Below, one piece after another: positions 1 to 32,000 of a DNA stretch of 32,000 bases. Under the pieces are notes generated by a model that was not told the DNA's origin, ran no database searches, and was given only the letters and a program-made list of their open reading frames with translations. Source of the DNA: Saccharolobus solfataricus (GTDB lineage: Archaea; Thermoproteota; Thermoprotei_A; Sulfolobales; Sulfolobaceae); the NCBI RefSeq assembly GCF_900079115.1, contig NZ_LT549890.1, forward strand, positions 2,580,001 through 2,612,000, read 5' to 3'. Position 1 is the first letter of the stretch; every line of letters starts with the position of its first letter. The position numbers and the translations under genes were made by a program.

Positions 1-65
1 GTTCCTACTCCACCTTTAATATCGCTAAAGGGAGATTTTGGGGGAAGAATTATTGGTCTGATCAT
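1..65 (-). CDS. possible 5' end of an unidentified CDS running off the left edge
   Basis: A minus-strand ATG at 65-63 stays open to position 1 (MIRPIILPPKSPFSDIKGGVG...). Only 21 codons are visible and no motif is recognisable. It is absent from the ORF track because it is truncated. Confidence 0.25.
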   Translation of the reverse strand, partial: MIRPIILPPKSPFSDIKGGVG

Positions 66-121
66 ACTGAAAAATAACCTTTAAAGAATAAAATTTTTTT
101 ATTATATATGTTATAACTCTT

Positions 122-664
122 CTATTTATCATTGCCCAAAAGATGTCTTCTTACAAATATTCTAATATCCTTAACCTTTTTGAGAGATTTCAAATTCGTT
201 ACAATACTATCAACTTTTGCATTATCCTTTTCTCTAATATTTATACTCTCAGCCTCACTTCTCCCTAACTGATTTAAATAATACAATCTTTCTTTTTTTA
301 GAATTAGACTCTTTTTTGATAAGGTATGTAAACGAGAATCTATTCTTGGACTATATACAAAATATCTTTTATTCCACTTAATTGAAAAAATCGGGTTTTG
401 TATATTGTAATATCTGGATAAATAGTCGTAAAGTAAAAATGAGAGTACGAAAAGTCTAGTCTTGTCAATCCCTCCCCCATACTTATATATTGTAAACAAC
501 GTTAGGGAGTCAACGGTCATGTGATAAGCTACTTCTTGTTCTTTACATAACTTTTCTACGTTACTTTCTGCTAATAACTTAAGAATATAATAGAGAGAAA
601 CCCAAGACCCATATATTTCGATTTCGTCCAAAGCCTCCTTTAAGAGTTGTTGTAATCTATTCAT
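122..664 (-). CDS. hypothetical protein (180 aa), translationally coupled to the upstream GH15 gene
   Basis: Complete ORF. Its ATG (664-662) overlaps the GH15 TAA stop (666-664), reading TAATG on the minus strand. No domain is recognisable by eye. Confidence 0.6.
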   Translation of the reverse strand: MNRLQQLLKEALDEIEIYGSWVSLYYILKLLAESNVEKLCKEQEVAYHMTVDSLTLFTIYKYGGGIDKTRLFVLSFLLYDYLSRYYNIQNPIFSIKWNKRYFVYSPRIDSRLHTLSKKSLILKKERLYYLNQLGRSEAESINIREKDNAKVDSIVTNLKSLKKVKDIRIFVRRHLLGNDK

Positions 665-2418
665 TAAACTAACCTCTCTTCTAGTTCCACTATTGCCACT
701 ATTAATCCTGCATGGGGAAATGCTTGAGGAAAGTTACCCCTAGGTTCGCAAGTGTTCTGATCTAAGTGTTCAGCGAGTAATAATGATGATGTAGAACAGT
801 TAATTAGCTTCTCAATTACTTTTTTCGCTCTGTCTACTTCTCCTAATCTAATATAAACCCGGCTTAACCATGTCGAGACTAGGGCAAAAGGATGTTTTAC
901 ATTTCCCATAAAGTCATCCTTATATCTTAGTAATAAACCATCTGAAATCATTAAATCCCTCTCGATCTTCTCAAATGTCCTCAAAAATCTAGGATCTTTA
1001 GCATCTATAAAGCCGTATAGCGGTAAGGTAAGTAAAGCAGAATCTACTGAATTACTCCCGTAATATCTCGTAAAATAACCTAACTTTTCTGAATATCCGT
1101 TATCAAAAACGTCCTTTTTAATTTCTTCAGCAACATTAATCCATTCCTCAGCTTCATTTTTATATCCCAATTCATTTGCAAGTTTGCTAGCCCTATCGAG
1201 AGCTACCCAATCCATAACCTTAGTGTGCGTGAAATGCTCCTCTACTCCTCTTTGTTCCCATAAATCAGTACTCTTCCATTTCCAACTCTTCTTAGTCCAT
1301 TCCGCTATTGCCTCTATGGCCCACCATATTTCACTAATATATTCTGAATCTTTACTTGCATTATAATATTCGTATAGTGCATTCATATAAGCACCTTCAA
1401 CATCCATTTGTATTTGCATATACGCTGCATTTCCAACTCTTACCGGAAACGATTTTTTATGACCTTTTAGCCAATCTAGGATTTCCTCTGCTGGTGGCGC
1501 TGTTCCATCTATTGTATAAAGTGGATGATCAAAACTTTTAGACGAAGGATCTATCATAGCAGTTAGGAATCCTATTATATCCCTGGCCTTTACCAATAAT
1601 CCTGCTTTTATTAACGCTTCTGCAGAGTACGAAGCATCTCTAACCCATACATATCTATAATCCCAATTTCTCGACCCGCCGATTATCTCTGGAAGAGAAG
1701 TAGTTGGAGCTGCTATAATTCCTCCTGATGGTTCATAAATTAAGCCAAGAAGTACTAACAAAGATCTATAATATGCATCTACATACATGTTAACCTTTTT
1801 AGCGTTCTCTAACCTTCTTCTCCAATATCTTATAGCCTTATTTAAGGCTTCATACGGTTCAGAATAAACAAAGCCCTTATTACTGAACAGACCATATCTC
1901 AAATCCTTCGAGTAAAGCAAGTATATATAACCTTTACCCTTTTTCAAAACGAATTCAGTATCATCAATAGGTATGTATTCCCCACCTATTAGTATTTCCA
2001 CGCCCTCTTTGGATTTAGGATTTCTAAATATCAAGCCTCTTCTAGCTTTAATTATAGCTGGTGTTATAAGGCCGTATTCAAAGAATGGCTTTATCTCTAC
2101 TTTCAGATCTATTTCACTTTCATAAATTCGTATAATCCCTGCTAACGATAAAGGTAAGAAGTCCGTTACTTCAGCTTTACCCTCCTCGCTTTTGAAGATA
2201 GTTCTTAGAATCAATGTATTTTCAATATAATCTTCATGAATTACCTCATATTTTTCATCTACCGGACTTATACTGAAATACCCTCCTCTTTCTTCATCCA
2301 GAATTTTTGTGAAAATTGATGAAGAATCAAATCTAGGTAATGGTAACCATTCAACACTGCCATTTTTTATTAAAGCTGAGGTGATACCGTTCGAAAGAAA
2401 TTCGTAATATCTTGTCAC
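664..2418 (-). CDS. glycoside hydrolase family 15 (glucoamylase/trehalase type)
   Basis: 584-aa ORF with GH15 catalytic-domain hallmarks (NWDYRYVWVRDASYSAEAL, WEQRG, LLAEHLD), preceded by a beta-rich N-terminal domain. Confidence 0.9.
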   Translation of the reverse strand: MTRYYEFLSNGITSALIKNGSVEWLPLPRFDSSSIFTKILDEERGGYFSISPVDEKYEVIHEDYIENTLILRTIFKSEEGKAEVTDFLPLSLAGIIRIYESEIDLKVEIKPFFEYGLITPAIIKARRGLIFRNPKSKEGVEILIGGEYIPIDDTEFVLKKGKGYIYLLYSKDLRYGLFSNKGFVYSEPYEALNKAIRYWRRRLENAKKVNMYVDAYYRSLLVLLGLIYEPSGGIIAAPTTSLPEIIGGSRNWDYRYVWVRDASYSAEALIKAGLLVKARDIIGFLTAMIDPSSKSFDHPLYTIDGTAPPAEEILDWLKGHKKSFPVRVGNAAYMQIQMDVEGAYMNALYEYYNASKDSEYISEIWWAIEAIAEWTKKSWKWKSTDLWEQRGVEEHFTHTKVMDWVALDRASKLANELGYKNEAEEWINVAEEIKKDVFDNGYSEKLGYFTRYYGSNSVDSALLTLPLYGFIDAKDPRFLRTFEKIERDLMISDGLLLRYKDDFMGNVKHPFALVSTWLSRVYIRLGEVDRAKKVIEKLINCSTSSLLLAEHLDQNTCEPRGNFPQAFPHAGLIVAIVELEERLV

Positions 2419-2746
2419 GTGAGTAGTAAGGAATTTACCCTAAAAAATTTAGTCTTAATTGTTGAAAGTTAAATTAATCTGGAGAAGCCCATGACTAAAC
2501 TAGTGTTTGCTATATAGATGAGAGGAAGTTTTCAGAAAATAACCTATGGAGGAGAGTTAATATAAGCTAGTATATTTGCACTAGTGTGGTTTTTGAGAGA
2601 ATTACTACTATATTGCAATTGTGGAGTTTATACGTCAATTTCTTTCCACTGCTTATCAAATGAGAGTTGGAGAATCAATGACGAGAGAAGGATGAATTGA
2701 TTTAGAATAGAACCTCATTGGTAGGTGAGGAGATACGTTTTTCAAG

Positions 2747-2758
2747 ATAAATATATTA
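2747..2758 (+). promoter_or_regulatory. TATA-like box upstream of the GT4 gene
   Basis: The sequence ataaatatatta lies 25-36 nt upstream of the ATG at 2783. This spacing is typical of archaeal leaderless or short-leader promoters. Confidence 0.3.
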
Positions 2759-2782
2759 TGAATAAACGCGAAATGAAATAGT

Positions 2783-4096
2783 ATGATTAGCGTTGCTATT
2801 AATACCCAAACACCACCAATAAGATTTTCATTAACCTATAGAGATTTACTGGAAAAATATGGCTACTTAGAGCCTCCAATAGATCTTAACCTACTAAGTA
2901 ATGATGATTATCACATTTCAGTTGGTGGAGTAGCTAAGATGATGCTAAGTCTCATAAAAACTAGAGCCTTCTCGAAATCCAGATGGGTCTCATTGGGACC
3001 AGGTTATCCTCCATCAGTGAAAATGGAAGAAGCAGAAGTTTATTTTGTTGACCTAGATGCTAAATCATTGGCAAACTATACCAGATTTAAAGAGGGACTT
3101 TATAACGAAAGCCATGGATTAAGTAAGTACAATCTTGTTGGAGAAGAATATATAGCCTATGCAAATTATAACTGGCTTTCAGCTCAAAAATTGCTGGAAT
3201 TTTATAACGATACGGATATTTATTTTATAAATGATTTCCAGCAACTGTTGGTAGGAGGGATAATAGGACCTTCAGCCCCAGCAGTTCTATGGTATCATAT
3301 ACCCTTTGTACCAGAAAACCTAAGTAGAAAATTAAAGGAATTTCTAATTAAAGCATTTGAGAGCTTCGATTTGGTAATCTTAAGTACTAAAAGGGACTTG
3401 GAGGGTCTTGTAAGAACTGGAGCTAAGGTTAAAGTTAAACAAATTTACCCGTTCATTGACCCCTCCAGCTATAAGACAGTGGGAAGAAAAGAAATTCAAT
3501 ACATCGAGGATAAGTATCAACTGAAAAGCGATGATAAGGTAATTTTAGTTGTAGCAAGAATGGATCCAATGAAAAGCCAAGACTTAGCGATTTCAGCCAT
3601 AAAAAATGTTGATGCCAAATTGGTACTGGCAGGAGATGGTAGTTTTACTAGTAAGACGCTAGGACACGATAAGGGAAGTATGTGGGTTAGTAGGCTAAAG
3701 GAGTTAGCTAGGAGCTTAGGAGTAGAAAATAAGGTAGTATTCACTGGATATGTACCAGATGAAGAATTATTCGCGCTTTATCAGAGGGCTAACGTAGTTC
3801 TTTTACCCTCCAGAATAGAAGGATTCGGACTAGCAGTATGTGAGGGTTGGGTTTATGGGAAGCCTGCTGTTGTAAGTAGTGGTGCCGGTATAAGTGAGCT
3901 TATTATAGAGGGAGGTAACGGCTTTGTATTCAAGTCCGGAAACATTGATGAATTAGCTGAAAAACTTAAGTTAGCGCTGAAAGATGAAAAGGTAGGTTCA
4001 TTGGGAAAAGAGACCGTTAAGAAGTGTTCAGTAAGTAATGCTTTAAATGAACTGAAGGAAGGGTTTGAGATAGCATCAGAAGAATATAAGAAATAG
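2783..4096 (+). CDS. GT4-family glycosyltransferase (possible trehalose or trehalose-6-phosphate synthase type)
   Basis: 437-aa ORF with a C-terminal GT-B/GT4 signature ([35 protein letters not shown]). It is divergent from a GH15 trehalase-type gene. The substrate assignment is inference from that neighbourhood. Confidence 0.85.
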
Positions 4097-4099
4097 TTT

Positions 4100-4999
4100 T
4101 TAGGGATTATTGAGCATGGATTTTAGCTTTTCCCACAAGTTGTCTATATATTGTTCTAAAATTTTTATTTGCTCATCAGTTAATTTCTTAAATCTTCCTT
4201 GTATGCTTAGAAAGTCTCTTATAGGTCTTCTAGTCCTCCTATCAAGACAATGTAAACTTTCTGAACTAATGTTTAACTTTCCATTATAATACTCAAATAG
4301 AGGCCAGTAGCAAGTTTGCACTGCTAATTTTGCAACCTCAACGGTCTTTGAAGGATCAAATAGCCAACCATAAGGGTCTGGAGTTAAAACATGAACGTAT
4401 CTAAAACCTTCGACTTGCCTAGCCTTTTTTAACTTCTCTATATAATCATGCGGATATCCTACAGATGCAGTAGCCACATAGGGTACATTATGCGCTATCA
4501 TCAATAGTGGTAGATTTTTCTTATTTTCCTTTTTTCCCTCTGGAGTTGTTGTGGTTATTGCACCAAACGGAGTTGATCCACTTCTCTGCCCTCCACTATT
4601 CATATATGCCTCGTTGTCCACAGTAAGGTAGAGTATATTGTCATTTCTCTCAGCAGCACCACTTAGTGAGGCGAATCCTATATCAGCACTTCCTCCATCT
4701 CCAGCCCAAACCACTATAGTGACGTTTTTACCTTTTTGTTTATACGCCCTAGCCAAACCAGCTGCTGTAGCTGGACCAGCTGCAAAAGCAACGTTAACTG
4801 TAGGGAAGTTGTAAGCATTATAAGGCGCATTTCCTTGTATTACCGAGGAACATCCAGCAACTACTACTAGAACTACATCTTTACCTAATCCCATTCCTAG
4901 CATTCTCATTGCCATATTTTCTGGACAACCAGGACAAGCAGAAGTTCCTGATAAGATACCGTTATGCTTATTCAATATCTCTCGGAGTCCTAAGCTCAA
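4100..4999 (-). CDS. 2-oxoacid:ferredoxin oxidoreductase, beta (ThDP-binding) subunit
   Basis: Carries the CPGCPE motif and the ThDP-binding GDGG...N motif (VWAGDGGSADIGF...VDNEAYMNSGGQ). It is the last gene of a gamma-delta-alpha-beta cluster and overlaps the alpha gene by 32 nt. Confidence 0.9.
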   Translation of the reverse strand: MSLGLREILNKHNGILSGTSACPGCPENMAMRMLGMGLGKDVVLVVVAGCSSVIQGNAPYNAYNFPTVNVAFAAGPATAAGLARAYKQKGKNVTIVVWAGDGGSADIGFASLSGAAERNDNILYLTVDNEAYMNSGGQRSGSTPFGAITTTTPEGKKENKKNLPLLMIAHNVPYVATASVGYPHDYIEKLKKARQVEGFRYVHVLTPDPYGWLFDPSKTVEVAKLAVQTCYWPLFEYYNGKLNISSESLHCLDRRTRRPIRDFLSIQGRFKKLTDEQIKILEQYIDNLWEKLKSMLNNP

Positions 5000-6170
5000 T
5001 TTTCCCTACCTCCTTTGGATAATACCAAATTACGTCATCCTTTAGGCCTTCTACAAACTTGTTAAATATATATACGAGATCGTTTTTGTTAACTGTAACA
5101 CCACCCAATCCACTTACTACACCTTTTATTTGTGGTACAACATTCGAGATTGTAGACTTTATTTCAACATAAAGCGGACCTCCACCTCTGCCAAAGCTCG
5201 TACTCCTATCTAACACTAGGACCGCCTTTTTATCCTTTAATGTATTTCTTATCTCTTTCTCACTCCAAGGTCTAAGATACCTTATTCTTAACATACCTAT
5301 TTTTATTCCCTTCTCCCTTAATGTGTCCACAGCCTCCATTGCATCTCCTGCCCATGCTCCCATTAAAACTACTGCGTAATCAGCATCTTCTAGTTTATAC
5401 GATACGTTTAGAGTGGAATAATCTCCCAGTGGATTAATCTTCTTATTGTATTCTCTTCCTATTTCCTTTATTACATCCTCTGAGTTTCTCAGCGCTAGAT
5501 CTATTGATTCCCTTAATCTCATATAGCCCTCAGGAGGAAATATATTACCCATACCTACCGGATCTTCTGGATCTATCACATACGGTTGCCTTCTTGGAGG
5601 TAAGAAGTCATCAACTTGATCCTGATCGGGTATTAGCACATTAGTCTTAGTATGTGAAAGGATAAATCCATCCATACCGATCATCATTGGTAGGAACACT
5701 CTTTCGTCTTCTGAGATCCTAAATGCTTGTAAAGTCAGATCTAATGCTTCTTGTGGATTACTCGCAAATGCCATTATCCATCCACTATCTCTCTCGCTCG
5801 TAAAGTCCGTGTGCTCATTCCATATGTTCCATGGAGCTCCTACGGCTCTAGTACCTACAACCATCACTACTGGTACTCTACTCCCAGCAACCCACCACAC
5901 CATTTCGTGCATGTAAAGTAGACCCTGGGATGCGGTAGCAGTAAAGGCCCTAACACCGCCTAAGGCAGCACCAAACGTTGCAGCCATTGCAGAATGTTCA
6001 CTCTCGACTCTCACTATTTCGGTTTCAATTTCACCTTTAGCTCTCATCTCTGCCAATTTCTCAATTATTGTGGTTTGTGGTGTTATTGGGTATATTCCAG
6101 TAACTCCTACTCTCGCTAGTTTTACGCCTAAGGCTACAGCCTCATTTCCGGAAATAATTTTTCTAATCAT
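4968..6170 (-). CDS. 2-oxoacid:ferredoxin oxidoreductase, alpha subunit
   Basis: The N-terminus ISGNEAVALG...GIYPITPQT is typical of POR/VOR/KOR alpha subunits. There is a 4-nt overlap with the delta gene. Confidence 0.9.
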   Translation of the reverse strand: MIRKIISGNEAVALGVKLARVGVTGIYPITPQTTIIEKLAEMRAKGEIETEIVRVESEHSAMAATFGAALGGVRAFTATASQGLLYMHEMVWWVAGSRVPVVMVVGTRAVGAPWNIWNEHTDFTSERDSGWIMAFASNPQEALDLTLQAFRISEDERVFLPMMIGMDGFILSHTKTNVLIPDQDQVDDFLPPRRQPYVIDPEDPVGMGNIFPPEGYMRLRESIDLALRNSEDVIKEIGREYNKKINPLGDYSTLNVSYKLEDADYAVVLMGAWAGDAMEAVDTLREKGIKIGMLRIRYLRPWSEKEIRNTLKDKKAVLVLDRSTSFGRGGGPLYVEIKSTISNVVPQIKGVVSGLGGVTVNKNDLVYIFNKFVEGLKDDVIWYYPKEVGKIELRTPRDIE

Positions 6171-6451
6171 TGTTCACTCACCATACTTATAGCCTTCACT
6201 GGACATACATTCGCACAAACTCCACAACCTTTACAATACTCGTAATCAACTCTTACTTTACCGTTGCTTGGCACTATTGTAGATTCTGGGCAGAACATAA
6301 AACACGCTTTACAGCCTATGCATTTACTATAGTCAACTACAGGCTTTACTATCCTCCATGCTCCGGTTCTTCCTCCAGCACCCTTATTAGGTCTAGTTAT
6401 TGGAAAGTACTGATATTCAAGCAGTGACATACTCGACACCAACTTGTCCAT
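6167..6451 (-). CDS. 2-oxoacid:ferredoxin oxidoreductase, delta subunit (2x[4Fe-4S] ferredoxin)
   Basis: Two CxxCxxCxxxCP motifs are present (CIGCKACFMFCP, CKGCGVCANVCP). The start could instead be the ATG at 6430 (MSLLEY), which would shorten the overlap with the gamma gene. Confidence 0.85.
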   Translation of the reverse strand: MDKLVSSMSLLEYQYFPITRPNKGAGGRTGAWRIVKPVVDYSKCIGCKACFMFCPESTIVPSNGKVRVDYEYCKGCGVCANVCPVKAISMVSEQ

Positions 6452-6971
6452 AGGCTAATCTTGCACCTTTTATGTTGAGTTGAGCTACTTTACCATCAAA
6501 TTCCTCTTCTATTGCTTTCTCAAGTGAAGACAGTTTAGGCATTCCCATTACCCTTATTAGGGCTCCCAAGATAATTACGTTCACCATGGGCCATCCTGAT
6601 TTCACCAAACCTAAATCTGTCGCAATTTTGGTTGCATTAACGTAAAAAGTTCTCCACCTAAGATCTGGTTTAGAAGGTGAATTTAATAATATTGTGGAAG
6701 TATCTTTTAGTCCTCTGAATAAACTCCTTGATATTTGGATAAGGGAATTGTCTATTACTACTAAGTAATCTGGTTCTTCAACTGGAGAAGTTACCCTAAT
6801 AGGCGTATCGGATATTCTACAATAAGCCTCTATCTCTGCGCCTCTCCTTTCTGCTCCATAAATGGGAAAAGAAGAAGTATAAAGATTTTCATACCCTGCA
6901 GCTTCAGCTAATAGCTGGGAAGCCGTTACAACACCTTGTCCACCCCTACCGTGGAATCTTATTTCGAGCAA
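6417..6971 (-). CDS. 2-oxoacid:ferredoxin oxidoreductase, gamma subunit
   Basis: The N-terminal RFHGRGGQGVVTASQLLA motif is characteristic of POR gamma subunits. Confidence 0.9.
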   Translation of the reverse strand: MLEIRFHGRGGQGVVTASQLLAEAAGYENLYTSSFPIYGAERRGAEIEAYCRISDTPIRVTSPVEEPDYLVVIDNSLIQISRSLFRGLKDTSTILLNSPSKPDLRWRTFYVNATKIATDLGLVKSGWPMVNVIILGALIRVMGMPKLSSLEKAIEEEFDGKVAQLNIKGARLAYGQVGVEYVTA

Positions 6972-7034
6972 TAAATGACCACCTATTAGAACTGTATACT
7001 CTTCATCATTTAAAAAACTTACTATAAAAAATGT

Positions 7035-8264
7035 TTAAACTTTAGGTAAGCCGTAATATACAACTTTTTCATAAAACTCTCTCCTATGCGTTACTTCAGA
7101 AACAATATTTATAATTTCAGTTATGATGATAATTTCGGGGAAAACAATAGAAATTAGTGATATAACTATTGAAGCGACATTAAGGCTCATTCTAACGTTT
7201 GACCTTCTATTATTAGAAATTATTTCTATTACAAGAGTTATTATTAATGGAATAATAGTTGTTAAATTGTGACTGAAAAAGTACACAATTGGGAGAGACA
7301 TCGTAAAGATACTCCCTATGAACGAAACTGGAGTATCAACATTATACCATGATGGTCTACTTTTCAACATATAGATCATAATACTGGAAATTACTCCAAC
7401 AGTCAGAAATAATATGGCAGGGTAATAAAATAGAGGTTCGGCAATACTCAAAATATAGAATAATATTGCTATCGATGAAAATAATACCTCTCTGCTTAAC
7501 CAAGAGGTTTTCAAGTTATAAATAACTCTATAAAACCTATCAGTTTTCCTAGCGTGATTTACAGATAAAAGCAATGAGGCTACTAGTAAGATAACACTCA
7601 CAATACTCCAGAGAGGTAATTTAAAAAGGGAATAACCTAACGCGAATTCACTTCCAATCGTAAAGGCTAATAGTCCTAAATAATTCTCCTCTTTCTTAGT
7701 ATGCAACACACTTGCATTGAGAGTTTCCTTTGATTCTGGTTGTTTTATAACAATTCTAGGTTTAGTTATTTCCGAGGGTGGAAGATAATTTACTTCTGCT
7801 TCTCCTTTTTCTATCCAACCGAATGCTAACGCACCAGTAGGACATGCCTCAACACAGTATGGTATTCCCTTTCCCTCCGCTAAACGGTCATAACAAAAGT
7901 GACATTTGCTCATGACTCCCTCATTATTGAATTTTAACGCTTCATATGGGCACGCCCATGTACAAAATCCACACCCTATACATTTATCATCCCTTATTCT
8001 GACTATCCCCATTTCGTTCTTCTCAATCGCATTGGCGGGGCATACTTGCATACATGTCGGATTATCGCAATGATTGCAAGCAATAGAAAGTGCTGTTTTA
8101 CTCTCACCATGGGTCATTACTATTAGACTTCTCCAGTTAAGGTCCCCGTAAGCTTTATTACAAGCATCTACACAAGCGTTACAAATTATGCACTTATTGT
8201 GATCAAATATAAATCCCAGTTTCCTTTCCATATGATAATATCTCGTAAGATAGGTTAATAACAT
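7035..8264 (-). CDS. fused DmsB-like four-cluster [4Fe-4S] protein and DmsC-like polytopic membrane anchor
   Basis: The N-terminal half has four Cys clusters (CIICNACVDAC; CNHCDNPTCMQVCP; CIGCGFCTWACP; CHFCYDRL...CVEACP). The C-terminal ~230 aa are hydrophobic with DmsC-like landmarks (SWLSREV, PSWYNVDTP, C-terminal REFYEKVVYYGLP). The true start may be the internal MERKLGF. Confidence 0.8.
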   Translation of the reverse strand: MLLTYLTRYYHMERKLGFIFDHNKCIICNACVDACNKAYGDLNWRSLIVMTHGESKTALSIACNHCDNPTCMQVCPANAIEKNEMGIVRIRDDKCIGCGFCTWACPYEALKFNNEGVMSKCHFCYDRLAEGKGIPYCVEACPTGALAFGWIEKGEAEVNYLPPSEITKPRIVIKQPESKETLNASVLHTKKEENYLGLLAFTIGSEFALGYSLFKLPLWSIVSVILLVASLLLSVNHARKTDRFYRVIYNLKTSWLSREVLFSSIAILFYILSIAEPLFYYPAILFLTVGVISSIMIYMLKSRPSWYNVDTPVSFIGSIFTMSLPIVYFFSHNLTTIIPLIITLVIEIISNNRRSNVRMSLNVASIVISLISIVFPEIIIITEIINIVSEVTHRREFYEKVVYYGLPKV

Positions 8265-8297
8265 TAGCTTTATATCGATATAAATTGATCAAATTTT

Positions 8298-8546
8298 ATG
8301 GAAACACCATTTTACAAATACGCACTAATGAGGAATTTCATAAGAGAGGCAATTGAACACGAACCTATAGAGAATTTTGTAAAGGAAAAATTAGCTAGCG
8401 ACTTGGAAATGAAAAGTAGATTTTGTAATGAAGATGATAATACTTTAAAACAATTAATAAGTGAAGTTATCGAATATGTCACTTTAGGTAAGGGGAAGGG
8501 AAAAGAGGATGAAATACTTAACGCAATAATTAGCTCATGTCATTAA
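8298..8546 (+). CDS. small hypothetical protein (82 aa)
   Basis: This is the only long ORF in the 265-bp gap between two minus-strand genes. It has an acidic, helical-looking composition, and its 3' end overlaps the CoxL-like gene's 3' end by 17 nt. No motif is recognised. Confidence 0.4.
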   Translation: METPFYKYALMRNFIREAIEHEPIENFVKEKLASDLEMKSRFCNEDDNTLKQLISEVIEYVTLGKGKGKEDEILNAIISSCH

Positions 8547-10818
8547 TTAGCTGCAATACATACTCAGGGGTTATTGGTATTTCAACCCTATTGATAGGTT
8601 TCTTCACTATATCCTCTAAGGCATTAATAATTGCAGCTGGAGGTACAGTTGCTCCTCCTTCAGCAACGCCTTTGGTCCCTAGTGGTGTGAAAGGTGAGGG
8701 GTTTATCATATGCTGTATCTCGAAATTAGGTACCTCTTCTGCTGAAGGAATCCAATAATCTGCAAAAGAGGTTTGCTTTGGAATTCCGTTTTCATCGTAT
8801 TCCACTTTTTCTAAGAGTGATGCTCCTATCCCCATGGTAGTACCTCCCATTAATTGCCCATCGACTATCATGGGGTTTATCATAGTTCCGCAATCACTTA
8901 ATATCACGTACTTGAGGATTTTTATAAACCCTGTATCCTTATCGACCCTAATTACTATACCGTGCGCATTGACACCATAGGTTGTAGAGAAATTCACTCT
9001 TCTCTTCTCGTCTGCAATATTCACGTTATATGAATTGATAGTGACCGAAACATCTAATCCGATCTCATCTCCTATCAAATACGATCTGTTATATATCATA
9101 TTAACGGCTTCCTTAACATTAATTGATCTGTTACCTATTTTTACTGTTCCATTATCTATTTTTACATCATCCTTTTCTACGTTAAACATCTTGGCTAAAT
9201 ACTCTCTCATTTTTTCCTTTAATTTTAGGGAAGCAATGTAAACAGCTGAAATACCTACTACAGAGAACCTACTACCGTAAAATCCAGTACCTGGCGGACC
9301 GGCAGTATCACCTAAGATGACCTTTACATCCTCAATTGGTATACCTAGAACATCAGCAACCACTTGGGATATTGCAGTCTCATGTCCAGTACCCATAGTA
9401 TTAGTTGAAAGAAACACCGTAACATCACCTCCGCTATCTATCCTCATGTAAACTCCTTCATAATAGGGTGTTCTAGGCTTGTTAACTACTAGTGTTTGGA
9501 ATGCTAATGAAGATCCAGGTTCTAAGGCGAATGCTATTCCAACTCCCGTGTACTTATCCTTATCCTTAACTTCTAGTTGGCTTATGAGTTTCTTTAATGC
9601 CTCTCTGTAATTCCCACTGTCGTATATTGCACCGGTTATGTGTTCATAAGGAAGTTTATCGATGAAATTCTTCGTTCTTAATTCTATCTCATCAATGCCA
9701 TTTACTTTGGAAATACTTTTCACAAGGTTTTCTAAAACTAGCACTGCCGGTGGGATTCCCAATCCCCTATATGCCCCAGTCGGAGGTTTATTCGTAACTA
9801 CTCCAGATACTCTAAACTTGAGGTATTTCATCTTATACGGTCCTACTAGTTGGTATATTTGTCTGAGAATCGGTAAGGGTTGGTAGGTATGTAAATACGC
9901 TCCAAAGTCTTCCACTAGGTCAACTATTGCTCCCAATATTTCATCCCCCTTAAATAGAATCTTGGCAGTGTAATGTCTATCTGGCCCGTGGATTGCAGAA
10001 ATTACATGCTCATATCTAGTCTCTATATACTTTACTGGTCTTCCAGTTAATATCGAAGCTAGGGCGGTCATAGCTAGAGGTTTCAGGAAAATTTTTCCAC
10101 CAAATCCCCCTCCAGAATCTGGGACGATAATTCTGACTTTAGATCTAGGAATATTGAAGATAATGCTTAGGGCTGTCTTAAAGACTTGCGGAACTTGCGT
10201 ATTTGCATATATTGTCAAGTTTCCGCTAACCTTATCGAAGTCAGCTATAACCCCATTGGTTTCAAGAGGCGCCGGCAAAATCCTATTATATCTAAACGTC
10301 TTTTCTACGTAGTGGTAATCCTTTGGTTCCTCTCCATATTCGAAAATATCACTATACACAATGTTAGAGCCAAGTTCCTTATGAAGAATAAGTGAATTAG
10401 GTTCTATCGCCTTGAATGGATCAGTTATTGGTTCTATAGGTTCATAATCCACATCAACCAGTTCTAAGGCATCGTAAACCTCATATCTATCCCTACCTAG
10501 CACTAACGCTATTGGTTCGCCAAAATACTTAGCCTCTTCCTTGGCTAAAATATATTCCTTAGGTGCTCTCTTAGGATCAGGTATGAAAAAATTAGGTAAT
10601 GGCGAAAATTCCTTCGTATCTTCAAATGTTATTACGTTAAATCCTCTTTCCTCGGCTCTTTTGGGATCAAGCTTAAATTTAGCCCAAGCGTAATTCGACC
10701 TTAATACTGCCATGTATTGCATATTTGGTAAGTAAATGTCGTCTATGTATCTACCTTTTCCAGTTAAAAATCGTAAATCTTCAACTCTCTTAACTGAACT
10801 ACCAATATACACGGTCAC
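8530..10818 (-). CDS. xanthine-oxidase-family molybdenum hydroxylase, large (CoxL/CutA-like) subunit
   Basis: 762-aa ORF with the N-terminal SVKRVEDLRFLTGKGRYIDD motif, the GGGFGGK motif and a GAYRGLG active-site-loop-like motif. Its GTG start overlaps the ACAD stop (GTGA). Confidence 0.88.
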   Translation of the reverse strand: MTVYIGSSVKRVEDLRFLTGKGRYIDDIYLPNMQYMAVLRSNYAWAKFKLDPKRAEERGFNVITFEDTKEFSPLPNFFIPDPKRAPKEYILAKEEAKYFGEPIALVLGRDRYEVYDALELVDVDYEPIEPITDPFKAIEPNSLILHKELGSNIVYSDIFEYGEEPKDYHYVEKTFRYNRILPAPLETNGVIADFDKVSGNLTIYANTQVPQVFKTALSIIFNIPRSKVRIIVPDSGGGFGGKIFLKPLAMTALASILTGRPVKYIETRYEHVISAIHGPDRHYTAKILFKGDEILGAIVDLVEDFGAYLHTYQPLPILRQIYQLVGPYKMKYLKFRVSGVVTNKPPTGAYRGLGIPPAVLVLENLVKSISKVNGIDEIELRTKNFIDKLPYEHITGAIYDSGNYREALKKLISQLEVKDKDKYTGVGIAFALEPGSSLAFQTLVVNKPRTPYYEGVYMRIDSGGDVTVFLSTNTMGTGHETAISQVVADVLGIPIEDVKVILGDTAGPPGTGFYGSRFSVVGISAVYIASLKLKEKMREYLAKMFNVEKDDVKIDNGTVKIGNRSINVKEAVNMIYNRSYLIGDEIGLDVSVTINSYNVNIADEKRRVNFSTTYGVNAHGIVIRVDKDTGFIKILKYVILSDCGTMINPMIVDGQLMGGTTMGIGASLLEKVEYDENGIPKQTSFADYWIPSAEEVPNFEIQHMINPSPFTPLGTKGVAEGGATVPPAAIINALEDIVKKPINRVEIPITPEYVLQLINDMS

Positions 10819-12011
10819 ACCTTATATCCAATGAATTTATTATAGAGGAACCTTGCCGCGCTTATTCTTTGAATATCGTTTGTCCCTTCATATGTTTTCA
10901 TAATTTGTAAATCTCTTAACATTCTCTCCAGTCCGGTAGATGTAGTAACACCGTAACCCCCATATACACTCATAGCCCTTAATATAATCCTCTCAGCAGA
11001 TTCCGTGGATATAAATTTAGCCAATGAAGCAGCAACAGTGTATTCGTTTTCTTTCCCATTTCTAAACAGCGTCCCAGCCCAATATGTTATTAGCCTAGCT
11101 ACCTCCAAATCTGCTAATGATTCAGAAACTTTAGTCTGTACTAATTGAAATTCTGCTAGTTTCTTTTCGAATGCAGATCTTTGAAGTGAATAATTAATCA
11201 TTTTCTCCAAAGCGGCTTGTCCAATCCCTAATGCTTGTGAAGCAACTATGGTTCTAGCAAAATCAAAAGAACTTACTGCATATTTAAATCCATTACCTTC
11301 CTCTCCAAGTAGATTTTCAGTCTGTACTTTTACATCTTCCAATAAAATCTCGGCAGTATGCGAAGATCTTAGCCCAGTAGTTTCAATTCTACTCACTGGT
11401 TTTACAGCATCCTTCTCTACAACAAACATCGAAATTCCTTTCCATCTAGCCTTAGGATCTGGAGGTGAAGTTCTAGCGGCTATTAAGTAATAATCCGCAA
11501 TATCGCCATTGGTTATGAAAATCTTCCTGCCATTTATTACATATTCGCCATCTAATTTCTTTGCAGTTGTCTTTATACCAGCTACATCTGAACCAGCTAC
11601 TGGTTCAGTAACAGCAAATGCTGCTACTTTATCTCCATTGGCAACTGGTATTACATATTTTTTCTTTAGTTCTTCATTTCCAAATCTGGATAACGCATAA
11701 ATAAACATCCAATTTATTAATAGAAATGTGCTGAAAGAGGGCCAAATTCTAGCTATTTCCTCTGTTGCTGTAAGTAAGGACAAATAGTCCGCACCTTGTC
11801 CCCCTAAATCTTGGCTTGCAAATAATCCATATAGACCTATTTCCTTAGCCTTTTGCTTAGCCTCTAAGGGGATATCTAATTCTTTTTCACCTCTTTCCAC
11901 ATACTTCGCCAATACATTTTCAGCAAAATCCCTAACTGCACTTCTTAATAATTCATGATCTTGGGTTATTTCTACTTTAAAATCCTCCAAGGACTTAAAA
12001 GGAAATACCAT
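10815..12011 (-). CDS. acyl-CoA dehydrogenase
   Basis: 398-aa ORF with AFAVTEPVAGSD, and YEGTNDIQRI near the C-terminus. This is the classical ACAD fold signature. Confidence 0.9.
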   Translation of the reverse strand: MVFPFKSLEDFKVEITQDHELLRSAVRDFAENVLAKYVERGEKELDIPLEAKQKAKEIGLYGLFASQDLGGQGADYLSLLTATEEIARIWPSFSTFLLINWMFIYALSRFGNEELKKKYVIPVANGDKVAAFAVTEPVAGSDVAGIKTTAKKLDGEYVINGRKIFITNGDIADYYLIAARTSPPDPKARWKGISMFVVEKDAVKPVSRIETTGLRSSHTAEILLEDVKVQTENLLGEEGNGFKYAVSSFDFARTIVASQALGIGQAALEKMINYSLQRSAFEKKLAEFQLVQTKVSESLADLEVARLITYWAGTLFRNGKENEYTVAASLAKFISTESAERIILRAMSVYGGYGVTTSTGLERMLRDLQIMKTYEGTNDIQRISAARFLYNKFIGYKV

Positions 12012-12036
12012 TAAAATAAAATCGTTTTTATCATTA

Positions 12037-12900
12037 TTATTTTTTCCCTAGCTTACTCAACATAGCTTTACAGAAATCAATCGCGTTGCCTACAACCAAG
12101 TAATCTGCATTTTCAAGTATTGGGGCGTTTTTATCAATATTAACAGCAACTATAATTTTCGAATCCCTTATACCAGCTATATGCTGAGGCTGACCAGATA
12201 TTCCCAAGGCTATATACAATTTTGGCCTAATTCTTAAACCGGATAAACCTATTTGTCTATCTTCTGAAACCCAATTGAGCTCGGCAGCCACTGGTCTGCT
12301 TCCACCAACTGCTCCACCTAATGCCTTTGCCAATTCTTCAGCATATTTTACGTTTTCCTTAGATCCAATTCCTCTTCCCACACCAACTACAATATCTGCA
12401 GTAGCTAAATTAACTCCAGAGGAAGTTGATTTCCTACCGACAATTTTAACCCTACCCTCTTTCAATTGAACCTTCTCTACACTGGGCTGAAGTTCCTTAG
12501 GTTGTAATTGCGTATTTGCAATAGTTATGACAATTGGTAACTCGCTCTCTAGAGTAACTAACCCCATTCCACTATAGGCTACTCTATTTAACGTGACCTT
12601 TTTATCTTCAACCTTTAGTGAGACTACATCAGTAGCAATAGGTAACTTTAACCTCCCCGCTACTCTTCCAGCTATTGCCCTATCCCTTCTCACATTTCCA
12701 GTTAGTATTACATCTGGAGATAGTGAAGATATTAAATCCACAATACCATCTTCATCTATTTTATCAATAATGTATAGTTTATTTACGAACTTAACATTCT
12801 CATTGTCGGATATTCCTATTACTTCTCCCCCGAAGCTTTGAGCTACAGCTGCCGCCATTCTCAAGAATACCGGACTTTCCGAGAACACTACAGTTTTCAT
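12037..12900 (-). CDS. etfA: electron transfer flavoprotein, alpha subunit
   Basis: Carries the C-terminal ETF-alpha FAD signature PKLYIALGISGQPQHIAGIRDSKIIVAVNIDKNAPI. A 1-nt gap separates it from etfB. Confidence 0.9.
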   Translation of the reverse strand: MKTVVFSESPVFLRMAAAVAQSFGGEVIGISDNENVKFVNKLYIIDKIDEDGIVDLISSLSPDVILTGNVRRDRAIAGRVAGRLKLPIATDVVSLKVEDKKVTLNRVAYSGMGLVTLESELPIVITIANTQLQPKELQPSVEKVQLKEGRVKIVGRKSTSSGVNLATADIVVGVGRGIGSKENVKYAEELAKALGGAVGGSRPVAAELNWVSEDRQIGLSGLRIRPKLYIALGISGQPQHIAGIRDSKIIVAVNIDKNAPILENADYLVVGNAIDFCKAMLSKLGKK

Positions 12901-12901
12901 A

Positions 12902-13630
12902 TTAGATCACCCCATCAGACTTTAAATATTCAATTAATTTATCAACAGCTTTATTAATATCGCTCTCTTCAATAACTATTCTCTTTCTATTCACAATCAT
13001 TGGTTTAATTTCCCTTATTCTAACCTTAGATTGTGCGTCGAATTTAACTTCTTTAACTGGTTTCTTAGACGATTCCATGATTTGCTTAACGCTGGGAATT
13101 CTGGGAGTATTTATTTCGCCACCAACACTAACAATTATAGGCAAACTTGATTCTACAGTCTCAAGATAGCTTACCATTCCCCTATCTGCCACAACCTTGT
13201 TTCCCTCGATTTTTAGTGATTTTACGTTAGAAATATAAGGTAGGCCAAGGAGTTCGGAAACATAAGCTGGTAAGGCCGAAGTTCCGCTATCAGTTGTCAT
13301 TTCTGAAAACAATATTATATCTGGATTTAGGGTCTTCACATTTTCAGCTATCGCCATAGCGGTAACGTAAACGTCCGGATCTTTAACTAATATTGCTATT
13401 ACTTCATCAACTCCCATAGCTAAAGCTTCCCTAATGCTCTTTCTATCGTTATTGCCTACTGTAATACCAGTAACCTTACCTCCGAACTTTTCCTTTAACC
13501 GTATAGCCTCTTCAATAGCGTTCTTATCATAAGTGCTTACCTTCAATGGAGCGTCAGTATTTAGTTTATCTCCCACAACCTTAATCATTTGATCGTCCGG
13601 AACTATCTTAAAACCAACAATAATGTTCAT
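12902..13630 (-). CDS. etfB: electron transfer flavoprotein, beta subunit
   Basis: 242-aa ORF with an N-terminal MNIIVGFKIVPD... pattern and a length typical of ETF-beta. It lies immediately upstream of etfA. Confidence 0.88.
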   Translation of the reverse strand: MNIIVGFKIVPDDQMIKVVGDKLNTDAPLKVSTYDKNAIEEAIRLKEKFGGKVTGITVGNNDRKSIREALAMGVDEVIAILVKDPDVYVTAMAIAENVKTLNPDIILFSEMTTDSGTSALPAYVSELLGLPYISNVKSLKIEGNKVVADRGMVSYLETVESSLPIIVSVGGEINTPRIPSVKQIMESSKKPVKEVKFDAQSKVRIREIKPMIVNRKRIVIEESDINKAVDKLIEYLKSDGVI

Positions 13631-13645
13631 ATTTTAATTTCAGAT

Positions 13646-13667
13646 TGACTATTTATAAAACTAGTCA
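13646..13667 (-). promoter_or_regulatory. TATA box flanked by a 6-bp palindrome in the etfB / membrane-polyferredoxin divergent control region
   Basis: The sequence is TGACTA-tttataaaac-TAGTCA. The TATA element is centred about 25 nt upstream of the etfB ATG at 13630. Confidence 0.4.
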
Positions 13668-13726
13668 CAATTTCTGATATTTTAAGCAAAACTTTTTAGC
13701 GTTAAAAAGAAATATAATGTGAGATT

Positions 13727-15610
13727 ATGACCTTGCTTCCAATAATAATTACAATTACTATGCTTCTGGCAATGTTTTACGTAATTTACGAAGTGGAAAA
13801 GTGGATATCAATAAGGAGAGTGCTATTAGCGCTGTACGTTGAAGGAATGATGTTAATAATGAATATAGGCGCTTACCTTTATCTACTCAGTAATAATCCC
13901 TTCTACTTTTTGATAACCAATTCCGCATATATGATTTTCGGACTATATCCATTACTTAACATAAAAGAAGTGAAAAAGAGACAGTTTATATATGGTATAT
14001 TTGCATTATTTATGGTAATTTCTGAAATAACAATGGGAGCATTAATATATACTTTAGAAACCTCAACCCCAGCTAATATAGATACGTCGATTGAGAATAT
14101 ATATTTCGTGAGTGTAATGGTAGTTGAAATGGTGTTTACGCTAATTCTATCCTTTAGAAATATTAACAAGACATTAAGGAACTATTTAATAGGTTTATTA
14201 CTTTTAATGCCCTGGTTTCCTCAAATATTTCCATCAGTAAATTTACCAATATGGCTTTCCGCTATTATAATGATAGGAGATACAATATTAATTTACGATT
14301 CTCTTTATAGTCAGAGATTAAGGGCATCCCAAGAGACGTTTACAACAATTGAACTAATAATTATTTTCACTTTAATGATGATAGGGGAGTTCTTCTTCTT
14401 CCTCTATAATACCTTACTAGTTTTCGATATATCAATGATAATAGGAATGATATGGTTCATTTATAGAGCTCTGGCTGGACCAAACTCAAGAAAAGGGAAT
14501 TACACTAAGAATCCTATATTGGCGTTTACAATAATCTTCCTTACATTCGTTATGGAATTCTTCATGGGCGGGGTATTAGATTTTGTTGAGGGAATCTTTT
14601 CACCTGGAGTTTCTGGATTTATAAATAGTCTAACACTGCCATGGGAACCCTTAACAAATCCGATAAACACATTATGGAATTTCATAAACATAGTTGGATC
14701 TGTTCTAGGTTCGATGTGGTTTTTGATAATGATGGGAATAGAAATGGGATTCCTAGCGTTTAAAAAGATGTTAGAAATGAGGGTTAGGGAAGTAAGGATT
14801 AGGATGAGTTTAATGATCCTAGCATACGCGTTATATACGATTTACATACCAATGTTTAGCCCAATTTCAGATCACTTACCCTATTTACCTTATATGTGGT
14901 CAATGGGGATTGGAACTTTAGGAGGAGTTTCAAATTCCGTACTCTTAGGACTTATAGGAACTTATGTAGTTTACGCACTTCTCTCTTTCTTATTTGGATC
15001 TAGAAATTTATGTGCCATAAGTTGTACTGCACCCTTAATGTATCAAGGTACCTTTTATGACTCACTTAAGGTTTATAATAGGACGTCGAAGCTAGGAAGA
15101 AAAATGATGACGTCAAGACTATCAAACTGGTTCAAAATTGTAACGCTCAGCATTTCAATATTGGTATTAGTGGCTTCCATTATATCTTATCTTAATTCGT
15201 TAGGCATAATTAATTTTACAATATTCGGCGCTGATATTACAGTTCTAATATATTTCATTTGGTTTGATATAATCTGGTATCTCCTATTCATTTCTATACC
15301 ATTCTTAGGTACATTTGCGTGCATTAATACTGGATATTGTTATTGGGGCGTGTTTAATCAAGCCGTTAGTAGTATAGGTTTATTTAGACTAAAGGTTAAG
15401 GATCCAATGATATGCGTTAATTGTAAAACAGTAGATTGTGCATCTGCTTGTCCAGTTGGGATTACAGATATGAGAGGATGGTTTATAAAGAAGGGAGAGT
15501 TTAAGTCGTTTAAGTGTGTTGGATTAGGGGAATGCGTGAACGCCTGTCCATATGACAACATTTTCTTTTACGATGTGAGGCACTGGATAAAGGAGCGGTT
15601 TAAACACTAA
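13727..15610 (+). CDS. polytopic membrane protein with a C-terminal 2x[4Fe-4S] ferredoxin domain (NapH/polyferredoxin-like C-terminal half)
   Basis: 627-aa ORF with many hydrophobic segments. The C-terminus has CVNCKTVDCASACP and CVGLGECVNACP. Additional membrane-proximal Cys pairs are present (CAISCTAP, FACINTGYCYWG). Confidence 0.75.
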   Translation: MTLLPIIITITMLLAMFYVIYEVEKWISIRRVLLALYVEGMMLIMNIGAYLYLLSNNPFYFLITNSAYMIFGLYPLLNIKEVKKRQFIYGIFALFMVISEITMGALIYTLETSTPANIDTSIENIYFVSVMVVEMVFTLILSFRNINKTLRNYLIGLLLLMPWFPQIFPSVNLPIWLSAIIMIGDTILIYDSLYSQRLRASQETFTTIELIIIFTLMMIGEFFFFLYNTLLVFDISMIIGMIWFIYRALAGPNSRKGNYTKNPILAFTIIFLTFVMEFFMGGVLDFVEGIFSPGVSGFINSLTLPWEPLTNPINTLWNFINIVGSVLGSMWFLIMMGIEMGFLAFKKMLEMRVREVRIRMSLMILAYALYTIYIPMFSPISDHLPYLPYMWSMGIGTLGGVSNSVLLGLIGTYVVYALLSFLFGSRNLCAISCTAPLMYQGTFYDSLKVYNRTSKLGRKMMTSRLSNWFKIVTLSISILVLVASIISYLNSLGIINFTIFGADITVLIYFIWFDIIWYLLFISIPFLGTFACINTGYCYWGVFNQAVSSIGLFRLKVKDPMICVNCKTVDCASACPVGITDMRGWFIKKGEFKSFKCVGLGECVNACPYDNIFFYDVRHWIKERFKH

Positions 15611-15693
15611 GTAGATTTTTTATTCATACTTAACTTTTTTACAGACTATCAAAAGATAACTTTTTATTATATAAAGTATAAAAGAGATATAGT

Positions 15694-16671
15694 ATGCCGT
15701 TAAAGACATATGATACAATAATAGTTGGGGCAGGGATTGCTGGATTAAGTGCGGCATTATATTCTTCAAGACAAAAACTATCAACGTTAGTACTTTCAAA
15801 AGATCTTGGTGGACAATTAACGTTAACTGATTTAATAGAAAATTATCCAGGGATAGAGTCAACCGGAGGGTTAACTCTAGCGCAAAAGATTGAGAAACAA
15901 GCTAAGAAGTTCGGAGCGGAATTCATTTATGGAGAGGAAGTTAAAGAGATCGCACAAGAGTCGGATTTATTCATAATAAAGGGTATTAAAGGTGAATATG
16001 CTGGAAGGGCTCTAATTTTAGCGTTTGGTAAAACTCCAAGGGAAATTAATGTACCAGGTGAGCAAGAGTTTAAAGGGAAAGGGGTATCATACTGTGCAAT
16101 ATGTGATGCAGCATTCTTCAAGGGTAAGCCAGCGGCTGTAATAGGCGAAGGTGAACCTGGAATAGAAGCTATAGAATTGTTATCAAATTACGCAAACCCA
16201 GCATATTATATTACCTCATCTTCTTATCTAGCAGGTGAGGAGGAGATTGTAAAAAATGTAGTGAATAAACCCACAGTTAAAATATTAACATCTTCAAGAG
16301 TCTTAGAAATAAGAGGGAATAGTAAGGTTGAAGAGTTAGTGATAAAGAGAGGGGATGAAATATTACAATTGAAAGTAGATGGTGTGATAATAGAGATGGG
16401 CTATACTCTTAAAACGGAGTTTCTAAAAGGATTTGTTGAGTTAAATGAGAAAGGCGAGATAATTGTGGATGAGTTAGGAAGAACGAGTAGGGAGGGAGTA
16501 TTTGCAGCTGGTGATGTTACTCAAACACCGTATAAGCAAGCAGTTGTAGCTGCTGCTGAGGGAGTTAAGGCTGCATTGTCAGCCTATAACTATATTAGAA
16601 GTAAAAGAGGTCTTCCGCCAGTTACCGTAGACTGGAAAGCAGAAAAGAAGAAGGTTAGCTTTAGACTCTAA
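15694..16671 (+). CDS. trxB: thioredoxin reductase (pyridine nucleotide-disulfide oxidoreductase)
   Basis: Carries the [10 protein letters not shown] dinucleotide fold, the redox-active CAIC motif ([12 protein letters not shown]) and AAGDVT. Confidence 0.88.
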
Positions 16672-16698
16672 CTTTTTATCTTTATCTTTTAAATATTA

Positions 16699-18057
16699 TT
16701 GATGCAAACGTACTTTGTTCCTTTAGCTGTTGATCAGAATTATAATGAGATAAATTTTCATAAACAAATTGCAATCTCCTTGTTGAATTTAGACCTTGAG
16801 AAGAAGGAGAAAGTAGTAAGGGCATCAATTATAGGATGGCCTCTGTTAATAAAAAAGACTGAACAAGGATTTCTAGTCTTAGATCAAACTTTGAGAGTTT
16901 CCTCAAGAATATTAAAGTATATCTACCCACCATTCAACGATGTTGCTTCAGAATTTTCCTCGATGAATGATTACACAACATTCGTTTCTAATTTGAAGAA
17001 GATAAATTTGAAGCGTGTAAGCTCCAATGAAATAACATTAATTGGTTTGCTAAATATCGAAATTGACAAATTACTTAAAGTCGCAAAGAATAGTGTAAAC
17101 GCAAATTATCAATTATTTATGTTAGATTCCAAACTTAGCGACCATGATGTAAAGGTGATTAAGGATACCTTGATTAGCTTAAAGGCTGAAGCTATATTTA
17201 CAATAACGTCGTTAGAAAGCCTGGTGAAGGAAGTGGATGATGTTAGGGTAAGGATAAAAAAGGGCTATGCCAGTAAGTTAGAGGCGACTACGAAAAAATA
17301 TAATGAGTTAATTGAAAATAAGAAAAAGGAGATTGATAACGAGGTTCAGAAAGCCAATAGTGAGATATACAATGAAACAAACAGTGAGATTAGCTCTAGA
17401 ATCTCAAGACTTACTGATATTACAACAAGGCATATTGTTGTGAGTTTGAAGTATGAAGGGGGAATTGTAGGGAGAGATGAATTCGAGAATTCCAAGAACG
17501 AGTTTGAAAATCTTTTGAATGAATTTAGGCAAATAAAAGATTCAGTTGCTGGGAAATATTTGGAGAAGATTAAAAATTTAAGAAAAGAACTTGATTCCTT
17601 GTATTCCGAAAGGAATTCAGAGATAGAGAATATAAATAAATTAATGAAAGATCTGGACAACGTGACAAATGATTTTAAGAATGATGCGAATAAGGTTAAA
17701 GAGAACATTGAGAATTTCATAAAGTATATAGAGTCTTTCTATAATACTAAGTTAGATATGGCTGAGGACAGTACTTTAGTCATACCATTCCTAATAGCTA
17801 AAACAAATACTGGAAATACTTTGGTTGTGCAACCTCAAGTTTATAAGGGAAAGACTAGGGGCATTTTAGGCAAGGTTTTCAAGAAGTCTGATTTATCGGA
17901 GCCGTTATTAAACCTTCAAGTATTTACCGAGTATTTAAAGACTATCGATATAATTGATAATGTTAAGATACATTCTATACAAATAAATAATGCATTAAAG
18001 GAAATTAATGATGAAGGTTGGAGGAGCCTTGATTCCCTCGAGGAGATTTACGCATGA
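16699..18057 (+). CDS. hypothetical coiled-coil protein (452 aa)
   Basis: Long ORF with a TTG at 16699 and an ATG at 16702. The central ~200 aa are rich in K/E/N heptad-like sequence. No enzymatic motif is recognised. Confidence 0.7.
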   Translation: MMQTYFVPLAVDQNYNEINFHKQIAISLLNLDLEKKEKVVRASIIGWPLLIKKTEQGFLVLDQTLRVSSRILKYIYPPFNDVASEFSSMNDYTTFVSNLKKINLKRVSSNEITLIGLLNIEIDKLLKVAKNSVNANYQLFMLDSKLSDHDVKVIKDTLISLKAEAIFTITSLESLVKEVDDVRVRIKKGYASKLEATTKKYNELIENKKKEIDNEVQKANSEIYNETNSEISSRISRLTDITTRHIVVSLKYEGGIVGRDEFENSKNEFENLLNEFRQIKDSVAGKYLEKIKNLRKELDSLYSERNSEIENINKLMKDLDNVTNDFKNDANKVKENIENFIKYIESFYNTKLDMAEDSTLVIPFLIAKTNTGNTLVVQPQVYKGKTRGILGKVFKKSDLSEPLLNLQVFTEYLKTIDIIDNVKIHSIQINNALKEINDEGWRSLDSLEEIYA

Positions 18058-18653
18058 GCTGCTCTTGGCGATAAGATTAAAATGCGTCTAATTACTAATA
18101 AGTAGTAAAATATTATCAACAATGCTACATATATGGCAAGATCAATATAGAAAGGTAAGGGAATAAGATAAACTAGTATCAATAACAATGGAATAAAATA
18201 GAATAACCCCCTATATTTTGAAACCCTAGAAGTTCTGTACTTGGGATATGATATTACATTGATGAAATTTGAGAGTACTACCAAATATATTAAGATAATG
18301 TATGGATCATAGGCGTCATTAAGATATCCCTCTAAACCATCTTGAACTCTCTTTATTTCGCCGACTTCAGTGTTACTATTAGTAAAGATTTTTACGATAT
18401 TTTCATATCCTCTCTTGAAAGCGACTAGTTGTGGTCTGCTTACAACAAAATTAAATATACTATACTGAAGATTAAAATTTTTAATCTCGCCTATCTTAGA
18501 ATTGTACTGATAGATCTCATAAGAATCTAACCCTTCACGTTTCAGCAGAAAGTTATAGTTACCCTCAACTCTTATCTGATTTCTTTCAACTTTAACAGTA
18601 CACAGTGTTAAACCTTCTGAACTTATTGTGCCATTAGAGTATTTAAATATCAT
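18048..18653 (-). CDS. hypothetical membrane protein (201 aa)
   Basis: It has a soluble N-terminal ~115 aa and then 2-3 hydrophobic helices. The gene is convergent with the coiled-coil gene, with a 10-nt 3' overlap. Confidence 0.6.
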   Translation of the reverse strand: MIFKYSNGTISSEGLTLCTVKVERNQIRVEGNYNFLLKREGLDSYEIYQYNSKIGEIKNFNLQYSIFNFVVSRPQLVAFKRGYENIVKIFTNSNTEVGEIKRVQDGLEGYLNDAYDPYIILIYLVVLSNFINVISYPKYRTSRVSKYRGLFYFIPLLLILVYLIPLPFYIDLAIYVALLIIFYYLLVIRRILILSPRAAHA

Positions 18654-19064
18654 TAAAAATCTACTAACTGTGCTAGAATATTAGCTTTCTCCTCTTCCTT
18701 GCGTAATTTAGGACATATTTTCTAGACAATAAGAACTTCTTACTCTTAAAATAAAAATAATACGCCTTGTAGACTTTTGGTAACCTAACATGGTAAAGAC
18801 GAGATTTATAACCCATGTAATAAAATAGCATTCTAGGATAATAAGGATTAGTTAGCATTGTGAGGATGACTATTTTTCCTATTTTAGACTGCTTTGTTGT
18901 TAAATTGAATACTTTTATATTAAATACTAATATATTTATTTCGATAGATGATCAGATATTTAATTTAGATCTGTAATAATCCTTAAATCCTTATAAAAAT
19001 TCGATAAATCTACAAAGTAACTTTAAACATAAACAATATAAACGATTATCCAAAAGGTAATACT

Positions 19065-19991
19065 ATGGCTTTAAACGAAAGAAGAGTAATAGCACTCATC
19101 TTAACTGTAGTATTAGCTGGAATAGCACTCGGCGGTGGTGTTTTCGTACTATCCAGCGTATTTAAGATAATACCTGCTGATTATCTACTCTATATTTACG
19201 CTGCAATTTGGTTTATAGTTGCGGTTATTGTTTCGTACTTTATAGGCTCTCTTATTAGGAATAGATTAGGAGATGTAATAGGTTACGATAACGCTAGCAG
19301 TATTTCATTTGTAGTTAGACTAATTGGATATATCATAGCATTCGTAGGATTCTTTGTACTAATTAGGGTAAGTTTGGGTACTGCGTTAGCTGCTGGTGGT
19401 TTCGCGGGATTAGTGTTAGGTTTAGCTGCCCAAGACGTTCTTGCCAACATATTCGGCGGGATAATGATAGTGATTTCTAGGCCATATAAGGTAGGAGACA
19501 GAGTGACGGTATCAACGTGGCAATATGGTTTATTAGCTCCAACCTATCCTCCAAAGTTCTTCTCTAATGATTTTTTGATCCCAGGTTACACCGGTACAGT
19601 AACAGACATTTCATTACTTTATACTACAATATTTACAGACGACCAGATTCCAGTAAAGATACCTAATAGTATAATGATTCAAGCTGCAATTTTCATTCAT
19701 AATGGGGAGGAGAAAAGGAAGGTCAGAACTAAGTATGAAGTCTCCAAGGATATAGATCCAGATGTTTTAATTAACGTTCTTAAGGAAAAAATAAAGAAAC
19801 TGGATTTCGTAATCGAAGAACCTTCAATTAAAGTGCTTGAAACTACATTAAACACATACATTTTAGGAATAGATACGATCTGTAAAACTATATATGAAGA
19901 ACCTCCAAGAAGCGAAATACAAAAAATAGTTATGAGGACAGTAAGAGAACTTCAAACTAAGACCGCAGCTGCCAGTGACTATAATAGATAA
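19065..19991 (+). CDS. small-conductance mechanosensitive channel (MscS family)
   Basis: Three N-terminal TM segments are followed by the MscS pore and beta-domain signature LAAQDVLANIFGGIMIVISRPYKVGDRV. Confidence 0.85.
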   Translation: MALNERRVIALILTVVLAGIALGGGVFVLSSVFKIIPADYLLYIYAAIWFIVAVIVSYFIGSLIRNRLGDVIGYDNASSISFVVRLIGYIIAFVGFFVLIRVSLGTALAAGGFAGLVLGLAAQDVLANIFGGIMIVISRPYKVGDRVTVSTWQYGLLAPTYPPKFFSNDFLIPGYTGTVTDISLLYTTIFTDDQIPVKIPNSIMIQAAIFIHNGEEKRKVRTKYEVSKDIDPDVLINVLKEKIKKLDFVIEEPSIKVLETTLNTYILGIDTICKTIYEEPPRSEIQKIVMRTVRELQTKTAAASDYNR

Positions 19992-20017
19992 AAGGGCTCT
20001 ACTTAATATTTTACCAA

Positions 20018-21250
20018 ATGTTTACGATAAGAAATGCAAAACTGCTAGATGGAAGGATTGTAGATGTTGGAATAGAAGGCGAGAAGATAGTTTGTCTAGG
20101 GGAATGTGAAGATAATGACGAATTAATAGATGCTGAAAATAAATTAGTAATCCCACCATACTTTAACATGCACTTCCATTTAGATAGTGCTTTTACTAAA
20201 GCTGTAAATAAAAGCGGTACATTATGGGAAGGAATAAGGATATGGCAAGATATAAGGAATAAGATAAGCGAGGATGAGGTAGTTAGAAACGCGCTAACTG
20301 CGGTAAAACTATTCGTGGCATACGGTACTCTTTGGATAAGGTCACACGTTGACATTACTGAGAGATCCTTCAAACTATTAAGAGCTATAAATAGGGTTAA
20401 GGATGAGAGTAGGGATATAGCTGATATACAAATTACCGCATTCCCCCAAGACGGGATATTTACCGAAAAGGGGAATGACGAACTTCTTAGAAAGGCTTTA
20501 GAAAATGGCGCAGACAATGTTGGGTTAATTCCTCACAATGAAATTACTAGAGAGGATGGTTTCAAGTCAATTAAATATGCATTTGAGCTAGCCAAGGAAT
20601 ATAATAAGGACGTTGATGGACATATCGATGAAACCGATGATCCCAATTCAAGATATTTAGAAGTGTTGGCAAAGGAAACAATAAATAATGAATGGTACGG
20701 AAGAGTTACCGCTGGTCATGTTACTGCGATGCATAGTTGGGATTCAGCATATAGGTTCAGAATTTTACCGTACGTTGCGAGGGCTGGAATAACTGTAGTG
20801 CCAAATCCTTTGATAAACGTTGTTCTCCAAGGGAGATTTGATGGGTATCCTAAAAGGAGAGGAATGGCTCCCATAAAGGAAATGCTATATGCAAACGTTA
20901 ACGTTACATTAGGTCATGATTGTATTATGGACCCTTGGTATCCCTTAGGAATAGGAAATATGTTACAAGTTCTCTTTATGGCTATCCATTTGGATCAAAT
21001 GATGGGTATTAACGAGTTGGTTTCCTCAATCAACTTGATAACTTTTAATGGAGCTAAAGCTTGGAGAGTAAAGAACTATGGGATTGAAGTTGGTAATGAG
21101 GCGAATTTGCTAGTAACTGATGCTGATGACGTTATAGATTTGATTCGTTTCATGTGGCCTCCTAGATTTGTGATAAGGAAGGGAAAGGTGATAGCTAAGG
21201 AAGGTAAGTACGTCCTATTCAAAGGCAAATGGGAGAGGATAAAAGGTTGA
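20018..21250 (+). CDS. amidohydrolase-superfamily enzyme, cytosine deaminase-like
   Basis: Metal ligand pattern: HFHLD (HxH), GHIDE, GHVTAMH and HDCIMDPWYP. Confidence 0.85.
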   Translation: MFTIRNAKLLDGRIVDVGIEGEKIVCLGECEDNDELIDAENKLVIPPYFNMHFHLDSAFTKAVNKSGTLWEGIRIWQDIRNKISEDEVVRNALTAVKLFVAYGTLWIRSHVDITERSFKLLRAINRVKDESRDIADIQITAFPQDGIFTEKGNDELLRKALENGADNVGLIPHNEITREDGFKSIKYAFELAKEYNKDVDGHIDETDDPNSRYLEVLAKETINNEWYGRVTAGHVTAMHSWDSAYRFRILPYVARAGITVVPNPLINVVLQGRFDGYPKRRGMAPIKEMLYANVNVTLGHDCIMDPWYPLGIGNMLQVLFMAIHLDQMMGINELVSSINLITFNGAKAWRVKNYGIEVGNEANLLVTDADDVIDLIRFMWPPRFVIRKGKVIAKEGKYVLFKGKWERIKG

Positions 21251-21287
21251 GTTATAGTTTTATTAACTTACTTTCATAATTCGGATT

Positions 21288-21914
21288 ATGGATGTGAGTG
21301 TATTCCTTGCCGCATTAGGAATATCCCTTCTTGAACTAACTGAAGCTGGTGCAATAGCTGCAATATATCATAATATTTACAAGAACAATTTACCATTTAT
21401 TTACGCCGTATTGGGTGTTGCTATCGTTCTCATACCAACGTTTACTTTAGGTAAGTTAATTTATTTGGTTCCCTTAAATTACGTACTTTTAGCATCAGCG
21501 GTGATTCTATTCTATTTTGGTTATAGACTGATAAGGAGTGCAAGGAGATCTTTTAAAGGGATTAAGAAGAAGGGAGGAGAAGAAAAGGAAGAGGGATTAT
21601 CTGTGGTATTTACAGTTTCTGCGATTGAAGGACTGGAAGCATCATTAGTCATTTTAGCCCTTATACCTCAAAGTTATTCATCAGCAGTAATGGGTGCAAT
21701 ACTAGCTTCAGTTTTAGTGGTTATCTTAACGGCAATACTAAAATCGCAAGTGGCTAGAATTAGATTACCTCATTTGAAATTCGTTCTCTCTGCGTTACTC
21801 TTTAGCTTAGGTACCTTATGGATAAGTGAAGTTGTCTTTGACATACCAGATCTTATACTACCATTATTCTTCCTAGCCTATTTGGGAATAAATTACGTTA
21901 TAATAAAGATTTAA
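21288..21914 (+). CDS. integral membrane protein (about 6 TM, two-fold internal repeat)
   Basis: 208-aa ORF. Two hydrophobic halves are separated by a charged loop ([11 protein letters not shown]), and each half starts with an E-containing helix (LELTEAG / IEGLEAS). The family is not identified. Confidence 0.7.
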
Positions 21915-21919
21915 TAATT

Positions 21920-22834
21920 TTATTCTTCTTTTACTAAATAATTCCTTAACACTCCTATCTTGCTTATCTCCGCCTCAATTGTATCGCCCGGTTTCAAGAA
22001 TTTTCCAGTAGCTAATCCAACTCCAGGCGGAGTTCCAGTAGATATTATATCTCCAGGTTTTAATGTTATACCATTTGACAAATACTCGATTATCTCATCA
22101 ATCTTAAATATCATGTCCTCAGCGTAAGCGTCTTGCCTAACTTCCCCGTTAACTCTTAAAGTCAACCTCAATTCATAAGGGTTTGGAATTTCATCCTTGG
22201 TAACTATCCACGGTCCCATTGGTGCTCCAGTGTCCATACCCTTACCGTGAACCCACCTCATACCATAGGGCATTTCTGATGGAAATTGTCTATCCCTATA
22301 ACTAATATCGTTGAACACTGTATAACCAAATACGTAATCAAACGCTCTTTCTCTCTTTACATACTTCCCTTGTTTCCCAATTATAACTCCTAGCTCAATT
22401 TCGTAATCAACCTTATTTGATGCTTTCGGATACAGTATAGGTTGATTATGACCGATTAACGCGTTTGAGAACTTAGTAAAAATGTAAGGTTCCTTTGGAG
22501 GTTCATTATTAGTCTCCTTGCCGTGAGCCTTGTAATTAACAGCCAAGAGGAAAATCTTCTCTGGATTAGTAATAGGTGGATAATAGAAAATCTTCTCTGG
22601 ATCATAAGACACTTTGTCCTCCTTACCCCTTAAACTATCCAAAACACTCTTTATCAGTAAGATTGAGCCATTTCCACCTTCAATTAAATCCTTAGTATCG
22701 TAAAACCAATTTGGGGGCTTAGCGTCATATAATAGTTCATAAGCCTTTACTAGGTCAATGACCCTACCGTTCTCATAAACACCAACTCTCTTAAATTCGT
22801 TAGGATTTGGAGAGAATAATAGGATTTTAACCAT
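21920..22834 (-). CDS. fumarylacetoacetate hydrolase (FAH) family protein
   Basis: The C-terminal FAH fold motifs are present ([23 protein letters not shown]). Confidence 0.85.
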
Positions 22835-22865
22835 AGGTAAAACTCCTTATTTTTAATATAAATAA

Positions 22866-24461
22866 CTATCTTTTCATTAACAATCTAGAAGGTATACTAT
22901 TAGGGCTAACGTGAACTCTTAGAACTGTTGGACTCTTGAGAGATAATCCAACGGCCTCTTCTACACTTTTCTTAAGGTCTTTCCTATCCTTAACCTCAAT
23001 TACGTTAACCCCAATCCCTTCCACAACCTTAGTGTAATCTATTTGAAATACATCAGTTGTAAAAGTATTTCCATATCTCATTTTCTGATTTAACCTTAGG
23101 AAGTGCTGTACACCATCCTCTACTAAAACTGTTAAGAAGTTGATCTTATACTGTGCTGCAGTAATTAGTTCATTAAAACATCCTTGAAATCCTAGATCTC
23201 CTATAATACTCACTATTTGCCTCTCTGGAGATGCAATTTTACCCCCTATGCTAGCTGGAATAGCAGATCCCATTGCGTTAAAGATAAGCGAATTAAAGTA
23301 TGAGTTCGGTTTATACACTTTTATATCCATTGCCATAACTTGATTTGTCCCTGCATCAGAGATGATAACCCTATCTTCACTTAACGTCTCATCTAAAACT
23401 TTAGCTAAGTAATCATGAGTTATTTCACTTGTGTTATCAACTATATCGCTGTTCTTTTCCTCCACTTTATAACTCCATTTAGGCAAATTAACCTTCTCAA
23501 CGATCTCCTCTAGAAAAGCTTCGGCACTTGCTTTTATAGTAACTTCTGCATTTATTGAGGTGTTAAATACGTTAACGTCCGGATCCACGTGAAGTATCCT
23601 ATCCGGCAATTTAATGCTCCATCTACTAGTTTCGAGATCGTTAAATGATGTCCCTAGTGCTATGAGGCAATCCCCTGGTATCTCCTTGAGGTTAAATATT
23701 GTTCCAGCATATAAGGGATGATTCTCCGGAATGCTTCCCTTACCCCTTATTGTGGTGAATACGGGAATCCCTAATTTTTCAATGTAGTTCAAGATGTTCG
23801 ATCTAGACGCACCATAACCTAATAGTAGAATTGGTTTAGAACACTCACTCAAGAAATTTAACGCTTCCCTTACTTCCTCTTTCGTAGGATAAATTAATGT
23901 TCTATTAACCTTCTTAATCTTATAATTCTCAAAATCACCTTTCTCTTCCAATACATCGACCGGAACCTCAATGTAAACCGGTCCCATCTTATCTTCGAGA
24001 GCTATTTTAAAAGCCCTTTCCATTATAATTGGCACATCTTCTGGAGAGTAAATTCTAAATGATGCCTTAGTTGCTTGTCTGGCCATTTCTAACTGTAAGT
24101 CGTAATAGCCAGAATCGTGAAGTTGTCTCCTATGTCTATATTTAAATTCCTTATTGAGGGAGATAAGGACAAGAGGAGAACCTTCAGAATAAGCGCCGAC
24201 CAGAGCAGTTAAAGAATTAGTAAAGCCAGGACCATTTACTGATAAGAAAACTCCCACATTTCCCTTTAATCTAGCATAATAGTCTGCCATTATTGCCCCT
24301 CCGTATTCTAATCTAGGCATATAGTATCTAATTTCCCCTCTACTTACCCTTTTTCTGAGCTCCTCGTATAATGATAAACCATGGGTTCCAGGTATCCCGA
24401 ATACGTCGGTAACTTGAGAAGAAATCGTATCAATTAGAAGCTCGGACGTAGTTTTGCCCAT
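22866..24461 (-). CDS. thiamine-diphosphate enzyme of the acetolactate synthase large-subunit family
   Basis: 531-aa ORF with three-domain ThDP enzyme organisation. The ThDP motif is IGDLGFQGCFNEL...VEDG. Confidence 0.85.
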   Translation of the reverse strand: MGKTTSELLIDTISSQVTDVFGIPGTHGLSLYEELRKRVSRGEIRYYMPRLEYGGAIMADYYARLKGNVGVFLSVNGPGFTNSLTALVGAYSEGSPLVLISLNKEFKYRHRRQLHDSGYYDLQLEMARQATKASFRIYSPEDVPIIMERAFKIALEDKMGPVYIEVPVDVLEEKGDFENYKIKKVNRTLIYPTKEEVREALNFLSECSKPILLLGYGASRSNILNYIEKLGIPVFTTIRGKGSIPENHPLYAGTIFNLKEIPGDCLIALGTSFNDLETSRWSIKLPDRILHVDPDVNVFNTSINAEVTIKASAEAFLEEIVEKVNLPKWSYKVEEKNSDIVDNTSEITHDYLAKVLDETLSEDRVIISDAGTNQVMAMDIKVYKPNSYFNSLIFNAMGSAIPASIGGKIASPERQIVSIIGDLGFQGCFNELITAAQYKINFLTVLVEDGVQHFLRLNQKMRYGNTFTTDVFQIDYTKVVEGIGVNVIEVKDRKDLKKSVEEAVGLSLKSPTVLRVHVSPNSIPSRLLMKR

Positions 24462-24486
24462 AAATTATTTTTATAATCCCTATAAA

Positions 24487-25536
24487 TTAATCTAATGCTT
24501 TTCGAATCAAGTAATTATAATATTTCTCAGAACTCTTGTCCCAATCATAATTTAAAGACTCTTCATAACTACTTTTCCATAGTTCCTTAATCCTTTTCTC
24601 ATCCTCTATTAACTCATTTATGATCTTACTCATCGCTTCAATATCCTTATAATTTACTATATACCCATTTACACCATTCTTTATGATTTCCGGCAAAGAT
24701 CCCTTATTATAGGCAATTACCGGGGTTCCACATGCATTAGCCTCGACTGTAACCATACTCCAACCCTCTATGAATGAGGTTACTATTACAATCCACGCTG
24801 ACTGATATAGTCTTATCTTATCCTCCTCACTAACCCTCCCAAGATATTCACCATTAATAGTCTTGATTTTCTGCACTACTTCATTTTCTAGATCTCCTCC
24901 CCCAGCCATAACCAGTTTAGCCTTGACTCTCTTAGCAACGTCGATTGCATCTAATGGGTTCTTATATTTCTTTAATCTTCCTATCCAAAGTATAGTTGGC
25001 TCGCTTGCTTTCTTGCCCGGTCTGTAAATGTTATGATCAATTCCATTATGAATAACCTCTATCCTATCCTCTTTAGCCTTCAGCCTCTCCACCAAATCCC
25101 TTTTAGTGGTGTTAGAAACTGCAATAATACTCTTATAATTGCTTACACTCCGCTCAGAAAAAGCTACAGCCCTAGCCATGATTGGGTTTAACTCGTATTT
25201 TACTACATCTTGATGGACGTGATGGACTAATGCAATTGCATTCTTATTTACTAGATATGAATAGAACGGTACAGCATGGGCAACACTGTCAATTACAATC
25301 TCATGTCTCCTTGCTTCTATTGGTGCATAAAGATGTAAGGTAATTGAATTTCCTCTCCTTATTATTCTGATATTTTCAATTTCCTCCTCCTTAGGTAATC
25401 CCTTTATCTCTTCAGAAAGCCACGTCACGCTAACTCCTTTCTTAACCAATCTCCTAGATATCTCGTAAATTACTTGTTCAGCTCCTCCAGCCTTCCTGTG
25501 CCTTAGATCTCTGTGATTAGTTATTAATAAATCCAC
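24487..25536 (-). CDS. GT4-family glycosyltransferase
   Basis: Carries EGWSMVTVEANACGTPVIAYNKGSLPEII, the GT-B/GT4 E-x7-E region. Confidence 0.85.
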   Translation of the reverse strand: MDLLITNHRDLRHRKAGGAEQVIYEISRRLVKKGVSVTWLSEEIKGLPKEEEIENIRIIRRGNSITLHLYAPIEARRHEIVIDSVAHAVPFYSYLVNKNAIALVHHVHQDVVKYELNPIMARAVAFSERSVSNYKSIIAVSNTTKRDLVERLKAKEDRIEVIHNGIDHNIYRPGKKASEPTILWIGRLKKYKNPLDAIDVAKRVKAKLVMAGGGDLENEVVQKIKTINGEYLGRVSEEDKIRLYQSAWIVIVTSFIEGWSMVTVEANACGTPVIAYNKGSLPEIIKNGVNGYIVNYKDIEAMSKIINELIEDEKRIKELWKSSYEESLNYDWDKSSEKYYNYLIRKALD

Positions 25537-25553
25537 ATTTGAAAATCAAAAAC

Positions 25554-25823
25554 CTATCCATATTTATAGCTTATACCTCCTTCTGGGAAATGAAACTTTA
25601 TTGCACCATATGGGCAAGCTACTAATGCCGCACCGCATTCTAAGCATCTCTCATAGTGTACCACAATTCTTCCATCGGGAGAAGGCTCATACGTTCCAGC
25701 AGGGCAAACTTTAGTGCAAGGCTTATCTTTGCAAGTTAAACATATATCAGTATTTACCTCTATATGGGTGGTCTTATCTACATTATACTTATTTAAAGAC
25801 AACCTTTTCAGAAGATCCATCAT
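25554..25823 (-). CDS. fixX: FixX-type ferredoxin-like protein
   Basis: 89-aa ORF with the Cys pattern CLTCKDKPCTKVCP...CLECGAALVACP. It overlaps the upstream fixC-like gene by 4 nt. Confidence 0.8.
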   Translation of the reverse strand: MMDLLKRLSLNKYNVDKTTHIEVNTDICLTCKDKPCTKVCPAGTYEPSPDGRIVVHYERCLECGAALVACPYGAIKFHFPEGGISYKYG

Positions 25824-27043
25824 ATAAATAACCTCATGATATCAGTTAGCATTTTCGTAGTATTTACGTTTTCGCTTTTACTTTCTTTAATTAAGACGTT
25901 TATAGGCCTCTCCTTTCCATCACTTGTTACTGTAAACAATTGGCCCAGCACATTACAAATGACCTTAGGATATTTAGTGAAAATCTCCTCCTCATTTAAT
26001 ACGCTAAAAGACCTTAAGGCGGTCTTCATATCCTTTAGTACGAAAGATTCTTTGAGCATCTCGTAATAGATATCAGTTCTACTATAATCGTTAAGCTCCT
26101 TAATCTTCTTAGCTGACTTTCCAGCAATAATTCCAGAGCCCATTGCTAAATCCATTCCTCTAATGTTGAATCCGTCGTTTATTAGAAATCCAGCTGCATC
26201 GCCTACTAAAATTAAATTCTTATCGTAGATTTTACCTATCTTATCATAACCGTAATATGGAATCAAGTGTGCAGAGTATTCTAGGATACTCCCGCTTAAG
26301 CCCAACGACTCTCTAAATCTCTCTACAATTTCATGCGAAGGTATATTAGAATTATATAACGACTCAACTTTTATCGTAACGCCTACGGATAATGTATCTT
26401 TATTAGTGTAAACGAAACCTCCTCCTTTCAAATTTCCTATCAATCCCACTATGGTTCTAGCCTCACCCTCATCATCATCCATATCGGGTTTAATGTCTAA
26501 TACCTCTTTAACTCCTAACATTAACGTCTTGGGCTCTAATTTTTTAACTCCTAAGAATCTGGAGACTGGAGCTGTAATTCCACCAGCATCTATAACTAAA
26601 GGTGCCTTAAGTTCACCTCTATTAGTCTCTATTACCACATAATCGTTTTCCCGCCTAGCATTAGTAACCAGTGTTGAATAAGATATTAAAACTCCCTCAT
26701 TTTCAGCCTCTTTAGCTAGCCATTGGTCAAATTTAGCCCTCAATACAGTATAGCTATTTCTAGTTTTATGCCGGAACGAAAAAGTAATCTTTTTTTCTTC
26801 TTCACAATAGATCTCGTAAGTTTCATTAGTTACCGGTCTCTCTAATGGTGCTCTCTCCAGTGCATCGGGAAATAATTGTAATAATGCGTGAGTGTACATT
26901 CTTCCTCCAGAAACGTTCTTACTTCCAGAATATTCTCCTCTTTCTAATACAATAGTTGATAATCCCTCTCTGTTTGCAGTAATAGCAGCGGAAAGCCCAG
27001 CTAGTCCTCCACCTACTATTATAACATCAGCGTCGAAGCTCAC
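25820..27043 (-). CDS. fixC: FixC-type FAD-dependent oxidoreductase (ETF-quinone oxidoreductase-like)
   Basis: Carries the N-terminal DVIIVGGGLAGLSAA motif and has a length and C-terminal region typical of FixC. It is coupled to fixX. Confidence 0.8.
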   Translation of the reverse strand: MSFDADVIIVGGGLAGLSAAITANREGLSTIVLERGEYSGSKNVSGGRMYTHALLQLFPDALERAPLERPVTNETYEIYCEEEKKITFSFRHKTRNSYTVLRAKFDQWLAKEAENEGVLISYSTLVTNARRENDYVVIETNRGELKAPLVIDAGGITAPVSRFLGVKKLEPKTLMLGVKEVLDIKPDMDDDEGEARTIVGLIGNLKGGGFVYTNKDTLSVGVTIKVESLYNSNIPSHEIVERFRESLGLSGSILEYSAHLIPYYGYDKIGKIYDKNLILVGDAAGFLINDGFNIRGMDLAMGSGIIAGKSAKKIKELNDYSRTDIYYEMLKESFVLKDMKTALRSFSVLNEEEIFTKYPKVICNVLGQLFTVTSDGKERPINVLIKESKSENVNTTKMLTDIMRLFI

Positions 27044-27062
27044 AATATTATATTTTGAAAGG

Positions 27063-27419
27063 TCATATATATGTGTTTGGCTTTCCTATATTTACTTTTT
27101 TTATCATGTTTAATAATATTTCATTTCCGTTACTAATTATGTATAGGGTATGGAGTATTAACGCTTTTAATTTGTTTTCCCTACATATTCTCATTTCTTC
27201 CATACTTCTCTTAACCATGTCCATAAATGGCGAATCGTCTCTGTGTAAAAAATCGTTACTACTTTTAAATTCCTTTATTTCTTTCTCTATTTCAGCTAAC
27301 AAGTCTATTATCTTATCTTGGTCCTCATAGTCCTTTGCTATTAATAATAACTCATTACCAGCTTCAATCACATTACCTTCATTAAGTTTATCAATAACCG
27401 CTACCAGCTTTCCAAACAT
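27063..27419 (-). CDS. hypothetical protein (118 aa)
   Basis: Complete acidic, helical-looking ORF with its own TATA-like box and a motif shared with the AKR promoter. Confidence 0.55.
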   Translation of the reverse strand: MFGKLVAVIDKLNEGNVIEAGNELLLIAKDYEDQDKIIDLLAEIEKEIKEFKSSNDFLHRDDSPFMDMVKRSMEEMRICRENKLKALILHTLYIISNGNEILLNMIKKVNIGKPNTYI

Positions 27420-27432
27420 AAAAAATAACTCG

Positions 27433-27450
27433 AATTCGTTCCTTATTTAC
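27433..27450 (-). promoter_or_regulatory. TATA-like box plus conserved AAGGAACGAATT motif upstream of the 118-aa ORF
   Basis: On the coding strand the sequence reads gtaaataAGGAACGAATT, followed by 13 nt and then the ATG at 27419. The 12-mer is identical to the one upstream of the AKR gene. Confidence 0.4.
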
Positions 27451-27866
27451 TTAACTACTACTACGGGAACCTTAGACTCCTGGACAATTTTATTCGATAC
27501 ACTACCTAGGAATATGCGTTGAACCTTTGATAACCCTCTACTCCCAATTACTATTACGTCAATTTGGTTATCTGTAGCAAACTGTAAAATGGAATTTGCA
27601 GGATCTCCTTCTACCGTTATACCTTCAGCGTTGACGCCTTTACTTTTAGCTTTTTCTATCGCTCTTTTAACGTCCTTTTTAGCCCTTTCCTCCAAGCTCT
27701 TAGTAGCTTCCAATGGTGGTAGTATCCCAGTGTTATAAAATAATGTAAGGTCTATCACTTCTACTACAAAAAGCCTAGCGGAAAACTTGCTAGCTAATTC
27801 TATCGCAAAATCTAAAGCCCTTTCTGCGTTTTCCGAACCATCATAACCTACTAAGATTCTCTTCAT
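27447..27866 (-). CDS. universal stress protein (UspA family)
   Basis: Carries ILVGYDGSENAERAL and VIGSRGLS...GSVSNKIV...PVVVV. Confidence 0.88.
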   Translation of the reverse strand: MKRILVGYDGSENAERALDFAIELASKFSARLFVVEVIDLTLFYNTGILPPLEATKSLEERAKKDVKRAIEKAKSKGVNAEGITVEGDPANSILQFATDNQIDVIVIGSRGLSKVQRIFLGSVSNKIVQESKVPVVVVK

Positions 27867-27900
27867 AGATACTTATTTGATTATATAATTTTAAAATTAA

Positions 27901-28779
27901 CTAAGACCAAGGTCTCATCGATTTCAAAGACGATACAAACTTATCTAGAAAATAACTCTTCTCTCTAAAATGCTCATCTATTGCCCTCCAATCCTCTTCT
28001 GACAATCTCCAACCCATTGCACCAGCATTTTCCTCTATATGGGGTATTTTAGAGGCTTTCACTATTGGTATCAAACTGTTTTTACCAGTAATATACCAAT
28101 TTAAGGCTACTTGAGTTGCAGTCTTATTGTACTTCTTACCTATATTAGCTAAGAACTCATTCCTAGCTAATATTCCATTTTCCAATGGTGTATACGCCAT
28201 ATACATCAGTCCATTTTTCTCCGCGTAAGCTAAAGCCCTCCTCTCATCACTTCTACTTAGCAAACTATAGTGATTTTGAATTGCGACAATTTCATACTTA
28301 CTGACACACTCTCTGGCGCTCTCTATTTGGTCCACATCGAAGTTACTGAGCCCAAAAAACCTTATTACACCATCATCTACCAGTTTCTCAAATGCCCTTA
28401 TAGTCTTGCAAATCGGTACTCTTGATGGAGCGTGAAGTAAATAAAGATCTATGTATGTGCCTAGTCTTCTTGAACTATTTTTAGCTGACTTTATTACATT
28501 ATCATAGTCAGCATGACTAGGCCAAACCTTAGACACTATAAACAATTCTTCTCTGCTAAATTCCTTGATCGCTTCACCTACCAATTCCTCAGCGTGACCA
28601 TTACCGTACATTTCAGCAGTGTCGATAACTCTTAGTCCTAGTTCTATTGCCCTACGAATCGCACCTACCCATTCATTGTCTCTGTCATGAGAGGAGTACC
28701 AATAACCTCCCCCAATCCTCCAGGTTCCAAAAGCTAGAGGTGATACTGTAAAGTATTTAAATTTCTTAACGTCTTCCAT
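27901..28779 (-). CDS. aldo/keto reductase
   Basis: Carries FGTWRIGG, IDTAEMYGNGHAEELVG and LYLLHAP. Confidence 0.88.
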   Translation of the reverse strand: MEDVKKFKYFTVSPLAFGTWRIGGGYWYSSHDRDNEWVGAIRRAIELGLRVIDTAEMYGNGHAEELVGEAIKEFSREELFIVSKVWPSHADYDNVIKSAKNSSRRLGTYIDLYLLHAPSRVPICKTIRAFEKLVDDGVIRFFGLSNFDVDQIESARECVSKYEIVAIQNHYSLLSRSDERRALAYAEKNGLMYMAYTPLENGILARNEFLANIGKKYNKTATQVALNWYITGKNSLIPIVKASKIPHIEENAGAMGWRLSEEDWRAIDEHFREKSYFLDKFVSSLKSMRPWS

Positions 28780-28791
28780 AAATATACCTTA

Positions 28792-28810
28792 AATTCGTTC
28801 CTTTTAAAAA
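28792..28810 (-). promoter_or_regulatory. TATA-like box plus conserved AAGGAACGAATT motif upstream of the AKR gene
   Basis: On the coding strand the sequence reads tttttaaAAGGAACGAATT, followed by 12 nt and then the ATG at 28779. Confidence 0.4.
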
Positions 28811-29042
28811 TTGTCTTCTAATGCATATCTTGTCTATACTTTCTGAGACTTTAAAGGACAAACTCTCTTCCTAATATACGGAAAGGTCTTTATGTAATTT
28901 TGGAAACGTTGTTGCCCTTTAGACTATAAGCAAATATAATATTTGAAGAAAGGGGGATAAAAACAAGCAATTTAACTTAGCTAAATATTATTATAAAACC
29001 TAAACCTTTAACTGACTATCAAGTGGTGATGAAGAGGAAGTG

Positions 29043-29196
29043 ATTCAAGTCTCCTTTGCGAATTGCAATTTGTAAATAATACTGTTGTAAAAATGTTAAT
29101 ATTGGTAGTCATGCATCTCCGCCAGTTAGTCGTCTTCAATTAGTTAATTTCGTAGTAATCTTTAAAATAAACTGAATTCACAATGGCTAACTGAAT
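29043..29196 (+). repeat. 154-bp repeat unit, left copy (MITE-like, with imperfect terminal inverted repeats)
   Basis: It is the exact reverse complement of 30770-30923 (154/154, checked base by base). Its own two ends are imperfectly inverted (attcaagtctcctttgcgaattgca vs the reverse complement of the other end, attcagttagccattgtgaattcag). Confidence 0.9.
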
Positions 29197-29506
29197 CTCC
29201 CTAAAAAGCTTCTAATGTAGTGTTATCGGGAGGCTATAGATAAAAATCCGAAAAATAATAATTACGCACTAATTTTAAAATTTTCCAGTACAGTATTATA
29301 GTAGGAAAATGGAAATTTCTAATTAAGTAGGTTTCCCTATATTATGATATTCCACTGGTGTGAGCAAGCTGTTAATAGAAGTAGAAGGATGATGGACTAC
29401 TGTTTAGACTGTAACACATTTGCATAACTTTTAAATACTTTTAATCATTTCACAATATGATCTTTATTATGATTATGTTTATATATTATTTCCTCTACAT
29501 TATAAA

Positions 29507-29698
29507 TTGATGAACCCCATACTGATGACGGGCTATGCTCACGAGGTATTGGGGGCGACAAATACGGATGGGAGGGTAGTGGTGTTTCCCTCGACTAGCC
29601 CCAATGAGTTGAGGGTGAGTGTGTATGAGCCCTCAAGAGGGGTGCCCGTGGCGGAATTAGAAGTAGTTAAAAGTAAGCAGAAGTTACGCCACGGGTAA
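29507..29698. ncRNA. GC-rich structured island: candidate structured RNA, or alternatively a 63-aa ORF on the + strand
   Basis: By hand count, 95 of 180 nt are G+C in 29521-29700, against 21 of 100 in 29401-29500. Four stems are present: 29548-54/29599-605, 29572-76/29588-92, 29609-15/29630-36 and 29645-53/29687-95. The strand and the RNA-versus-protein question are unresolved. Confidence 0.3.
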
Positions 29699-29778
29699 AC
29701 ACTCGCTAAATGTAATGTATCTTTACTTCAAGAAAGGAAACACATTTGTATAGTAGCTTCTGATTTTTTAAGAAGATT

Positions 29779-30219
29779 TTACTTATTCCTTTTCTCTTCA
29801 TATAACTTCTTTGCATATTCCAATATTTCCTCAGCAATTTTAATTGATTGTTGACCATCATAAGCTGAATAGAGTAGTTCAGGAGGAGTATTAGTTTCTT
29901 CATCACCATACATTGATAGTTCCCTTTCTTTCCTTAGGGATCTCGAGTATGAGGCAAAAATATCTATCTTTTCTTTAAACCATTGTGGAAATTTGTCTGT
30001 ATTATTTTTTAATATTGGACCTACATCATGAAATTTGGGTGGTTCTATATTAACCAATCTAAGACATGCTTTAAGAGAGAGCTCTACAGCTTCTTGACAA
30101 AGTCTTACTACAATGTTATATTTCTTTCTTTCATATTCTGTTTTAGCTAAATCTAATCTTTCTTCAGCTTGTGTAATATATGAAAATGCTAAGGAATCAA
30201 AGTTCAACCGTTTCACCAA
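29779..30219 (-). CDS. HEPN-domain protein (toxin partner of an MNT-HEPN module)
   Basis: 146-aa helical ORF with the HEPN (PF05168-type) landmark PPKFHDVGPIL. It overlaps the upstream nucleotidyltransferase gene by 23 nt. Confidence 0.8.
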   Translation of the reverse strand: MVKRLNFDSLAFSYITQAEERLDLAKTEYERKKYNIVVRLCQEAVELSLKACLRLVNIEPPKFHDVGPILKNNTDKFPQWFKEKIDIFASYSRSLRKERELSMYGDEETNTPPELLYSAYDGQQSIKIAEEILEYAKKLYEEKRNK

Positions 30220-30721
30220 ACCCTGAATCCTTTTTAAGTATCCAATACCATCTCTTACCCATCCTTACTCTCTCAGCACCTAATTCCATAAGCCTCCCCT
30301 TTAATTTTTGCAATATCTTAGTGAAGAATTGGTCCTTATCGTAGAGAATTACAGCGTCATATACCATATCTAGATAAAGAGGTGAAATCTTTCCCGCTTC
30401 CTCGGGAGTTTTAAGAATGGGAGAAAGTGATATGTAATAACCCTTACTCCAATACTCATCTAAATTTAACTTATCCTCGACCTTGGTCTCAAACAATCTA
30501 ATTCTTTTAAGTATACCGTCCATAGGTAAATTATCTATAACTATCAATAAATCTACATCACTATCGTTTCTATTATCTCCCCTAGCAACGCTCCCATAAA
30601 GTACTACCGATATCAGATCATCTTTAAATTCCTCTCTCATTATTTTGACCATGTCATTGAGCAACTTAGCATAAGGCTCCTTAATCATATGATATATAAA
30701 TCCTAAAAATCTAATAAACAT
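30197..30721 (-). CDS. minimal nucleotidyltransferase (MNT) domain protein
   Basis: Carries VVLYGSVARGDNRNDSDVDLLIV, the polymerase-beta-type GS...DxD motif. The start may instead be the internal ATG giving MIKEPYAKLL. Confidence 0.85.
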   Translation of the reverse strand: MFIRFLGFIYHMIKEPYAKLLNDMVKIMREEFKDDLISVVLYGSVARGDNRNDSDVDLLIVIDNLPMDGILKRIRLFETKVEDKLNLDEYWSKGYYISLSPILKTPEEAGKISPLYLDMVYDAVILYDKDQFFTKILQKLKGRLMELGAERVRMGKRWYWILKKDSGFGETVEL

Positions 30722-30769
30722 GTCGTTTTATACTTAAAACGAAATCATAGTGGGATTATATTTATGGTT

Positions 30770-30923
30770 ATTCAGTTAGCCATTGTGAATTCAGTTTATT
30801 TTAAAGATTACTACGAAATTAACTAATTGAAGACGACTAACTGGCGGAGATGCATGACTACCAATATTAACATTTTTACAACAGTATTATTTACAAATTG
30901 CAATTCGCAAAGGAGACTTGAAT
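30770..30923 (-). repeat. 154-bp repeat unit, right copy (inverted)
   Basis: It is the exact reverse complement of 29043-29196. Confidence 0.9.
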
Positions 30924-31031
30924 TGTCCTATAGTTATAAATTCACTTTTCCTTTTTATTTCGCCTAACCCTTAAATTTTTCTCGATATTAATCTATATGA
31001 TTTATCTCAAATTCAAAATTATCTGTGGGCG

Positions 31032-31081
31032 ATTCATGTTTCCATTGCGAATTGTAATATTCTCTATGAATTAGGCTAATT
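31032..31081 (+). repeat. degenerate relic related to the termini of the 154-bp unit
   Basis: 31032-31058 (attcatgtttccattgcgaattgtaat) matches the first 27 nt of the unit at 23 positions. 31067-31079 (tgaatt-a-ggctaa) resembles the other terminus with an internal deletion. Confidence 0.35.
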
Positions 31082-31314
31082 CTAAAATAGATAATAGTAG
31101 TTTTCTGAAAATGATCCCTAATAAATGATGTTAAAAGTTTGTTCCATTTAGGATATATAATATTTAGACTATACCCTTTTAATATTTATAATTATTAGAA
31201 TCTTCTTGAAGAGAATCTACGTAAACATTTAAGGCAAAAGGCATTCAAGATAACTTTACCTAAAAATACTATAGATTAAGAAACACTCCTCAATAGCTGA
31301 TAAGTCAGAAATAC

Positions 31315-31322
31315 TTTTATAA
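31315..31322 (+). promoter_or_regulatory. TATA-like box for the tRNA gene
   Basis: The sequence ttttataa ends 26 nt upstream of the mature tRNA 5' end. Confidence 0.4.
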
Positions 31323-31347
31323 TCCTTGTTTTCTTTATGTTTATGAT

Positions 31348-31423
<76 letters not shown>

Positions 31424-31657
31424 TTGTTACTAAAGAAAGGATAGCCACAAAATTTATCTCTACTAGTTTTTGGGTGGCGAATAATCTCACTGGTAAGAGA
31501 TAAATAGCTAGTTATAAAAGAATTTTTACATATCAGTGGGAGATTTCATTTATAACAGACGGGGGTTCAAAGGGGGCGGAAAACTTCTCTTTGAGATGAA
31601 TCCCTTTGTAGAAAAGTTAAAAATAGGAAAATAACGAAATACACATCAATACCCACC

Positions 31658-32000
31658 TTAGGGTTTCGCTTCCGTGCATACACTGACGAACAAACCCTTA
31701 GGGCGTTAAAGGCCCAGTTGAAGTTAGCGTGCGAAATCTACAACACCTTAAGGTGGGCAGACATATACTTTTACCAAAGGGATGGGAAAGGACTAACACA
31801 AACTGAGTTAAGACAGTTGGCTCTAGATCTGAGAAAACAAGATGATGAGTATAAGCAAGTCTACTCGCAAGTAGTTCAACAAATAGCTGACCGTTACTAC
31901 GAAGCTAGACAGAGGTTTTTCGAAGGTTTAGCACGTTTCCCGAAAGAAAAGAAACCTCACAAATACTACTCCCTAGTCTATCCCCAGTATGGTTGGAAAA
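31658..32000 (+). CDS. IS200/IS605-family TnpB (OrfB)-like protein, N-terminal part, truncated by the window end; possibly a pseudogene
   Basis: My translation is [114 protein letters not shown]. It matches the usual TnpB N-terminal pattern (xFRxY-P/T-xxEQ...L...). The frame is open from 31595, but the first in-frame ATG/GTG/TTG is the TTG at 31718. Confidence 0.7.

Follow-up and report, generated by a model that had tools for sequence, protein, structure and literature searches.

The exact inverted repeat studied here appears to consist of two MITE copies of about 163–164 bp in opposite orientation. They lie between tRNA-Thr and an aldo/keto-reductase gene, where the junction is rearranged, and enclose two unrelated items, an MNT-HEPN gene pair and a stand-alone 3' end of a TnpB gene. 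In our judgement the structure is probably a passive by-product of MITE and insertion sequence (IS) activity, and not a dedicated mobile cassette or switch. The MNT-HEPN pair would have moved in this lineage from its usual flavin-reductase/YHS neighbourhood, and the right MITE would have inserted singly, in the ordinary way, generating a 9-bp target duplication for itself; we infer the order of these events and the present immobility of the structure. The window, i.e. the whole stretch of 32,000 nucleotides that was analyzed, is sequence of Saccharolobus solfataricus P2 (AE006641.1), a transposon-rich genome in which the exact arms occupy 2,536,632–2,536,785 and 2,538,359–2,538,512 and window position 29510, in the GC-rich island described below, falls at about 2,537,100.

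The inverted repeat and the segment it encloses

A repeat search of the window found positions 29043–29196 and 30770–30923 to be reverse complements over 154 of 154 nt, with identity between the arms ending at all four edges, as the initial annotation had described. The search reports the arms as 163 nt at 98% (29043–29205 and 30761–30923), which is the exact 154 nt plus 9 nt with three mismatches. A 43-nt probe of the arm ends detected these two sites only, compared with none expected from 100 shuffles. The zero divergence of the arms had been read as a sign of a recent copy or of homogenisation, which is reasonable. Between the exact arms lie 1,573 bp that contain no transposase or recombinase according to an ORF and Pfam check, again in agreement with the initial annotation, and the three constituents it listed are all present: the MNT-HEPN pair (29779–30721), a GC-rich island (~29500–29700) and an AT-rich spacer (29202–29500). 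The setting close to a tRNA-Thr/TnpB locus holds as well, with a tnpB gene beginning at ~31649 near the tRNA-Thr(GGT) gene (Table 1). In S. islandicus and S. tengchongensis the E1 dehydrogenase genes adjoin the reductase gene instead, hence the P2 junction is rearranged.

Table 1 Features of the inverted repeat and its surroundings, in window coordinates
Feature	Position	Strand	Remarks
Left MITE copy, nominal 164 bp	29038–29201	+	Core 29043–29196; nhmmer E=1.6e-34 to family profile
AT-rich spacer	29202–29503	.	No homologue in compared loci, plasmid or phage records
GC-rich island	29504–29700	+	By homology, stand-alone short-form TnpB-related (IS605 OrfB) 3' end (omega-RNA region); spurious 63-aa ORF
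HEPN-domain protein, 142–146 aa	29779–30219	-	Pfam PF05168 (3e-21); overlaps MNT stop codon
MNT (minimal nucleotidyltransferase), 163 aa	30197–30688	-	Conserved start; longest ORF reaches 30721
MNT upstream/promoter region	30689–30754	-	Conserved with S. shibatae; inside bracketed segment
Right MITE target-site duplication, inner copy	30757–30765	.	TATATTTAT, 9 bp
Right MITE copy, 163 bp, opposite in orientation to left	30766–30928	-	Core 30770–30923; E=3.2e-33 to family profile
Right MITE target-site duplication, outer copy	30929–30937	.	TATAGTTAT, 9 bp
Solitary IS256-type IS end remnant, 58 bp	31027–31084	+	GGGCGATTCATGTTTCCATTGCGAATTG...; terminal-repeat family common to MITE arms
tRNA-Thr(GGT)	31348–31423	+	Borders rearranged junction

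The two genes overlap by 11–23 nt, and the MNT ORF matches Pfam PF01909 (2e-10) and PF18765 and carries the GSx11DxD motif. Overlapping genes for an MNT (PF01909, GSx11DxD) and a HEPN protein (PF05168) are what is seen in HEPN-MNT (type VII) toxin-antitoxin systems, but a regular-expression search found no Rx4-6H RNase motif in the HEPN protein of the window, and the pair differs from such systems also in forming a single conserved Sulfolobales orthologue set with partly conserved neighbours. MNT orthologues across the Sulfolobales are 163 aa long and 75–90% identical, and flavin-reductase and/or YHS (cop) genes stand next to the pair in S. islandicus, S. caldissimus and S. tokodaii. Because it is conserved across the Sulfolobales and usually found next to these genes, the pair is not strain-specific cargo, and given also that the HEPN protein lacks the RNase motif, the label of toxin-antitoxin cargo is unsafe. 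Of that earlier label the overlapping MNT/HEPN pair stands, but the pair is a conserved one that occurs elsewhere without paired MITEs; toxin-antitoxin behaviour of the window pair would be an assumption. DNA homology to the loci of relatives covers the two genes only (window 29764–30754 at most), and neither paired MITEs nor the island are seen at the orthologous pairs of five other species.

The island has a GC content of 50–58% against a background of 22–35%. It matches the C-terminal 92 aa (350–441) of the 441-aa TnpB-related protein P0210 (tblastn E=1.3e-18), which itself matches TIGR01766 (E=6.7e-20), and it is homologous to approximately 30 dispersed orphan short ORFs, WP_029552566.1 and WP_048052798.1 among them. 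By homology, then, the island is of TnpB origin. It resembles TnpB omega-RNA/right-end regions in its homology to a TnpB-related gene, of which it covers the final ~90 codons, and is GC-rich, as the neighbouring tnpB genes are at their 3' ends, but unlike right-end regions it has no adjacent tnpB gene and no Rfam model (no match at the gathering thresholds or at E<=10). The plus strand folds with z=-2.4, and the frame-shifted 'protein' alignment suggests that conservation is at the nucleotide level; the island may be an orphan omega-RNA-like gene. In having dispersed orphan copies, its homologues are like the IS200/IS605-derived miniature elements, e.g. SMN1 of S. islandicus. No record corresponded exactly to the island ORF, the island alignment matched no locus among viral contigs, and the 577 bp that span spacer and island matched nothing in plasmid or phage collections. 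Two other assignments were rejected. A C/D-box or H/ACA RNA had by-eye motifs without Rfam support and is explained better by TnpB homology, and membership of the MNT-HEPN module fails at 29764–29790, where the homology with five other species stops. The initial annotation was thus right about a GC-rich island, but its inclusion in an MNT-HEPN cassette has to be given up in favour of an unrelated TnpB-3' relic.

A MITE family with IS256-type ends

The arms are short (163–164 bp) and non-coding, with all six frames interrupted save for one 32-codon stretch, for which a 46-aa query found no protein homologue. The 154 nt previously taken as the unit are the exact core, while the mobile unit is 163–164 bp, with the tips AAGTG and CTCCC in the left copy and GGACA and AACC in the right copy. 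The terminal inverted repeats of the arms (ATTCAAGTCTCCTTTGCGAATT vs ATTCAGTTAGCCATTGTGAATT) match at 16 of 22 positions by eye, and both ends are conserved in the MITE family alignment. The suspicion that the arms are MITE-like proved correct, in that they are homologous over their full length to multi-copy 164-bp Sulfolobales MITEs whose ends are common to IS256-type IS.

Insertion sequences of the IS256 family have ends that start with GG and generate target duplications of 8–9 bp. A scan for the arm-end motif found 15 loci, nine in strain HS-7, five in Metallosphaera javensis and one in a MAG, which are counts for other Sulfolobales, S. solfataricus being seemingly absent or masked (even the window arms gave no match). 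The HS-7 copies are units of 163–166 bp that align end to end with the window unit, and in one copy, L021, the GGACG...GGCCC tips are directly abutted by a perfect 8-bp duplication (8/8), which defines the ends of the element. Tips of the family read GGGYG...NGYCC. Many copies are present in HS-7, M. javensis and S. shibatae, and 40.7 kb of P2 sequence contained only two MITE copies and one IS end; multi-copy status in P2 rests on PMC10969869, in which P2 holds four MITE families of 25–44 copies each, and on the copies in relatives. Metagenomes contributed two IS ends with the arm-end motif and viral contigs nothing, the 164-bp unit had no match in plasmid or phage collections, and Rfam (gathering thresholds and E<=10) returned nothing on the arms, the tRNA being its only match in the window. 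Logan contig end-points inside an arm were not used as evidence of more copies, since k-mer collapse of the two arms explains them equally well.

In M. javensis the terminal repeat of the arms borders ORFs matching Pfam PF00872 (Mutator/IS256 transposase, E=2.5e-13), and on a metagenome contig it lies beside a homologous transposase remnant. Sequence comparison thus establishes family membership and the parentage of the terminal repeats, and the MITE would be a non-autonomous derivative, widespread in the Sulfolobales, of an IS256/Mutator-type insertion sequence. With the IS256 family (e.g. ISC1332 in Sulfolobus) it shares terminal repeats beginning with GG, duplications of 8–9 bp (8/8 in L021, 8/9 at the right arm) and, in M. 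javensis, the adjoining PF00872 transposase; unlike that family, the window units have no transposase, and only the 58-bp IS end lies nearby. This solitary end is a third member of the repeat family of the arms, missed by the initial annotation. A decayed MITE was considered for the 98-nt stretch that separates this IS end from the right arm and was rejected, with no profile match at E<=1.

The Sulfolobus MITEs SM1–SM4 and SM3A (Redder, She & Garrett 2001, as cited in PMC10969869 and PMC3718332) are similar in their P2 host, short length, lack of coding capacity, IS-type terminal repeats and, as regards the right arm, target-site duplication. SM3A of S. islandicus measures 164 bp, compared by size only with the 163–164 bp of the window unit. 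However, PMC3718332 ties SM3A to ISC1058, listed as IS5 family, in contrast to the IS256/Mutator-type terminal repeats of the window MITE, which may belong to a family other than SM3A, unless the published IS assignment differs.

Duplications at the arms and movement of the block

The two halves of the right-arm duplication match at 8 of 9 positions (empirical p ~0.008 when offsets are scanned, 6e-5 for one offset alone), and this MITE was inserted ~77 bp upstream of the MNT start codon. One mismatch is thus already present in the duplication. For the left arm the best candidate (5/8) is not significant, and its outer tip AAGTG lacks the GG with which family members typically end; most probably the left MITE is an older or damaged copy or marks a recombination joint. 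No duplication abuts the outer ends of the whole block, the best match reaching 6/8, and this at 4-nt offsets only. The absence of a target-site duplication at the outer edges, noted earlier, is therefore borne out for the whole block; the left arm has none either, but the right arm taken by itself does. A 154-bp element with abutting duplications was rejected, as neither arm has them.

These duplications bear directly on the proposal that the 1.9-kb block is a composite transposon, moved through its outermost MITE ends by an IS256-type transposase acting in trans. The block does lie between two inverted copies whose sub-terminal repeats are intact, much as genes lie between two inverted MITE copies in composite elements such as the MITE-flanked integron of Acinetobacter, cited in PMC10969869, a review by which MITE-bracketed cargo is known in bacteria. 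The genomic context of MNT-HEPN has moreover changed in both S. solfataricus and S. shibatae, and in S. shibatae, too, a related MITE adjoins the region upstream of MNT. That MITE, however, is single, belongs to another subfamily and is oppositely oriented. The window block differs from composite transposons in having no flanking 8–9-bp duplication, no second locus (an exact look-up of the MNT protein found one locus only) and no evidence of movement. The right arm has a duplication of its own and hence arrived alone, the left outer tip lacks the family-typical GG, and in the compared loci elsewhere the island and the spacer are not linked to MNT-HEPN. The nearest IS part is a truncated end only (31027–31084), which also counts against movement in trans. 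With MNT-HEPN occurring elsewhere without paired MITEs and the island being an unrelated relic, the earlier proposal of a trans-mobilised composite does not hold up, and we regard it as very improbable.

Orientation of the segment and identity of the cores

The other earlier proposal was that recombination between the arms flips the 1.57-kb interior, either as a programmed switch or as a low-frequency neutral polymorphism that keeps the arms identical. Sulfolobus recombines short homologies, the 154 bp of perfect inverted homology are an adequate substrate, and the abrupt loss of identity at the repeat edges would fit. As in invertons and other phase-variable segments, a short segment lies between inverted repeats, but here there is no recombinase gene in or beside the block, no switchable promoter and a single orientation, the same in all four S. 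solfataricus assemblies recovered; these are near-clonal, without a SNP in the region, and so give a weak test of orientation and no independent test of arm divergence. A past inversion between the arms would have swapped the halves of the right-arm duplication, and the flanks predicted from it are absent. The halves stand in direct order, which implies no net inversion since the right arm was inserted. Since the segment includes the MNT promoter region, which travels with the genes, flipping would switch nothing obvious and no on/off logic is apparent. On these grounds the flipping segment of the initial annotation finds little favour, and we consider it quite unlikely.

The cores of the arms differ at 0 of 154 positions, and the 5-nt tips at 5/5 and 3/5 (8/10 in total). 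In the rest of the MITE family these tips are part of the element, and in HS-7-type copies they diverge no faster than the cores. Identical cores with unrelated tips are not a pattern predicted by two fresh copies of one master. The identity of the cores would stem from either recent copying from one master or gene conversion. Under concerted evolution, the arms would be older, independently inserted elements whose interiors were overwritten by gene conversion, mutual or from other genomic copies. The contrast between cores and tips, each tip resembling a family tip variant, speaks for this, as do the left-arm duplication of only 5/8, as if decayed, and the mismatch in that of the right arm. 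However, conversion anchored in diverged homology should leave a mismatch gradient toward the core edges, and none is seen, and a partner diverged enough to have lost its duplication makes a poor conversion substrate; we hold this explanation to be unlikely. It is likewise unlikely that the arms are old MITEs, inserted independently and no longer mobile, in which continuing gene conversion or recombination of the inversion type maintains the identity of the 154-bp interiors while tips and flanks drift.

A local inverted duplication, in which one arm was copied from the other by template switching or repair and transposition plays no part, would account for identity limited to exactly 154 bp and for a left arm without a duplication. 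Both end-points would then have to fall 4–5 nt inside both ends of an existing MITE, and the 5-mers flanking the left arm (xxGTG, CTCCC) are still like family tips, which makes this exceedingly improbable. Insertion of MITE copies into a rearranged junction, with no dedicated function of the resulting block, is the reading we prefer.

Significance for Sulfolobales repeats

A perfect repeat in a model archaeon would accordingly come down to two MITE copies and be neither a mobile cassette of a new type nor a genetic switch. If ongoing homogenisation were nevertheless true, the arms would offer a natural read-out of short-tract concerted evolution between archaeal inverted repeats, and the MNT-HEPN segment would flip at low frequency. 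The island represents a TnpB-3'-derived mini-element that is dispersed, GC-rich and without an Rfam family, and for which annotations often give a hypothetical protein of 63 aa. Several Sulfolobales genera carry the MITE family, which is linked to IS256-type ends, and if the pattern of identical cores with unrelated tips is general, it would inform on repeat homogenisation or on the decay of MITE ends in Sulfolobus.

Identity of the inverted arms

A repeat search of the window returned two inverted arms of 163 nt at 98% identity, each consisting of an exact 154-nt repeat, as the initial annotation had claimed, and nine further bases that match partly. The exact repeat is confirmed by this search together with a 43-nt arm-end probe, which found two sites only, one in each arm, where shuffles gave an expectation of none. 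The claim that the segment holds no transposase or recombinase is likewise upheld, as neither was found among the ORFs of the interior between the arms. Exact matches of the MNT and reductase proteins assign the window to Saccharolobus solfataricus P2, and its coordinates are converted to that genome (AE006641.1) by adding 2,507,589.

Features of the bracketed segment and its right flank (window positions)
Feature	Position	Strand	Description
Left arm	29043-29205		exact repeat 29043-29196
AT-rich spacer	interior between arms
GC-rich island	29504-29700	plus	50-58% GC vs 22-35% GC background
HEPN gene	29779-30219	minus	PF05168; overlaps MNT
MNT gene	between arms	minus	PF01909 and PF18765
Right arm	30761-30923		exact repeat 30770-30923
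Solitary IS end	31027-31084	plus	IS256-type remnant
tRNA-Thr(GGT)	31348-31423
tnpB gene	start ~31649

A degenerate arm-end motif, ATTCANGTNTCCNTTGCGAATTG, scanned against one genome per species, gave 15 loci, all within Sulfolobales: strain HS-7 has nine of them, Metallosphaera javensis five and a MAG one. The HS-7 units are 163-166 bp long, have the form GGGYG-ATTCAGGTTTCCATTGCGAATTG...GAATTCGCAATGAACGCGTGAAC-GGCCC and align end to end with the window unit, and with a profile made from them the two arms of the window score E=1e-33 to 1e-34. One HS-7 copy (L021) has a perfect 8-bp duplication, GAGTTCGT, directly flanking GGACG...GGCCC, so the family element extends 5 nt past each end of the 154-bp identity. 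In M. javensis and a metagenome contig, the terminal repeat of the arms borders Mutator/IS256-type transposase ORFs or ORF remnants (PF00872, E=2.5e-13), which makes each arm a MITE copy with an IS256-type IS as its parent. Their earlier description as MITE-like units is thus borne out by the Sulfolobales family alignment, the profile scores and the terminal repeat shared with an IS. Outward of the right arm, at a distance of 98 bp and with its tip turned towards it, stands a third, solitary IS end of this type; two metagenome contigs (L030, L031) carry IS ends that share 93% identity with it.

The P2 genome is known for its many IS elements, and its four MITE families have 25-44 copies apiece (PMC10969869). 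Compared by size alone, the window unit is like SM3A of S. islandicus, which is 164 bp long (PMC3718332). SM3A is linked to ISC1058, listed as IS5 family (PMC3718332), whereas the terminal repeats of the window arms are IS256-type.

The MNT-HEPN pair, the island and their neighbourhood

MNT orthologues of 163 aa with 75-90% identity occur in many Sulfolobales, including S. shibatae, S. islandicus, S. caldissimus, Sulfurisphaera, Stygiolobus and Acidianus. In S. islandicus and S. caldissimus the pair has a flavin reductase gene on one side and a YHS-domain gene on the other, and in S. tokodaii it adjoins copA/YHS; S. shibatae and S. solfataricus have it at other locations, outside the flavin-reductase/YHS neighbourhood. 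DNA homology to the relatives' loci spans the two genes and reaches no further than 66 nt upstream and 15 nt downstream of them (29764-30754). MNT-HEPN is a conserved, relocated gene pair and not strain-specific cargo, and its toxin-antitoxin nature is an assumption. The GSx11DxD motif is present in MNT, and a search of the HEPN protein for Rx4-6H found none; given this lack and the conservation of the pair, usually by flavin-reductase/YHS (cop) genes, the pair may differ in behaviour from a classical toxin-antitoxin. The longest MNT ORF (174 aa) starts 11 codons upstream (30689-30721, minus strand) of the start common to all orthologues, and a P2 gene model of that length probably begins too far upstream.

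In two S. shibatae strains (L032 5771-5936 and L040 3771-3936), a related MITE of a different subfamily abuts the same upstream boundary of MNT in the opposite orientation, which suggests that this boundary was hit repeatedly by the transposon family or that an ancestral element lay there. One end of the S. shibatae MITE is identical to the solitary IS end of the window at 31/32 positions.

Further to the left, the neighbours of the reductase gene in S. islandicus L.D.8.5 and S. tengchongensis (L038/L039) are E1 dehydrogenase genes, a synteny that is broken in P2 (28780-29037), and homology to these species upstream of the reductase stops at 28836. The tRNA homologue of S. islandicus is located beyond MS-channel and VTT genes. 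On this evidence, the DNA between 28837 and the tRNA in P2 is a rearranged, lineage-specific patch full of mobile-element debris. Positions 28837-29037 have no recognisable origin. The 5' part of tnpB at the window end (31550-32000) recurs roughly 4 kb past the window (L001 4414-4864) at about 96-97% identity; inter-strain SNPs are concentrated in this tnpB region, with none in the MNT-HEPN cassette.

The GC-rich island does not belong to the MNT-HEPN module. At E<=1e-3, ~34 cluster representatives are homologous to its 63-codon open frame, mostly orphans of 44-90 aa; about 30 such orphans in Sulfolobales carry the annotation hypothetical protein, with examples in S. solfataricus, S. islandicus and M. 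yellowstonensis. One relative is a TnpB-related protein of 441 aa (TIGR01766, E=6.7e-20; NF040570, 4.6e-14; source names 'IS605 OrfB'), the last ~90 residues of which align with the island. The short-form relatives have in common one internal deletion that removes a RuvC-III-like segment, and their 5' parts are frame-shifted, which fits conservation as DNA or RNA rather than protein. GC peaks are also seen at the 3' ends of two tnpB genes adjoining the window, and in TnpB systems this end is the region encoding the omega-RNA scaffold. We interpret the island as a free-standing copy, in the short form, of a tnpB-family 3' end, and it may be an orphan omega-RNA-like gene. Its plus-strand fold is modestly better than shuffles (z=-2.4), and no Rfam family was found for it. 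In the AT-rich spacer, 30 nt (29422-29451) are 73% complementary to 29660-29689, the AT-rich loop in the last hairpin of the island; this may be chance in AT-rich DNA.

Insertion, orientation and the identical cores

If the right arm is taken as an element of 163 bp (30766-30928), its flanks, TATATTTAT and TATAGTTAT, match at 8/9; across the window, 9-mer pairs so spaced match at >=8/9 with a frequency of 6e-5, and the offset scan brings the chance to ~0.008. With this duplication, the right arm resembles the product of one ordinary insertion, placed ~77 bp upstream of the MNT start. The flanks of the left arm match at 5/8 at best, and that arm is no clean insertion.

The initial annotation offered two readings of the whole block, a mobile composite element or a segment that flips between its arms, and noted no duplication at the outer edges. 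We also found none abutting the outer ends, and the composite element is not supported. Flipping fares no better: the flanks predicted after arm-to-arm inversion were not found at the arms, and three further assemblies of S. solfataricus (CP033235, CP160827 and CP050869) have the same orientation as P2, with no difference from 28500 to 31536, a closeness that makes them a weak test of inversion and too near P2 for one of arm divergence. Short-read contigs end inside the arms and are uninformative. Either event could occur at low frequency.

The cores of the arms show 0/154 differences, and the 5-nt tips (29038-29042, 29197-29201, 30765-30769 and 30924-30928) differ at 5/5 (AAGTG vs GGACA) and 3/5 positions (CTCCC vs AACCA), 8/10 in total. 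Every tip is still similar to some family variant, and in HS-7-type copies tips and cores diverge at the same rate (22-28% vs 21%). None of the simple models accounts for this. If both arms were fresh copies of a single master, their tips would be the same, but they differ; plain gene conversion would leave a mismatch gradient toward the core edges; and a template-switch duplication would require both end-points to fall just inside the MITE ends. Inserted elements decay imprecisely in Sulfolobus plasmids (PMC4390865), which makes damage to the tips a plausible cause of their difference. The bracketed repeat is one more example of a familiar type of feature, in a genome famous for such elements.
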